A DNA stretch of 64,000 nt from NCBI GenBank assembly GCA_934746515.1, contig CAKVFH010000002.1, positions 65,576 to 129,575 of the forward strand, written 5' to 3'. Shown here in pieces: positions 1 to 64,000 of the stretch. The notes beneath the pieces were generated by a model that was not told where the DNA came from, searched no databases, and saw only the letters and a program-made list of their open reading frames with translations. A program made the translations under genes and the position numbers. Numbering within the stretch: the first letter of the stretch is position 1; each line of letters starts with the position of its first letter. The stretch is from an uncultured Clostridia bacterium (GTDB taxonomy: Bacteria; Bacillota; Clostridia; Christensenellales; UBA1242).

Positions 1-3000
1 GCTTCTTGTTTAGACATCTTGCTAACATCAGGAATTTCGGTAAGTTTGCCGTTTATGTTTTCCTTTGCAATAATATTTTGTTTTGCAGTTGAAACTATCT
101 TTTCACCATCAGTTTTCATTTCTCTGATGATGTTATCAAATTCTGTCTGATTCAAGTTGTTAAGAACTTTTCTGTTACTTGCTTGAGTTCTGAAATCTAC
201 TGGCATGTCAGTTATCTTTTTGTTTATGTCTTTCAATATATCTGAACCAGAAGAAATAAATCTTGAATAGTTGTTAAACAACCAGTTGTTTCTGTCAATT
301 TCACTAATATTGTCAAGTTCAGAACCATGGTTTTCAGCTTTATACAAAGCGCCAGCCTTTCCTTTGAACTCGTCATTATTCCAAATGAGTGAAGCAACTG
401 ATCTCTGACGCTCAAGTCCACCGTTTGCAATCATGTTTCTGTTTGCAACAGCAATTGCTTGAGCATAAGTCATGCTTTCTGCTTCTCTGTAAAGCTCACG
501 ATTATTTTCTTTGAATGAACTAATAACTTGTTGTTTTCTTTCAACTTCAGTTTTTGCTTCTTTACCTACACCGCTCTTTTCAACAGATTGAATTTGATCC
601 TTTGCTTTTGAGCTTAAATAGCTGTAAATGCCTTCAACAATTGCCTGTTGTTTTTCAGCTTCGGTTAACAATTGAACTTTCCCTGCAGCAGTTGAAATAA
701 CTTTTTCTGCGTTTTCACTATGTGAAGTTTGTTCAAGTTCTTTCTTAACTCTTTCGTTTGAAATAAGCATGCCTTGTTGTTGTTCATAAACTTCAGCACT
801 TTGTTTTGTTGTTGTTTGTTTTTGAAGAAGTGAATAAGCTTGTGAATCAGAAAGTCCGAGTTTTGCAGCATTCATAGCAAACAATGTTTCTGTGATTTCT
901 GAAATAAGTCTTTCTTTCAAAGCTTCGCCAGCTGGTGAATTTAAGAATTTAGAAATCAAATCCATTGAATTTATGTCAACATTGTTATTTTTAAGGATTC
1001 TTGTTGCACCAGTATCTTGAGCTGCAAGTTTTGCAAGAAGTGCATTTTGTTCAGCAATTGAAAGTGTCGCAAAACCATTTTGAGAAGTCTCTTGTTTGAG
1101 TTCCGCAAGTTGTTCTGCTGGAACAGTTTGTCTTAAGAACTCGGCAACTTGACTAGCATTTGTAAATCCTTGAGCTGTTGAGTTTAATTTAGAAATATCT
1201 CTTTCACCTGACAAGTATTGTGCTTTAAGATTATCAATAGCGCGTTCAGCGGTGGTGTTTGTAACTCCGCCAGCTTGCACACCTGATGTATAACCCATTG
1301 CCTGCAATTGCTTTTCAAGTGAAGCCTTTGTTTTGTTTGCTTTTTGCAAAGCTTCAAGCCTTTGAACTTTTGATGATTCTTCTTCAGCAAGTGCTGCTGT
1401 AATATTGATATTTTCAGCCTGTGTTTTACCAGTTTCGTCAAATGTGAAGTATTTTTTATTAACAGCATTTAAGAGTTTTTGATCAACCTTGATGCCTGCA
1501 GAATTTAAAATTTCTTTGTTTTGACCATTGCTATCAATGTATGCCTTCATTGCTTTTTCAGCAGCAACATTTGTGGCTTTGTCGCCACCTTCTTTGTAGC
1601 CGAACGACTCTTTAACTTGATTATACATTTCCGTTTGTTTTGATTTTGCACCAATCAATTCTTGAGCATCTTCGTCTGTCAAATTGCCATAGGCTTCATA
1701 ATCTTCAACAATAGATTGAACTTCAGGCGACTTCGATTTAACGCTTCCGAGTTTCGTGATATTTTCAAGAACACGTTCGTTTACTTGTTTGCCCTTTTCG
1801 CCGCCAGAAATATAAGCATCAATATTCTTATCAGTTTGCTTTCCAAGTATCTTGGCTTTTGAGTAGCCAACAACCACCGAAACAGCTTCATCACTAGACC
1901 AGTCAATATTCTGAATCTTATCTTGCCATGCTTTGTTCTGTTCATTTGAAATAATTTCATCAATAACGGCAGTATAACCCACTGAATCGGTATTCACTTT
2001 GCCATTTTCATGCTCGATTCCAACCGCATCCAAAACGAGTTGATTTGTGATTATATCTTTTTCTTGCTCGTTTGAATTTTGCATTATGGTTTTAACAAAT
2101 TCTTCGTTAGACAAAGACTTATTTGTTGTTTGAGAAAGAGCTGATGTTCTTGAATCGAGTTCTTGTGAGCGACGGTTTGCAAGTTCCCCAAGTTTTTCTG
2201 AAATATATTGTGGACTTGTTTTCTTAACTTGCGAAATATTCATTCCAGCTTCACCAAACATTCTGTTTATAAACATTTGATGTTCAGTGTTGCCATTTAT
2301 AAATTTATCTAATTCTGTGTTAAATTCCAAAGATGCGGAATCTTTTGAAAGAACTTTTGATTGAAGCTCAGAAAGCAACTGCTGTTCTCTTGCAATGTAA
2401 GCTTTGTTATTAGCAATGCCAAGAGAAACAAAAGCTTGTCCAACTTTTTCGCTATCTGATTTTGCCCTTAATTCAAGTTGCGCAACACCAGCTTTCGCTT
2501 GTTCAAATTTTTCTTTCTCTTTAGCTGAAAGTGTCTTGCCTTCGAGACCAACTTCAAGCTTGCTTAATTCAAAGTTTGCTTCACTAAATGCACTTTGAGA
2601 TCTAAAACTTTGAGTTTGTAATTTAGAGTATTTTGCAAAATTATCTTTTTCTTGTTGTGAAATTTCATTTACCAAATCAATTGGAGTATTTTTCATGATA
2701 GATTCAACAACAACAGTGTCTGCAGTGTTGTTTCTGATTGATGCAGAACTAAATTCTTGAGTCTTGCCTAAAATCTTTGCTTTAGCGTAAGCCACAAGGA
2801 CTTCTTCTGGATTATAAAGCGCTTTTTGAGTTAAGTCTGTAAATAATCTTCCGTTTTCGCTGTTTGGATTTGAATTGATTTCAGCAATAAGCTTTTTCGC
2901 TTCGTCTGAATTTATATCAACATTTCCATTTTCACCAAGAATATTGAAATATTTAGCAACAATTTTATTAACAATTTCATCCTTGTTTTCGGTTGACGAA

Positions 3001-6000
3001 TTCATGAATGCTGAAACAAGTTCTTTGTCTCCAAAACTTGCTTCAGAAAGTTGTCTTTCAGTTATTTGTTCTTGCTCTGTTCTTCCGTAAAGATTGCCTG
3101 TTGAAATTGCAGCAATATTTGCAGACAAGTGAGCTGAATAATCCATTTGTTGAGCTTTTGACAACAAATCAAATGCTTGAACTTTGAATGATCCATTTCC
3201 AACATGTTTTGCAGTTACAGCGGAAAGCTCTTTTGCATAATCTTGAGTCTTGATTTGTCCAAGCATAGAATTGCTATCTTTAACACCCTGCTTGATTGAT
3301 TCAAGAATAACATCATCTTTTGTGTCGTCTGTAATACGATATTGCGACTTAAACTCTTTAAGCTTTTCTGGATTATTTTGAAGGTAGAGATAAATTGCTT
3401 CTGCATTGATATCAGCATTGTTTTGTGCTCTATCAAACACAGTTTGATGATAATCACTACCTGTAATATTTCCAGTTGTTTCGTTTTGATAGTTAAGTGT
3501 AAGTGCATAGTTTCCGGCAATTGCTCGAGTTGTGTTGTTTTTGTAACCTGTTCTAACAATTGAATCCACAACAGCATCACTTGAAATGTCTTGATGTGAA
3601 AGAAGTTGAGCAATAGCAACATTTACGCTATCGTCTTTTGCACCTTTTCCGCGCACACTCATATCGTTTACGGTAAAGCCTAACCCCTTTGCACCAATTG
3701 ATATGCCAAGGTTCAAACCAAGACCATTTCTATCTGTGCTATTTTCAATAAGTCTAAGTTGGTCTTTAATTGACATGTTTGCATTTTCTTCAAGTTTTTG
3801 ATTGAATGTGTCAAGTTGTTCACTTGTCATCATTGACTTGTAAATTGCAATTTTTTGTTCATCTGAAATCAAATAGTTTGCGGCATCCAAATTATTAGTG
3901 CCCGTTGCTGTAGCAAATGATGAAAGAACATCAGCTGCAATAACTCTTCCGCCTGTTGTTCCCGACAAGTTTGCAACAGCATTTCTGTAAGCATCATTTG
4001 TGTTTGTGACAAAGTTTGAATCAGAAATTGCTTGATTATTTGCAATTTGAGCAGCAACTGCCATACGGTTTGCACCTTCAAGCATCAAGCCGTTTGCAAC
4101 AGCTTCATCAATCATTTGTTTGATGTTTGCTGGAAGTTGTGCATTATTTATAATTTGTTGTGTTTGTTCAGTTGAAACCACTTGACCAACACTTGGTCCA
4201 GTTGGAGCGGCTGAATAAGATTGGTAACCACCAACTTGCTGATTTCCAGCGTAAGATTGTCCTCCAACACGAGCGCCTGCAACTCTAACCTTTCTATTTT
4301 TAACAAATAGAGCACCGCCAACACCTGCAGCACCAAGTCCTGCAGCAAGTCCAACGCCGCCTATGCCGAGAGTTCCGGCAGTAAATGCAGCTATTCCGGC
4401 ACCTGCTGCAACTTTAAGAGCATTGCCGCCCCATTGCTTGATATATTGTGCTTTTGTTTGATCGTCTGCTGCTCTATATTTTCTAACAAGTCCGACACCT
4501 TTCTTTACTAGGTATGAACCAGCTAGAATTCCGCCAGCAGCAAGCACTCCAGTATTTGGAATTAACATTGCAGCACCAGCAGCCGCGCCAATCAAACCTT
4601 TAGCAATAACGCTGTTTCTTGCTTTCTTGATAGCAATTTTTCCTGCAGCAGCATTTCTTTGCTCTGATGTTAGTTTCCCAGCCATTGCATTTTGAACAGA
4701 CTTGAGCTTGTCACCTTTAAGCTTTTGCTCATCTTTTGTGACTTTGCCATTTTCATCAATTCTATTGATTGTCTGAATGACATTGCCTTTCTTATCTATT
4801 TTAAGATTATCAAAAGTCTGTCCGTCAGCTGTTGTAATTTTGCCATCTTCAAAGAATTGTTCATTCAATTTGGTTTCATCACCACTTTTGATAACATTCT
4901 TCAAAATTTCATTGTTGCTATATTCTGAAACACCATCATTTTTCAGACTTGCTTGATAAACTTCAGCTTGTGCTGCACCAGTTGCAGTAGTTCCACTTGG
5001 AGCAGTGAAAGGTTGAGCAAAACTTGGATTTCTTTCCGAAATTTGAAGTTGCCCTGCAGAAGATCTTCTAACCCTTCTTCTGCTTCTAGCAAACATAACA
5101 CCGCCAACACCTGCAGCACCAAGTCCTGCAGCAAGTCCAACACCGCCCATGCCGAGAGTTCCGACAGTAAAGGCCGCAATTCCAGCACCTGCTGCAACTT
5201 TCATCACTCTTCCGCCAAATCTTCTAATCATTTGGGCTTTTGTTTGATCATTTGCAGCTCTGTAGCGTTTAATTGCACCAGCACTCTTCTTTACTAGGAA
5301 TGAACCAGCCAAAATTCCGCCGGCAGCAAGAACTCCAACACCTGGAATTAACATTGCAATGCCAGCAGCCGCACCAATCAAGCCTTTAGCAATAATGCTG
5401 TTTTTTGCTTTCTTGATAGCAATCTTTCCTGCAGCTGAATTTCTTTGTGCTGATGTCAATTTTCCAGCCATTGCATTTTGAACAGACTTAAGCTCTTCAC
5501 CTTTAAGTTTTTTGCCGTCTTTCATAATATTGCCATTCTTAATTTCAAGGCCTTCAATTGTCTGTCCGTTCGCTGTTGTTATCTTGCCATCTTCAAAGAA
5601 TTGTTCATTCAATTTGGTTTCATCACCATTCTTGATAACATTCTTTAATATTGCACTATTACTATATTCTGAAACTGCATCTTGACCTGATTCAGCATTT
5701 CTTGCATTTGTTTGAGCTGCTTCAGCTTGTGCTGCACCAGTTGCAGTAGATCCTGCAGGAGCTGTCAAAGGTTGTCTCATTGTAGGGTTCATTTGTGCTA
5801 TTTGTAATTGACCCCTGCTAGCTTTTCTTGCCTTTAATTTATTAGCGGCAAATAGAACACCTCCAACAGCAGCTGCACCAAGCAAGCCACCAGTAAGCAC
5901 TCCACCTGCAGCAACTTTAAGAGCATTGCCGCCCCATTTTTTGATATATTGTGCTTTAGTTTGATCGTCTGCTGCTCTATATTTTTTAATAAGTCCTGCA

Positions 6001-9000
6001 CCTTTCTTTGCTAGGAACGAGCCACCTGCAATTGCAAGTGCAATTCCTGGTCCAATACCTGGGATAGCCAGCGAAACTGCAGCTGCAACACCAGCCAAAG
6101 CCTTTGCACCGAGACCGAGCAATGCATTTCGTTTTGCAATCTTACCTTCTGCTGTAGTTCTCTGATTGTCAGTAAGTTTTCCTGCCATTGCAGTTTGAAC
6201 AGCTTTGAGCTTGTCACCTTTAAGCTTTTGCTCATCTTTTGTGACTTTGCCATTTTCATCAATTCTATTGATTGTCTGAATGACATTGCCTTTCTTATCT
6301 ATTTTAAGATTATCAAAAGTCTGTCCGTCAGCTGTTGTAATTTTGCCATCTTCAAAGAATTGTTCATTGAGTTCATCTACATTGCCATTCTTGATAACAT
6401 TCTTTAATATTGCATTATCACTATAAGCAGATGCTCCAGCTTGTGCACCATTACCAGTTCCACCAGTTTGTGCGCCTTGACTTGCATCACCTTCAGCATT
6501 TCTTGAGTTTGCTTGAGCCGCAGCACCAGCAGCTGCACCAGTTGCAGTAGATCCTGCAGGAGCTGTCAAAGGTTGTCTCATTGCAGGGTTCATTTGAGAT
6601 ATTTGAAGTTGTCCCCTGCTAGCTTTTCTTGCCTTTAATTTATTAGCGGCAAATAGAACACCACCAACAGCAGCTGCACCAAGCAAGCCACCAGTAAGCA
6701 CTCCACCTGCAGCAACTTTAAGAGCATTGCCGCCCCATTTTTTGATATATTGTGCTTTAGTTTGATCGTCTGCTGCTCTATATTTTTTAACAAGTCCAAC
6801 GCCTTTCTTTGCTAGGAACGAGCCACCTGCAATTGCAAGTGCAATTCCTGGTCCAATACCTGGGATAGCCAACGAAACTGCAGCTGCAACACCAGCCAAA
6901 GCCTTTGCACCGAGGCCGAGCAATGCATTTCTTTTTGCAATCTTACCTTCTGCTGTGGTTCTCTGATTGTCAGTCAACTTTCCTGCCATTGCAGATTTAA
7001 CAGTTTGGAGATCTTTACCTTTAAGCTCTTTGCCGTCTTGCATGATCTTGCCGTTCTTAATTTCAAGATTTTCGAGAGTTTGTCCGTTTGCTGTTGTAAG
7101 CTTGCCGTTTTCAAAGAATTGTTCATTTAATTTAGTTTCATCACCATTTTTGATAACATTCTTTAATATTGCATTATCACTATAAGCGGATGCTCCAGCT
7201 TGTGCACCATTACCAGTTCCACCAGTTTGTGCGCCTTGACTTGCATCACCTTCAGCATTTCTTGAGTTTGCTTGAGCCGCAGCACCAGCAGCTGCACCAG
7301 TTGCAGTAGATCCTGCAGGAGCTGTCAAAGGTTGTCTCATTGCAGGGTTCATTTGAGCTAATTGCTGTTGTCCCTTATTAGCTTTTCTTACCTTTAGTTT
7401 ATTTGCAGCAAAAATTGTTCCACCAACCAAAGCCGCACCAAGAACACCACCGCCAAACACGAAGCCCGCACCAACTTTAAGTGCATTTCCACCCCATTTT
7501 TTAATGAGTTTAGCTCTTGTTTGATCGTCTGCTGCTCTATATTGTTTAATGAGTCCAACACCTTTCTTTGCTAGGAACGAGCCACCTGCGATAAGCACAC
7601 CAGCAAGTGGGCCACCAACTGCGGTTGCAATTGCAGCAGCTCCCAGAACGCCAGCTTTTCCAGCAAGTCCAAGAAGTGCACCTTTCTTTGAGCTTTGATC
7701 AAAACCTAACAAGCCATTTGCAACTTGACCGAACTTGCTATTTGCAAACCTATCAGGCAATGCGCTTGCTTCTTGAATACCAAATTTAACTCCAGCTTTC
7801 AATTTAGCATTTCTAACAGTTTTGTCATATTTCTTGGTTTGAGCGTCAACATTTCCTTCAGCAATTTCTTGGCTCTTATCAGACATAACTTTCAAAGCTT
7901 CTTTTCTTACTGCAAGACCTGTTCTTCCTTTCTCTTTCTGTTCTGCCATATAAGCATCATAATACTTTAATGCTGACTTTCCAGCTGCAGTGTTTTCAAG
8001 TTCTGCTTTAATCTTATCAGCATCTCCGTCACTTGAAAGGTTATTTATCTTACTCTTTAATTTTTCAGCATTTGCATCTGTTTTTTGTTTATCAGCTTCA
8101 GCATCGTCAAGACCCTTTCTAGAAACTTTTGCAATTTCTTCATTTTGCATTTCTTCAAGAGTTTTCTTTTTCTGTTCAACCTGTTCTTCAGTTCCATCTT
8201 TTATTTCATTTTCAACAGTCTGACCATTTTGGTTATAAGTTTGATTTACTGTTTCACCTGAACCACTATCTTTGCTATTATCAGACATATTAGAAATATC
8301 AGGATTTTGCTTTATGATATTTTCAAGTTCTTCTCTAGCAATTAGACGAATATGTTCATCGTCTGTACCAATGCCGCCTTGATATTCTTCACCATTATTA
8401 TCAACTTCATTTTCACCTGAAGCATTTACTGGTTCTTCCTCGGCATTTTCTCTGTTATTATTTTGAGACTCTTCACCAGTTCGCTGATTTTCTATGTTTG
8501 TCCTAGATTGACCTTCTGGGTTTTCATCCAATGGGCTCTTTGTTTCTTCAGCGGTTTGCCCATCTTTCTTTTCTTCATTTTCGTCTTTACCATTATCACG
8601 GCTGTTGCCTGCAGGTCTTCCACCAGCTGGGCCACCAGGACCACCAGAAGGACCACCACCACCGCCATCGGCGCCAGCAGCAGCACCAGCAGTTGATTCA
8701 ACACCTTCTTTAAATTTCTCGCCACCTTTCTTAACAGCACCAACAACTTTTTTGGCACCATCTATAATGAACTGCGAACCAGGGATAACACCCGGAGCCA
8801 TTGAAACGGCTTCTTTAAAGCCGCTTTTGAGTGATTTTCCGGAAATCATATCCGTTGCACTCTTCATTGTGGTTTTTACATTATTCTTGACAGCTGCACC
8901 GGTTTTATCCAAGCTTTGACCTTTTCCAACAAGACCCTGAACAAATCCAGGAAGCTCATTGATTAAAGTAAATGCAACAAGCAAGAACAAAATGTAAATA

Positions 9001-12000
9001 AGCTCATTGAGCATATTTGCAGTAATTGGCAATTTTTTCAAGAAATAACTTCCAGAATTTGCAATTGCTTCTTCTGTGAAAATAGTGCTTGAAATTTCTC
9101 TAATTGGTGCAAGTAAAACGAAGAATACATTCAGTCCTATCAAAACACCATAGGTTGAAAGCACTTCACCCATAATTTTTTCACGCAAATCGCCAAATCT
9201 TTTGCCATCATCAATAGGCATTGTTGAAGCCGCAACAGGCATTGCGAGATAGTAAAGCGTAATCATATAGAAACGCTTAATTACACCCCAAAGTGCAGAG
9301 AACAAAACTTTGATAATCAGCACTGAAGCAACTAACAACAGAACATAGTTGATTCCACTTGCTGCATAGAATGTTTGAAGTTTTATGTTTTGGTCAAAGA
9401 AATAGTCAAATGTGATACCAGAAACATTGCCAGAATATTTAAAGGTGCTTGAAACAACTGGTGTATCGCTAACCTGTTGAACCACACCTGTTTTAAATTC
9501 AAATATTCCCTTCCACAAATAAATGTTGATTTCTACCAAATAACATCCAAATGTGTTTCTTGAATAATTTTCAATTTGATATCTAAAACATGAAACAGAG
9601 TCTGAAGTTTGCGCGTTTTCATAAAACTCAAGCATTCTAGCTTCCGCACTTTTGAGTTTAACTTCAAGAGTGTTATTAAAGATACCTTTGGCAGTTTCAC
9701 TATCACCCGCAGTTTGGAATGCAGGTCTTGGAGTCATCTTACCTTCATTTTGAATATAGTAATATCTTGTTCCCCAGTTTGAATCAAAATATTTTGTACT
9801 TTTTAAAACATCAAAATTAAGATTATTTAATTGTGCTAAAACTGATTTTGTAAATGTTCCATAAAAATCTTCAGTGTTTTCAAAAATTGAGAATGTATTT
9901 TTTAAAATACTCTTTGCTTCATCTCCAATTTTGTAATCTTTGATTGTATAAGATTTCAAAACCAAATTTTTAGCTTCTTTTGACGCACTTCCGTTCAAAT
10001 AGCATGGATACAAACCTTTACTTGAGTTGTTATAAGTTTTTGATGTATCAACTTGCAAAACTCCATTCACTTCTTTTGTTTTGAAGTAACTCGATGTTCC
10101 ACTTACATAAATAACATAACAAAAACCTTTTTCAGCAGATGCGAATTGATAATATTTAGTACCACCAACAGTTTCGGTTACGCCAGTCCATTTTAATTTG
10201 TATTCACTTTTAAATGGAGAAGATGAAGATAGCGATATAACAATCTCTGATTCCTGCAAATCACTTGTTGAGTCAACATTAACTTTATAAGTTTTTATTT
10301 CTAAATCTCTTTCACCTTCAGCATACAAACTTCCATTGTTGTAGGTTGCCAAATAATTGCTTAATGCTGAATTATAAACAAGTCTTGTGTAATAATCATA
10401 AGTATTTAAAATTAAATCATTGCCATTTTCTTTAACATCATAATAATAACCGCCGTCTGTATCAGTAACAATTGAATCTTTGCCGTTATCAACTGAAGAA
10501 GTATTCTTTAAATATGTTGGGTTGCCATATCTAGCATCAACTGTATTTGTGTCAAATGTACCTTTTGCCCAAACAACACCCTTGTATTCGCTTGCATAAT
10601 AAACTGACTTAAAACAATAGTTTTTATTATCAATTCTAAAATCTTTGCCGTTTACAAGTGGATAGAAATATTCACTTCCTTTCAAGCAAACAATATATCT
10701 TGAACCTGCAAGTTCATCACCTGTGTTGAATTTTGCAGTATAGATAATATCGTTATCGCTTTCAGCTGGCAATGTATAGTTTCCTGCATATTTTGTAAGG
10801 AATGTAAGAACCTTTGAATCATCTTTAAGTGTTGTTGCAACATTACTTACTTGATTTGTTGCAATATTGTAAGATGATTTACCTAAATTACCGATATTTG
10901 GATTTGTTGGATCAGCAACCGTTCCACTTAATTTATTTGAAATCCACTTTGTGTCAACGCAATAACTTGCATCATTATTGCTAGCATCTTTATATTTGTA
11001 GTTCCAATCAATAAGTGGACTTGTTGCATCCATAATGTAGAATGTCAGGTTGTTATCGCACATATAATCAATAACATCAGCCATAACTGAATATTCAGCT
11101 TTTGACTGAACGTTACCAAATTGACCACCATCGAAGTATGAAGCAACTGACTGTGAATTATACATTATTGCACCAGAATAATTTGCAGCGCCAAGATTAA
11201 AATCTGCGAGAGATTGAGTTCCATAACTTGAAATAGCTTGAGATAAGCTGATGCCTGGATTTACGTAGATGAGAGAATAGTTCCAACTATTTCTGCAAAC
11301 AGTCCTAACAGTTTCACTTCCTTGGTGAATATTGACACTAGAAAGATAGGTTCCGTCATATAAAGCACTAAAGTTTGATTCAAGATTCTTCAAGAGTTCC
11401 TTGCCAACATCATCCGACGCCCAACTTGCATTTTTAGTTAAAATTTCCGCACCTAGAACGCATTTTAGATAATAGTAAATGCCTTCAGCTTTATCTGAAG
11501 ATGCCATAACAAAATAATATTGTTTTTTGTCATCTTTATCTTTAGCTCTAAAACAGAAACCATTAAAGTTTGTAATATCCTTTGGAACCAGCGGATCAAA
11601 AATTGAATCAATGGTTATTTTTCTTGCATTTTTTATGACAGAAAGATAACTTTTTCGTCCAGTAACAACTCCGTCATTACAACTATAATCTTGATAATAA
11701 ACATGAGTTTCGTCATCAATACCATCACCGAAACAGATTTGTCTGTGAGCATCATCAAGATAGAATGTTACTTTATCTGAAGTTGGATAATAGGTGTCAT
11801 TATCAACATAGTGTCTGTATTTGTTTGCAGACTGTGCAGAAACTGAAAAGATTTTTCCACCAAAAGTGTCAGACATATCAACACCAACAGCTTTGATAAT
11901 TGAAGCTAAAATTGCATTTGATGAAACAATGCCCATAACAAGCAAAATTGGAAATACAATAACAAGAGCAATTGCTTTTGCTGAAGATCTGAAAATTGAT

Positions 12001-12446
12001 GCTTTTGAATTTCCTTTACTTCCATCACCAGTCATATAGTCCCATTCACTTTTGATGATTGCATAAATTGTGAAAATGATAAGCAAAACAACAAACACTG
12101 CAATCAAAGCTCTGAATACTTTTTGAACCGAGTCAGCATACAAGAATTTAAAAATCATATCTTCTGAAGTTGCTTCAGACAATTTTCTTGCACCATCTTT
12201 GCTGGAATCAAGCCAATAATCAAGACCAATCAGCTTTTGAATGAAATATTGCAGAAAGTCCATAAATGCAAGGAACCATCTACAAATGAAATAGAAAAAG
12301 TTGGCAAGCCCTTCAAGAATTTTTTGGAAAAAGTGTCCAAAAATATAGCTTCCCAAACCCTTTTCTGTTGATGGTAAAATCATCGACAAGATAAAGTTTG
12401 ATACAAATGAATAAATTTTGCTGACCAATGGCATAAATTCCCCCAT
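1..12446 (-). CDS. Giant polytopic membrane protein, >=4148 aa; C-terminus lies beyond the window edge (partial)
   Basis: Manual minus-strand translation from ATG 12446 (or ATG 12434, preceded by GGGGGA) reads MGEFMPLVSKIYSFVSNF... through ...LTEIPDVSKMSKQE at nt 3 with no stop (4148 full codons). It is missing from the ORF track only because it has no in-window stop. Every listed minus-strand ORF in 1-12446 sits in one other frame. Hydrophobic helices at ~12300-11890 and ~9370-8880, plus Gly/Ala-rich hydrophobic repeats at 7720-4290. Confidence 0.85.
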   Translation of the reverse strand, partial: MGEFMPLVSKIYSFVSNFILSMILPSTEKGLGSYIFGHFFQKILEGLANFFYFICRWFLAFMDFLQYFIQKLIGLDYWLDSSKDGARKLSEATSEDMIFKFLYADSVQKVFRALIAVFVVLLIIFTIYAIIKSEWDYMTGDGSKGNSKASIFRSSAKAIALVIVFPILLVMGIVSSNAILASIIKAVGVDMSDTFGGKIFSVSAQSANKYRHYVDNDTYYPTSDKVTFYLDDAHRQICFGDGIDDETHVYYQDYSCNDGVVTGRKSYLSVIKNARKITIDSIFDPLVPKDITNFNGFCFRAKDKDDKKQYYFVMASSDKAEGIYYYLKCVLGAEILTKNASWASDDVGKELLKNLESNFSALYDGTYLSSVNIHQGSETVRTVCRNSWNYSLIYVNPGISLSQAISSYGTQSLADFNLGAANYSGAIMYNSQSVASYFDGGQFGNVQSKAEYSVMADVIDYMCDNNLTFYIMDATSPLIDWNYKYKDASNNDASYCVDTKWISNKLSGTVADPTNPNIGNLGKSSYNIATNQVSNVATTLKDDSKVLTFLTKYAGNYTLPAESDNDIIYTAKFNTGDELAGSRYIVCLKGSEYFYPLVNGKDFRIDNKNYCFKSVYYASEYKGVVWAKGTFDTNTVDARYGNPTYLKNTSSVDNGKDSIVTDTDGGYYYDVKENGNDLILNTYDYYTRLVYNSALSNYLATYNNGSLYAEGERDLEIKTYKVNVDSTSDLQESEIVISLSSSSPFKSEYKLKWTGVTETVGGTKYYQFASAEKGFCYVIYVSGTSSYFKTKEVNGVLQVDTSKTYNNSSKGLYPCYLNGSASKEAKNLVLKSYTIKDYKIGDEAKSILKNTFSIFENTEDFYGTFTKSVLAQLNNLNFDVLKSTKYFDSNWGTRYYYIQNEGKMTPRPAFQTAGDSETAKGIFNNTLEVKLKSAEARMLEFYENAQTSDSVSCFRYQIENYSRNTFGCYLVEINIYLWKGIFEFKTGVVQQVSDTPVVSSTFKYSGNVSGITFDYFFDQNIKLQTFYAASGINYVLLLVASVLIIKVLFSALWGVIKRFYMITLYYLAMPVAASTMPIDDGKRFGDLREKIMGEVLSTYGVLIGLNVFFVLLAPIREISSTIFTEEAIANSGSYFLKKLPITANMLNELIYILFLLVAFTLINELPGFVQGLVGKGQSLDKTGAAVKNNVKTTMKSATDMISGKSLKSGFKEAVSMAPGVIPGSQFIIDGAKKVVGAVKKGGEKFKEGVESTAGAAAGADGGGGGPSGGPGGPAGGRPAGNSRDNGKDENEEKKDGQTAEETKSPLDENPEGQSRTNIENQRTGEESQNNNRENAEEEPVNASGENEVDNNGEEYQGGIGTDDEHIRLIAREELENIIKQNPDISNMSDNSKDSGSGETVNQTYNQNGQTVENEIKDGTEEQVEQKKKTLEEMQNEEIAKVSRKGLDDAEADKQKTDANAEKLKSKINNLSSDGDADKIKAELENTAAGKSALKYYDAYMAEQKEKGRTGLAVRKEALKVMSDKSQEIAEGNVDAQTKKYDKTVRNAKLKAGVKFGIQEASALPDRFANSKFGQVANGLLGFDQSSKKGALLGLAGKAGVLGAAAIATAVGGPLAGVLIAGGSFLAKKGVGLIKQYRAADDQTRAKLIKKWGGNALKVGAGFVFGGGVLGAALVGGTIFAANKLKVRKANKGQQQLAQMNPAMRQPLTAPAGSTATGAAAGAAAQANSRNAEGDASQGAQTGGTGNGAQAGASAYSDNAILKNVIKNGDETKLNEQFFENGKLTTANGQTLENLEIKNGKIMQDGKELKGKDLQTVKSAMAGKLTDNQRTTAEGKIAKRNALLGLGAKALAGVAAAVSLAIPGIGPGIALAIAGGSFLAKKGVGLVKKYRAADDQTKAQYIKKWGGNALKVAAGGVLTGGLLGAAAVGGVLFAANKLKARKASRGQLQISQMNPAMRQPLTAPAGSTATGAAAGAAAQANSRNAEGDASQGAQTGGTGNGAQAGASAYSDNAILKNVIKNGNVDELNEQFFEDGKITTADGQTFDNLKIDKKGNVIQTINRIDENGKVTKDEQKLKGDKLKAVQTAMAGKLTDNQRTTAEGKIAKRNALLGLGAKALAGVAAAVSLAIPGIGPGIALAIAGGSFLAKKGAGLIKKYRAADDQTKAQYIKKWGGNALKVAAGGVLTGGLLGAAAVGGVLFAANKLKARKASRGQLQIAQMNPTMRQPLTAPAGSTATGAAQAEAAQTNARNAESGQDAVSEYSNSAILKNVIKNGDETKLNEQFFEDGKITTANGQTIEGLEIKNGNIMKDGKKLKGEELKSVQNAMAGKLTSAQRNSAAGKIAIKKAKNSIIAKGLIGAAAGIAMLIPGVGVLAAGGILAGSFLVKKSAGAIKRYRAANDQTKAQMIRRFGGRVMKVAAGAGIAAFTVGTLGMGGVGLAAGLGAAGVGGVMFARSRRRVRRSSAGQLQISERNPSFAQPFTAPSGTTATGAAQAEVYQASLKNDGVSEYSNNEILKNVIKSGDETKLNEQFFEDGKITTADGQTFDNLKIDKKGNVIQTINRIDENGKVTKDEQKLKGDKLKSVQNAMAGKLTSEQRNAAAGKIAIKKARNSVIAKGLIGAAAGAAMLIPNTGVLAAGGILAGSYLVKKGVGLVRKYRAADDQTKAQYIKQWGGNALKVAAGAGIAAFTAGTLGIGGVGLAAGLGAAGVGGALFVKNRKVRVAGARVGGQSYAGNQQVGGYQSYSAAPTGPSVGQVVSTEQTQQIINNAQLPANIKQMIDEAVANGLMLEGANRMAVAAQIANNQAISDSNFVTNTNDAYRNAVANLSGTTGGRVIAADVLSSFATATGTNNLDAANYLISDEQKIAIYKSMMTSEQLDTFNQKLEENANMSIKDQLRLIENSTDRNGLGLNLGISIGAKGLGFTVNDMSVRGKGAKDDSVNVAIAQLLSHQDISSDAVVDSIVRTGYKNNTTRAIAGNYALTLNYQNETTGNITGSDYHQTVFDRAQNNADINAEAIYLYLQNNPEKLKEFKSQYRITDDTKDDVILESIKQGVKDSNSMLGQIKTQDYAKELSAVTAKHVGNGSFKVQAFDLLSKAQQMDYSAHLSANIAAISTGNLYGRTEQEQITERQLSEASFGDKELVSAFMNSSTENKDEIVNKIVAKYFNILGENGNVDINSDEAKKLIAEINSNPNSENGRLFTDLTQKALYNPEEVLVAYAKAKILGKTQEFSSASIRNNTADTVVVESIMKNTPIDLVNEISQQEKDNFAKYSKLQTQSFRSQSAFSEANFELSKLEVGLEGKTLSAKEKEKFEQAKAGVAQLELRAKSDSEKVGQAFVSLGIANNKAYIAREQQLLSELQSKVLSKDSASLEFNTELDKFINGNTEHQMFINRMFGEAGMNISQVKKTSPQYISEKLGELANRRSQELDSRTSALSQTTNKSLSNEEFVKTIMQNSNEQEKDIITNQLVLDAVGIEHENGKVNTDSVGYTAVIDEIISNEQNKAWQDKIQNIDWSSDEAVSVVVGYSKAKILGKQTDKNIDAYISGGEKGKQVNERVLENITKLGSVKSKSPEVQSIVEDYEAYGNLTDEDAQELIGAKSKQTEMYNQVKESFGYKEGGDKATNVAAEKAMKAYIDSNGQNKEILNSAGIKVDQKLLNAVNKKYFTFDETGKTQAENINITAALAEEESSKVQRLEALQKANKTKASLEKQLQAMGYTSGVQAGGVTNTTAERAIDNLKAQYLSGERDISKLNSTAQGFTNASQVAEFLRQTVPAEQLAELKQETSQNGFATLSIAEQNALLAKLAAQDTGATRILKNNNVDINSMDLISKFLNSPAGEALKERLISEITETLFAMNAAKLGLSDSQAYSLLQKQTTTKQSAEVYEQQQGMLISNERVKKELEQTSHSENAEKVISTAAGKVQLLTEAEKQQAIVEGIYSYLSSKAKDQIQSVEKSGVGKEAKTEVERKQQVISSFKENNRELYREAESMTYAQAIAVANRNMIANGGLERQRSVASLIWNNDEFKGKAGALYKAENHGSELDNISEIDRNNWLFNNYSRFISSGSDILKDINKKITDMPVDFRTQASNRKVLNNLNQTEFDNIIREMKTDGEKIVSTAKQNIIAKENINGKLTEIPDVSKMSKQE
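4290..7720. repeat. Intragenic tandem repeat array, ~5 modules with a 717-801 bp period, containing near-identical DNA blocks
   Basis: The AMAGKLT-encoding landmark recurs at ~4680, 5464, 6181 and 6982. Near-identical blocks: 4680-4870 vs 6183-6373, 5740-6193 vs 6541-6994, and 6391-6598 vs 7150-7357 (the last with about 1 mismatch). The duplicated antisense peptides in the ORF track (4692.. and 6195..) show the same thing. Confidence 0.9.
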
Positions 12447-12630
12447 TTATTTCTCTTGATTATTGTCTGCAATATTTGCAATATCTTTTGCATTTAGACA
12501 AAATCTGCGAAAAATATATATAATTATAATAAACCATAATTATTATAACATAAGGCATCAAAATATGACAAATAATTTACCGCAGATTTACAAATTATTT
12601 TATTATTTTTTTAGATTTTTTTTATTAAAA

Positions 12631-12662
12631 CAAATATCATACCCTTAAGGGTATGATATTTG
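12631..12662. promoter_or_regulatory. 32-bp perfect palindrome in the AT-rich leader of the giant ORF (operator or attenuator hairpin candidate)
   Basis: CAAATATCATACCCTT/AAGGGTATGATATTTG is perfectly self-complementary. It lies ~185 bp upstream of the ORF start. In minus orientation it is followed by TTTTAAT. Confidence 0.6.
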
Positions 12663-13047
12663 AAAATTTATTTTTATGATTTTATAATCATTTTTTACTA
12701 CTGTTTTTTAGCATTAAATTTTGTATTGATTTTTACCGCTCCGTTTCAGAATTTAAAATTAAAAATTTAAAAAAGTTTATACAATATAACCAAAACTTTG
12801 ACAGTTTTGATAATAAAAAACTCTTTCTAAACTGCAGCAAAATTGTAAAAATAACACGAAATAACCATAAAAATTACAATTAAAAATATCGGCAATTTGC
12901 ATAAAAAAGACTAAAATCACCAATCGAAAATATGTGTTTTTTTAATTTAATTTATTACTTAATTTTTCATTTTTAAGCTATATATCTTTACATTTCACAA
13001 CAACAATTTATCTAAAAAATCAAATAAGCAAAATTAACATAATAATA

Positions 13048-13083
13048 AGCAAAATAAAAAGAGAAGTTTCTTCACTTCTCTCT
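13048..13083 (-). terminator. Rho-independent terminator (second of two) after the pilin-like gene
   Basis: Stem GAGAAGT/ACTTCTC (13061-13080), followed on the minus strand by TTTTTATTTT. Confidence 0.65.
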
Positions 13084-13107
13084 TTATTGTTCTATTGATA
13101 AACTCAA

Positions 13108-13140
13108 AAAAATGCAAAATAAAAACACGCTTGCGCGTGT
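13108..13140 (-). terminator. Rho-independent terminator directly after the 13155 gene
   Basis: Stem ACACGC/GCGTGT (13125-13140), followed on the minus strand by TTTTATTTTG. It begins 15 nt after the stop codon. Confidence 0.7.
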
Positions 13141-13154
13141 CTTTATTTTTTTTC

Positions 13155-13487
13155 TTATTTAAGTTGGTCGCCAAACAATTTTTTAACAGCGCCACCATTA
13201 AGAACTGCAGCAATTACGGCTACGAAAACAATTGCAACCAAGAAACCAATAATGATATTGATAAGTTGTGTTTTTGCTTTCTTTTTGCCTTCATCATCTT
13301 CAGCTTTAGCAAAAGCAATACCTACTTTAACACCTAAAACTACGCCAAGAACAAGCAAGAAAGATGCAATTACAGGTAAAACTACGTTAACAATACCTTT
13401 GAATGTATTGTAAGCTGAATTGAAGATATCGCCTGTTGCTGAAATAACTACAGTATCATCAGCTAATAAAGAAAATAAATCTAACAT
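13155..13487 (-). CDS. Small 2-TM protein, VirB2/TrbC-type pilin-like (paralog 1)
   Basis: 110 aa. Two hydrophobic helices are joined by the charged loop GIAFAKAEDDEGKKKAKTQL, then IIIGFLVAIVFVAV. This is the TM / short charged loop / Gly-containing TM pattern of Gram-positive TrbC/VirB2-like proteins. RBS GGAGAAA precedes the ATG. Confidence 0.45.
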   Translation of the reverse strand: MLDLFSLLADDTVVISATGDIFNSAYNTFKGIVNVVLPVIASFLLVLGVVLGVKVGIAFAKAEDDEGKKKAKTQLINIIIGFLVAIVFVAVIAAVLNGGAVKKLFGDQLK

Positions 13488-13597
13488 GTTGAATTTCTCC
13501 TTTTTCTAATTTTATCTATTCGACTGACCTAATACTAGCACACTAAAAATCATTTGGCAAACAAATTTTAGTGATTTTCTTAATTTTTTTAAATTTT

Positions 13598-13897
13598 TTA
13601 GCCATCAATAAATCTTGCGAGTGGTTCCCTAATTGCATAAATTACCGCAATCAACACAATAACGGTTATTGCACCTATGCAAAAATTAACCAAAACTTTG
13701 TGAAGATTATCCTTTTCGCCTGGATCTTCCGCCTTTGCATACTTAACACCCAAGAAAATTCCCCAAAAGACGCTCAAGAGTAAACAAACAGAAATAGCGT
13801 AAGGCCCAACGAGCGAAATTCCATCATAAAGTGGAGATACAACTTCATCGCCTTCACCTAAAATAAATGCTCTAAATTGTGATAAAAATTCAAACAT
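13598..13897 (-). CDS. Small 2-TM protein, VirB2/TrbC-type pilin-like (paralog 2)
   Basis: 99 aa with the same layout as the 13155 gene. The loop GVKYAKAEDPGEKDNLHKVL is followed by CIGAITVIVLIAV. The shared AKAED motif marks the two as paralogs. Confidence 0.45.
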   Translation of the reverse strand: MFEFLSQFRAFILGEGDEVVSPLYDGISLVGPYAISVCLLLSVFWGIFLGVKYAKAEDPGEKDNLHKVLVNFCIGAITVIVLIAVIYAIREPLARFIDG

Positions 13898-14120
13898 AAA
13901 TAATCACCCCATCAAATCAATTCTATCTTAACAAAATTATGGCTCATTCGCAAGCAAATTTTGTTTGAATTTATTTTTAATTTTATTTTTGACCTATTTT
14001 TTGATAATTTTTAATAGTTAGGCCTCAGAAATTGAATTCTGGAATTGCGAGCTGTACAATTTTCTCAAAATTTAATTAAAGATAAATATTTAATAAATAA
14101 AAATTATTATATAAAATTAT

Positions 14121-14149
14121 TTGCGTGATTTTTTTTAATTTGGTATAAT
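14121..14149 (+). promoter_or_regulatory. Sigma-A-type promoter for the coupling-protein operon
   Basis: TTGCGT (14121-14126), 17-nt spacer ending in TGG (extended -10 TGn), TATAAT (14144-14149). RBS GGGAGA lies before ATG 14191. Confidence 0.55.
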
Positions 14150-14190
14150 TCATCATGTAAAATATTACTCTTTTATTTTGGGAGAAAATT

Positions 14191-16149
14191 ATGTCTGATA
14201 AGAAAAAATCTTTTGGTGAAGTCATTGGAAATTTCATATTTTGGCTGATAGTATTTGCGGTTGGAAGCTATATCGCTGGAATTATTATTGCAAAATATTT
14301 ATTTGGTACAGATTGGTCTTTTAATTCACAAGAGACTTTAACTGCAACATTTATTATATTTTCAGTTTCATTTCTGTTTTATTTGCTTCGCGACAAAAAA
14401 GACGATGTTTCATTCAAAGGTCAAAAAGATATGGAAAATCAGCACTTTGCTTCGCTTTCAGAGCTTGACAAGAATTTTAAGCATTGCAAATTTTCACAGC
14501 TTAAAAATGAAAACATAGTCGGTGTGCCATTTAGATTTGAACTTAAACATGGCGATTTAAACATTCACTTTACTCCACCATGCCACGTTTTAATTGTCGG
14601 TGCTTCTGGTACTGGTAAAACTGCATGCTGGGTTGAACCAACAATGCAAATCTTGACAGAACTAAAAAACAAGCCATCACTTTTTATTACTGACCCTAAA
14701 GGCGAAATTTTCGCGCACCATAGTTTAAAAATGAAAAATCAGGGCTACACTGTTTTACAACTCGATTTAACTCAACCTTATGCAAGCAAGCGTTGGAATC
14801 CACTTGAAAATATTTATGAACAATGGCAAAAAAGAAAGCACATGGAAGAAAATATTTTAAAGCACACCAACGATCCAATCAAAAACTACCCTAACCTTTT
14901 GAAAGCTGGCGATATCAACTCTGCCGAATGGTATGAGTTTATGGGCAAAGCATTTAACACACTTCGTGAAACTCTCATTGAAGTTGATGTTGAAAAACAA
15001 AAAATTAAAGACGATTGTTTGGAAAGTTTGCAAGATATTGCAGGTGCTATTGTTCCAACCGATCCTGATCCAAAGAACAAACAATGGTCTGATGGTGCAA
15101 GAGACTATTTCGAAGCCTGCATGATTGCAATGCTTGAAGATAGTGAAAATGACGCACTTGACATGACAAAAGAAAAATATAATTTCTTTAACGCATACAA
15201 AATTGCAATTAACAAAGATGATGACTATGCTGTTGTTAAAGATTATTTTTCAGGTCGTGACCCACTTTCAAAAGCAAAAGAACTTTCAACAAACATTGTT
15301 CAAACCAAAGCACAAGTTACTCGTGATGGTTATATGTCAACACTGCTCACAAATCTTGCATTGTTCTCTGATAATGGTATCTGTTTCATGACTTCAGCAA
15401 ACGATATTCGTTTCACTGAATTTGATGACAGACCAACCGCATTCTTTATCAAAATTCCTGATGAAAGAGCAACAAGATACAAACTTGCTTCTGTTTGTAT
15501 TTCACAATCCTACAAAGAGTTCGTTCAAAAATCTCGTGCAAATGAACTTGTGAACGATGATAAAATGGCACACTTAAAGCGCCCACTCTTCTATATTCTT
15601 GATGAGTTTGCCAATATGCCAAAAATTGAAGGTTTAAACAGAATTATCACCGTTGCCAGATCAAGATGGATTTATCTTAACATGGCAATTCAGTCTTATT
15701 CGCAGCTTGATGATGTTTACGGCAAAGAAGTTGCCGAAATCGTTCGTGGTCAGTGCCGTTCAACACTTTTCTATGGAACTCCTGACCTTAAAACTCGTGA
15801 AGAGTTTTCAAAAGAACTTGGAAATCACACCATTAAAGTTGATAGCAAAACTAAAAATGAAGGCGATGGAAAAACAAAAGGAACAACTTCAACATCAACA
15901 TCTCTTCAACAAGTTCCACTCATTCACCCATCAGAACTCGACAAATTGCCACTTGGACAAAACATCACAAACAACTTCCAGCAATATCCTTGCAAAGCTG
16001 TTGCAACACCATATTTTAAGTGCTTAAACATATTCAAAATAGGAGCCGTTCCAACAGAATTCATCCCTGGAAGAACATTCAAAGAAAGCGAAGTTTTCTA
16101 CGATATTAGAAAGAGAAACAGCATCGTTCTTGAAAATAATGAAGACTAA
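14191..16149 (+). CDS. Type IV secretion coupling protein (VirD4/TraG/ConQ-type T4CP ATPase)
   Basis: N-terminal TM hairpin. HVLIVGASGTGKT (Walker A) is followed by SLFITDPKGEIF. LFYILDEFANMP is the Walker B. Length 652 aa is typical of the family. Confidence 0.85.
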   Translation: MSDKKKSFGEVIGNFIFWLIVFAVGSYIAGIIIAKYLFGTDWSFNSQETLTATFIIFSVSFLFYLLRDKKDDVSFKGQKDMENQHFASLSELDKNFKHCKFSQLKNENIVGVPFRFELKHGDLNIHFTPPCHVLIVGASGTGKTACWVEPTMQILTELKNKPSLFITDPKGEIFAHHSLKMKNQGYTVLQLDLTQPYASKRWNPLENIYEQWQKRKHMEENILKHTNDPIKNYPNLLKAGDINSAEWYEFMGKAFNTLRETLIEVDVEKQKIKDDCLESLQDIAGAIVPTDPDPKNKQWSDGARDYFEACMIAMLEDSENDALDMTKEKYNFFNAYKIAINKDDDYAVVKDYFSGRDPLSKAKELSTNIVQTKAQVTRDGYMSTLLTNLALFSDNGICFMTSANDIRFTEFDDRPTAFFIKIPDERATRYKLASVCISQSYKEFVQKSRANELVNDDKMAHLKRPLFYILDEFANMPKIEGLNRIITVARSRWIYLNMAIQSYSQLDDVYGKEVAEIVRGQCRSTLFYGTPDLKTREEFSKELGNHTIKVDSKTKNEGDGKTKGTTSTSTSLQQVPLIHPSELDKLPLGQNITNNFQQYPCKAVATPYFKCLNIFKIGAVPTEFIPGRTFKESEVFYDIRKRNSIVLENNED

Positions 16150-16174
16150 AAATTAAATTACATTGGAGATAAGT

Positions 16175-18304
16175 ATGAATAAAATAAAAAAGTTTTTACT
16201 ATATTGCATATCGGGTTTGCTTGCATTTAGTTTTCTTATTTCTCCTTTTCCAAAACCAAACCAAAAAGTTGGCTCGTCTGTCGATATAATAGAAAGTGAG
16301 ATAATTGATGACAATGTTTTGAGTTATGTCACAATCTCAACAAACGGAAAAACTCTCACCACAAATGAGATTAAAACAATTGATTCCGATAATGACGGCA
16401 GAAATGATTCTTCTTTTATATTTGCAAACGGAACAATAACATTAAATTTAAAACCACTTCAATACAACTACAAACTAACCCTTGATGAGAGCTATTATTA
16501 CAAAGAAACAGAAACTGTGTCACTTGAAAAAGACACAGAAACAGGAAATTTCCCTTTATCATTTAAGTTTAAAGGCAAAGATTACAGTTATACAATCTCA
16601 GCTCAAAATATCTTAAATATTACATCAAGCCAAACACCAAACCCAATCGGCGAAAGCGATCTTATCAAAATGACTGACACAGAAAACACAAGAACCTTTA
16701 CAATCACAACCGGTTACACACTCAAAGCCGACGCACCAAATACTAGTTTTAAATTTATAGCAAGCACAAGCAATACAAAAGAATCTAACCAACAATATGC
16801 TTTAAATTTTGAACGCCCAGTTCTTGATTTTAGAACAGATGATGTAACAATGTTCACTTGCGTTGGTCTTGATGTTGGTTCAACTCCATTTGTAAACGAA
16901 AAAATTGAGCGCGAACTTTCTTATGAAAATGTCAAACTACAATTTACAAACAATAACTACACAGAAAACAACCCACTTTATTTTGACATCAACCACAATG
17001 GTTTTGTGTACACATTTAAACTCTACAGCAAAGAAATTAGTTCAAATCAATACTTATTTGTTGAATATTATGACGAACAAAAGCCTGTAAATAACACAAG
17101 TATTGCAACAAAAATCAATTCTAACACGGGAAATATTGATATTCCAGTTTACAAATTTGAAGGCGAAACAACAAACTTCAATATGTTTTCAATTGACTTT
17201 AAGAAGACCGGAAGATATGAAATTTCTGTCTATGACGAAACCTACAATTTAGGTCTAAAAAACAACAATTACTACTCAACTTCATTCTATATTAAAAATA
17301 ACGAAAGTTCTGCATTTGACAACGCTTACGCAATCATGCAAAGTTATGACGACGAAAATAATTTTCTTGATTATATTGTTAGTGAGTCAACACAAAACAC
17401 AAATGTGGAAATCACCATCAAAAACTTAAGCTATTATTTTGAAAATGATGAAGCTATCAAAAATTTTGAACCAACCGAAACACTTTCAGACCTAAATGTT
17501 ATTGAATTTATCAAAACCACCCTTTCAGGAAGTTTAAACATTCCTGAATCAACTTTCTATTCGGTTTCTGACTTGAAAAAGATTCTGGAAAAAAATCAAA
17601 ACTTTTCAATTGACTGCACAGAAGATGCATTTTACGAAATCGTTATTTATCAATTTGATGAAACCGATTATTCAATAAAAGCAAAACACAGCTATCAATT
17701 CACAATTGTTAAACAGCCAAAAATCAGTTTTACTGTTTACAATGTAAATGAAGACAACGATCCAATTTATGACCCAGTAACAAACAGGCCAAAAACAATA
17801 ATTCATGAAGCTGACACACCATACACAACCGTACCGGAAAAATATAAAATCAATATTAACTCTGATATGGAAATTTCAACATTTTTCTCAAGCAGCGCAA
17901 CAAGCACAACTACTCATTTGGAAAAAACATACCTTAATGAATATACCATAAACTATGCTATGCAAGCCGTTAAAATTGATAAAGTTAATGTTACAGTTGA
18001 TGGCAAAAATGTGGAAGCTTTGGGTCTTCAATTCTTTGGTGTTGGCGAAATTGTAGCGGAAATCACAGTAAACTCTGCAACAACAACATTCACCATTAAA
18101 TCTGGCGAAACTTTGTCTTTCACAGAGTATGGAACATATTCTGTTAGAATCACCGACTCTATGGGAACAGTTGGTATTGGCGTGTTTAAGTATGAAAAAC
18201 CTGTCAGTGTATCAGCCATTATATTGATTTCACTTGTAGGCATAATTGCCCTATCAGTCGTATTATTTATCATTTCATCTCGTGGCAAAGTAAAAACCAG
18301 ATAA
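16175..18304 (+). CDS. Large surface protein with an N-terminal signal anchor and a C-terminal TM anchor; beta-rich repeats
   Basis: The ORF-track start (16163) is TTG. ATG 16175 is preceded by GGAGA. N-terminus MNKIKKFLLYCISGLLAFSFLI. C-terminus VSAIILISLVGIIALSVVLFIISSRGKVKTR. Recurrent motifs G-Y-E-I-S-V-Y-D, Y-E-I-V-I-Y and G-T-Y-S-V-R-I-T-D suggest Ig-like beta sandwiches. Confidence 0.7.
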   Translation: MNKIKKFLLYCISGLLAFSFLISPFPKPNQKVGSSVDIIESEIIDDNVLSYVTISTNGKTLTTNEIKTIDSDNDGRNDSSFIFANGTITLNLKPLQYNYKLTLDESYYYKETETVSLEKDTETGNFPLSFKFKGKDYSYTISAQNILNITSSQTPNPIGESDLIKMTDTENTRTFTITTGYTLKADAPNTSFKFIASTSNTKESNQQYALNFERPVLDFRTDDVTMFTCVGLDVGSTPFVNEKIERELSYENVKLQFTNNNYTENNPLYFDINHNGFVYTFKLYSKEISSNQYLFVEYYDEQKPVNNTSIATKINSNTGNIDIPVYKFEGETTNFNMFSIDFKKTGRYEISVYDETYNLGLKNNNYYSTSFYIKNNESSAFDNAYAIMQSYDDENNFLDYIVSESTQNTNVEITIKNLSYYFENDEAIKNFEPTETLSDLNVIEFIKTTLSGSLNIPESTFYSVSDLKKILEKNQNFSIDCTEDAFYEIVIYQFDETDYSIKAKHSYQFTIVKQPKISFTVYNVNEDNDPIYDPVTNRPKTIIHEADTPYTTVPEKYKININSDMEISTFFSSSATSTTTHLEKTYLNEYTINYAMQAVKIDKVNVTVDGKNVEALGLQFFGVGEIVAEITVNSATTTFTIKSGETLSFTEYGTYSVRITDSMGTVGIGVFKYEKPVSVSAIILISLVGIIALSVVLFIISSRGKVKTR

Positions 18305-18357
18305 AATTAAAAATTTGTTTTTTCAAATCTCAATATAACAAATTTAATTAACAATAA

Positions 18358-18392
18358 AAGAACATTGCACCAACTGCATTGTTCTTTTTATT
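18358..18392 (+). terminator. Terminator after the surface-protein gene
   Basis: Imperfect stem AAGAACATTGCA/TGCATTGTTCTT followed by TTTTATT. Confidence 0.55.
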
Positions 18393-18558
18393 ATTCTTTT
18401 GAAAATTTACTCGCTTTACTTTTCATGTAAATAAAATTTTTTGTTTTTTACAGCAACATTTTTGCTAAATATAAAGCAAATCGAAAAAACTCTTCGCTAA
18501 ACTATCTATAATTTTAATCTTTTTTTACGAAAAAGAACTTTCGAGCATATAATTTAGT

Positions 18559-19311
18559 ATGAAAAAAAGATATATTTTGTTTATTGACAGCGGGATTGGT
18601 GGAATCACCACACTAGCAAAAACCATGAAAAAACTCAATGCAAATTTCCTGTATTTTGCAGACAACAAGTTTGCACCATTTGGCAATAAATCGGAAACTT
18701 TTTTGCATGAGCGACTTGCAAAAATCATTCAGGATATCAAACAAAAATACAGTCTAAAAATGGTCGTTTTGGCTTGTAACACCGCAACAACAACATCTAT
18801 TTCATTTTTGCGCTCGCGTTTTCCAAAAATTTTGTTTATAGGCACAGAACCAGCCACAAAAATGGCGCTAGACCGCGATTTTTCTAACCCTGCAATAATT
18901 GCAACTGTTCAAACCATTCATCATTTAGATGCTAAAAAATGCCAAAATTTTACACTAATTGAAATGAAAAATCTCGCCACACAGATTGAAAATGCATTTT
19001 CGTTTGAAAATATTAAGGGTAGATTTGAATTACTTAAGAGTATCTATGAAATTACTGAAAAAACAAAGCACAATGATTGCATAATTTTAGGTTGCACGCA
19101 CTACCCGCTCATCAAATCTAGGCTTGAAAAGCTCACCGGGAAAATCATTTTTGACGGAAACGAAGGAGTTTCTAATAGAATTGTTAATTTATATGACGAT
19201 TTTCACGCAAAAGTCAGCTTAAAAATCATGCTTTCCGCCAGAAAAAAAGGTCTAATTCAAAATTATAAAAAAATATTAAATCAAATACTTGCAAATCAAA
19301 TAAAACTGTGA
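18559..19311 (+). CDS. murI: Glutamate racemase
   Basis: Motifs DSGIGG, LACNTATT and GCTHYPLI. Confidence 0.9.
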   Translation: MKKRYILFIDSGIGGITTLAKTMKKLNANFLYFADNKFAPFGNKSETFLHERLAKIIQDIKQKYSLKMVVLACNTATTTSISFLRSRFPKILFIGTEPATKMALDRDFSNPAIIATVQTIHHLDAKKCQNFTLIEMKNLATQIENAFSFENIKGRFELLKSIYEITEKTKHNDCIILGCTHYPLIKSRLEKLTGKIIFDGNEGVSNRIVNLYDDFHAKVSLKIMLSARKKGLIQNYKKILNQILANQIKL

Positions 19312-19351
19312 TAGAATATGAACGATAATATTGCAAAGGAGCAAATGATTT

Positions 19352-19636
19352 ATGCCAATTATTAAGTCAGCTAAAAAAAGACAAGAAGTAGCAATTAGAA
19401 ACAACGAACGCAACAAAGCAGAACGCAGTGCACTTGCTACAGCAATCAAAAAGTTCAATAAAGCAATCAGTGAAAAGGATGTAGAGTTAGCAGAAAAATT
19501 ACTTCCTGAAACTTTTTCTATTATAGATGCAGAAGTTACAAGAAATATTATTCACAAGAACAAGGCTAACAACAAAAAAGCAGACCTTTCTATTGCACTC
19601 ACAAAACTTAAAGCTGAAATGTCTGAAAAAAAATAG
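19352..19636 (+). CDS. rpsT: 30S ribosomal protein S20
   Basis: MPIIKSAKKRQEVAIRNNERNKAERSAL; 94 aa and basic. Synteny with holA/comEC as in Bacillus. Confidence 0.9.
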   Translation: MPIIKSAKKRQEVAIRNNERNKAERSALATAIKKFNKAISEKDVELAEKLLPETFSIIDAEVTRNIIHKNKANNKKADLSIALTKLKAEMSEKK

Positions 19637-19645
19637 TGAATTTTT

Positions 19646-19675
19646 GAGAGAACCATTCAGTTCTCTTTTTTTGTG
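19646..19675 (+). terminator. rpsT terminator
   Basis: Stem AGAGAAC/GTTCTCT followed by a T-run. Confidence 0.75.
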
Positions 19676-19987
19676 CAATTTTTTACCTTTAATAAAACGC
19701 TTAACATGATTTTAGATTATTTTATCTTTTGTGAAAATAAAAACTGCACACTTCGTGCAATTTCAACTGCCGTTTACTCATTATTAAATGTAAACTTTGC
19801 TTGCTATTACTTACAAATTCAAAACAAGCAAAATTTTCACTTCCCTGCAAAAATCTTTTAATGCTATTTAATATCATAATAACCCTAAATCACATAATAA
19901 CTTTACATTTCATTAAAGCAATTTGATGCGCACCACTCAAAAGTTTCACGAAGCGCAATGAATTTATGGATTTTTTCTAAATATAAA

Positions 19988-20016
19988 AAGCTTAACTAAA
20001 AAATTAAAGTTAAGCT
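19988..20016. terminator. Hairpin terminator at the 3' end of the 20023 gene (possibly bidirectional)
   Basis: Stem AAGCTTAAC/GTTAAGCTT flanked by an A-run and a T-run. It lies between the convergent rpsT and the 20023 gene. Confidence 0.6.
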
Positions 20017-20022
20017 TTTTAT

Positions 20023-21417
20023 TTATTTTTTATCGCTATCTTTTTTCTTTTTTTCTGGTTTTAAAGTTTTGTCTTTCTTTATGTCATTTGCCAAAACCTG
20101 ACCAATCACATTTGCGACATCTTTATCCTTTTCTTCGCTGTCAATTTGATCTGCAATTTTAACCACTGACGACAAAAATTCAACTTCAACATCTGCATAA
20201 TATGATTTTATTGTGAGCTTGTAATAAACCATCATTGCAACGATAATCATCACAATAAATGTAACTGTTGTAACAAAAACAACAAGCTCTTCATTTGCAA
20301 AAATTTCATAGAACCAAGCGGTCTTTTTGTAAGACTTTGAAGCATTTTCTTCAAATTTTTCATCAGAAACGAGAGATTCGATTGCACAAGTTGCCCTATA
20401 CAAATTGTTTGTAATTTCGTTTTCACCAAAAGTTGTTTTGATGTAATCAAGATTATCATTTTCTGTGTATGAAACAACATTGCTACCTGTGTGTTCATTT
20501 CTGCCCATAATTATGCCGGTCTCATACTCGCCTGCAAACATGTTTATTGTTGCAATTCCGCGTTTCATGAATTTGACATTGTCTGAATCAAGACCAATAT
20601 GCGAATAGTTAAGATTTAATTCTGTTTCAACATAAGCAGCCTTGTTTAAATGAATCAAATCAACTTGTTTTGCGAAAGAAGAGCAAACTTTTGAAACATA
20701 TCTCGAATAATTTGTCTCAATCTCGTCCATGTATAAATACATATTTTTGCCGACACCAATTTTATCAATGTTTATCACAGATAGAACATTTTTAGCATCA
20801 TCTTTAGACAATCCGTTAAGATAAAAATTTGAGCCTGCATAAGAATTTTCACCAGCACCAAAGAAAACAAATTCAATGTTAAAATTAGGGCTATATTCTG
20901 GCAAAATTCTTGTTAACATCAACAAACAAGCAACACCAGAAGCACTCACATTCACTGCATCGTTGTCAAAAGAAACAAATTCTTGTTTTTCTTCGTCATA
21001 CTTTAGTGGTGCGTCGTAATTGCAAGCAATTATCAGTTTCTTTTTCGTTTCCGTTGCAGGTTTGTATTCAAAAATAATGTTTTGTGAATTGTTGTACACA
21101 CCTGTATAGTTGTTGATAAACTTGAAATTTTGAACACCATCAACTGTTGATGAATTATTTTTTGCTGTGACAAGTGTTGAATTAGCCAAAATGTAATCTT
21201 TGATATAGTTTGCAGCTTCTTTTTCATTGTCACTGCCAGCAATTCTGGTTTTATAGCTACAAAAGTTTGTTAAAATTGTTTGAACTTCAGCCGAATAGGT
21301 TTCATAAGACAATTTAAAATTCAACGCACTAGCTGAATTTGTGCTAAATGAAAAGCAACCCAAAAACATGCAAAGCGCAAAAATTAAACATAGAAATATA
21401 TTTTTTAATTTTTTCAT
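20023..21417 (-). CDS. M28-peptidase-like membrane protein with apparently degenerate metal and catalytic residues
   Basis: Signal peptide MKKLKNIFLCLIFALCMFLGC and a C-terminal TM. Blocks align with M28 motifs: IIACNYDAP (family H-x-D), VNVSASGVACLLMLTRIL (family GA-DD-SG), FVFFGAGENSYAGSNFY (family F-AEE-GL-GS). The ATG at 21417 overlaps the upstream stop (ATGA). Confidence 0.5.
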   Translation of the reverse strand: MKKLKNIFLCLIFALCMFLGCFSFSTNSASALNFKLSYETYSAEVQTILTNFCSYKTRIAGSDNEKEAANYIKDYILANSTLVTAKNNSSTVDGVQNFKFINNYTGVYNNSQNIIFEYKPATETKKKLIIACNYDAPLKYDEEKQEFVSFDNDAVNVSASGVACLLMLTRILPEYSPNFNIEFVFFGAGENSYAGSNFYLNGLSKDDAKNVLSVINIDKIGVGKNMYLYMDEIETNYSRYVSKVCSSFAKQVDLIHLNKAAYVETELNLNYSHIGLDSDNVKFMKRGIATINMFAGEYETGIIMGRNEHTGSNVVSYTENDNLDYIKTTFGENEITNNLYRATCAIESLVSDEKFEENASKSYKKTAWFYEIFANEELVVFVTTVTFIVMIIVAMMVYYKLTIKSYYADVEVEFLSSVVKIADQIDSEEKDKDVANVIGQVLANDIKKDKTLKPEKKKKDSDKK

Positions 21418-21980
21418 AGTAGCACCGCCCAAATGCTAAACAAAATGTTTATCGCTTCATAGATAAAGATTGGATAGCAGAAATTTTTAAACACAAAATG
21501 CCCCACGATTGTTTCAGAATATGCACTGTTTAGATGTTTAGCATAAAAAATCAGAACAATAAGAGTGACTAGCATATCGAAAAATGTGCTATAGTTATAC
21601 AAATATGGGCAAAGAAAACAAAGATTGTAAATTATGCCCAAAATTACATTTCTAAAAATAAAATAAATTCTTGTTTCAGCCTTAAGACTATCCATTGGCA
21701 CAATAAATGAATAAATTTTATATGACAAAACATATCTATAAATCCAAAACAAGATTTCAAAGCTTATCCAACTGATGGCAGCATCAAAAATTATGCTTCC
21801 AAAAACAACATAAAGATTAGTTTTAGAAAAAATGTCACCAAAACCATAATTAAACGAAGTCACAAATGCTGTGGTTGTTGGATAAATTGACAGCCACACG
21901 AACGACAAAATCAAAAGAGCTATATAAATCCAGCTGTTTTGTCGTGGCTTTCTAGCATACATAAAATTATCTTGATTCAT
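21414..21980 (-). CDS. Polytopic membrane protein, function unknown
   Basis: 188 aa with ~5 hydrophobic helices. Translationally coupled on both sides. Confidence 0.6.
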   Translation of the reverse strand: MNQDNFMYARKPRQNSWIYIALLILSFVWLSIYPTTTAFVTSFNYGFGDIFSKTNLYVVFGSIIFDAAISWISFEILFWIYRYVLSYKIYSFIVPMDSLKAETRIYFIFRNVILGIIYNLCFLCPYLYNYSTFFDMLVTLIVLIFYAKHLNSAYSETIVGHFVFKNFCYPIFIYEAINILFSIWAVLL

Positions 21981-22960
21981 TACTTTCCTCTTAAGTTTAG
22001 TATATTAAAAACAATAGTTTTTATTGCAATGTTTTCTTTCATCTCACCGACTTTAATTTTCCTGTCATAATCAGCAATCATATCAACAATATTCTTAAGT
22101 TGTTTTGCGCCAAAAACAGAAATTTGATTTTTAACCATTTTTATTGCAAACTCTTTAACTCCCAGCATATTTGCTAGCTCTGCCGACGATTTGTCTTTGT
22201 TCACCGCAACAAACAATGCACGGCGATAATTATTGTAAAGCGGTGACAAAATTGTGAAACCCATGCCAGCTTTAATCATTATACTGTCTATAAGTTTATT
22301 TGCGCTATCCGCGTCGCCTTTTGCAATAAATTCAGCAAGCTGAAACACTTGAAATTCTCTGTCTTGAGTCACATTTTTTTCAATAATGTCGCTCGTTAAA
22401 ACTTTTGTATCAAGCACATAAGCTGAAAGTTTTTCAAGCTCCGATGTGATTCTCGCCATATCAAAATTGCAGTATAAAATCAACTTGTCGATAACATCTT
22501 CATTAGATTCTATTTGCTGTTTTGCAAGATAGTTTTTAACGAAAGCTGAAATTGTTTTTGCATCAATCTTTGAGCAGTCAACTGACTCAATATTTTTCAT
22601 ACTTTTGAAAAATTCAGCACCATCAGGGCTAAAAAACACAAGAACTGTTGAAGAAAGTGGTTTGTTTAAATAGTCTTGAATTACTGTGAATGCCTGCTTA
22701 TCTTTGCTTGGATTGAAATTTTTGACAACCACAAGCCTATAAGCATCGCCAAATGGATAAAGATTTGCCGAATCGACAATATCTTTTGCCGAAGTGCTTT
22801 CGCCTGAAATCGTAACCGAGTTCATATCAACAATCGTCAAATTTAAGGCATTTTCAATCTTTTTTAGGGCATCATAACACAAATACCTATCGTCACCAAA
22901 AATGAGATACGCATTTTTTAAACCTTGTTTTAAACTAGATTTTAATTCAATATATTTCAT
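21980..22960 (-). CDS. holA: DNA polymerase III delta subunit
   Basis: 326 aa. N-terminus ...KNAYLIFGDDRYL. Sits directly downstream of comEC in the conserved Firmicute order. Confidence 0.7.
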   Translation of the reverse strand: MKYIELKSSLKQGLKNAYLIFGDDRYLCYDALKKIENALNLTIVDMNSVTISGESTSAKDIVDSANLYPFGDAYRLVVVKNFNPSKDKQAFTVIQDYLNKPLSSTVLVFFSPDGAEFFKSMKNIESVDCSKIDAKTISAFVKNYLAKQQIESNEDVIDKLILYCNFDMARITSELEKLSAYVLDTKVLTSDIIEKNVTQDREFQVFQLAEFIAKGDADSANKLIDSIMIKAGMGFTILSPLYNNYRRALFVAVNKDKSSAELANMLGVKEFAIKMVKNQISVFGAKQLKNIVDMIADYDRKIKVGEMKENIAIKTIVFNILNLRGK

Positions 22961-23016
22961 ATCTTACCCAAAAATATTATAACAAACATAAGTATTTTTG
23001 TCTAGTCCATTTTATA

Positions 23017-24573
23017 TCAAAAAATCATTAAACACACGATTAAACAAACCATAGCACCGGAAATTATCCACTTCGGCTTCTTTTTGATAAACACATAGTC
23101 ACTCATTATAAAAATGGTGACAAGTGAAAGCAATAGCACAATCTCGCTAACATTTTTAACACTAATCACCCAGTTTGCGCTAGCGATAAAACTATTAAAC
23201 TGCAAAACATATTTCATTCCGAAAACAAAAATATTGATAAGTGGAACTGCGATGCAAAAAATTGAACCGAAAATTATTGCAACAATAAGATAAATAAAAA
23301 GCATGCTGACAACTGGAACAGTAATCAGGTTTGCAAAGAATGAAAGCACTGGAATAGAGCCAATGTAATAAAGCTGAAAAGTAGAAACACCAATGCTTGT
23401 TGAAAAACTTAATGCTAGCATTGACGCAAGTTTGTTATAAAATATCTTTGATAGTAACCTTTTGAAAAGTGGCATTAGCAAAATTATTGATAAAACAGAA
23501 ACAAAGCTCAAAACAAACGACATGTTGAATAAGTCCAGCGGATTTATCAAAAGAATTATACAACATGCAAGCGATAGTGCAGATAAGCCGTCATACTCTT
23601 TGTTTCTGTTTGCCGCAAATAGCGCAACAATTGACATTATGCTTGCTCTGATTACTGACGGAGAAAAATTGCAAATATACGCATAAACAATAAGTATTAA
23701 GGAGATAACTGCAAGTTTTAAATGTTTATTCGTCTTTAATTTATTAAGCACAAAAGAAATGAATGCAACAATAATTGAAATGTGAAAGCCGCTGACAGCA
23801 AGCAAATGTGCAATTCCTGTTTTGTAAAAAACTCCACTAACAGAATTATCCAAAATTGTTGAATCGCCAAACAGCATCGCATAGCCAGTGCCTGAATAAA
23901 ACATATCCGTTTTACTTAAAAGTTCATAGACTGCATTTTTGATATTATCCCTAAATCCACGCGAAATTTTATTTTCTATTTTCAAGTTATACGAATAAGC
24001 ATAACCCGTTCCAACAACATCGCGCGAAATAAACGACAGATCTTTTCTATCATTCTTTCCTTCAAGAGACAAAAGCTTTGGCTCACATTTAACTTTTATA
24101 TATTGTCCGCTAACAAGTCTCTCTGTTTCAACACTATTTAGACTCAAACACAAAAAGAAATCGCCATTAAATTCTTGCGTATCTTCTGTGGTTTTTAACC
24201 TGACATCGTCAAGATAAATATAAATTTTATTTTCTTCAGTATTTCTATTTACTTTGTAGATTTTTCCTGAAATATAGCAATTATTTACATTTAAACTCTT
24301 ATTTTGATTGATAAGATTTGTTCTAGAATATATTGAAACAAAAGGAATAACCATAAATAACAAGCTTGCTGAAATCACAAGAGCAAATTTCTTTTTGACA
24401 ATTAAAAAATAGACTAAAACCGCCGCTGTGAAAGTTCCGAAAATACAAATAAAAATTATTCTTGATCTTTGCGAAATAAAAACATTGGTTGCTAAAATGA
24501 TTGAAACAATCATTGAAACAGCCAAGCAAAGTGTTGGTCTAAAATTCATCAATTTCTTCTTTTGCATTTTCAC
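23017..24573 (-). CDS. comEC: ComEC/Rec2 competence channel protein, short form lacking the C-terminal MBL domain
   Basis: Signature GIAHLLAVSGFHISIIVAF. Polytopic. Only 518 aa, with no HxHxDH motif. Confidence 0.8.
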   Translation of the reverse strand: MKMQKKKLMNFRPTLCLAVSMIVSIILATNVFISQRSRIIFICIFGTFTAAVLVYFLIVKKKFALVISASLLFMVIPFVSIYSRTNLINQNKSLNVNNCYISGKIYKVNRNTEENKIYIYLDDVRLKTTEDTQEFNGDFFLCLSLNSVETERLVSGQYIKVKCEPKLLSLEGKNDRKDLSFISRDVVGTGYAYSYNLKIENKISRGFRDNIKNAVYELLSKTDMFYSGTGYAMLFGDSTILDNSVSGVFYKTGIAHLLAVSGFHISIIVAFISFVLNKLKTNKHLKLAVISLILIVYAYICNFSPSVIRASIMSIVALFAANRNKEYDGLSALSLACCIILLINPLDLFNMSFVLSFVSVLSIILLMPLFKRLLSKIFYNKLASMLALSFSTSIGVSTFQLYYIGSIPVLSFFANLITVPVVSMLFIYLIVAIIFGSIFCIAVPLINIFVFGMKYVLQFNSFIASANWVISVKNVSEIVLLLSLVTIFIMSDYVFIKKKPKWIISGAMVCLIVCLMIF

Positions 24574-24653
24574 AGTTCAAGTTTAGTTTTTGTTGGTTCT
24601 TTTGTCAATAGAAAAAAACTTTAAAGCCCAAATAGCCTTAAAGTTCTTTGTTT

Positions 24654-25235
24654 TTATTTCTTTTTACCTAAAAAGTCGTCTTCGCCTAGATCATAGTCGT
24701 CTTCATCTTCTTCGTCATCTTCTTCATCATCATCAGAAACATCAACGACTTCAAAATCATCATCAACTGGAGCTGACTGAATTTCGTCATTTTCTTCTGC
24801 ATCTTCATCTTCCCCAGCAAAATCAATTGGAGCATCATCTTCAACAATGTCGTCTTCCGTTTTGAATGGATCTTGCTCGTCAGTAACATCAATATCACTG
24901 AAGCCTGAATTGTATTTTTCATCTTCTTCGTCGCCATCAATGTCATCTCTTGAACTGGTTAGTGATTCATCATCAGATTCTTCATCTTTCCAATCCTTGT
25001 CAGATCCATTATTTTCCGACTTGCTCTTACCTTTGCATTCATCACACATTGTCTGATCTTCAGTAATGTAGTTTTGACCGCAAATTGGGCAAAGCTCCAT
25101 GTCTTCAATATCAAGCAAATCAACATCATCACTTTCGGTGTGATGTTTCATTTCTGACTTGCAGACATAACAATAGTCTTCTCCTTCTAAAATATAGTTA
25201 AGCTCACATCTTGGACATTTTTTGTATTTTGCCAT
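24654..25235 (-). CDS. Double zinc-ribbon protein with a polyacidic C-terminal tail
   Basis: CPRC...CYVC and CPIC...CDEC motifs, followed by ~120 aa very rich in Asp/Glu (DDDEEDDEEDEDDYDLGEDD). Confidence 0.6.
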   Translation of the reverse strand: MAKYKKCPRCELNYILEGEDYCYVCKSEMKHHTESDDVDLLDIEDMELCPICGQNYITEDQTMCDECKGKSKSENNGSDKDWKDEESDDESLTSSRDDIDGDEEDEKYNSGFSDIDVTDEQDPFKTEDDIVEDDAPIDFAGEDEDAEENDEIQSAPVDDDFEVVDVSDDDEEDDEEDEDDYDLGEDDFLGKKK

Positions 25236-25411
25236 AAATTGCTCCTAATCAAATATTTTTCGTCCATATAGTATAACAAATTCACCAATTTGTAAACTAC
25301 TTTAATTAAAATTTATTGTTTTTTTTACTTTTATATTGTATTAAGATTTAAAAAAAATATACACAAAAAAAAGAAATAGAATTAACTATTTCTTTTTCTA
25401 TTAAATATAAC

Positions 25412-25666
25412 TTATTTTTTGTTTGTATCAATAAATTCAACAACATCTTTGATTGTTTTGATTTGTGGGATTGCTTCGTCTGGGATTGAAATTCCAAATT
25501 CATCTTCCAAAGACATCAAAATTTCAACCAAATCAAGAGAATCAGCACCCAAATCTTCAGCAATATTTGATTCTGCTTTAACTTCTTCAGGTTTAACTGA
25601 AAGTTGTTTAGCGATGATATCTCTTACTTTTTCAAATGTTGCGTTTAACTTTGTATTTTCTGCCAT
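25412..25666 (-). CDS. acpP: Acyl carrier protein
   Basis: [21 protein letters not shown]. The true start is ATG 25666, preceded by GGAGGGT. The track ORF is over-extended at its 5' end. Confidence 0.9.
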
Positions 25667-25754
25667 AATTACCCTCCAAATTATTACGCATATTATAAAC
25701 CAATTTGCACATATTTGCAACTTATTTATGCATCTTTATCAAAGTGTTAACAAT

Positions 25755-27083
25755 CTAGTCAGAAACTGTAACGATTGAACTTGCACTCACTGTAATAAAC
25801 TTTTCACTAACTTCATTTCCGTCAGTTAAATAAATTTTTATATCGCTGCCTTCTTTGATAATAAATGAATAATCGTCAAAAATGTATTGATTGTACATCT
25901 TAACACGAATTGGAGTGTCGGAACCAATTGTGTAAAATTCAATAGACTCAACCATGTCTCCACTGCGAAGTTTTCCGTAAGAAACTGAACCTGGAGTTAC
26001 GCTTTTAACAATAACAGAATAATTGTCGATTGGCCTGTATTGTCCGTCATAGTCAACATATTCAATTGTTTTGCCGTAAGACTCATAATTTTCAAAAGTA
26101 ACGCCCAAATTTACCTTTGTTGGCTTTCTTTGAGTTAAAATTAGTTTCTCAACAACACCGCAAACAATTGAACTTGGAATAGCATAGCTTGTTCCAACAA
26201 CTGTGAAGGTTTCACCACCAGATGTTGCTGTGTGTCGTTTTGCGTTCACAAGTCCAATAAATTTTCCGCTTGAATTAAATAACCCACCGCCTGAGTTTCC
26301 TGGATTGATTTCAGCGGAAGTTTGAAGCGTTCTTGTAAGGTAGGCATTTGAAGCAATTCTAACTTGTGCATTGATTTGAGAAATCAGACCTTCAGTTATT
26401 GAAAGACCTGATGAAAGCGAATTGCCGATTGCAAAAACTTTTTCACCAAATGATGCATAAACACTATCAAAAACCGAAACAGCAGTGCATCCGCCCAAAA
26501 CGCCTTCAAGGTCGTTTGTTTCATATTTTAAAACTGCAATGTCATAATGTGATGAGTATGCCACTGTTGTAACAGAAATTGGTTTTAATGTTGATGGCAA
26601 AAGCACCCATGCATTATCTTCGTGACCGCTGATAACATGGTAGCAAGTTGCAAAATAAATTGTGCCTTTGTTTGAGTCGGTTGAATTTTTAACAACCTTA
26701 TAAATCACACCAGAACCACGACTCAATGCTGATGTGTAAAAACTTGATTCAGTGCTGCAATTTCCACCGGCTGCCACACAAACAGAACTCATCAGCGCGG
26801 AGTTTTTCACTGCAGATGAAACTTCTGAACTCGCCCCCATTTCAATAACATAATTATTGATTGTTCTGGTTTTTGTGTTTTTTATTGTATAAATGCAAAC
26901 CGCACTTAAAATTAAATTTAAAACGACTATAAAGGAAATGATGATCATTGGGAATTTACCCATTCCAAAACCGCCACGACTTGAACCGCCATAGCTTCTT
27001 TGAGTTCTTTCATTTCGAGTTATCGGAATGTCATCGTAAGGTATCTTTGCCCTTGAATCACCGAAGTCATCAAAGTAACTCAT
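25755..27083 (-). CDS. Membrane-anchored trypsin-like serine protease (HtrA/DegP-like, S1C) with a PDZ-like C-terminus
   Basis: Catalytic triad contexts ATCYHVI, YDIAVLKY and NPGNSGGGLFNSSGKFIGLVNA. One N-terminal TM helix. Confidence 0.8.
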   Translation of the reverse strand: MSYFDDFGDSRAKIPYDDIPITRNERTQRSYGGSSRGGFGMGKFPMIIISFIVVLNLILSAVCIYTIKNTKTRTINNYVIEMGASSEVSSAVKNSALMSSVCVAAGGNCSTESSFYTSALSRGSGVIYKVVKNSTDSNKGTIYFATCYHVISGHEDNAWVLLPSTLKPISVTTVAYSSHYDIAVLKYETNDLEGVLGGCTAVSVFDSVYASFGEKVFAIGNSLSSGLSITEGLISQINAQVRIASNAYLTRTLQTSAEINPGNSGGGLFNSSGKFIGLVNAKRHTATSGGETFTVVGTSYAIPSSIVCGVVEKLILTQRKPTKVNLGVTFENYESYGKTIEYVDYDGQYRPIDNYSVIVKSVTPGSVSYGKLRSGDMVESIEFYTIGSDTPIRVKMYNQYIFDDYSFIIKEGSDIKIYLTDGNEVSEKFITVSASSIVTVSD

Positions 27084-27110
27084 ACTTTCCCCCTTATACT
27101 CTTCCTAATA

Positions 27111-28544
27111 CTATTTTACATCATTTTTTCTTGCTTTTACAAGAGAAATCGACAAATAAATGACAATTCCTATACAAAAACATGCAAAAGTTATCCAAAC
27201 TATCAACAAAAACACATCAAATTGCTTTTTTGTCGATGAAATATCAATCGTTGCCGTTGCAGAAAAAGTCTGTTGCTTTGAGTTATGCGAACTGGTTGCA
27301 TTTGCACTGATTTCCAAAGTGGTTGTTCCCTTTTCCTTTCCAGCCACACAAACAAAAAGCACGCCATTTTCTATATAGTATGAGTCAATTTCTGCTTTAT
27401 TATTTGAAAGCGAAATATTATAACCTTCATCCAAAACCAAACCATTCGAGAGTTTAAAAGAAATTGTGATTTTTTCATTATCTTTAATCTTATAGCTTGA
27501 GCCCATAGGAAAACTTCCGAGCGATAGTTCATCGCAAAACAGACTAATGTCTTCGTTTAAAATCAGCTTGTTTGAAAGTGTGCTGCTTTCGTAAAGCTGA
27601 ATTCCCAAATAAAAATAACCTGTTTCACGAAAATAAATTGTGTCGCCAAACTCAAGTTTTGTCGTTACTGACTCTGGGTTTTTTAATGAAAGAGTCCAAA
27701 AGTATTTTCCTGATGAAGCGTATGTTGAAAGGTCATATTTGCCTATATAAAGATATTTAAAAATCTTTGTTGGCGAAACGAGCTTGAAACTATCTCCGAT
27801 ATAAAATGTCTCGCCATAAACAAAATCATCTGCAAATTCATAAAAACTTTTGCTCAATCCATAGATTTTTCCACTATTTTGTTCCTGATTTGCGTTTTTT
27901 GATGCAAAAACATGATAAAACGAAAAACGCTCATTGGTTTTTACATCATATTTTTCATAACCTTCTTCGCCTTCGAAATCTTCCATTTCAGACAAATAAC
28001 TAATTGTCATCAAGTTGTATGTTTGATTGCTAATTTCTTGTCTATTTTCAAAATCACTCAAATTAAGTTGTAAAAATTTCCAACCCACACCCATATCATA
28101 AACCGCTTGAGAATCAAACTGCCAAGTAAGCGTGCTTGAAAGCCCATCGGTTATTGAAATTTTAAGTTTAAAGGTCAGCGCATCAATCAAATAAACCCAC
28201 ATATAAATTGCGTCTGACTTTTCAGCATTATATCCGTTTATTCTAAATGATTTGCTTTTGAATTGCCCACAATCATCAGCTGTTGGTGTCACGCACGCGC
28301 CATCCATTTTTTGTTTTGTGTCAGGATTAAACGGCGTGCAACCATTTTCAACAGAGCCATCAGTGATGCCTGTTGGATTGACAGAAATCAAATCTATTGA
28401 ATCGTCTTTAAAATAAATGTCTTCCATTGTCAAAGAAAAGGTTTGATCGCTTACTTTACTATTTTTTACACACGAAAAGATTGGCACAACAAGTGTCAAG
28501 CTCAAAAAAAACGCACAAAGAATCAAACTTAATCTTTTTTTCAT
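27111..28544 (-). CDS. Secreted or surface protein with a signal peptide (possible lipoprotein) and a C-terminal TM anchor
   Basis: N-terminus MKKRLSLILCAFFLSLTLVVPIFSC. C-terminus VFLLIVWITFACFCIGIVIYLSISLVKARKNDVK. No recognised domain. Confidence 0.6.
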   Translation of the reverse strand: MKKRLSLILCAFFLSLTLVVPIFSCVKNSKVSDQTFSLTMEDIYFKDDSIDLISVNPTGITDGSVENGCTPFNPDTKQKMDGACVTPTADDCGQFKSKSFRINGYNAEKSDAIYMWVYLIDALTFKLKISITDGLSSTLTWQFDSQAVYDMGVGWKFLQLNLSDFENRQEISNQTYNLMTISYLSEMEDFEGEEGYEKYDVKTNERFSFYHVFASKNANQEQNSGKIYGLSKSFYEFADDFVYGETFYIGDSFKLVSPTKIFKYLYIGKYDLSTYASSGKYFWTLSLKNPESVTTKLEFGDTIYFRETGYFYLGIQLYESSTLSNKLILNEDISLFCDELSLGSFPMGSSYKIKDNEKITISFKLSNGLVLDEGYNISLSNNKAEIDSYYIENGVLFVCVAGKEKGTTTLEISANATSSHNSKQQTFSATATIDISSTKKQFDVFLLIVWITFACFCIGIVIYLSISLVKARKNDVK

Positions 28545-29218
28545 TTAATATCTTCAATTCTCCAATCAATTTCTTCCCTGCCATGTTCTTTCAAAAACTC
28601 ATTTGCAAGTTTGAAATGGTTGTTACCAAAAAATCCAGCATAAGCAGAAAGTGGACTTGGATGCACCGACTTTAAAACCAAATGTTTGCTTTTATCAATA
28701 AGTTTTTCTTTTGAAATCGCATTATTTCCCCACAAAATAAACACAACAGGTTTGTCTTGTTTGCTGACTTCTTCAATAACTCTGTCAGTGAACTTTTGCC
28801 AGCCAAATTTAGAGTGCGAATTTGCAAGATGTGCACGCACCGTTAAAGTTGCATTCAACAGCAAAACACCTTGTTTTGCCCATTTCATCAAATAACCATG
28901 ATTTGGTGCAGGATAGCCATATTCGTTTTCAATTTCTTTATAAATATTTTTAAGTGATGGTGGAATATCCACACCAGGCAAAACCGAAAAACTCATGCCA
29001 TGCGCCTGACCTTCTTCATGGTAAGGGTCTTGCCCCAAAATCACAACCTTAACATCAGAAAGTGGACAATTTGTGAGCGCAGAAAAAATCTTGCCGCGCG
29101 CAGGATACACTTTATATTTTGCGTATTCTTCATCAACTTTAGTCAAAAGCTGTTTAAAGTAATCTTTTTCAAATTCATCAGCTAAAGCATCATCCCAATC
29201 ATTATTAAAAAATTTCAT
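28541..29218 (-). CDS. ung: Uracil-DNA glycosylase
   Basis: Motifs ILGQDPYH and HPSPLSA. Confidence 0.95.
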   Translation of the reverse strand: MKFFNNDWDDALADEFEKDYFKQLLTKVDEEYAKYKVYPARGKIFSALTNCPLSDVKVVILGQDPYHEEGQAHGMSFSVLPGVDIPPSLKNIYKEIENEYGYPAPNHGYLMKWAKQGVLLLNATLTVRAHLANSHSKFGWQKFTDRVIEEVSKQDKPVVFILWGNNAISKEKLIDKSKHLVLKSVHPSPLSAYAGFFGNNHFKLANEFLKEHGREEIDWRIEDIK

Positions 29219-29293
29219 TAGTTTTTTTCCTTATAGTATCATTTTAACAAAATTATAAATTTTTCGCAATAAAAAAGGGCTTACGCCCTAGTT

Positions 29294-29815
29294 TTATCTA
29301 TCAAAAGTTCCATATTCTTTTCTACAAAAATCAAATAGAAAATCTACAAATATTTTTCTGTAACCAATAAACTTGCCTTCATCAATCAATTTCTTGATTT
29401 CTTCTTTTGTTGCCCATTTCACAGCCTGCACTTCTTCTTTTTGAAAAACAATATCTTTTGCGTCAATGTCGCAATGAGTAACATAATAGTCATCAAAGCC
29501 ACAGCCAAAATTGATTGTTAAGCTTGGTTGTTTGTGAGAAAAATCAACTTTGAGACCGAGTTCTTCAGAGAGTTCGCGCTCTGCACCTTCATTTGATGTT
29601 TCACCAGCTCTAACGCAACCACCAACAGAAAAATCCCATTTATTAGCGTGGCTAGATTTTTGACTCGCTCTCTGCTGAATCAACATTTCTTCCTTGCTAT
29701 TAAACACAACAATATGAACCACACAGCGATACCTGTTTTCAGGAATCTCACAACCTCTATCAATTGTTTCACCTGTTTTAATTCTGTTAATGTCATATAA
29801 ATCAAATTTTTCCAT
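29294..29815 (-). CDS. Nudix hydrolase
   Basis: Nudix box GGCVRAGETSNEGAERELSEELGL. Confidence 0.85.
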   Translation of the reverse strand: MEKFDLYDINRIKTGETIDRGCEIPENRYRCVVHIVVFNSKEEMLIQQRASQKSSHANKWDFSVGGCVRAGETSNEGAERELSEELGLKVDFSHKQPSLTINFGCGFDDYYVTHCDIDAKDIVFQKEEVQAVKWATKEEIKKLIDEGKFIGYRKIFVDFLFDFCRKEYGTFDR

Positions 29816-29931
29816 TATACTCTCCTTGATTTTATTTTTATCAGCAATGTTTTTTTTGTTGAAATTTTAACAAATTTTCTAAAATTTTTGCAAACAAAAA
29901 CAAGATACAAAATAGTATCTTGCCTTTGATT

Positions 29932-30342
29932 TTATCTCTTGCTGAATTGTGGAGCTTTACGAGCTTTCTTCAAACCGTATTTCTTTCTTTCCTTCATTCT
30001 TGGGTCACGAGTTAAGAGACCAGCTGATTTGATTGTTGATTTGAAAGTTTCGTTTGAAAGAACCAATGCTCTTGCGATTGCATGACGGCAAGCACCAGCT
30101 TGACCTGAAAGACCGCCACCATCAACTGTGATTTCGATGTCATATTTGTCTGCAACTTCAACCAAATTCAAAGCTGTTTTAACTTCGTTTTGCAAAAGTT
30201 CAGATTTGAAATATTCATTAAGTGGTTGTTTGTTTACAAGGATTTCGCCTTTGCCTTCGCAAATTCTTGCTCTAGCAATAGCTTTTTTTCTGCGGCCTGT
30301 TGCCCAGATTTTTTCTACTTTCTTTGTTGTTTTCTTTGCCAT
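29932..30342 (-). CDS. rpsI: 30S ribosomal protein S9
   Basis: ...GGGLSGQAGACRHAIARAL...KKARKAPQFSKR. Confidence 0.95.
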   Translation of the reverse strand: MAKKTTKKVEKIWATGRRKKAIARARICEGKGEILVNKQPLNEYFKSELLQNEVKTALNLVEVADKYDIEITVDGGGLSGQAGACRHAIARALVLSNETFKSTIKSAGLLTRDPRMKERKKYGLKKARKAPQFSKR

Positions 30343-30347
30343 AATTA

Positions 30348-30788
30348 TTACCTTCTACCTTCAAGATTTAATACTTCTGGTTTTTGAGCTGTTTGTTCAT
30401 GTTTGTCATCTTTATAAACTCTCAAGTTTGTGAGCATTTTTCTTCCAAGAGCGTTCTTTGGAAGCATTTTCTTAACTGCTTGATAAACAGCTTTGTCAGA
30501 ATTTTCTGACATTAAGGTTTTATATTGGATTTCTTTAAGACCACCAATATAACCTGTGTGATAACGATAATATTTATCTTCTAATTTGTTTCCTGTCAAA
30601 ACAACTTTGTCTGTGTTGATGATGATAACATGGTCACCACAAAGTTGGTTTGGAGTAAATTCTGGCTTATTTTTACCACGAAGAACAGCGGCAACTTGGC
30701 TAGCCAATCTACCAAGAGGCATATTTGTTGCATCAACAATATACCATTTGCTTGATTTTGCTTCTGCATTTTGCATAAATGTTTTCAT
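30348..30788 (-). CDS. rplM: 50S ribosomal protein L13
   Basis: KWYIVDATNMPLGRLASQVAAVLRGKNKPEFTP. Confidence 0.95.
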   Translation of the reverse strand: MKTFMQNAEAKSSKWYIVDATNMPLGRLASQVAAVLRGKNKPEFTPNQLCGDHVIIINTDKVVLTGNKLEDKYYRYHTGYIGGLKEIQYKTLMSENSDKAVYQAVKKMLPKNALGRKMLTNLRVYKDDKHEQTAQKPEVLNLEGRR

Positions 30789-30945
30789 TTTCTTTACCTT
30801 TTTTAATATATTCTAACAAATTATTGGTGAGCAAAAACTCCCAATCCTATGCTCGTCTATTTTATAACGAATTTGCTATGTTGTCAATAATTTATCCCAA
30901 TTTCTTTGCATAATTTTGATTTTTTTATACAAATTGACTTTATTT

Positions 30946-31689
30946 TTATTGCAAATACTCAACTTTTTTCATGACAAGCGCTTTAGCTGGCATTGTGCGT
31001 CCCGCAAGTGCCCTATTTTTTCCGTTTAAAATCTCTTCAATATCGCTTGGCTTAATTTGACCGTATCCAGCTTTTAAAATCGTGCCAAACATGATTCTAA
31101 CCATGTTATACAAAAAGCCGTTACCCGTCACTTCAAAGGCAAAAAGCCCGTCACCAAGCTCAAGAATTTTTGCATCATAAATGGTTCTAACAAAATCGGT
31201 TTTGCCACTCTTTTGTGACACAAACGAACTATAGTCTTTTGTTCCAATAAAATATTTGCAAGCTTCTTGCATTTTATTTATGTCTGCATAGTCGTTTACT
31301 CTGAACGCAAAGTCATCAAAAAGCGGAAGTGTGAATCTTGAAATGTAAAACCTATACTGATAAGTTTTTCTTTTAACCGAAAATCTTGCATCAAAACTCT
31401 CTGGCACTTTTTCGCAAGAGATAACCGCAACATCATCAGGCAAAAGCCCATTTAAGCTAACCAAGAGTTTCTTTTCATTCACTGTTTGTTCGGTGTCAAA
31501 ATGAGCAACTTGTCCAAAAGCTGAAACGCCTGCATCAGTTCTGCCAGACGCATAAGTTTTCACCTTTTCGTGAAGCAAAAATTCCAAAACTTTTTCAAGC
31601 TCACCTTCAACTGTTCTCTTTTTTGGCTGAACTTGCCAACCACTAAAATTCTTTCCGTTATATTGCACAACGAGTTTTATTCTTTCCAT
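30946..31689 (-). CDS. truA: tRNA pseudouridine(38-40) synthase
   Basis: GRTDAGVSA catalytic-Asp motif. truA-rplM-rpsI synteny. Confidence 0.9.
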   Translation of the reverse strand: MERIKLVVQYNGKNFSGWQVQPKKRTVEGELEKVLEFLLHEKVKTYASGRTDAGVSAFGQVAHFDTEQTVNEKKLLVSLNGLLPDDVAVISCEKVPESFDARFSVKRKTYQYRFYISRFTLPLFDDFAFRVNDYADINKMQEACKYFIGTKDYSSFVSQKSGKTDFVRTIYDAKILELGDGLFAFEVTGNGFLYNMVRIMFGTILKAGYGQIKPSDIEEILNGKNRALAGRTMPAKALVMKKVEYLQ

Positions 31690-31745
31690 AAAAAAATAAT
31701 ATCACAAAATATGTTTATTTTCAATGTATTTAACCAAAATATTAT

Positions 31746-31775
31746 TTGACTTAAAATCAGCAAAAAACATATAAT
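31746..31775 (+). promoter_or_regulatory. Sigma-A-type promoter upstream of PFOR
   Basis: TTGACT (31746-31751), 18-nt spacer, TATAAT (31770-31775). RBS GGAGAA precedes ATG 31830. Confidence 0.5.
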
Positions 31776-31829
31776 GGGATTGTTTAAAAGCGACTAGCTT
31801 TAAAAAACAATTAAAAATGGAGAATAGTC

Positions 31830-34800
31830 ATGGAAAAACAAAAAAACATTACAATTGATGGCAATACTGCAGCGTCAAGCATGGCGTATATGCTGTCAGA
31901 TATGGCGCTAATTTATCCAATCACACCATCATCGCCAATGGCAGAAAACATTGACCAATGGAGCGCCAAAGGCAAAAAAAATATTTTCGGTAACACTGTT
32001 GAAGTAACAGAAATGCAGAGTGAAGCAGGTGCTGCAGGTGCATTGCATGGTGCGCTCACAGCTGGTTCAAAAGCAACAACCTTCACTTCAAGCCAAGGCC
32101 TTTTGTTGATGATTCCAAACATGTATAAAATCGCCGGCGAGCTTTTGCCTTGCGTTATTCATGTTGCAGCAAGAACCGTAGCAACTCACGCACTTTCAAT
32201 TTTCGGTGATCACAGCGATGTTATGGGCGTTAGACAAACTGGTTTTGCAATGGTTGCATCATCTTCGGTTCAAGAAGCTCAAGACATGGCACTTGCAAGC
32301 CACCTTACAACAAACATCACAAGAGTTCCATTTGTGCATTTCTTTGATGGTTTCAGAACATCTCACGAAGTGAACACTATCGCTGCAATTGATGATGAAA
32401 CTGTAAAAAATCTTGCAAATTCTTATGGCAATATTTGGGATAGACCTTGCGAATTCACACCATCAAATCCTATTCAAAAAGGCACAAACCAAGGCGAAGA
32501 TATTTTCTTCCAAAATCGTGAAGCAATCAACAGATTTATTGATTCTGTTCCTGATGCTTTTGACAGAGTTTTGAAAGATATTGAAAACGCAACTGGCAGA
32601 AAATATAGTGCATTTGAATATTATGGCGCAAAAGACGCAACAAGTGTTATCGTTGTTATGGGTTCAGGCGCAGACACAACAATCCAAGCCGTTAAAAAAC
32701 TTGCAGAAAACGGACATAAAGTTGGTGTTATCAAAGTTAGACTATACAGACCATTCTCTGTTAGCCGTTTTGTTAAACTCATTCCACAAACCACATCAGT
32801 TATCACAGTTCTTGATAGAACAAAAGAATGTGGCGCAACCTATGAACCACTTGCCGAAGATGTTATCTCTGCCCTTTCAGATGCCGGCAGAACCGGTATT
32901 CGTGTTCTTGGCGGAAGATATGGTTTGTCTTGCAAAGAGTTTACACACTCACATGTTATTTCTGTTTATGAAAACTCTGTTTCAGCTCGTCCAAAAAATC
33001 ACTTCACTGTTGGTATTGTTGACGATGTAACAAAAACATCTCTTCCTGCAAACAAAATTGATCTTGATTTTACAGACAAAGACATGGTTGAATGCCGTTT
33101 CTATGGTCTTGGAAGCGATGGCACAGTTTCAGCTAACAAAAACAGCATTAAAATTATCAGCGAATATGCTGGCTATTATGGTCAAGGCTATTTTGTTTAC
33201 GACTCTAAAAAATCTGGCGGCCTCACAACAAGCCACTTGAGAATGAGCAAAAAGCCTATCAATATGCCATATCTCACAATTAACCCAGACTTCGTTGCAT
33301 GCCACAACAAAAGCTATGTAAACAAATATGACATGCTTTCTGAAATCAAAACAGGCGGAACATTCCTTCTCAATGCTCCATGGAACGATGCAGAAATGGA
33401 CAATGAACTCCCTGCTTCAATGAAACAATTTATCGCTAAAAAGAAACTTAAGTTCTATGTTATTGACGCAGAAAAAGTTGCTGAAGAAGTTGGCCTAAAC
33501 AGAAGAATCAATGTTGTTATGCAAACTGCATTCTTTGGCCTAGCAGGAATTTTGCCAGTTGACAAAGCAATTGAATATATCAAAGCTGCTGCAGCAAAAA
33601 CTTATGCAAGCAAAGGCGAGAAAGTTATTCAAATGAACATGAACGCCATTGACAAATCACTTGCAAATCTTCGTCAAGTTAAATATCCAGAATCTTGGGC
33701 AAAAGCAACAAGTTCACCAACTGCAAACTTGATTGATGATCCATATTATAAAAACTATATCAAACCAATTGAAATGAAACTTGGCAACGAACTTCCAGTT
33801 TCTGCTTTCGAAGTTACCGGTTCATCACACACCGCAACTTCTGCTTATGAAAAGAGAAACATCGCAACAATGCTTCCAAAATGGATTGCAGAAAACTGTG
33901 CTCAATGCAACCAATGTTCACTTGTTTGCCCACATGCTGTTATCCGCCCATACTTGGTTCCAACCGACAGCGAACTTGCAAAAGAAGTTGGTGCAAAACC
34001 AGCACTTGGAATTCCTGGCTATTCATTCAAAATTCAAATTTCTCCAAAAGATTGCACAGGTTGTGAGAACTGTATTCATGTTTGTCCTGCAGTCAACAAA
34101 GCCCTTGAAATGGTTAAAGCTGAAGAAATTTTAGATAAAGAAGATGCGCTTTACAACAAACTTAAAGATGTTGAAAATCCAAAGACAATCTTCAAAAAAG
34201 AAACCATTAAAGGCAGTCAATTTGAAAAACCTTTGTTCGAATTTTCAGGCGCTTGCGCTGGCTGCGGCGAAACACCATACATCAAGCTTTTAACACAACT
34301 CTATGGTGAAGAAATGATCGTTGCAAATGCAACAGGTTGTTCAAGTATTTATTCAGGCACCGCACCAACCTGCCCTTACACAAAATCTAAAGACGGCTTT
34401 GGTCCAGCTTGGTCAAACAGCTTGTTTGAAGATAACGCAGAGTTCGGTTTGGGCATGAGAAAATCAGTTAAATCAAACCGCAAGCACTTGACAGAAATCA
34501 TCGAAAATGCCGTTAATAACAATGTTTATGACGCAAACTTCACAAACAAACTCAAAGCATGGCTCGCTCAAGATGTAAAAGACAAAGCACTTGCATTGGA
34601 TATTAAAAATGACATCATGAACCTATACAAAACTAACAAATCAAACGAAACAACAAAAGCAATCTATGGCTTGGTTGCATCGCTCTTTGAGACATCTGTT
34701 TGGATTATCGGCGGCGACGGCTGGGCTTATGATATTGGCTACGGCGGTCTCGACCATGTTCTTGCTAGTGGCGAAGATGTAAACATTTTGGTTCTTGATA

Positions 34801-35321
34801 CTGAAGTTTACTCTAACACCGGCGGTCAAGCTTCAAAAGCAACTCCAATGGGTTCAGTTGCAAAATTTGCAGCAGCCGGCAAACAAACTCAAAAGAAAAA
34901 TTTGGGTGCTATGGCAATGCAATATCCAAGCGTTTATGTTGCTCAAGTTGCACTAGGTGCTAACCCACAAGCAACAATCACAGCATTTAAAGAAGCAAAG
35001 GAAAATAAAGGTCCTTCAATCATAATTTGCTACTGCCCTTGCATCAACCATGGAAGCGACATGAGCAACACTCAAGCACAAGAAAAACTTGCTGTTGAAA
35101 CTGGCTACTGGCCAATTTATAGATATAACCCAGTAACCAATAAACTTGTTCTTGATGAAAAACTCCCAACACAAAAACAATATGAAGAGTTCACAAGCAC
35201 ACAGTCAAGATACTTCACACTCGCAAAAACCAGTGCTGAAGAATCAGCAAAACTTATTGGTGGTGCAAAACAACACGCAGCCGAAGTTTTGAAAACTTTG
35301 AGCGAAGAAGCTAATAAATAA
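31830..35321 (+). CDS. nifJ: Pyruvate:ferredoxin (flavodoxin) oxidoreductase
   Basis: 1163 aa. Ferredoxin motifs CAQCNQCSLVCP and CTGCENCIHVCP. TPP motif GGDGWAYDIGYGGLDH. Confidence 0.95.
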   Translation: MEKQKNITIDGNTAASSMAYMLSDMALIYPITPSSPMAENIDQWSAKGKKNIFGNTVEVTEMQSEAGAAGALHGALTAGSKATTFTSSQGLLLMIPNMYKIAGELLPCVIHVAARTVATHALSIFGDHSDVMGVRQTGFAMVASSSVQEAQDMALASHLTTNITRVPFVHFFDGFRTSHEVNTIAAIDDETVKNLANSYGNIWDRPCEFTPSNPIQKGTNQGEDIFFQNREAINRFIDSVPDAFDRVLKDIENATGRKYSAFEYYGAKDATSVIVVMGSGADTTIQAVKKLAENGHKVGVIKVRLYRPFSVSRFVKLIPQTTSVITVLDRTKECGATYEPLAEDVISALSDAGRTGIRVLGGRYGLSCKEFTHSHVISVYENSVSARPKNHFTVGIVDDVTKTSLPANKIDLDFTDKDMVECRFYGLGSDGTVSANKNSIKIISEYAGYYGQGYFVYDSKKSGGLTTSHLRMSKKPINMPYLTINPDFVACHNKSYVNKYDMLSEIKTGGTFLLNAPWNDAEMDNELPASMKQFIAKKKLKFYVIDAEKVAEEVGLNRRINVVMQTAFFGLAGILPVDKAIEYIKAAAAKTYASKGEKVIQMNMNAIDKSLANLRQVKYPESWAKATSSPTANLIDDPYYKNYIKPIEMKLGNELPVSAFEVTGSSHTATSAYEKRNIATMLPKWIAENCAQCNQCSLVCPHAVIRPYLVPTDSELAKEVGAKPALGIPGYSFKIQISPKDCTGCENCIHVCPAVNKALEMVKAEEILDKEDALYNKLKDVENPKTIFKKETIKGSQFEKPLFEFSGACAGCGETPYIKLLTQLYGEEMIVANATGCSSIYSGTAPTCPYTKSKDGFGPAWSNSLFEDNAEFGLGMRKSVKSNRKHLTEIIENAVNNNVYDANFTNKLKAWLAQDVKDKALALDIKNDIMNLYKTNKSNETTKAIYGLVASLFETSVWIIGGDGWAYDIGYGGLDHVLASGEDVNILVLDTEVYSNTGGQASKATPMGSVAKFAAAGKQTQKKNLGAMAMQYPSVYVAQVALGANPQATITAFKEAKENKGPSIIICYCPCINHGSDMSNTQAQEKLAVETGYWPIYRYNPVTNKLVLDEKLPTQKQYEEFTSTQSRYFTLAKTSAEESAKLIGGAKQHAAEVLKTLSEEANK

Positions 35322-35373
35322 AAACAAATTCAAAACAAAATGTATCAATAAAAAATATTGAATATTCAATCAA

Positions 35374-35410
35374 TAAAAAAACTAGGTCTAATTTGACCTA
35401 GTTTTTTTTT
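35374..35410. terminator. Bidirectional terminator between PFOR and the HD-domain gene
   Basis: Stem CTAGGTC/GACCTAG flanked by an A-run and a 9-nt T-run. Confidence 0.8.
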
Positions 35411-35416
35411 ATTTTG

Positions 35417-36505
35417 TTATAATTCACTTTCAATTGTTTTTTGAAATGAATATGGCTTAAATTCAAAATTAAATCCCGTAAATTTTGAACGCTTTAAATT
35501 TTTATATTGCTCTACTTCTTCCTTACAAGAATTATCTATATCAGTTATTCTTGCAACTTTTTCGTCTAATCTAACAAGTGGAACTATATATCTTTTTTTA
35601 CCTTTCACACTTATACAATATTTATCAGTTGCAGGTTTCTCTCCAGCATAAATATTAGTTGCACCAACAAATTGTATAAAGCTTTGTTTTAGATATTCAT
35701 CTTCACAATTTAAAATTAAATTGCAAACATCATCTTCAGACATTTTATACAAATCATCAATACTAATAAAGCCCCTAACATTCATACTTTTCACAATATC
35801 TGCAAAAAATTGCATAACCGTTCTATTCTCATCACTATCATAATGAGCAAAAATTGGAAGAATATTGTGCAAAAATTCTTTACCAATTTCTTTTGTATTA
35901 AACCCCAATTCGTCAATGCCTTCTTCATTTTTCAAAATGGAAATATCATTATAATACTTTGAAATTTCATCTAAATTCCAAGCACCATACGAAAATAATC
36001 CATTTGAAAGAGTATATTCAAATCTATCTGCACTTAATTGTGGGGTCTTGTTGTCAGCAATTGGGTATATGTGATAATCACTTATTTCTTCTACTTTAAT
36101 ATTATCACGATTTAATAAGCTCATTATTTTTTTTGAATTTCTAATTATTTGTTCTGTTCTTTCTTCCGTTGATTCCTGATTTTGGGAATCTCCATTCATA
36201 AAATCAATGCAGTGTTTAAATGATGGAGTTGCTATATCGTGAAAAAGACCTGCAATGGCTTGTTTTTTGTTATGTGTAAAATTCCAAATGATTAAGGCAA
36301 CACCAACACTGTGATCTAATACTGAATTATATGAAAGATAATTATACAATTTTGAATAGTCCGTTCCACAAAGCATACTAATTCCAGATAATCTGCTCAT
36401 TTCTTCTGTATCAATGTAATCGAACAACCATTCAGGAAAAGTTGGTGATAAAATTTCAAAATACTTCTTCCTAAAATCATCTAAATTTTTATAATATTCA
36501 TTCAT
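35417..36505 (-). CDS. HD-domain phosphohydrolase (SAMHD1/dGTPase-like motif pattern)
   Basis: Motifs SRLSGISML...DHSVGVA...GLFHDIATPSFKH...SADRFEY. Confidence 0.6.
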   Translation of the reverse strand: MNEYYKNLDDFRKKYFEILSPTFPEWLFDYIDTEEMSRLSGISMLCGTDYSKLYNYLSYNSVLDHSVGVALIIWNFTHNKKQAIAGLFHDIATPSFKHCIDFMNGDSQNQESTEERTEQIIRNSKKIMSLLNRDNIKVEEISDYHIYPIADNKTPQLSADRFEYTLSNGLFSYGAWNLDEISKYYNDISILKNEEGIDELGFNTKEIGKEFLHNILPIFAHYDSDENRTVMQFFADIVKSMNVRGFISIDDLYKMSEDDVCNLILNCEDEYLKQSFIQFVGATNIYAGEKPATDKYCISVKGKKRYIVPLVRLDEKVARITDIDNSCKEEVEQYKNLKRSKFTGFNFEFKPYSFQKTIESEL

Positions 36506-36585
36506 AAGTTTCTCCAGCTATCAAATAGTGTAATTAGTTTAAATGAAACGAACATCTATGTCATTGCATTTGTATATTATCTCAT

Positions 36586-37218
36586 TTACTTCTTATTTGA
36601 TTTTGAAGAAGAATTTGCGTCTCTTTTCTCTTCAATTTCATCTGAAATTGGTTCTTCGGCAAGTGTTTCGCTTTCAAGATTTGTTTCTTCGGCAACTTCC
36701 ATTCTTTCGTTTAAGTTTGAGTTTAAAAGTTCATCTTCAGCGTCTGCATCTTCAACTTCGTCTTCAATTTCTTTAGATTTTGCTGATTTTTTTGATGTTT
36801 TTTGTGCTAATTTTTCTTCAGTTTTAGCACCGAAAATGCCATATTTTTCTTTTGCTTTCTCTTCTTTTTCCAAAAGGTTTTTGCCAAGTTTTTCAACCTG
36901 CATTTGATGAATACGCTCTTGACTTTCAAGCTTCATGTTTAAAATTTCAAGTTTTCTATCTTCTTGAGCTTTCCTTTTTATTGCATTGCGCTCCTTTTTA
37001 GATTTTGTTTTTGCTGCGCTATTTTCCACAAAAATATCATAAGAATTTTGCACTTGTGTTTTGAAAGTTTTAATCAAAAGACGAACAACAAAACATGTGA
37101 GCCAAACAAGAGCCACAACTGCAACGATAATACAAAATGCCATGCCGATAAATGTAAAAATGCTAGTAAGATCAACTCTTACACTTTTGTCAGCATTGTC
37201 GCATAAAAATTTTAACAT
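36586..37218 (-). CDS. Membrane-anchored coiled-coil protein with an acidic C-terminus
   Basis: The likely start is ATG 37218, after AAGGGGAAGG. One TM (FIGMAFCIIVAVVALVWLTCFVV), then Lys/Glu-rich helix. Confidence 0.55.
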   Translation of the reverse strand: MLKFLCDNADKSVRVDLTSIFTFIGMAFCIIVAVVALVWLTCFVVRLLIKTFKTQVQNSYDIFVENSAAKTKSKKERNAIKRKAQEDRKLEILNMKLESQERIHQMQVEKLGKNLLEKEEKAKEKYGIFGAKTEEKLAQKTSKKSAKSKEIEDEVEDADAEDELLNSNLNERMEVAEETNLESETLAEEPISDEIEEKRDANSSSKSNKK

Positions 37219-37348
37219 ATAACCTTCCCCTTTATTCAAGATACTAGCACAAAGTTAGCACAATATAATGAATTTGTCAAATAAAGTGCCTATTTACCAA
37301 AAAATTAGCAAAAGAAAAACTCCAAACAATTTCATTTCTTCTGGAGTT

Positions 37349-37876
37349 TTATTTCAAACGATTCTCTAAATTTTTAATAACATTATCTTTGATTTCACTA
37401 TAAGTCAAGTTGTCGATATCCAAAACCATATCTGCAAGGTTGTCGCTTATAAATTGTTCAACCAAAACAAGTTCATCAATTGGAAGTGTGAAATATTCCT
37501 TTTCTTCTGGCGACTTGAATGCGATATGCTCTCTTTCGGCAAACTCGCGTTTAAAATCATTTTTTAAAAACATAATAACATTGTTTTCTTTAAGTTGCTC
37601 AAACAAGTCAGCATTTTTGCTGATAATTTTTGTGTCAACAACAAACACAACACCAGAAAAATCTAGCTCATTTTTTAGAATTCCACGCATTTCTTTATCT
37701 GCATAGTCTTCGCCGTTAATTTTTAGCACATCAGTTAAAGTGTAAGGCGCATTGTCAAATGCAAACATATCATACATATCAAAAAATCGCATATCAAACC
37801 TTTCAGCCAAAATACATGCAATTCGTCTTGACAGTGCATAATCGTAACAAATGACAATTATATTTTTTCTCATCAA
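37349..37876 (-). CDS. Shikimate-kinase-like P-loop fold protein with a degenerate Walker A
   Basis: N-terminus NIIVICYDYALSRRIACILAERFDMRFFD aligns with the strand / P-loop / helix pattern of AroK-type kinases. GxxGxGKS is replaced by CYDYALSRR. Confidence 0.35.
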   Translation of the reverse strand: MMRKNIIVICYDYALSRRIACILAERFDMRFFDMYDMFAFDNAPYTLTDVLKINGEDYADKEMRGILKNELDFSGVVFVVDTKIISKNADLFEQLKENNVIMFLKNDFKREFAEREHIAFKSPEEKEYFTLPIDELVLVEQFISDNLADMVLDIDNLTYSEIKDNVIKNLENRLK

Positions 37877-38205
37877 TCTTCTCCCAATTCAATTTTTGAC
37901 AAAACCACACCGACTGCCGCGTCAAAATTATTGTCTGCAAGATTATCACAAAGCTCGCGAACTTCGCTGTCAAAAGCAATATCTTCTTCTGAAAGCTTTA
38001 TAATTTCCTTTTCACCAACAATTTTATCTTCCGCCTTTTTCGGAACATAAATTTCATCACCAAAAACTTTGCGAAGTGCAACTTCAGCTTCAAGCACAGA
38101 CAATGGAACCTTATGTTTTTTCAAATCATCAACAGAAACATTTGTCTTGCTGATTTCTTCTGAAAATTCCTTTTTAAATTTTTTCAATTGGTCATCTTTT
38201 TCCAT
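37873..38205 (-). CDS. Hypothetical small acidic protein
   Basis: 110 aa. 4-nt overlap with the downstream gene (coupled). Confidence 0.5.
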   Translation of the reverse strand: MEKDDQLKKFKKEFSEEISKTNVSVDDLKKHKVPLSVLEAEVALRKVFGDEIYVPKKAEDKIVGEKEIIKLSEEDIAFDSEVRELCDNLADNNFDAAVGVVLSKIELGED

Positions 38206-38207
38206 AA

Positions 38208-39395
38208 CTAATCTTCCATATCATCATTTTTCTTAAGTGAGAGTGCAAGTTCAAGCTCTCTTTCAAGTTCATCTTTTGCTTTGTCTTGTTCAAACTTGTC
38301 ATCGGAAAGTTGTTTTTCATCATCAGCTCTGTCTTGAGCTTCTTGAATGTCAGAATTTTGTTCCATTTCTTCTTCATCATCTTCAAGCATAAGCGCTAAT
38401 AACTCTTCCCTGCTCATTGCATTTTGTTTTTGAGTTTCTTTTTCTTGTTCTTTTCTAACTTCTTCACTTTCTTCAACTTCAGTTTTAATGGTGTCACCAG
38501 CCAAACCATTTGCAAGCACCGCAACACGCTTTGAGCTTGGCAAAAATTCAGATGCTTCATTACAATGCAAATTCTTGTCGATTTCGTCTGAAAGTTCAGG
38601 AGCGTTTTTCTTGATACATTGTTTTACGGAAACATTAAAATTATTTTTAAGTTCTTTCGCAAACTCTGAAATATTCCTTATTCTTCCACAGTTTTTTAGC
38701 AAGTCACCAAGCTCTTCATTTGATTTCGCAATTGATTGAGTTTTTATTTTTGACGCCACAAACAACACACATTCTTTTAAAAAATTATTTTTTATGCTGT
38801 TCACCATAAAATATTCGTCAGGAATAGTCGCAACTGAATATGGAAATGCCAAAACAATCTCATGGATAAAATCCGCATCACAGTTTTTCAAAACTTCGCC
38901 ATTCCACTCTATTGAAAGGTCAAGTTTATCACCAGAAAATGCTAAAAGTTCGCCATTAAATAATTTATAAGTCACACCGCCAGCGCTCGCTGGATTTAAG
39001 TTTAATGTTTTTTCAGAAACATTTTTCGATTCACTCGCAAGCGCAGACGCAAAAACCTTTTTGTCTACCGCTTCATTATAGATGCCCATTTGTTCAAGTT
39101 TAGCACTAATATATTCTATGCGTTTGTTGTTTCTTTGAACAATATCTTCAATTCTGTCTTGCACTGCAAGTTTTTTTATGAGTTCATCTTGCACTTTTTT
39201 CATCTTGCAAGAAAGTTCACCTACTTCTGCATAAGTTTCAGAATTAAGCAGTTGCGATTTAATTTTTTCATACTCATTAAGCTCAAGTCCGCAGTTTAAA
39301 TTTATTGCATTCAAAACAGAGTCAAGCCCGTTTTGGGCAGACTTTGCTAACGCTTTATACAAAATATAATCGCTATCTTGAATCATATTATTCAC
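38208..39395 (-). CDS. Hypothetical protein with an acidic C-terminal tail
   Basis: 395 aa with no recognised motif. The C-terminal ~90 aa are Glu/Asp-rich. Confidence 0.55.
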   Translation of the reverse strand: MNNMIQDSDYILYKALAKSAQNGLDSVLNAINLNCGLELNEYEKIKSQLLNSETYAEVGELSCKMKKVQDELIKKLAVQDRIEDIVQRNNKRIEYISAKLEQMGIYNEAVDKKVFASALASESKNVSEKTLNLNPASAGGVTYKLFNGELLAFSGDKLDLSIEWNGEVLKNCDADFIHEIVLAFPYSVATIPDEYFMVNSIKNNFLKECVLFVASKIKTQSIAKSNEELGDLLKNCGRIRNISEFAKELKNNFNVSVKQCIKKNAPELSDEIDKNLHCNEASEFLPSSKRVAVLANGLAGDTIKTEVEESEEVRKEQEKETQKQNAMSREELLALMLEDDEEEMEQNSDIQEAQDRADDEKQLSDDKFEQDKAKDELERELELALSLKKNDDMED

Positions 39396-39437
39396 CTAAT
39401 TTTATAATACTTTTATTTTTTAGCTCTGTCAATGAAA

Positions 39438-40748
39438 TTACCTTCTTGATTGTTTTGGCTTTTTGACCCTTATGGAAAGAATAACAAAAATCAACGAGAA
39501 AGTTATAATAACACAAAGCAGTCTAAACGAAATTTTGAGTTTCGTTTGTGCATTTTCAGATTCAAGCGCATAAACCAAAACGCCATCAACACTTGAAAAC
39601 TCAATATTCCCATTCTTGTCTGTTCGAAGAAGATAATCATCAGCAAGGCTTGAAACTTTTGCAACTCTCTCAAGGGTTTCTGGCGCAGGGTGTCCGTAGG
39701 TGTTTTTCGCACCTGCCGAAACAATAACAAACTTTGGAAGCACAATATTCAAAAGTTCTGTGCTTGTGCTGTATTTGCTGCCGTGGTGACCCAAAAGCAA
39801 CACATCAACTTTTGCAAGTTCTGTTTTCTCATCATCGGTCAAACTATTGATGAAAGCCATTTCAGAGTAGCCGATGCTGCCATTGGATTCGGTGTATCTT
39901 GAATCACCCATGAATAAATATTTATCATCGAAACAAGTCACAGTAAAGATTGCGGAATTGTCATTTGATGTTGAGCTTGACGAACCAAAACCATCGGTCG
40001 CAAAGCCGAGAGTCTTTGTTGACCATGCAGAAAAATCCATGTCAATATTTCGTTTCAGTGGAGCAAAAAACTCAATTTCATAATTATCGCCACCAATTTT
40101 CAAGCCATCATAAAACACCGTGATTGTGCTTTCAACTTCCGAGCCGCCTTCGGTGTAGGTTTCTGTATAAATATTTTTTATAAATCTTCTGTAAACAGAA
40201 CTGGTAATTTTGCAGACCTTGCTTCTTCCACTTGATTGAACTTGCAATTCATTGTAAGCACCTGCAAGATCTTCATACTCATAAACCGCAGAACTTGCAT
40301 CGCTGGTTGAAAGCGAAATTTGAAAAGGTCTTAAAATATTTTTTATTTCAAAATTTTCAAGCACATAATTAAGCCCACCTATATGATCGGAGTCAGCATG
40401 TGTCGCAATCATATAGTCTATTGTTGTTACATTGTGGTTTGTTAAAAATTCGCCAACGGTTTCGCCGTATTCAACATCTCCGCCGTCGATTAGCATATTC
40501 TTTCCGTCAGGAAGCTGAATATAGCTCGACGCACCCTGCCCAACATCTATATAAGAAACATAGTATGGCTCGTTTTCAATTCGATCAAACCCTGATTGGT
40601 GACTGTCCAGTGTGGTTTTGTAGCCAACCAAAACTTCAAGTTTGTCAGCAAAAACAAGTGCAACTGCAAGCACGCACAACAATAAAAGTGAAACAATAAT
40701 TTTCCATTTTGTTATATAAATCTTTTTATTCTTTTTCATCTTTCGCAA
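39438..40748 (-). CDS. Membrane-anchored MBL-fold hydrolase (ComEC C-terminal-domain-like)
   Basis: N- and C-terminal TM helices. Motifs IDVGQGAS, MIATHADSDHIGG and LLGHHGS. Confidence 0.75.
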   Translation of the reverse strand: MRKMKKNKKIYITKWKIIVSLLLLCVLAVALVFADKLEVLVGYKTTLDSHQSGFDRIENEPYYVSYIDVGQGASSYIQLPDGKNMLIDGGDVEYGETVGEFLTNHNVTTIDYMIATHADSDHIGGLNYVLENFEIKNILRPFQISLSTSDASSAVYEYEDLAGAYNELQVQSSGRSKVCKITSSVYRRFIKNIYTETYTEGGSEVESTITVFYDGLKIGGDNYEIEFFAPLKRNIDMDFSAWSTKTLGFATDGFGSSSSTSNDNSAIFTVTCFDDKYLFMGDSRYTESNGSIGYSEMAFINSLTDDEKTELAKVDVLLLGHHGSKYSTSTELLNIVLPKFVIVSAGAKNTYGHPAPETLERVAKVSSLADDYLLRTDKNGNIEFSSVDGVLVYALESENAQTKLKISFRLLCVIITFSLIFVILSIRVKKPKQSRR

Positions 40749-41598
40749 AATACTTTCCTATTTTCTTTGGATTTAAACTTAACATTTTTATAATTTTTTC
40801 TTTGTTTGCCATGACTGTGTCGTAGCCAATCTGAATCATTTCATCAATGCTGTCAAGCTTTAGTGGTGAAAATGTTTCAAGCGATGGCTCAAAAATCAGG
40901 TCTGCCATTTCAAGCGTTTTGTCAATTTTTGATTGCATCATAATACCGATTGTTGACGAAAGCACACTGATTGTTGAAAGTGAGTTTGTGCCGGTTCCAC
41001 GCAAATGGTTTACATCAATGGCAAACACAACATTTGCACCCATTTTTTTAACAACATCGACAGGCACATTATTTCTTAGTCCCCCGTCAACCAAATGCAT
41101 ACCTTCATGAACAACTGGTGTAAAAACTCCAGGGACGGCGCAACTTCCAGACACAACTTTTGCAACATTGCCGTAATCAAAATCAGCTTCTTTGCCAGTT
41201 TTTAGGTCTGTGCAAACAACTGTCAGCGGAATTTTCATTTCAGAAAACACCATAATGTCGCCATAAACACGATTGAGAAGTTCTTCAAGTCTTTCAGTTT
41301 TTGCAGGCTTGATAAATGGAATTGATCCTTTTGTAACTTCCTTTTTCTTGATGTTTTTTACAATTTCAATCATCTCGTCAGGAGTTTTGCCAAGCGCATA
41401 AAGTGAAGCAATAATGCTTCCAACACTCGTGCCTGCAACATAATCAAATTTAACTCCCAATTCTTCGAAAGCTTTGAGCGCTCCAATATGCCCAACACCC
41501 CTGCAACCACCGCCACCGAGCGCGAGCCCAAGCTTGGTTTTTCTGCAAACATTAACTTTTGATTTATCGCGTTTTTTAAAAAAATTAAACATAGCCAT
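40726..41598 (-). CDS. Patatin-like phospholipase
   Basis: GGGGCRGVGHIGALKA (oxyanion), GTSVGS (GxSxG) and VDGG (catalytic Asp). Confidence 0.9.
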   Translation of the reverse strand: MAMFNFFKKRDKSKVNVCRKTKLGLALGGGGCRGVGHIGALKAFEELGVKFDYVAGTSVGSIIASLYALGKTPDEMIEIVKNIKKKEVTKGSIPFIKPAKTERLEELLNRVYGDIMVFSEMKIPLTVVCTDLKTGKEADFDYGNVAKVVSGSCAVPGVFTPVVHEGMHLVDGGLRNNVPVDVVKKMGANVVFAIDVNHLRGTGTNSLSTISVLSSTIGIMMQSKIDKTLEMADLIFEPSLETFSPLKLDSIDEMIQIGYDTVMANKEKIIKMLSLNPKKIGKYFAKDEKE

Positions 41599-41644
41599 CT
41601 CTTTATATTAGTTTATATTATTACTATAGCATTTATAAGAAATT

Positions 41645-41677
41645 TTGTAAAAGAAAAATCTCAAGATTGCTCTTGAG
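41645..41677 (-). terminator. Terminator after the 41709 gene
   Basis: Stem TCTCAAGA/TCTTGAGA followed on the minus strand by TTTTTCTTTT. Confidence 0.7.
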
Positions 41678-41708
41678 ATTTTCAATTTAATTTTTATTTT
41701 GCTTTAAG

Positions 41709-42689
41709 TTAGGCAGCTGTTCCTTCAGTTTTAGCAATAAGTTTTTCAAGTTCAGCAATTTCTTCATTGTATCTTGCTTTTTCTTGAATCAAGAATTTTG
41801 CCATTTTAACATCATGATCATTCTTTTCTTTGTTGCTATCCAAGAATTCTTCAGCATCTTGAATGCTTGCTTTGAGTTCTGCAATGTGGCTTGTGAGTTC
41901 TTCTTGTTTAACCTTTTTATCTTCGTCAACATTTTTAATATCTGTTACACTATACATAACAAGGTTAAGGTTTGTAAGTTCACTTGCTCTTCTGTCAAGC
42001 ATTTTTTGGTTTCTAGCCTTTCTTCTCTTTGTTCTTTCATAATTCAAGATTGATTTTTCAACTTTGATTAAATCTTTGTTGATTTTATCTCTGTTTTCAA
42101 TAACCTTTTCAAGTCTTGCTTTGTAGTCAAGAAGGTTTGCTGGAGAAATTGGTTCTTCTGGCATATCGTTAACAACAACAGTTTCTTCATTTTCTTGAGT
42201 TTCAACTTGAGTGTCTTGAACTTCTTCTGCTTTGTCTTGAATTTCTTCAGTTGTTTCTGCTACTTCTTCTTGAGATTCAGTTTCTTGTGATTCTTCAACT
42301 TCTTCTACTTCTTTAGTTTCTTCAGCTTCAGAATTTTGAACTTCAGTTTCTTCTTGTTTTTCTTCTTCAACATTTTGTGTTTCAGATTCTTCTTGTTTTT
42401 CTTCTTCAACTGGTTCTTCTTTATCTTCAGCTGTTTCAACTGGTTTTTCTTCAACACCTGCTTGTTCTTCTAGTTTTGCAAGCATGCTGTCAACTGACTC
42501 TTCTTTTGGTTCTTCTTTATTTTCTTCTTGAACATAGTTTTCTGAAGAGAAAATACTTTTAACTTCAGCTTCTTCTTTATTTTCTTCATGTCTAACCGAA
42601 ATTTCAACAATAAACATAATCATAAACACGATTGATGCAATTGTGAAAGCGCCTACAATAGAAAGCAATACAATTTGTAATGTTGTCAT
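41709..42689 (-). CDS. N-terminally anchored protein with a Glu-rich repeat region and a C-terminal coiled coil
   Basis: TM LQIVLLSIVGAFTIASIVFMIMFIV. Then repeats of the type EEKQEESETQNVEEEKQEETEVQN. Then heptad-like Lys/Glu sequence. Confidence 0.6.
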   Translation of the reverse strand: MTTLQIVLLSIVGAFTIASIVFMIMFIVEISVRHEENKEEAEVKSIFSSENYVQEENKEEPKEESVDSMLAKLEEQAGVEEKPVETAEDKEEPVEEEKQEESETQNVEEEKQEETEVQNSEAEETKEVEEVEESQETESQEEVAETTEEIQDKAEEVQDTQVETQENEETVVVNDMPEEPISPANLLDYKARLEKVIENRDKINKDLIKVEKSILNYERTKRRKARNQKMLDRRASELTNLNLVMYSVTDIKNVDEDKKVKQEELTSHIAELKASIQDAEEFLDSNKEKNDHDVKMAKFLIQEKARYNEEIAELEKLIAKTEGTAA

Positions 42690-42923
42690 AATGACTTCCC
42701 CCTGTGATTAAAAATTTCAAGTTAAAAATGTAAATTTTTGCTGATTTTTTACAATTTTCATACATTTTTAACCTGTATTTTTTATTTCTGCAGTTATTTT
42801 AACATAATAGTATCAATTTGTCAATACCCATTTTAAAAAAAATTAAAAAGACTGCCGCAAAACCTGAAATAATCAAACATCAAACAGCTTTTGTAACAGT
42901 CTTTTTTATTTATTCTTTAGTTT

Positions 42924-43508
42924 TTAATCATACACATTTTCATCAAAATATTTGCGCCTAGATTCGAGATCAAGAATGTCATCTACACTAAACAATTTGA
43001 AATAGTGATTGTCCACGCCAACATTATAGCCAAACTTTTTCACAAAAGCACACTTATGAACATGCCCAAACAAATTGTATTCATGCTCCATTTCACAATC
43101 TCTTGGGCAGTGAGTTAGATAATATTCATGCTCTCCAATTTTTAAGTGCATACCCTTTTTGATTACATCCGAAAAACCTTTAGCCAATAAATAGTTTTTA
43201 AACTTTTCAAAATCGCCACCAAATTCACGATTCAAAATTTTATCTTCGTTATTGCCAAGAATTAAAACAACTTTCGCCCTGATTTTTTTGACAAACTCAA
43301 AACACTCGTCGTAGCCAGTGTTATCAAAGCTATTATAGTTTACAAAATCACCCAAATGATATATAACATCATTTTCCCCGGCTTGCTCGTTCCAAATATT
43401 TATAATGCTGTTATTCATTTCTTCAAGTGAACCAAAAGGTCTAAAATCTCTTGGTATAACTGTATTATCTTTTAATGAAAAATGTGAATCTGCGGTAAAA
43501 TATTTCAT
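42924..43508 (-). CDS. Calcineurin-like metallophosphoesterase
   Basis: Motifs ADSHF, LGDFV, GNNED and GHVH. Start ATG 43508 follows GGGGA. Confidence 0.8.
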   Translation of the reverse strand: MKYFTADSHFSLKDNTVIPRDFRPFGSLEEMNNSIINIWNEQAGENDVIYHLGDFVNYNSFDNTGYDECFEFVKKIRAKVVLILGNNEDKILNREFGGDFEKFKNYLLAKGFSDVIKKGMHLKIGEHEYYLTHCPRDCEMEHEYNLFGHVHKCAFVKKFGYNVGVDNHYFKLFSVDDILDLESRRKYFDENVYD

Positions 43509-43516
43509 ATTATCCC

Positions 43517-44605
43517 CTAACAATTTTTAATTTTTTCCCATGGAAATTCTTCTCTGCCAAAGTGTCCAAAACAAGCAGTTGGCTTGTAAATTGGCTTAAG
43601 CAAATCAAGTTCATCAATAATGTTTTGAAGACGGAAACTGAAGTTTGATTTCACAAAGTTTCGAATTTCTTCTTCCGAAACTTTGTTTGTTCCAAATGTT
43701 TCAACATACAAGCTAACCGGCTCTGCAATGCCGATTGCATAGCTTGCTTGAATTTCGCATCTATCAGCCAGTCCGTGTGCAACAACATTCTTTGCAACAA
43801 ATCTTGCATAATATGCCGCACTTCTGTCAATTTTTGTAGCATTTTTAGAGCTAAAGCAGCCGCCACCAACTCTTCCAACACCGCCATAGGTGTCAACAAC
43901 AATCTTTCTGCCCACACAGCCACTGTCACCAAATGAACCCCAAATTGTAAATTTGCCACTTGGATTGATGATGTATTTAATATTGCCAAGATCATAATCT
44001 TTAAAATCAGCCATAACCTTATCAACAACATTTTGTTTGATGTCATTAAAAATTGTGTCATGATCAAGAGCTTCACTGTGCGAAACACTAACAACTATTG
44101 TGTCAACTGAAATTGGCTTATCGTTTTCATAACAAACTGAAACTTGGCTCTTTGCATCAGCAAAATAGCAGTCGGTTGTTCTTCTAAACTCATCATAAGT
44201 TTTCATAAGTTTGTGAGCAATAGTGATTGGAAGTGGCATAAATTCTGCAGTTTCGTTTGTTGCATAGCCATAAACCATGCCTTGATCATTTGCCATAAGT
44301 TCTTGTTTTTCAACAGCCTGATTGATATCTGGGCTTTGGTGTGAAATTTCTTTTGTGATTATAAAGTCATTTTTATAACCAATCTCTTTCAATGTTTCTT
44401 TTGCAATCTTGTCGTAATCAATATTTGCAGAAGTGGTTGCTTCGCCATAAATGAACAATTTGTCGTCTTTTATTGCGCATTCAACAGCCATTTGTGCATT
44501 TGGGTCTTGACGCAAAGCCTCGTCAAGAAATGAATCTGCAATGGTGTCGCAGGTTTTATCTGGATGCCCAATATTGACAGATTCGCTTGTAATAATTTTT
44601 CTCAT
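43517..44605 (-). CDS. metK: S-adenosylmethionine synthetase
   Basis: Motifs GHPDKTCD, GDSGCVGRK and GGGCFSSKNATKIDRSAAY. The true start is ATG 44605 (MRKIITSESV). The track ORF runs upstream through the riboswitch terminator. Confidence 0.95.
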   Translation of the reverse strand: MRKIITSESVNIGHPDKTCDTIADSFLDEALRQDPNAQMAVECAIKDDKLFIYGEATTSANIDYDKIAKETLKEIGYKNDFIITKEISHQSPDINQAVEKQELMANDQGMVYGYATNETAEFMPLPITIAHKLMKTYDEFRRTTDCYFADAKSQVSVCYENDKPISVDTIVVSVSHSEALDHDTIFNDIKQNVVDKVMADFKDYDLGNIKYIINPSGKFTIWGSFGDSGCVGRKIVVDTYGGVGRVGGGCFSSKNATKIDRSAAYYARFVAKNVVAHGLADRCEIQASYAIGIAEPVSLYVETFGTNKVSEEEIRNFVKSNFSFRLQNIIDELDLLKPIYKPTACFGHFGREEFPWEKIKNC

Positions 44606-44631
44606 AAGTTTTTCCTTTTTATTTATTTCCA

Positions 44632-44762
44632 TAAAAAAATCCCACATATAGTGGGATAAAAGTTCTATTCATCCCATAGAATTCAGCCTTTAGCACCTTT
44701 GCGTTTCGCTAGGTTGCTGTGTGGTCAACGGGGCTGTCCCTAACACACTCTTTATGGATAAA
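44632..44762 (-). promoter_or_regulatory. SAM-I (S-box) riboswitch with an intrinsic terminator
   Basis: The minus strand reads ...CCATAAAGAGTGTGTTAGGGACAGCCCCGTTGACCACACAGCAACCTAGCGAAACGCAAAGGTGCTAAAGGCTGAATTCTATGGGATGA. Then comes the hairpin ATCCCACTATATGTGGGAT followed by TTTTTTT. Confidence 0.85.
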
Positions 44763-44833
44763 TAAATCATAGCACTTACATAGATTTTTTTCAAGCGAAA
44801 ACATATAAAAAATTAACTTTTAAATCACTAAAT

Positions 44834-45583
44834 TTAAACATCAATTTCAAGCACAATTGGCGCATGATCGCTGCCTAAAACTTCCGTAAAAATATCAGCT
44901 CTCAAAATTTTATCTTTCAATCTGTTTGAAATCAAAAAATAATCAATTCTCCAGCCTATATTTTTTTGTCTGGCGCTAAAACGATAGCTCCACCACGAAT
45001 ACTTGACCTTGTCACCATTAAAATATCTAAAACTATCTTCAAAACCGCTATCCAAAAGCATTTGCATTTTTGTGCGCTCTTGAACAGAATATCCAGGGTT
45101 ACCTTCGTTCGCCTTTGGATTTTTTATGTCAAGTTCGCATCTTGCAACATTCAAATCTCCGCAGCAAATAACCGGTTTGCTTTTATCGAGCTCTGTTAAA
45201 TACGCTCTCATATCGTCTTCATATTCTTCGCGATAATCTATTCTTTTGAGTTTCTCTTGAGCATTTGGAACATAAGAATTAACAAAGTAAAAGTTGTCAT
45301 ATTCAAGGGTTATTACCCTGCCTTCATCGTTATATTTTCCATTTATGCCATAGCTCACCGAAATTGGTTGTTTTTTTGCATAAATAATCGTTCCGCTGTA
45401 ACCTTTTTTTTCAGCAGAATTCATAAACCTAAAATAATTTGGTCTGTCAATTTCACCTTGACCTTCTTGCATTTTTGTTTCTTGAATAGCGAAAAAATCC
45501 GCATTCTCTTTTTCAAAAAAAGTGGCAAATCCCTTTTCCATGCAAGCTCTTAAACCATTAACATTCCAACTGATAAACTTCAT
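44834..45583 (-). CDS. xth: Exodeoxyribonuclease III
   Basis: Motifs MKFISWNVNGLRA, IQETK and GSDHAPIVLE. Confidence 0.95.
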   Translation of the reverse strand: MKFISWNVNGLRACMEKGFATFFEKENADFFAIQETKMQEGQGEIDRPNYFRFMNSAEKKGYSGTIIYAKKQPISVSYGINGKYNDEGRVITLEYDNFYFVNSYVPNAQEKLKRIDYREEYEDDMRAYLTELDKSKPVICCGDLNVARCELDIKNPKANEGNPGYSVQERTKMQMLLDSGFEDSFRYFNGDKVKYSWWSYRFSARQKNIGWRIDYFLISNRLKDKILRADIFTEVLGSDHAPIVLEIDV

Positions 45584-45768
45584 AACTTTTCTCCTGACAA
45601 AATTATAACAAAACTAGACAAAAAAATCATCTGTTATGGCGGCACAATAAACATATTTTTTACAAAATTTTCAAAACACAAAACTAAAAGATATTAAATT
45701 TAAGCACAAAAAAACTCCGTCTAAAAAACGGAGTTTTAGATTTTTATTTTGTACCTTTTCTGATTCAA

Positions 45769-47007
45769 TTAAGCAAGATACTCTTTGATTCTAACCCAAA
45801 TATCTTTGGTGTCTTCAAATTGTTTGTAGTGTTCTTTAACAAGTGCATCATATTTGTTAAACTCAACCAAAACTTCTTTAAACTCATCCATATTGAAAAA
45901 TGATGAAATCTTTGGAATTGCAATCTCAAGTTTTTCTCTTGTTGTTTGCATAATTTTATCATAATCTTCCATTTGAGTGATGTATGTGTAAAGTGGTTTA
46001 TATCTCACCCAACCTTTGCACGCACGAAGGAATCTATCAATAACTTCATGTGATTTTGTTGATTCAACACGATTAAGTTTTGTTGGCAAAACACCTTTCA
46101 AAAGGTTGTTATACATTGAAAAACCATCGTGGAATGTGTATGTTGGGATAAGTTTAACAGTGCAGTTTGTTATACAAGTGCTTAAGAATGTATCTTCTCC
46201 CCTTGCACCTGGTGGGTTGAAGAATGGGAAAACCTTATTTTTGTTTGTTAAATTTAAACCAAGGTTTCCGCCAGTGATGAATTTTGATTTGTTGACTTCT
46301 TCAACCAAAGATGCCTTTTTGCTTTTTAAGATATCTTTGTTTGCATAAGTAACACCACCATTATTCATAACGCCTTTAATGTAGTCCCAATTCAAAACAT
46401 CGTTGCTCATAGCTTCAATAAATGCTCTGAAATCTTCTTCTTTAACAATGTTGTCGAATTCTACACAAGGAATTGGAGAGATGTAGCCGCAATGATAACC
46501 ATTGGTTACATCGGCATACATAAGCTGTTTGACATGTTCTTCAATAACATGTTGTCCACTCCAAATAGTAAAGTCGGTTGAATCAGTAACCGCCATAGGA
46601 TATTCATCATCGTCCATAAAAATAAGCATATCCATTTTTAGTTTCAATGCGTTATAAAGAACAATGTTTCTTCTTACAGCGTATCCTTCGCCAAAGCAAA
46701 TAGACTTTTCTTTTTCTTTAATGACTTTTTTGTTAACAAGCTCATTCAAGGTTGCTTCAATATCTTCATCACCTATGAATGTGCATGATGTAAATTCTTT
46801 TTTAATTTCTTCATCAAGTGAAACATAATCTTCTTTTGTTGTGCCGAGATATTTCAAATCATAAGCCACAATCAAATGGAGTTTAACATTATTTTCTTTC
46901 AAAAAATGTGTTTCATTCAAGTGATAGATGTAGGTGGAAAGAACACTTTTAAATTGTTTTCTTCCCGTTGCAAGTCCAATTGCTACATTTATTTCTTTTT
47001 CTTCCAT
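45769..47007 (-). CDS. Glycosyltransferase-like protein (DxD type), family not recognised
   Basis: Start ATG 47007 follows GAGGTGA. Motifs LIFMDDDEYP (DxD) and PGARGEDTFLS. Confidence 0.4.
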   Translation of the reverse strand: MEEKEINVAIGLATGRKQFKSVLSTYIYHLNETHFLKENNVKLHLIVAYDLKYLGTTKEDYVSLDEEIKKEFTSCTFIGDEDIEATLNELVNKKVIKEKEKSICFGEGYAVRRNIVLYNALKLKMDMLIFMDDDEYPMAVTDSTDFTIWSGQHVIEEHVKQLMYADVTNGYHCGYISPIPCVEFDNIVKEEDFRAFIEAMSNDVLNWDYIKGVMNNGGVTYANKDILKSKKASLVEEVNKSKFITGGNLGLNLTNKNKVFPFFNPPGARGEDTFLSTCITNCTVKLIPTYTFHDGFSMYNNLLKGVLPTKLNRVESTKSHEVIDRFLRACKGWVRYKPLYTYITQMEDYDKIMQTTREKLEIAIPKISSFFNMDEFKEVLVEFNKYDALVKEHYKQFEDTKDIWVRIKEYLA

Positions 47008-47231
47008 TTTCACCTCGCATGCACACATTATAGCACAAACAAATAAAAATTGCAAATATATGACGACTTTGAAGCCCTTTTAGACCCATTGTAAGGCATA
47101 AAAATACCCATAATCACCGGTTTTATCAGCAATTATGGGTAATAACATGGAATTGATAATTTTTCAAAAAACATGCCTTTTTATGCCGTTTTGCACCAAA
47201 AATTTTTGTGAAAAATGTACAAAAATAATTT

Positions 47232-47933
47232 CTAGAACATCTTATTGCCTTCAATAACAGGATATTTTGACCAGTCGAAATGAACAAATTTTTCTTCTTT
47301 TCCGTCTTTTAAAAACGCCCCATTGTCTTTCAAAACAATAAAATCCTTATCTTTATTTTCACGCCTTTCTCTTAAATAATCCTTATAAAAAAGTGTGTTA
47401 GGAACTCTAAAATCAGATCTTTTTGCATTCTCTATTTCATCACTAAACGGAAATCTATACCTGCTTGCATGAACAAACACAATTTTTGGTATAAAACCAA
47501 ACCCAAGCAATGCATTCTCGCCATAAAGCTCTTTCAAATCAACTGAATATGGCTCTGATTTAAGCGTCCATTCGGTGTCACTTCCCGCAACAATCGCGCC
47601 TGCACTTTGCCCAGCAAACAGCACACCATTTTCAACCAATTCTTTAATTTTTTCAAACTGATTATATTTTTTCAAATAATGAATAAGCTGCGTTGTGTTG
47701 CCACCTTTCACAAAAATCATGTCGAGTTTGTCGGAAAAATCATAATTTTCATCAAGATGGAAAACATTAAAACCTAGATTTTCAAGAAAAACTGTGTTTG
47801 ATTCGGAATAAAAATCACCAAATTCATCTGCATAACCAACCAGCAAACAGTTGTGTTTTTGCGACATATCAAAAAATTTTGGTAAAAATTTTGCTGCTAA
47901 AAATTTAAAGTTTGAACATAAAAATAATCTCAT
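47232..47933 (-). CDS. S51 (peptidase E)-family protein
   Basis: Motifs VKGGNTTQLIHYL, GQSAGAIVAG (nucleophile Ser context) and VFVHASR. 4-nt ATGA overlap with the upstream PIN-like gene. Confidence 0.65.
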   Translation of the reverse strand: MRLFLCSNFKFLAAKFLPKFFDMSQKHNCLLVGYADEFGDFYSESNTVFLENLGFNVFHLDENYDFSDKLDMIFVKGGNTTQLIHYLKKYNQFEKIKELVENGVLFAGQSAGAIVAGSDTEWTLKSEPYSVDLKELYGENALLGFGFIPKIVFVHASRYRFPFSDEIENAKRSDFRVPNTLFYKDYLRERRENKDKDFIVLKDNGAFLKDGKEEKFVHFDWSKYPVIEGNKMF

Positions 47934-48631
47934 AAACTCACCACTGGAAGCTGTATATCTTGCGCATTTTCACCAAATGAAGCAGATTTTAATGCTTCAC
48001 ACATGCCATCATGCGGAGCAAAATAATTATCTCTAAAAAGTTCGAGAAATTGAAAAGATGTGTATGGCGCTGGAACAAATTTGATACCTTCAATATAATA
48101 TGAATAATTTCTAGCTTCATTTATATGCTGAATATCACTCATTCTTTTGCCACTAGCTTGTTTTCTTGAAGGGTTGTAATTTGTAAAATCTCTAACATTG
48201 TTAGTGATTAGCGACAAACCCAAAATCGTTGCTTCCGCCATAATCAAAGCATCTCTCATAGGCTTTCCGCCATCATTATTCATTGCATTTTTCTGAATAT
48301 ATTGGTATGCAAGTGCGCTTACTTTTCTGGCGTAAGCATCTGCGTTTTTAGGCTCATAGACAAAGCAGTATTTTTCAAGAAAGTCCTTCTCTTTTTGAGT
48401 AGTAAAACCTTCTTTTGCCCAGCCTTGTTTAATCTCAAAATAAACTGTTGGAGTGATTATAAATTTAACATGTCCATTTGCAGCCATTCTTTTTATATCT
48501 CTGCAAGACTGTTTAAAACCAAATTTTGCTCCGTGTTTTGAACTGAAATTTTCATCCAAACGCGACATTGTTATAAAGGCATTTGTATCAATTGCAACAA
48601 TTGATTGTTTGTGTTGTGATTTATCTTTCAT
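47930..48631 (-). CDS. PIN-like nuclease-domain protein with a ~80-aa C-terminal extension
   Basis: Acidic quartet contexts VAIDTNAF, VYFEIKQ, RDALIMAEA and LITNNVRDF. Confidence 0.5.
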   Translation of the reverse strand: MKDKSQHKQSIVAIDTNAFITMSRLDENFSSKHGAKFGFKQSCRDIKRMAANGHVKFIITPTVYFEIKQGWAKEGFTTQKEKDFLEKYCFVYEPKNADAYARKVSALAYQYIQKNAMNNDGGKPMRDALIMAEATILGLSLITNNVRDFTNYNPSRKQASGKRMSDIQHINEARNYSYYIEGIKFVPAPYTSFQFLELFRDNYFAPHDGMCEALKSASFGENAQDIQLPVVSL

Positions 48632-48831
48632 TATAACTCACCACCACTAACAACGTTAAACTCGCCATTTTTCAGAGTCTTTTCGTTCTCTTTATAGACT
48701 TTCACCAAAAATTCAGTCATTTGCTTTTCGTCAAGTTTACTCAAGAACTCATCCTGCTCTCTTCTGTCTTTTTCAAGCCGATTTAACCTTTGCATAACTT
48801 CAAGCTCATCTTTTTCTAAAATTTCTTCCAT
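48631..48831 (-). CDS. Small helical protein (antitoxin-like partner candidate)
   Basis: 66 aa, Glu/Lys-rich. Its stop overlaps the start of the PIN-like gene by 1 nt. Confidence 0.45.
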   Translation of the reverse strand: MEEILEKDELEVMQRLNRLEKDRREQDEFLSKLDEKQMTEFLVKVYKENEKTLKNGEFNVVSGGEL

Positions 48832-48940
48832 AACATTCTCCTAATTTTATTATAAAGTAACAAACTCCATTTATCAAGAGAAACATGCAGAAAAGAAAAA
48901 ACATAGATTTTTTAAATAAATCTATGTTTTTTGCTATTTT

Positions 48941-49648
48941 TTATTGATTTTTCAAGAGTTTCTGAAGTATTTTGCACTTTTCTTTGTTCATATCTGGCGT
49001 GTCAGCCAATCTATATGGCAAATTTAATTTTTCATATTTTGGCTTTGCCATTGAGTGATATGGCAAAAGTTCAACCTTTTCAACATTAGGAATTTTTTCT
49101 GCAAACTCCTTTAACATCATCACATGTTCTTCATCGTCGTTGATATTAGGAACAATAACTTGCCTGAGCCACAATTTCTTGTTTAAGTTTTTGCATTTTT
49201 TCAAAAATATATTAAAGTTAGAAATATCTCTGCCTGTGATAAATTTATATTCATCAGCTTTAACAGCTTTTATGTCAAGGATAACAAGGTCAACAAGTTT
49301 TAAAACTTCATCATAGTTTTCACCAACACCTGCGGTGTCAATGGCTGTGTGAATTCCATTTTGCTTTAAAAGTTTGATTGTTTCAAGCACAAACTCGCTC
49401 TGCAAAAGTGGTTCGCCACCAGAAAATGTTACCCCACCAGTTTCACCATAATAATTTGAATACTTTTTATATTTTTCCAAAACTTCTTCAGGTGAAATGT
49501 CATTGGCACCTTCACTTGTCCATGTTTCAGGATTATGACAGTAAAGACAACGAAGCTTACAGCCTGCCATAAACAAAACAAGTCTCATGCCCGGACCATC
49601 AACAAGACCCATGGTTTCAATATCTCTAATCTTTCCTATTTTTGTCAT
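48941..49648 (-). CDS. pflA: Pyruvate formate-lyase activating enzyme (radical SAM)
   Basis: CKLRCLYCHN motif. Adjacent to pflB. Confidence 0.95.
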   Translation of the reverse strand: MTKIGKIRDIETMGLVDGPGMRLVLFMAGCKLRCLYCHNPETWTSEGANDISPEEVLEKYKKYSNYYGETGGVTFSGGEPLLQSEFVLETIKLLKQNGIHTAIDTAGVGENYDEVLKLVDLVILDIKAVKADEYKFITGRDISNFNIFLKKCKNLNKKLWLRQVIVPNINDDEEHVMMLKEFAEKIPNVEKVELLPYHSMAKPKYEKLNLPYRLADTPDMNKEKCKILQKLLKNQ

Positions 49649-49653
49649 AAGAA

Positions 49654-51909
49654 TTATCTCTTTGTGTGGAATGTTCTTGCAATAACTTCTTCTTGATGAG
49701 CTCTGTCAAGCTTGTTGAAGTTTACAGCATAACCAGAAACACGAATTGTAAGGTTTGGATATTTCCAAGGATTGTTCATTGCATCAATCAAAAGTTCTCT
49801 GTTCAAAACATTAACATTGATGTGTTGAGCACCTTGAACAAAATATCCGTCAAGAATTGAAACAAGATTGTTAATTTGATCATTTTCATCTTTGCCCAAA
49901 GCATCTGGAACGATTGAGAATGTGTTTGAAATACCGTCTTGACAGCAACCAAAGAATGGAAGTTTTGCAACAGAGTTGAGTGAAGCAAGAGCGCCACTAG
50001 AATCTCTTCCGTGCATTGGATTTGCGCCTGGAGCGAATGGTTCGCCAGCTTTTCTTCCGTCTGGAGTGCTACCGGTCTTTTTGCCATACATAACATTTGA
50101 TGTAATTGTCAAAAGTGACAATGTTGGCTTTGCATTTCTGTAAAGTGGATGTTTGTCAAGGTCTGCAAAGAATTCTTTGATAAGTTCAACAGCAAGAGAG
50201 TCAACTCTGTCATCGTCGTTACCATATTTTGGGAATTCGCCTTCGATTTTGAAATCTACAGCAATACCTTGTTCATTTCTAATAGGTTTAACTTTTGCAT
50301 ATTTAATAGCTGAAAGTGAGTCAACAGCTGATGAGAATCCAGCAACACCGAAAGCCATCAAACGCTCAACTTGAGTGTCATGAAGAGCCATTTGGCTAGC
50401 TTCATAAGCATATTTATCATGCATAAAGTGGATAATGTTGTTTGCATCAACATAAATTTTTGCAATAGTTTTAAGCATTTCAGAATATCTTGCACGAACA
50501 TCTTCATAAGACAAAACTTCTTCAGTATTCTTTTCTTTGCCTTCAATAACAAGCTTGCCTGAAAGTTCATCATAACCACCATTGATTGCATACAAAAGTG
50601 ATTTTGCAAGGTTGCAACGAGCGCCAAAGAATTGCATTTGTTTGCCTTCTTTCATTGAAGAAACGCAGCAAGCAATAGCATAGTCATGGCCGTAGTGTGG
50701 ACGCATTGTGTCGTCGCCTTCATATTGAATTGAATCAGTCTTAATTGAAATTTTAGCGCAGTATTTTTTGAAGTTTTCTGGCAAACCTTTTGACCAAAGA
50801 ACTGTAAGGTTTGGTTCAGCACTTGAATTAAGGTTAATCAAAGTGTGCAAAAATCTGAATGATGATTTTGTAACCAAACTTCTTGATTCGTTGATCATTC
50901 CGGCAATACTTTCAGTAACCCATGTTGGGTCGCCAGCAAAGAGTTCATCATAATCTGGAGTTCTCAAGTGTCTAATCAAACGAAGTTTAATAACAAATTG
51001 ATCAACAAGCTCTTGAGCTTCAGCTTCTGTGAGTGTTCCATTTTTAAGATCACGCTCAATATAGCAATCAAAGAATGTTGCATCTCTTCCCATAGAAGTT
51101 GCAGCACCATTGTTTTCTTTTGCACCAGCAAGATATCCAAAATAAGCCCATTGAATAGCTTCTTTTGCGTTTTTAGCAGGTTTAGAAATATCACATCCAT
51201 AGCCTTCTGCCATTTTCTTGATTTCTTCCAAAGCTCTGATTTGTTCGCTAACTTCTTCACGAAGTCTAATGTGTTCTTCAATGTTGTCTTCTGCAAGGAA
51301 ATCACCAAGTTTAACAACATCTTTGTGTTTTTCTTCAATAAGTCTGTCGATACCATAAAGAGCAATTCTTCTATAGTCACCAATAATTCTTCCCCTGCCG
51401 TAGCCATCTGGAAGGCCTGTCAAAAGACCGTTGCTTCTTGCTCTTCTGATTGATGGAGTGTAAGCATCAAAAACACCATCATTATGAGTTTTTCTGTAGG
51501 TTGTGAAAGCTTTCAAAACTTCAGGGTTAAGCTCATAACCATGAGCAGCAAGTGCTTTCAAAGCAATTTTTGTGCCACCATACATGTTTACAATTCTTTT
51601 AAGTGGTTTATCTGTTTGCAAACCAACAATAACTTCATTTTCTTTGTCAATGTAACCAGGTTTGAACGCATTGATTCCGCTCAAAATGTTGGTTTCAACA
51701 TCCAAGCAACCACCATGTTTGTTTTCTTCAACCAAAAGTTCTTCACATCTGTTCCAAACTTTCTTTGTTTTTTCGGTTATTGGTGACAAAAAGCTGTCAT
51801 CCCCTGTGTATTCAGTGTAGTTTCTGTCAATAAAATCACTAACATCAATAGAATCTCTCCAAGTGTCACCTTTAAAACCATTCCATTCTTCAATAATATT
51901 TTCTTCCAT
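49654..51909 (-). CDS. pflB: Formate C-acetyltransferase (pyruvate formate-lyase)
   Basis: 751 aa. Glycyl-radical motif [11 protein letters not shown]. Active-site ACCVS. Confidence 0.95.
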
Positions 51910-52105
51910 AATCTCTCCTATAAATTATAACCATTTATTTTAATGATTAAACGAACTCAAAATTTCATTCAAAAAATCACAAAAATAAACCGCTACCTTA
52001 AAAGTAACGGAAATATAATAGCATATAATCTTTTCAATTAAAAGAAAAATGCGACAAATTTTTTATATTTTGTAAAATTTGCATATATATTTATATCAAA
52101 AAATA

Positions 52106-52609
52106 TTAGTAACCATTGAGTGGAATATTTTCATCATCTTCACCTTTGGTTATTGACTTGATTGTGACGAAATATGAATTGTCTTCGCAGACTTTCACAA
52201 GTACCCTGTCACCCACCTTGTGTTTCAAAATAGCCTTGCCAAAAGGCGACTCTTTACTGTAAACACTATGGTTTAAGTCAAGCCTTGTTGTTGTTGAAAG
52301 TCTGATTGTTTCAACTTCGCCAGTATCTTCATACAAAACTTCAACTCTATCAAAAAGTCCAACTTCATCTGGTGCAGATTCTGTGGAGATAACTTTCGCG
52401 GTTTTTATCATCTTTTGCAAAAATCTTATTCTGCTTTCATTTCGTCCAAAAGCACGCCTTGCGCTTCTATACTCCGCATTTTCCGACAAGTCACCAAGTG
52501 AACGAGCTTCCTTCACATCATCTGAAAGTTTTGGTCGAAGCTCAATTGTTCTATACTTTATCTCTTCTTTCATTTTCTTTATATCAACCGGAGTAAGTTC
52601 ATTATACAT
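52106..52609 (-). CDS. greA: Transcription elongation factor GreA
   Basis: SLGDLSENAEYRSAR. The likely start is MYNELTP at 52609. Confidence 0.9.
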   Translation of the reverse strand: MYNELTPVDIKKMKEEIKYRTIELRPKLSDDVKEARSLGDLSENAEYRSARRAFGRNESRIRFLQKMIKTAKVISTESAPDEVGLFDRVEVLYEDTGEVETIRLSTTTRLDLNHSVYSKESPFGKAILKHKVGDRVLVKVCEDNSYFVTIKSITKGEDDENIPLNGY

Positions 52610-52715
52610 AATTTCACCACCTAGCACTTGCCGTTTTTAATAAAAAATAGTATAACCACGAAATGATTTTATGTCAATAAATTCAATTGTCAAATATTGA
52701 CAGCCACACCAAATC

Positions 52716-53354
52716 ATGCTACACTTTTCTTGCCGAGAAGGACGGCTCGCATTTATGAATATTACAGATGATGAAATTACAGATAAATCAAAATTAAACA
52801 AAAAAGTTTTTGAAAAGAAAATAAGACCTTTCAAAGTTTTAAAAAATCTTTTTATGAAACCCATTGATAAATTTAAAGAAGAAAAATTTCAAGATGCTTG
52901 TAACAAAACTTATGATAACTTTTTAAATTATGTCCAAAGAGAGCTTGGAAAACGTGGAACAGAATATATTGAGACAGAATTTGGAACAACCACTGTTTTT
53001 CACACTCAAGGTCAAGGACCAATCGTAAAAGTTCCATTAAACCAAGAAAACTCAAACCATGCAAACAAGCATGGCGAGTCACCTTTCAGAATTATTGGAT
53101 TTTTAAAAGAGCCTTTCAACCACTATATGCTTTATGATTTAACTATTGCAAAAGATATTGAACATTCAAACCCAGCAGACGGGGTCTACGAAGCAAAAGA
53201 CATCTACACAGTAGACGGATATAAAAAAGAATACTTTAAAACTCCTGCAATAAGAATTAGTGAAAAATCTTATAGTAAGCCAGAAATTTTAAAACAAATT
53301 GAAGAATTTGAAAATAAATTTTCACAAAATGGCATTCAAAAAGGCGAAGAATAA
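52716..53354 (+). CDS. Hypothetical protein
   Basis: 212-aa ORF with no recognised motif. The internal ATG at 52755 (MNITDDE) is an alternative start. Confidence 0.45.
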   Translation: MLHFSCREGRLAFMNITDDEITDKSKLNKKVFEKKIRPFKVLKNLFMKPIDKFKEEKFQDACNKTYDNFLNYVQRELGKRGTEYIETEFGTTTVFHTQGQGPIVKVPLNQENSNHANKHGESPFRIIGFLKEPFNHYMLYDLTIAKDIEHSNPADGVYEAKDIYTVDGYKKEYFKTPAIRISEKSYSKPEILKQIEEFENKFSQNGIQKGEE

Positions 53355-53370
53355 AAATAAATTACGCATA

Positions 53371-53400
53371 AAAAAACACTCACAATAATGGGTGTTTTTT
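53371..53400. terminator. Bidirectional terminator between convergent genes
   Basis: Stem ACACTCA/TGGGTGT (one G-U pair) flanked by an A-run and a T-run. Confidence 0.65.
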
Positions 53401-53434
53401 CTTTGAGTTTCAAACACTAAACAACATTAAAAAT

Positions 53435-54547
53435 TTATTGTTTTACAGATTGATTCCCTTCTTTACATTTTTCAATGATATCGTTCATTTTTTCATATTT
53501 CAAAATCATGTCTTGCGCGAGCTTAAGTTGACATCTTGCCCTATCCAAATTATGTTCAGGATAGTTTATTTTAAAATATGTGTCGCCGTTTAAGTAGTCC
53601 GCCAAAAATCTTGAACCACATTCAACTGTCATTGTGATTGCGCCAAGTGGCAGTGTGTCAAGTTCTTCTTTTGTGAAAACATTGCCTGCACCATTCATAA
53701 AACCTTTTGAAAAACTTTCAAATTTTGTTAGGTCTAGCGCAACCTTGTTTAAATCTTTTTCATCTTCAGTTGCAGTGTTTGCAACAAATCTAATTCCGTC
53801 ACCAAAATCAAAACCAGCAAGGCCAGGCATAACAGTGTCAAGGTCAATAACACAAATATGTTTTTTTGTTTTTACATCAAACAAAACATTGTTGCATTTT
53901 GTGTCGTTGTGCGTAACCCTTGCAGGCAACTCACCTGTCAAGTACTGATAATACATTTGCGATGCAGGCTCTTTTAAAGATAAATAGTCTTGAATTAAAT
54001 CTTCAACGCCAGCTCTTCTTGACATTACATCATTTTGAATCGCTGTCTCAAGATCAGCAAATCTGCTTGGTGTGTTATGAAAATTTGGAATAGTCTCAAA
54101 AAGTTTGTTTGCAGGAAAATCTCCCAAAAGTTTTTGAAACTCACCAAAAGCATAGCCGGTTTCATAAATTATTTCTTGATTTTCGGTTATATCGTAAGTT
54201 TCTGAATTGCTAACAAATTCATAACCACGATAAAAATCTCCGTCGACTTCTACAAACCCGAGTCCGTTTTCACCTTTCAAAAATTTTAAACCTTGGGCTT
54301 TTTTGCCGTCCAAGCTTTTGTTTTCAATAAAACTTGTAACCAGCAAAATATTTTGCATGAGTTCATCAGGTTTTTTGAAAACATTTGTGTTAATTCTTTG
54401 CACAATATAAGATTTGTCTTCGCCATTATTTGAAACATCAATCTTAAAAGTAGTATTGATGTGTCCACTAGAAAGAACTGAAACTCCAATAACATCACCA
54501 GAAATTCCAAGTTTCTTACTAATTTCAATAATATCGTTTGTTTCCAT
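53435..54547 (-). CDS. Aminoglycoside-phosphotransferase-fold kinase (sugar/N-acetylhexosamine-kinase-like)
   Basis: Motifs VTHNDTKCNNVLFD and CVIDLDTVMPG. Start ATG 54547 follows AAGGAG. Confidence 0.7.
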   Translation of the reverse strand: METNDIIEISKKLGISGDVIGVSVLSSGHINTTFKIDVSNNGEDKSYIVQRINTNVFKKPDELMQNILLVTSFIENKSLDGKKAQGLKFLKGENGLGFVEVDGDFYRGYEFVSNSETYDITENQEIIYETGYAFGEFQKLLGDFPANKLFETIPNFHNTPSRFADLETAIQNDVMSRRAGVEDLIQDYLSLKEPASQMYYQYLTGELPARVTHNDTKCNNVLFDVKTKKHICVIDLDTVMPGLAGFDFGDGIRFVANTATEDEKDLNKVALDLTKFESFSKGFMNGAGNVFTKEELDTLPLGAITMTVECGSRFLADYLNGDTYFKINYPEHNLDRARCQLKLAQDMILKYEKMNDIIEKCKEGNQSVKQ

Positions 54548-54782
54548 ATTTCTCCTTTCGCGCATGGACATTATACCAAATCTTTCACAAAAAATCAATA
54601 TCCAATGTTTTTGTCATCATATTATATGATTTTTTGCATGATTTTTGTGATAAAAAAAGAAACACTGCTTGCGAAAAAAACCTTCTATGTTTTGAAATTT
54701 ATTTCGAATAAAATGAAAATAAAACGCAAATTTATCCATAAAATTAAGAAATAAACTATAAAAAGACCTAAAAAATAGATTT

Positions 54783-54815
54783 TTAATTAAAAAAGCCAAA
54801 CTAAATTTGTTTGGC
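54783..54815 (-). terminator. Terminator overlapping the stop codon of the 54801 gene
   Basis: Stem GCCAAAC/GTTTGGC followed on the minus strand by TTTTTTAATT. Confidence 0.7.
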
Positions 54816-55514
54816 AATTTCAATATCAACTGCAAAAATTACAGCTATAATAATTGTAAGTATAATGACAAATAAAACATATTGCCACACTTTTTTTGGC
54901 TGAACATTTTTAAGAATTATGCCAAGCACATATACAATAACAAAATCTATGGCAAGTGAAATTACAACACCCACAAATTTCCAAAAGAAACCTGTTTGAG
55001 ATCCTGAAATGATAGAAATTTTAATAACCAATAAAACAACAAGTGCAGCAATAACAACCCCGCGTAAAACAGTTCCAAAAGCATCTAACTTTTTTATCTC
55101 ATTTTCCTTTTTATTAAAGTCTGCAAGAAGTTCATTGTATCTTTCCAAGTCACTTGAAAAAGATTTCTTTTCATCTTCGGAAGCATTACCAAGAGCATTT
55201 TTCATATATTTTTCAATCTTTTTTACATCTTTATCAAGCAATAATGAAAAATCTAAAGTCTCTGCTTTGGCCATACCCAACCAGCAAGCCGAATTATCTG
55301 GAGCAAGCTTGCAAGCATTTTCAAAAGCTTCAAAAGCTTTGTCGTATTCTTCTAACTCAATAAACTTTTCACCAGCATTAAGAAAAGTTACTTCTGGTCT
55401 TTGTATATTTTCATCTGAAAACTCTGAACCACAATTTGGACATTTATATATACCTGTCGATTTTCTAAACTTTAACACAGCACCACAGTTAACACACTTA
55501 TGTTCAATCATCAC
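54801..55514 (-). CDS. Zinc-ribbon / TPR-like / C-terminal 3-TM membrane protein
   Basis: CVNCGAVLKF...YKCPNCGSEF, then a helical repeat region, then hydrophobic helices at the C-terminus. Confidence 0.6.
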   Translation of the reverse strand: MMIEHKCVNCGAVLKFRKSTGIYKCPNCGSEFSDENIQRPEVTFLNAGEKFIELEEYDKAFEAFENACKLAPDNSACWLGMAKAETLDFSLLLDKDVKKIEKYMKNALGNASEDEKKSFSSDLERYNELLADFNKKENEIKKLDAFGTVLRGVVIAALVVLLVIKISIISGSQTGFFWKFVGVVISLAIDFVIVYVLGIILKNVQPKKVWQYVLFVIILTIIIAVIFAVDIEIAKQI

Positions 55515-55663
55515 TTTAACTCCTTTGATTTATATCACCATAAATTATAAAGTCAAATCTCACACTTGTCAATAAATATCACACCAACCTAAAATGTAAA
55601 AATCATCCTTAATTTTAAAAATTTATACAAAAAACGCAATTTCGTACTATTTTTAGCTAAATT

Positions 55664-56179
55664 TTATAGATTTTTATTGATTTTTTTATTTTCCAGCTTC
55701 AAAAGAGCAATTTTATTTCTCACACCGCCGCCATAACCAGTAATGTTTCCATTTGCTCCCATAACTCTGTGACATGGAATAATAATGCAAATAGGATTTG
55801 CACCAACCGCCCCACCAACAGCTTGAGCAGACATTCTTTTTATGCCTTTTTGTGCGGCAATTCTTTGAGCTATTTCTCCATAAGTCATCGTTTCACCATA
55901 GGGAATTTCACTCATAATATCCGTTACACTCCTTCGAAATTCGCTAATATTTTCAAGTTTATATTTTGGGGTAAATTTTGATTCTTCACCAGAAAAATAA
56001 ATATCCAGCCATTTTTTTGTTTCATCAAAAATCGAAAACCCTTTTTCTTTTGCATTCGCACTAAACTTATGCTCATCTTTTGACCCTACAAAGAAAAGCC
56101 CCGTCAAAAATTGCCCGTCACTAATCATCACCATATCATCAAACTCTTTCGGAGTGTTATATAAACATTTATAAACCAT
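55664..56179 (-). CDS. ogt: Methylated-DNA--protein-cysteine methyltransferase
   Basis: IIIPCHRV active-site motif. Confidence 0.9.
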   Translation of the reverse strand: MVYKCLYNTPKEFDDMVMISDGQFLTGLFFVGSKDEHKFSANAKEKGFSIFDETKKWLDIYFSGEESKFTPKYKLENISEFRRSVTDIMSEIPYGETMTYGEIAQRIAAQKGIKRMSAQAVGGAVGANPICIIIPCHRVMGANGNITGYGGGVRNKIALLKLENKKINKNL

Positions 56180-56416
56180 TTTTCTTTACCACTTTCATTA
56201 TATCATACCAACTTTATTTTGTAATAAAATTTCAATCAATTCTTAAACAAAAAATAAATCAAATCTTTCACCCCCCCCTTTTTCAAAGATATGATTTATT
56301 TTTGCAAATGTAATCACAAAAAAATCCCAATTTCATTTGAAACTATCACAAAGCGCCAAGTACAATTTCATTGTAAACAAAAAAGGAAAGCCATTAAGAC
56401 TTTTCTTTTTTTAGTT

Positions 56417-56505
56417 TGGCGCAGAGAACGAGATTTGAACTCGTGATACCTAATTAGTATGCCAGTTTTCGGGACTGGTACATTCGACCGCTCTGACATC
56501 TCTGC
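56417..56505 (-). tRNA. tRNA-Ser (anticodon CGA), class II with a long variable arm and encoded CCA
   Basis: The minus strand reads GCAGAGA TG TCAG AGCGGTCGAA TGT A CCAGT CCCGAAA ACTGG CA TACTAATTAGGTATC ACGAG TTCAAAT CTCGT TCTCTGC G CCA, which folds as a cloverleaf. Confidence 0.85.
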
Positions 56506-56921
56506 ATATTATTTGATAAAACTATTATCGTCTTTTATTTTAAAAATTTTTCAAGCGCTCGTCAAATCAATATTGGGCTATAAATTTATTTTTATTTATT
56601 ATTTATTTTTTGATATTTTATTGTATTATTTTTCTTATATTAAATATTATAAAAACTGCACTATATATTTATGTTTTAAAATTATGCACAAAAATATAAA
56701 ACCGCATAAATTTATCATTATTTAACACATTTTTATGCCAAATTAACTTAATTTTGCGTTTTTTAATAGAATTATAAGATATTATTTTATTAAAAGCATA
56801 TAAGTAGAAGTTAGAAAAAATATGGTTTTTCAATAAAAACAAATATATTTTGCGCTTTTTAAAAAAGACCAGCAAGAATAAATTATTCTCACTAGCCTTT
56901 TTATTTGTTATTTAAAAACAT

Positions 56922-58526
56922 TTAAGCTTTAAAATCAATGGCAGCTTTAACAAAAGATACAAATAATGGATGTGGTTTTGTTGGTCTGCTTTTGAGTTCT
57001 GGGTGAAATTGAACACCAATAAAATATTGCTCTTTATTATTAAATTCAACTGTTTCAACAATATTCTTTTCAGGGTTGACTCCAGAAATGATAAGACCAT
57101 TTTTCACAAGCAAATCTTTAAAGTCGTTGTTAAATTCATATCTGTGTCTGTGACGCTCACTAATTATGTCTGATTTGTAAGATTTATCCATTATTGTTCC
57201 TGGCACAATCTTGCATGGATATGCACCGAGACGCATGGTTCCACCTTTCTTTTTGCCCAATTGGTCTGGCATAAGATCAATCACGAGTTCATTTCCGTCA
57301 CTATCAAACTCTCTTGAACTTGCATTTTTAAGTCCCGCAACATCTCTTGCAAATTCAATAACAGCAATCTGCATACCCAAACATATTCCAAAATATGGAA
57401 CCTTATGAGTTCTTGCGAACTTGCATGCCAAAATTTTTCCTTCAATACCACGAGTTCCAAAACCGCCAGGAACAAGCACACCATGCGCACCTTTTAAAAG
57501 CTTTTCAGCTTCTTCATCGCTTGTGATATCTTCAGCTTCAATCCAGCGAATTTTTACATGCTTGCCATTTTCATAACCTGCATGATTCAATGCTTCAACA
57601 ATTGAAATGTAAGAATCTCGAAGCTTGCAATATTTTCCAACAATAGCAATCTCAACTTCGCCTTTTCTTGATTTCATTTTGTCAAGCATTGCATTCCATT
57701 CAGAAAAATCAATTTTATTATCAGGGAGATTTAATTCACGAACCGCAACTTCATCAAGTTTCTTTTCATGCAAATAACCTGGACATGCATAAAGATCTGA
57801 AAGCGTAACATCGTTAATAACGCAATCGCTTTTAACATTGCAGAACATTGCAATTTTGTTAAGCAAGCCTTCATCAATTTCATTATCACTTCTAGCAATA
57901 ATAATGTTTGGTCTAATGCCCATACCTTGAAGCTCTTTTACTGAATGTTGTGTTGGCTTGGTTTTGTATTCATCAGAACCAGAAATAAATGGAACCAAAC
58001 AAACATGCACAAACAAACAATTTTCAAGCCCAACTTCCAATGAAAATTGTCTAATAGCTTCAATAAATGGCTGGCTCTCAATATCGCCAATCGTTCCGCC
58101 GATTTCTGTAATCAAAATATCAGGATTGTTTGTTTCAATATTTTTTCTAATAAATTTTTTAATTTCATCAGTCACATGCGGAATAATCTGAACAGTTTTG
58201 CCAAGATAATCACCGTCTCTCTCTTTGTTCAAAACATTCCAAAAAACTTTACCACTCGTAAGATTCGAATACTTGTTCAAATTGATATCAATAAATCTTT
58301 CATAGTGCCCCAAATCCAAATCGGTTTCGATTCCGTCATCAGTAACAAACACTTCACCATGTTCGTTTGGATTCATTGTTCCTGGATCAATGTTTAAATA
58401 TGGATCAAATTTTTCCACAAAAACATTATATCCTCTCATCTTCATAAGCCTGCCAAGACTTGCCGCAATGATGCCCTTACCAATACCAGAAACAACACCG
58501 CCTGTTACAAAAATATACTTTGCCAT
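56922..58526 (-). CDS. pyrG: CTP synthase
   Basis: MAKYIFVTGGVVSGIGKGI... and GICLGMQ (glutamine amidotransferase Cys). Confidence 0.97.
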   Translation of the reverse strand: MAKYIFVTGGVVSGIGKGIIAASLGRLMKMRGYNVFVEKFDPYLNIDPGTMNPNEHGEVFVTDDGIETDLDLGHYERFIDINLNKYSNLTSGKVFWNVLNKERDGDYLGKTVQIIPHVTDEIKKFIRKNIETNNPDILITEIGGTIGDIESQPFIEAIRQFSLEVGLENCLFVHVCLVPFISGSDEYKTKPTQHSVKELQGMGIRPNIIIARSDNEIDEGLLNKIAMFCNVKSDCVINDVTLSDLYACPGYLHEKKLDEVAVRELNLPDNKIDFSEWNAMLDKMKSRKGEVEIAIVGKYCKLRDSYISIVEALNHAGYENGKHVKIRWIEAEDITSDEEAEKLLKGAHGVLVPGGFGTRGIEGKILACKFARTHKVPYFGICLGMQIAVIEFARDVAGLKNASSREFDSDGNELVIDLMPDQLGKKKGGTMRLGAYPCKIVPGTIMDKSYKSDIISERHRHRYEFNNDFKDLLVKNGLIISGVNPEKNIVETVEFNNKEQYFIGVQFHPELKSRPTKPHPLFVSFVKAAIDFKA

Positions 58527-58540
58527 AATTCCCCCTTAAT

Positions 58541-58605
58541 TTAAAAAAAATAAAAAAAGAGTTTTTTTTTATGGGCATAGGAATGTCCACAAAAAAACTC
58601 TTTGC
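58541..58605 (-). promoter_or_regulatory. pyrG leader terminator/attenuator hairpin
   Basis: The minus strand reads AAAGAGTTTTTTT-(22-nt loop)-AAAAAAAAACTCTTT followed by TTTTTTATTTTTTTT, immediately upstream of the pyrG RBS (AAGGGGGAA). Confidence 0.55.
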
Positions 58606-59128
58606 TCTCTTTATTTATTCTGACAAGATAATAGCACATCCATTTTCATTTTGCAATAATATTCAATCACAAAATCATATTTGTATATTTTTCACAAAAT
58701 TTAATCATCTTAAACTTTCCACCACCGCACTTAAAAAACCGCAAATTAAAATAAAATCTTTCAACAGATACGCTGCAATTATTTTTAAAAAATTTACACT
58801 ATAAATTGTAATATTTTGCTTTAATTTTAAATAAAAATACATTTTAAATGTAAAATCAAGCAAATTAAAATTTTGTTAATTGAAACAAATTGAAAAAATT
58901 TATAAAAAAATATTTCACTGGTTTGCGCTACTGCCAAATAACCTATGCATTGATATAAAATTAACACAAATTGAAAATAAATTTTACGCTAAAAATATCA
59001 GCAAAATTTTCTCTCTTTTTATAATTGTTTTTTTTGTTTCTAAAAATTTTTTCTTCAATATCATATACTACTTTGTCTTTCCAATATATCTTCACATAGC
59101 AAAAGATAAAACCAATTTTGCCCGTGTG

Positions 59129-59332
59129 TGATATAATTTTAATGATATTGTTCGTTGCACTCTCAATGATATTACTCGCTGCGCTCATAATGATATAATA
59201 TTTCCTTCAATCGTTTTGCTATAGCAAAATATCATTGCTTTAGCAATATCATTCGTGAAACGAATATCATTTCCGTTTGGAAATATCATTGTAAGCAAAA
59301 AGCAAAGCCTTTGCGACTTTGCTTTTGCTTAC
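59129..59332. repeat. Array of the 9-mer AATGATATT (3-4 direct copies, 24-bp spacing) and its complement AATATCATT (4 copies, 17-19-bp spacing), ending in a 16-17-bp-stem hairpin
   Basis: Forward copies at 59141, 59165 and 59189, with a partial copy at 59129. Reverse core ATATCATT at 59229, 59246, 59264 and 59283. Mini-palindromes lie between the reverse copies (GCTTTAGC, CGTGAAACG, TCCGTTTGGA). Hairpin GTAAGCAAAAAGCAAAG...CTTTGCTTTTGCTTAC at 59291-59332. Confidence 0.85.
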
Positions 59333-59333
59333 T

Positions 59334-59387
59334 TGTGTGTATACAACCAAAAGTCTTTTTTTGATTATTTTTCTTTGATTTTGCGAC
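59334..59387. repeat. Direct repeat copy A (~50 bp)
   Basis: TGTGTGTATACAACCAAAAGTCTTTTTTTGATTATTTTTCTTTGATTTTGCGA. A 30-nt core is identical to copy B. Confidence 0.85.
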
Positions 59388-59529
59388 TGATTTTGATTAT
59401 CACACACTTTTTGATTATTTTAGATTTTTTGCTGTTTAATTTTACGACAGCATTTTTTGATTTTGCGAAATCAAAATCATTTTTGTTTTAAACTATCTCC
59501 AACTCATTTTTTTTAATAATTGTGTTCTC

Positions 59530-60129
59530 CTATACATCGTATACAAAAAAATCATTATCTTGCACTCTTGTTATCTTGATATGGTATTCTTTTTCGTAAC
59601 TCAAAACTCTTTCTTTCATTTCATTACTTGTTTTATTCCAATGTGGAAAAAAGTTTATTTTTACAATTCCAAGACCTTTATATGAAGGCAATTCGATATC
59701 ATATTTAGGCTTTGTTCCTTTTTTTAAATCATAAATCCATTTAAGGTCTGTACCAAATATCATTGAGCCTGCGCTCTCGCCAATTATGTTGCCACCATTT
59801 TTCAAATATGTAATAAAAGCACTTTTTAAATCACATTTTTGAATTAATTCAAAGAAAGGTGCGAGATCTCCTCCTGTGATATAAACTATGTCATAATCTC
59901 CCAACTCTTTAATGTTGTTTTCGGTTAATGAAATTTGAGTTACTGACTTTGCTATTTTAGAAAAATTATCTTTTATGATAGGCACGCCTTTTAGATTACT
60001 TCCTGTTAAGGTTGCATTATCGACCAAGAGAACTTTTTTATTTCTAGAAAATGCTTCTATTATTTCATCGCATTCCTTACCTCTTTGTCCGTTCAAATAA
60101 CCACCAGATGTTAATATCAACTTTCCCAT
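59530..60129 (-). CDS. S51 (peptidase E)-family protein, second paralog
   Basis: Motifs ITGGDLAPFFELI, GESAGSMIFG and FFPHW. Start ATG 60129 follows GGAGAG. Confidence 0.65.
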   Translation of the reverse strand: MGKLILTSGGYLNGQRGKECDEIIEAFSRNKKVLLVDNATLTGSNLKGVPIIKDNFSKIAKSVTQISLTENNIKELGDYDIVYITGGDLAPFFELIQKCDLKSAFITYLKNGGNIIGESAGSMIFGTDLKWIYDLKKGTKPKYDIELPSYKGLGIVKINFFPHWNKTSNEMKERVLSYEKEYHIKITRVQDNDFFVYDV

Positions 60130-60257
60130 AAAATATCTCTCCTTTTGCATTATAGCATATTTTTGTTTGTTTTATAGCGTTTATATTATAGTTTATCAAA
60201 AATATTAGTATAATAAACCAATTTATTTTGCTTTCGCTTATAAATTTGGTGTTGTAT

Positions 60258-60292
60258 TCACAATAAAAAGCATTCCATAAATGAAGGCTTTT
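60258..60292 (-). terminator. Terminator downstream of the 60415 gene
   Basis: Stem AAGCATTC/GAAGGCTT (one mismatch) followed on the minus strand by TTTTTATT. Confidence 0.5.
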
Positions 60293-60306
60293 TACTTAGT
60301 TTATAT

Positions 60307-60358
60307 GTGTGTGTACAATCAAAAGTCTTTTTTTGATTATTTTTCTTTGCTTTTGCGA
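60307..60358. repeat. Direct repeat copy B (~50 bp)
   Basis: TGTGTGTGTACAATCAAAAGTCTTTTTTTGATTATTTTTCTTTGCTTTTGCGA. Lies 972 bp from copy A. Confidence 0.85.
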
Positions 60359-60414
60359 TTTCTTTGATTTTTTTAATTCTTTTGATTTATGGTGGTATAA
60401 TCATAAGTTTTCTT

Positions 60415-61362
60415 TTATTCTACAATGTTGCGATTATCACTCATTGAAATAATTTTTTCATATGTTAATTTATCTATATTTATAGGTTTAATTTCTAATA
60501 AGTTATTATTAATTGCTGGCATAAATGTCTGTCTTACTGTCTCAAAATCAGCTTCTGGATTTCTTCTATATTTTACTAAGTCGTGTTCCAATATTGGAAC
60601 AATTAAAATAAGTTTTGCGTTTTTACCTGTTGCCTTTTTGTAAAAGTATATTTTATTAAGAATATAGTAAATCATAAATATACTTGGAGAATACGCTGTA
60701 AATTGCGATTTTATTTCTAAAAAACATTCACAATCATTTTGAACGAAATATCCATCAAATCTAATATTTTTTTCCATAATAGGATCAAAACCTATCATTC
60801 CTTCTTTAAATTGCATATCTTTAAAAATTTTATTTTTATCAATATTTAATTCATTTACTACTTTATCATAAGCATATTTCTCAAAATTTCTAAAAAATAA
60901 TCTTCTATTATGCAAATCGTTACTTAAATCTCTTTCAGCTTCAATTGCATCTTCATCTTTTTGTTCAGATTTATTTTTTTCATCAATATCAGAAGCTTTT
61001 TCAACACCAAGCGATTTTTCATAATCACTACTTAAGATAATATTTTGTGTATTACTTTGCTTTGTTATGAAATTAATTTGTGCTATTAATTGATTTCTTA
61101 AAGTTTCATTCTCCTTTTTTGATCTTTCCAAGTCTTGATCTGTTTCTTTCAGTTTTTTCTTTAAACTGATAAGATTTCCGATACTAAAGCTGTCAAACAT
61201 TTCAGATAAAACAAGGATAATAAGTAATGCAGTACAAATAATAATTCCACCAGTTATTACAAACTTTTGCTCAGAAAGCAAAAATGATATTATTATAAGC
61301 GTAGCAAGAAATAAACTTAAAATTACAATTAAAATTCGTGTAAATATATTTTTATTATTCAT
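60415..61362 (-). CDS. Membrane-anchored coiled-coil protein with a C-terminal PD-(D/E)xK-like nuclease motif
   Basis: Two N-terminal TM helices and a coiled coil (KKKLKETDQDLERSKKENETLRNQL). The C-terminal domain carries FEKYAYD ... IRFDGYF ... CFLEIKS (E / D / ExK spacing). Confidence 0.4.
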   Translation of the reverse strand: MNNKNIFTRILIVILSLFLATLIIISFLLSEQKFVITGGIIICTALLIILVLSEMFDSFSIGNLISLKKKLKETDQDLERSKKENETLRNQLIAQINFITKQSNTQNIILSSDYEKSLGVEKASDIDEKNKSEQKDEDAIEAERDLSNDLHNRRLFFRNFEKYAYDKVVNELNIDKNKIFKDMQFKEGMIGFDPIMEKNIRFDGYFVQNDCECFLEIKSQFTAYSPSIFMIYYILNKIYFYKKATGKNAKLILIVPILEHDLVKYRRNPEADFETVRQTFMPAINNNLLEIKPINIDKLTYEKIISMSDNRNIVE

Positions 61363-61505
61363 ATAACCTCTATGTTTTTGTTTTTTTTTAATTATAACAT
61401 AAAATCCAAAATTATCACATTATTTTACACAAAAATATATATTATTTTTAAACTAATATCAATGCTAAAAATACAACAAATAATTAATTAAAACATAAAT
61501 TTAGT

Positions 61506-62738
61506 TGTTAGCTTGCCTACTTTTGATATCATGATATAATAATAAAAAACTAATGGAACTTCAATGAAAAAGTATACGATCAAATTCAAAGAAATAATTA
61601 TAAAGGAATATAAAAATGGGACAAGTTACAGGGAAATTAAGAAAAAGTATAATGTACCAAAAACTTGTCTTTATGATTGGTTAAAATTATATTCCATAAA
61701 AGTTCATAAAGATGAAAAGATTTTTACATACGAACAATATGAAGATTTGCAGAAAAAGTTTGAAAAAGTATCTAGAGAACTTGAAATTATAAAACTTTCT
61801 CATTGTTTTGCCGACTCTCCAAGGAAACAAAAAGAAGAAGCAATTGAAAAACTAATGGATAAATTCCCAGTAAAAGAAATGTGTAGAGTTTTGAATTTGC
61901 CCACTGGCACATTTTATAACTATCATCTTCGTAGAGTTAAAATCACACAAAATCAAATTCGAGATGAATATCTAAAAGGTGAAATTCTTAAAATTTTTAA
62001 TGAATCAGGTCAACGGTTTGGCACTCCAAAAATAACTGCAAAACTATCAACATTAGGAATAAAAACTACAAAGAGTAAAGTTTCAAATTTAATGAAACAA
62101 ATGAACATAAAAAGTAAACAATGTAAAAAACGAACATTTGAAAAGACTCAAGGTAAACTTCCTTATTGTAGGAATTATCTTAAAAGACAATTTGAACAAA
62201 ACAAACCAGACAAGTTTTGGGTTGGAGATATTACTGCAATTTTTATTAAAAACAATAAGTTTTATCTGTGCGTGATTTTGGACTTGTTTTCAAGAAAAGT
62301 TATCGCATATAGATTATCCAGTCAAAACAATAATAATTTATCTATCAACACTTTTAAAGATGCCTTCGAAATAAGAAATCGTCCTACTGACCTATGTTTT
62401 CACAGCGACCAAGGAACGAATTATACAAGTCATGAATATAGGGATTTACTCAAAGCCTTAAAAGTAAAACAATCATTTTCAAGCAAAGCCAACCCATACG
62501 ACAATGCCGTAGTAGAATCATTCTTCTCAAATTTTAAGCGAGAAGAAATAAATCATCATAGCTACGAGTATTTTGAAGAATTGCAAGAATCTGTTAAGGA
62601 ATATATGAACTATTACAATGATTACAGACCACATTCCAGTCTAAAAAATAAAACACCCAACCAAGTCGAAAACGACTATAAGTTGAGTGTTCTTGCCGAA
62701 CTTTCCGTCTGAAAAGTTATCAGACTTCAAGTCCAACA
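61506..62738 (+). mobile_element. IS3-family insertion sequence (boundaries approximate)
   Basis: Imperfect terminal inverted repeats: TGTTAGCTTGCC... on the left and TGTTGGACTTGAAG... (complement) on the right. An internal extended -10 (TGATATAAT) lies at 61531. Encloses the transposase ORF. Confidence 0.6.
61564..62712 (+). CDS. IS3-family transposase, single fused ORF (HTH + DDE/rve)
   Basis: N-terminal HTH (NGTSYREIKKKYNVPKTCLYDWLK). DDE contexts WVGDITAI, HSDQGTNYTS and NPYDNAVVESFFSNFKRE. Confidence 0.9.
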   Translation: MKKYTIKFKEIIIKEYKNGTSYREIKKKYNVPKTCLYDWLKLYSIKVHKDEKIFTYEQYEDLQKKFEKVSRELEIIKLSHCFADSPRKQKEEAIEKLMDKFPVKEMCRVLNLPTGTFYNYHLRRVKITQNQIRDEYLKGEILKIFNESGQRFGTPKITAKLSTLGIKTTKSKVSNLMKQMNIKSKQCKKRTFEKTQGKLPYCRNYLKRQFEQNKPDKFWVGDITAIFIKNNKFYLCVILDLFSRKVIAYRLSSQNNNNLSINTFKDAFEIRNRPTDLCFHSDQGTNYTSHEYRDLLKALKVKQSFSSKANPYDNAVVESFFSNFKREEINHHSYEYFEELQESVKEYMNYYNDYRPHSSLKNKTPNQVENDYKLSVLAELSV

Positions 62739-62742
62739 CACT

Positions 62743-63107
62743 TGGTGGAGGTGGCGAGGGTTGAACTCGCGTCCAGAAAGAGAACCATTACCCCTTCTAC
62801 ATGTGATAGTTTGTTTTGTGATTTCATTAGAGTGTTTAAACAAACAAAATTCAATCTAACTATTTGATTTTATCTCGAATTTTGACGCATCAAAATCATC
62901 AGAATTCATCCCACATAGTTTAACAACAACGCATGGTCTGTGAGAAACCATGAATTGCCGTGTAGCTTAAATTAAGCTGCAATTGCTGCATCAGCAGCAA
63001 CAAAATCGCTTTCTGCGTTTATTTTTTTCCAATTTTTAATGTAGTTTGGGCTACACACATGCTTATAAATAATGTTTCTGTCTCCCTGTCGAAACCGAAA
63101 CACCCCC
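62743..63107 (-). ncRNA. ssrA: tmRNA (ssrA)
   Basis: 5' end GGGGGTGTTTCGGTTTCGAC. 3' end GCGAGTTCAACCCTCGCCACCTCCACCA. The tag reading frame ends ...GCAGAAAGCGATTTTGTTGCTGCTGATGCAGCAATTGCAGCTTAA (AESDFVAADAAIAA*). Adjacent to smpB. Confidence 0.9.
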
Positions 63108-63120
63108 ATGAATGAAATAA

Positions 63121-63567
63121 TTAACCTTGTTTAATTTGTCTTTCAGCATATCTCTTCAAATCTGACTTCATCAAATCTTGGCGTTTATCATACAAATGTT
63201 TTCCTTTTGCAAGCGCAATTTCAACTTTGACTTTATTTTTATCGTTAAAGTACATTTTTGTTGGAATAATTGTAAGACCTTGCGTTTTTATTTTCTTTTC
63301 AAATTTGAAAATTTCTGAATTATTCAAGAGAAGTTTTCTTGTTCTTCTTTCGTCTGGAGCAAATGAAGATGTTTTTTCGAATTGCGAAATAAACGCATTC
63401 AAAAGATACGCTTCACCGCCACGAATAACAACATAGCTATCTTTTAAGTTGCATTTTCCTGCACGAAGTGACTTAACTTCACTGCCCACAAGCACAATTC
63501 CCGCTTCAGTAAACTCTTCCAAAAAATAGTTATGTTTTGCTTCTCTATTTTCAGTTATTATTTTCAT
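63121..63567 (-). CDS. smpB: SsrA-binding protein
   Basis: NREAKHNYFLEEFTEAGIVLVGSEVKSLR. 148 aa. Confidence 0.95.
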   Translation of the reverse strand: MKIITENREAKHNYFLEEFTEAGIVLVGSEVKSLRAGKCNLKDSYVVIRGGEAYLLNAFISQFEKTSSFAPDERRTRKLLLNNSEIFKFEKKIKTQGLTIIPTKMYFNDKNKVKVEIALAKGKHLYDKRQDLMKSDLKRYAERQIKQG

Positions 63568-63694
63568 ATAACCATATTAACACAGTTTATGCAATAAATC
63601 AAGAATTTACAATAAAAATAAAAAGGTTAAAAAGCTATTGCAATTATGTTGAATTTGTATTATAATATAACTATAAAGTCTAGGGAGGAGTTTT

Positions 63695-64000
63695 ATGAAA
63701 AACACTGGAATTGTAAACAATAGACGCGTGGGAGCTGGATACACATGGGCTCAATTGAGACCTGTTTTAGAAACAACTTTTTACACCAACGCAAATTTTG
63801 ACTCAACAAAGTCATTTATTTTGCCATTTTCAAATGATTATGCAGATTATTCAACTGGAATTCCTAGAATTTTCCATTTCCAAGTAATCAAAAATGAAAA
63901 CATAAAAATTACAAAAGCCAACGGAATTTTGGATTTAGCAATACCTATTCTCCCTGTTGGTTGGGACACTAATTCAAAACAAGACATGGATGATTTTGTA
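63695..64000 (+). CDS. Hypothetical protein, 5' part only (open at the window edge)
   Basis: A strong RBS (AGGGAGGAG) lies 6 nt before ATG 63695. 102 codons without a stop (MKNTGIVNNRRVGAGYTWAQLRP...). Missing from the track because it has no in-window stop. Confidence 0.6.
   Translation, partial: MKNTGIVNNRRVGAGYTWAQLRPVLETTFYTNANFDSTKSFILPFSNDYADYSTGIPRIFHFQVIKNENIKITKANGILDLAIPILPVGWDTNSKQDMDDFV

Follow-up and report, generated by a model that had tools for sequence, protein, structure and literature searches.

What is the array in which a single 9-mer recurs in direct and then in inverted orientation, and to which class of element does it belong? The array lies in a stretch of 64,000 nucleotides from an uncultured Clostridia bacterium (the whole of this stretch is hereafter called the window). 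Here, we show that it is a divergent, AT-rich, intact copy of the Gut-1 RNA motif (Rfam RF01706) that reads on the minus strand. Gut-1 as published consists of three hairpins, is described as 'human gut only', and has no organism and no function assigned to it (Weinberg et al., 2010, Genome Biol 11:R31, PMC2864571). The 43 examples known since 2010 are metagenomic and have no host (PMC2864571), and our literature search for follow-up work on Gut-1 or RF01706 found none.

An earlier sequence-only reading had proposed that the array be searched for in related genomes. It was recovered there in about 200 related loci (205 fetched), mostly from Clostridia MAGs, and these loci form the comparison set of this study. 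They give the published motif Clostridia MAG hosts, a link to tRNA, tmRNA, and 5S genes, and a link to the protein family PF05635. On the structural side, they add a fourth hairpin, an alternative between hairpin 1 and a helix termed P1, and an inverted distal module with tandem-G·A hairpins.

Layout of the Repeat Array

The 9-mer AATGATATT occurs in six exact copies and one 8/9 copy inside 160 bp of the window. Exact copies are found at 59141 and 59165 on the plus strand and at 59228, 59245, 59263, and 59282 on the minus strand, the latter with a spacing of 17, 18, and 19 bp, while the 8/9 copy, AATGATATA, is at position 59189. In the whole window, 10 exact matches stand against an expectation of 2.54 (sd 1.57), and 0 of 100 shuffles reached 10; four of the 10 lie outside the array and are scattered at about the chance rate. 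The exact positions and the shuffle count therefore bear out the sequence-only reading in its claim of a clustered array, direct and then inverted. The four inverted copies that it listed are all exact, although their true starts are one base below its 'core' positions. Its 24-bp phase holds for 59141, 59165, and 59189 but not for the 'partial copy' at 59129 (TGATATAAT), which is 12 bp off phase.

The spacers between the inverted copies are differing mini-palindromes (TTGCTATAGCAA, GCTTTAGC, CGTGAAACG, and TCCGTTTGGA), as had been noticed. The ATT/AAT ends of the flanking 9-mers extend each stem, so that only 3 nt stay unpaired between hairpins, ATC on the plus strand and GAU on the minus strand. 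The 9-mer AAUGAUAUU thus does not stand alone as a 'site': AAU and AUU at its two ends close the neighboring hairpins, and GAU at its center is a 3-nt linker. Two further readings of the repeats were rejected. The 24-nt phase is not the trace of a coding sequence (ORF 58961-59188, 75 aa, a gene-caller prediction over the array), because the periods in relatives are 20-24 nt and out of frame. Nor is the array a long perfect palindrome with a proximal half that is the reverse complement of the distal half, since only the 9-mers and the loop types mirror each other and the stems do not. A literature search for the 9-mer returned chance matches only (primers, miRNAs).

The element spans ~210 nt (59124-59332), and its parts are collected in Table 1. 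The long hairpin at its minus-strand start, reported before with a stem of 16-17 bp, is present. A scan of 58400-59650 with a terminator consensus returned no site; the long hairpin was missed because its stem is A/T-rich and its U-tracts are interrupted on both sides. Its homologs occupy the terminator position behind tRNA and tmRNA CCA ends, and it corresponds to the bidirectional terminator found in relatives directly between the CCA end and the first 9-mer. A second hairpin, at 59459-59490, had been taken for a terminator that would close an RNA of ~300-350 nt. It exists, but it is almost pure A/T, has no site in the terminator scan, and lies outside the element, which is shorter than that proposal required.

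Table 1. Features of the Gut-1-type element and of its locus (window coordinates).
Feature	Position	Strand	Sequence or basis
Long A-tract/stem/U-tract hairpin	59291..59332	-	GTAAGCAAAAGCAAAG-TCGCAAAGG-CTTTGCTTTTTGCTTAC
Proximal domain of four 9-mer + hairpin units, with P1 as the closing helix	59189..59291	-	R1 match
Hairpin 1 (AUU-UCC-AAAC-GGA-AAU)	59269..59284	-	Sequence; family 97.7% paired
Hairpin 2 (AUU-CG-UUUCA-CG-AAU)	59251..59265	-	Sequence; family 98.5% paired
Hairpin 3 (AUU-GC-UAAA-GC-AAU)	59234..59247	-	Sequence; family 97.5% paired
Hairpin 4 (UUUUGC-UAUA-GCAAAA)	59213..59230	-	Sequence
Helix P1, 5' strand AUGAUAUUUCC (first 9-mer + 5' arm of hairpin 1)	59279..59289	-	Minimum-energy fold, covariation
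Helix P1, 3' strand GGAAAUAUUAU (element center)	59195..59205	-	Fold, covariation
Distal module, three AAUAUCAUU in 24-nt phase (plus strand: AATGATATA 59189, AATGATATT 59165 and 59141)	59141..59197	-	
Distal hairpin D1 AUGAGCGCAGCGAGU, NN-GA-NN-loop-NN-GA-NN with tandem G·A pairs and GNA triloop	59174..59188	-	
Distal hairpin D2 GAGAGUGCAACGAAC, tandem-G·A type with one flanking mismatch	59150..59164	-	
Tail, degenerate 9-mer (minus AAUUAUAUC; plus GATATAATT, 59130-59138) + CACACAC run; element end	59124..59140	-	
Strain-specific 4.1-kb islet between ssrA 3' end and pyrG leader	58618..62741	.	L207 alignment
Vestigial second element directly behind tRNA-Ser(cga)	56285..56416	-	Similar terminator (...TTGTTTAC), then AATGAAATT twice

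Identity with the Gut-1 Motif

Against Rfam RF01706, the minus strand of 59224-59291 scores 31.2 bits (gathering score 50; E 1.9e-4 to 3.4e-4), and the window copy gives no match at the gathering threshold of 50 bits. The alignment spans model positions 1-77 of 77 and takes in three hairpins, with a linker UGAUAU in place of the Gut-1 consensus UGAAAU. Ten relatives built on the same plan reach 50.6-62.1 bits with Rfam Gut-1 on their tRNA-sense strand and so pass its gathering score. A covariance model, R1, was made from 40 relatives, Gut-1 passers among them, with the window left out. It finds 59189-59291 as a full-length match with 76.7 bits (E 4.1e-13) on the minus strand and 29.4 bits on the plus strand. 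Over 145 nt, the window element shares 89.7% identity with two relatives (L016 and L193).

The window copy is homologous to sequences above the RF01706 threshold. It has four consecutive hairpins on AAUGAUAUU linkers of the R-UGA(A/U)AU type with 3 nt unpaired, and the stems show compensatory changes across the 40 relatives. With Gut-1 it shares the row of consecutive short hairpins, the linker and its three unpaired nucleotides, the variable, covarying stems, and the strand with respect to the tRNA and terminator that lie upstream. The window copy differs from Gut-1 in its UGAUAU linker, its shorter stems, and its lower GC content. The flanks in the original Gut-1 alignment (PMC2864571) have the same order of tRNA, terminator, array, and inverted copies, the last in the form AUAUCAC. 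The result also yields a model with which such arrays can be annotated and need not be confused with iterons, promoters, or small ORFs.

A Fixed Plan Behind Stable-RNA Genes

In the relatives, the element follows a fixed plan. The 3' end of a stable RNA is followed by a bidirectional terminator hairpin, four GAU-linked hairpins, and an inverted distal module. Helix P1, which is long-range, covaries, and competes with hairpin 1, is part of this plan, and the inverted (convergent) orientation of the proximal and distal modules is the rule in the family. The element begins directly behind a tRNA, tmRNA, or 5S terminator in the same orientation. All of the arrays near a tRNA (23/23) face the tRNA 3' end, and in 35 of the 57 oriented elements a tRNA or tmRNA 3' end lies 21-128 nt upstream on the same strand; the oriented elements that have no tRNA or tmRNA upstream are mostly tandem second units or sit at locus edges. 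At one locus (L188) the array stands behind a 5S gene, recognized by eye from its sequence. Gut-1 thereby gains a strict genomic address, directly behind stable-RNA terminators and in sense orientation.

Relatives have many near-identical copies per genome, sometimes in tandem, and partial as well as tandem copies occur. The hosts are MAGs of the class Clostridia, including Christensenella-like bacteria, Oscillospiraceae, and termite-gut Bacillota.

Covariation and the Choice of Strand

Covariation of the stems in relatives bears out the earlier view that structure is kept while sequence varies and that this points to selection. Family-wide, at least two outer Watson-Crick pairs are found in 142 of 175 unique spacers between same-sense 9-mers, where shuffles lead one to expect ~11. 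Across the 40 relatives, 98% of the cells in the family stems are paired, and 134 cells are changed on both sides vs. 36.8 in shuffles (0/500 reach the observed number). Slid-partner controls for these stems are paired in 31-53% of cells, and for P1 and hairpin 1 taken together with them the controls range over 31-64%. In the family alignment, hairpin 1 has four pairs changed on both sides and a U·G at its base in 15 sequences, hairpin 2 has compensatory changes at two inner pairs in 20-21 sequences, and hairpin 3 has 18 double changes at its inner pair. A fourth hairpin stands at the hairpin 4 position in 41 of 41 aligned elements.

Helix P1 consists in the window of 10 Watson-Crick pairs and one G·U, and it is predicted in the minimum-energy fold. 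In the family it is 98% paired with six pairs changed on both sides, with covariation also in columns that lie outside hairpin 1 (5/122 and 7/120). Hairpin 1 and P1 are mutually exclusive because the 5' arm of hairpin 1 is common to both.

Because non-canonical pairs in the mini-hairpins are too few, the strand was assigned from P1, the hairpin 1 base, and the tandem-G·A hairpins. In the mini-hairpins, the ratio of G·T to A·C is 7:4 in the proximal half and 3:3 in the distal half, too rare to fix the strand. Pooling both halves gives 11 G·T and 3 A·C on the AATATCATT strand, so that the pooled and the split counts disagree in direction. In the minus reading, the non-canonical cells of P1 comprise ~17-21 G·U vs. 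2 A·C. The tandem-G·A pattern fits 27 of 45 unique 15-nt spacers in the family, with all four flanking pairs complementary in 22 of these 27, and, judged by its sequence pattern, the motif makes sense on the minus strand only. The fold of 59189-59291 has -28.2 kcal/mol (z -5.4) on the minus strand and -24.8 kcal/mol (z -3.7) on the plus strand, and a second fold comparison gave z -6.9 for minus vs. -4.5 for plus. Loop polarity on the sense strand is mirrored between the halves, with U..C in 21 of 44 proximal loops and G..A in 19 of 41 distal loops. Such mirroring is consistent with inverted 'units', and it also accommodates a divergent transcript or structured single-stranded DNA. Stable G·T pairs, tandem G·A pairs, and GNA triloops form in single-stranded DNA as well. 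We infer the transcription, strand, and ends of the element from sequence.

A structured non-coding RNA, as the sequence-only reading had suggested, is the best-supported kind of explanation, but not in the form of the 300-350-nt plus-strand RNA that it had in mind. The Gut-1 match, the G·U pairs in P1 and hairpin 1, the strand-specific tandem-G·A hairpins, and the direction in which tRNA and PF05635 genes run in relatives all place the element on the minus strand. A variant of the plus-strand idea is a small RNA of ~130 nt that would start after TGATATAAT (59191-59199), comprise four AAUAUCAUU + hairpin units, and end at the terminator 59291-59332; it adds a mirror-image sense transcript that leaves the center in the opposite direction. 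Promoter, structured body, and terminator would form the classical layout of an sRNA gene, and a TGATATNAT-like sequence is found at the -10-like position in all relatives inspected. On that strand the proximal hairpins show G..A-type loops, like the distal hairpins on the other strand, and the pooled G·T count also speaks for it. However, a start 7 nt past the -10 drops the P1 strand 59195-59205, yet P1 covaries outside hairpin 1, and the G·U pairs of P1 and of the hairpin 1 base turn into A·C mismatches. A -35 element is lacking, the promoter scan passed none at the array, and the curated Rfam orientation of Gut-1 is the opposite strand. We regard this small RNA as distinctly unlikely.

The extended -10 elements on which such a promoter would depend are seen as sequence (TGATATAAT at 59129 and 59191), but the promoter consensus scan gave nothing convincing at the array, and the sole credible promoter was upstream of pyrG. 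The 3' strand of P1 overlaps the plus-strand -10-like TGATATAAT at 59191-59199, and the -10-like sequences are explained more simply as by-products of the sequence constraints on the 9-mer and P1.

A Proposed Cassette-Like Element and Its Candidate Protein

A gene of the PF05635 family (23S-rRNA-IVS protein or Avd-like four-helix bundle; E 3.4e-24) is present in 20 of the 205 fetched loci. In 19 of these 20 gene-bearing loci, it starts 0-214 nt past the distal module, counted from the last AATATCATT. It is missing from about four fifths of the fetched loci, the window included, where tblastn found no PF05635 remnant. In two loci (L021 and L043), direct repeats of the proximal array flank a unit made of the P1 3' strand or center, the distal module, and the PF05635 gene.

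The reading that we favor, and hold to be probable, is that the Gut-1-type structured minus-sense RNA is a module of a selfish, cassette-like element, the complete form of which encodes a PF05635 protein. The element would be transcribed in the sense direction, either by read-through or processing of the stable-RNA transcript or from a start at its center. Since the stable-RNA gene and the element are separated by a terminator, sense transcription would have to read through it or start at a promoter that is so far unmapped. The transcript may fold as a multi-hairpin RNA that switches between hairpin 1 and P1, and this RNA could act in cis as leader or scaffold for a small selfish cassette that encodes PF05635 when complete. 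The hairpin-plus-linker repeats would be likely binding units for a multimeric RNA-binding protein, for which the PF05635 product is the obvious candidate; that it binds the element is conjectured from the linkage of the genes. The PF05635 proteins are homologous to Avd, a pentamer of the four-helix-bundle type that acts in complex with a structured RNA. By this analogy, a repeated-unit RNA that adjoins a PF05635 gene suggests an RNA-protein complex. Next to the elements, inspection by eye showed no reverse transcriptase, template repeat, or variable repeat, which sets them apart from the DGRs in which Avd occurs. Gut-1 gains a candidate partner in the PF05635/23S-rRNA-IVS/Avd-like family, which is likewise uncharacterized, and two old orphans, the Gut-1 RNA and those PF05635 proteins that lie outside DGRs, become open to a joint test.

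A bolder form of this proposal, which we put forward only tentatively as a possibility, is that the Gut-1 array and the PF05635 gene together make up an unrecognized class of very small selfish cassettes behind tRNA, tmRNA, and 5S terminators, with the array as both attachment site and RNA scaffold. The layouts of L021 and L043 give an estimated size of roughly 0.3-0.8 kb for such a cassette. At tRNA flanks, it would correspond to the intervening sequences with PF05635 that reside within rRNA genes, and solo arrays such as that of the window would be non-autonomous derivatives. The rRNA intervening sequences with a PF05635 (23S_rRNA_IVP) ORF likewise place a small ORF on a stable-RNA-linked element with self-complementary flanks. 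They differ in that they lie inside the 23S or 16S rRNA gene and are cut out of the rRNA, whereas the window-type element follows a tRNA, tmRNA, or 5S terminator and the PF05635 ORF of Gut-1-type loci sits outside the paired region.

The same layouts could also be read as DNA structure. In that case, the array would be a structured single-stranded site of a mobile cassette, of the attC or REP/BIME kind, with hairpins formed on the lagging-strand template and incidental RNA structure. The hairpins would be a recombination or attachment site that admits [array + PF05635] cassettes behind stable-RNA genes. As in attC sites, the stems keep structure over sequence; the element is multi-copy, tandem, and patchy, and the direct repeats of L043 and L021 are what is expected of a circle recombined into a resident array. 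The folding strand is the gene-sense strand and plus-strand GC skew is uniformly negative in the window, that is, it is the lagging-strand template; GNA-triloop and tandem-G·A mini-hairpins are, moreover, very stable in DNA. Against this, the 62 ORFs downstream of the elements, when inspected by eye, include no recognizable integrase, HUH nuclease, or reverse transcriptase. No target-site duplication is defined, unequal crossing-over between repeats could yield the identical duplications, and the 9-mer is conserved in distant lineages, unlike typical REP or MITE families. We consider a structured DNA site of this kind unlikely.

Comparison with known DNA repeats shows both likeness and difference. 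Integron cassettes share with the Gut-1-type loci a site defined by its structure, one-ORF-one-site units, and site repeats that flank the unit (L021, L043). With the elements, inspection of downstream ORFs by eye showed no integron integrase, and they have neither attI nor long cassette arrays; attC sites measure 60-140 nt vs. 17-24 nt for the Gut-1-type hairpin units. REP/BIME, BOX, and Correia elements are likewise multi-copy intergenic palindromic units found in both orientations after genes or terminators, and they too are modular, tandemly expandable, and patchy. These conserve the palindrome sequence per lineage, whereas in the Gut-1 type the stems vary, the linker is conserved across distant lineages, and the placement is specific to stable-RNA genes. 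We know of no RAYT or transposase partner for a Gut-1-type element.

The Window Locus

The neighbors of the window array are pyrG, an S51 peptidase gene, a 315-aa ORF without a family match, an IS3 transposase gene, ssrA, and smpB, and this list agrees with the earlier remark that no cognate protein gene is near. The closest relative, L207, has a SmpB that is 94% identical and an identical tmRNA tag peptide. It aligns with the window up to 62742 and again from 58617, and the islet between these points (Table 1) is replaced there by only 408 bp. The islet holds the IS3-family transposase gene, the 315-aa ORF, the S51 peptidase gene, the array, and AT-rich non-coding DNA, with a GC content of 0.24-0.29. 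Four close relatives have no element behind ssrA. The window copy is a solo (ORF-less) orphan that has no adjoining stable-RNA gene and was carried into the islet or retained in it. The mobile-element flavor that had been sensed in the array is supported, as the element is multi-copy, patchy, tandemly duplicated, and here part of a strain-specific islet. No consistent short target-site duplication was found at element boundaries.

A resemblance to transposon ends, also suggested from the arrangement of the repeats, found no support: the terminus of the neighboring IS3 copy (TGTGTTGGACTTGAAGTCTG) occurs once in the window and bears no relation to the 9-mer, and no second, matching inverted repeat was found for this copy. 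We also rejected a 3.4-kb IS3-borne insertion (TGTGT...ACACA ends, AG/AAG duplication) that would have split ssrA from its terminator and array. This reading fails because L207 has 408 bp for all of 58618-62741, array included, and because the array is absent behind ssrA in the four relatives.

The locus also bears on whether the array binds a protein as double-stranded DNA, in the manner of iterons or a parS-type centromere left by a decayed replicon, of recombinase arm sites, or of a roadblock placed after genes with high transcription. On this view, the protein would recognize the 9-mer, and the two inverted sets would bind a multimer. The six or seven invariant 9-mer copies with variable spacers, the inversion of the two sets, the 24-bp phase of three copies, and the position in an islet at an integration hot spot with an adjoining IS are in line with this. 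It leaves the compensation in the spacers, the covariation of P1, the G·U bias, and the tandem-G·A hairpins unexplained, and the IS3 terminus does not resemble the 9-mer. The iteron and parS readings offered earlier are not sustained, as no rep, par, or integrase gene is nearby and a BLAST search of 72,556 plasmid and 50,697 phage records returned nothing similar. The single pattern match among viral contigs is a chance one, with no hairpin spacers and no tRNA nearby, so the array is not a phage feature. We judge a double-stranded binding array very improbable.

The window holds a vestigial second element (Table 1), with 9-mers of one mismatch each at 56329 and 56364 and a weak R1 match (17.5 bits, E 0.73).

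A Conserved Hairpin Chain of the Gut-1 Type

The 9-mer array occupies a 1-kb gap between pyrG and an S51-peptidase gene. Exact copies of AATGATATT number 10 in the window against 2.5 expected, a count that no shuffle reached, and six of them are clustered within 160 bp. Each spacer between packed 9-mers is palindromic, and every stem is extended by the ATT/AAT ends of the adjoining 9-mers, so that the array is a chain of hairpins with exactly 3 nt between them. The sequence-only reading had placed the repeats correctly to within one base and had suspected a structured RNA; this intuition was right. The array is a conserved hairpin chain of a known RNA family. The 16-17-bp hairpin at its end was confirmed. 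The plus strand, the length of about 300-350 nt and the promoter made of extended -10 elements were not borne out. The supposed partial copy at 59129 lies off the 24-bp phase, and the terminator-like hairpin at 59459-59490 is nearly all A/T and was not passed by a terminator scan.

At a permissive threshold, Gut-1 (RF01706) is the one Rfam family to give a meaningful match in the region. The Gut-1 consensus has three hairpins joined by (A/G)UGAAAU, whereas the window has UGAUAU in that place. Ten relatives with the plan of the window copy exceed the Gut-1 threshold on the tRNA-sense strand (50.6-62.1 bits), and the distal module of one related locus (L039) also exceeds it, on the opposite strand. 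R1, a covariance model built from 40 relatives with the window left out, matches the minus strand of the window over its full length and gives 29.4 bits on the plus strand of the same interval. These matches show that the array is a Gut-1-type element. It is real, non-random and conserved, an AT-rich new variant of an RNA family that has no assigned function.

Gut-1 was described from 43 human-gut metagenome sequences as a certain, non-cis-regulatory RNA, and neither host nor function was given (Weinberg et al., 2010; PMC2864571). The flanks of the published alignment hold a tRNA end, a terminator, the array and inverted copies, which is the order seen in the relatives; the text of that paper does not discuss it. 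No later work on Gut-1 was found in the literature searched. Measured against that literature, the following points, set out below, are new: the position behind stable-RNA genes, the two competing helices, an inverted module of tandem-G·A hairpins and the association with PF05635.

Features of the window (positions in nt)
Feature	Position	Strand	Remarks
ORF of >4148 aa	3-12446	minus	runs off window start
SAM-I riboswitch (RF00162)	44671-44760	minus	52.6 bits; upstream of gene 43517-44647
Putative decayed second element	56285-56416	minus	behind tRNA-Ser(cga)
pyrG	56922-58526	minus	
ORF of 75 aa, public gene call	58961-59188	minus	probably spurious
Exact AATGATATT	59141, 59165	plus	from sequence
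Exact AATGATATT	59228, 59245, 59263, 59282	minus	from sequence
8/9 copy of AATGATATT	59189		
Tandem-G·A hairpins	59174-59188; 59150-59164		
Helix P1	59279-59289 with 59195-59205		10 Watson-Crick pairs and one G·U; found in minimum-energy fold
Gut-1 match	59224-59291	minus	31.2 bits, gathering score 50; full model length
R1 match	59189-59291	minus	76.7 bits, E 4e-13; full length
Hairpin, candidate terminator	59291-59332		16-17-bp stem
S51-peptidase gene	59530-60150	minus	islet
ORF of 315 aa	60415-61362	minus	islet; lowest-GC stretch of window (0.24)
IS3-family transposase gene	61564-62741		islet; 382 aa, one fused frame

Architecture of the Element

All 41 aligned elements have four hairpins with a 9-mer ahead of each. 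In a long-range helix, P1, the element centre pairs with the first 9-mer together with the 5' arm of hairpin 1. This helix is 98% paired and shows changes on both sides at six pairs, two of which lie outside hairpin 1: columns 5/122 (UA 25, GC 5, GU 4, AU 3) and 7/120 (UA 28, AU 8, UG 4). Slid controls lowered the pairing to 31-53%. Hairpin 1 is 97.7% paired, with support equal to that of P1, and its 5' strand is common to both; the two are conserved, mutually exclusive helices. In the subgroup of the window, the 15-nt distal spacers form NN-GA-NN-loop-NN-GA-NN hairpins with tandem G·A pairs and a GNA triloop. The pattern is present in 27 of 45 unique 15-nt spacers, all four flanking pairs being complementary in 22 of the 27, and a few distal spacers carry Watson-Crick pairs in place of G·A. 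The window copy is structurally intact, with four perfect hairpins and P1 retained. The 9-mer is shown to close the helices of a hairpin chain and to link them; it is not an independent site. A double-stranded DNA array that binds a protein at each 9-mer is very unlikely.

The 75-aa ORF, publicly annotated on the source contig, begins within the distal module. Its opening codons are made up of the array repeats, and it is without family match. Short repeats also stand beside the array within 59333-59529, outside the element conserved among relatives: TTTTTGATTATTTT at 59358 and 59408, TT(C/T)TTTGATTTTGCGA at 59371 and 59453, and CACACAC runs. TTTGCGACT occurs twice, at 59310 and 59380.

Association With Stable-RNA Genes and PF05635 Genes

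A pattern scan with three packed 9-mer copies as query, limited to one genome per species, returned at least 119 loci. Among the matches listed, about 50 are unrelated regular tandem repeats and about 70 have the irregular 16-22-bp spacing and hairpin spacers of the window; the latter come from metagenome-assembled genomes (MAGs) labelled Clostridia, Eubacteriales, Christensenella/Christensenellaceae, Oscillospiraceae, Bacillota and Bacilli. A convergent pattern of greater stringency matched 85 metagenome contigs. Its only viral-contig match was a chance match, and no similar sequence was found in the plasmid and phage collections searched. Loci with both orientations always have AATGATATT copies first and AATATCATT copies second, that is, they are convergent. 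The family is shown to be multi-copy and patchy, and some genomes hold more than 10 copies, part of which are arranged in tandem with a unit length of 55-196 bp. In four related loci (L022, L064, L098 and L007; MAG JBAYZO01 and related metagenome contigs) the distal module has grown to at least 16 copies in the form of a 55-bp unit with three hairpins, and complete elements recur at intervals of 163-196 bp. In three others (L027, L103, L121), classical Gut-1 elements of the GC-richer AATGAAAT type stand behind AATGATATT-type elements.

A link to the 3' flanks of stable-RNA genes characterises the family. Twenty-three of 71 clusters have a tRNA or tmRNA gene no more than 150 bp away, and every one of these genes has its 3' end towards the array. 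When 57 elements were oriented by their internal helix, 35 followed a tRNA or tmRNA gene on the same strand, the 3' end of which lay 21-128 nt upstream (21-48 nt in 34 of the 35), and 5 more were at a locus edge; the rest are mostly second units of tandem arrays or stand behind unrecognised tRNA-like ends. The linked genes comprise twelve different tRNA identities and tmRNA. On metagenome contig Ga0123356_10042462 (L188), the array follows a putative 5S rRNA gene, recognised by eye, and its terminator. Solely an A-tract/stem/U-tract hairpin, a bidirectional terminator, separates the CCA end from the first 9-mer; this hairpin is part of the repeated unit because it is nearly identical behind different tRNAs within one genome.

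The family is likewise tied to PF05635 genes. In many relatives a gene of about 114 aa directly follows the distal module on the same strand and matches PF05635 (23S rRNA-intervening sequence protein; E 3.4e-24), an uncharacterised family known from insertions in rRNA genes and homologous to Avd, the DGR accessory protein. All 20 PF05635 genes in 1.31 Mb of fetched loci are linked to an array, 19 of them starting 0-214 nt past the last AATATCATT, and broken remnants occur at other loci. Only in L188, among the 20, is the gene on the far side in the opposite, convergent orientation. No other recurrent family was seen by eye among 62 listed downstream ORFs. At two loci (L043, L021) a direct repeat of the proximal array stands on both sides of the P1 3' strand, distal module and PF05635 gene. 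This is the pattern expected from a small circle recombined into a resident array; unequal crossing-over could also yield it.

The Window Copy in its Lineage

Judged from its sequence, the window hairpin 59291-59332 appears to be the counterpart of the bidirectional terminator, so that the element would read on the minus strand with its tRNA-proximal end at the right. No tRNA was found at that end; the copy is orphaned, with no stable-RNA gene adjoining, and no trace of PF05635 was found in the window. A second, apparently decayed element lies behind tRNA-Ser(cga), with the same terminator type (...TTGTTTAC; also given as ...CTTTCCTTTTTTGTTTAC) followed by AATGAAATT twice, 26 nt apart.

Four close relatives reached via SmpB homologues (86-94% identity) all lack the element behind ssrA. 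Alignment of the window with the closest of them, L207, runs to the tmRNA 3' end (62742) and resumes at 58617, in the pyrG leader. The ssrA-pyrG interval of L207 is 408 bp (6831-7238) versus 4124 bp in the window (58618-62741), which places the array within a strain-specific islet of low GC (0.24-0.29). Only 1-2 nt separate the ssrA CCA end from an IS3 element terminus, TGTGTTGGACTTGAAGTCTG. A second inverted repeat to match it was not found, so the IS3 copy may be incomplete or degenerate at the other end. The 315-aa ORF of the islet has no Pfam match and, in NCBIfam, only a marginal match to a Mycoplasma-type membrane protein family. In the short interval of L207 and another relative, L209, some of the tmRNA 3' part occurs a second time and ends in ...CTCGCCACCTCCACCA; this looks like the scar of a former element integrated at ssrA.

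The Folding Strand and a Proposed Role

On the tRNA-sense strand (window minus), P1 has about 17-21 G·U cells versus 2 A·C cells and the base of hairpin 1 has 15 U·G pairs, while the tandem-G·A hairpins read on the opposite strand become pyrimidine mismatches. Folding z-scores are -5.4 and -6.9 on the tRNA-sense strand versus -3.7 and -4.5 on the other, and the orientation of the linked protein gene favours the same strand. The mini-hairpin pairs do not discriminate, because almost all are Watson-Crick. Against a firm call, the loop types are mirrored on the sense strand (U..C proximal, G..A distal), so that the two modules are inverted copies of one unit type. If the folding molecule is RNA, the sense strand is quite probably the one that folds. 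A plus-strand small RNA is unlikely.

We suggest that the element works as a structured RNA of the sense strand, produced either by read-through or from the centre, in which hairpin 1 and P1 would form a switch. This RNA may be the leader or scaffold of a small selfish cassette; the PF05635 protein would be encoded by the full form of the cassette, and the window copy would be a solo derivative. The same strand could instead serve, as single-stranded DNA, as the attachment site of a mobile cassette. The tRNA-sense strand is the lagging-strand template in the window and the L043/L021 layout would suit such a site, which nevertheless seems rather unlikely beside the sense-strand RNA.

Other Features of the Window

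The ORF of >4148 aa has no Pfam match at E<=0.001 along its entire length, and its GC rises to 0.42 in part. The SAM-I riboswitch lies on the minus strand.
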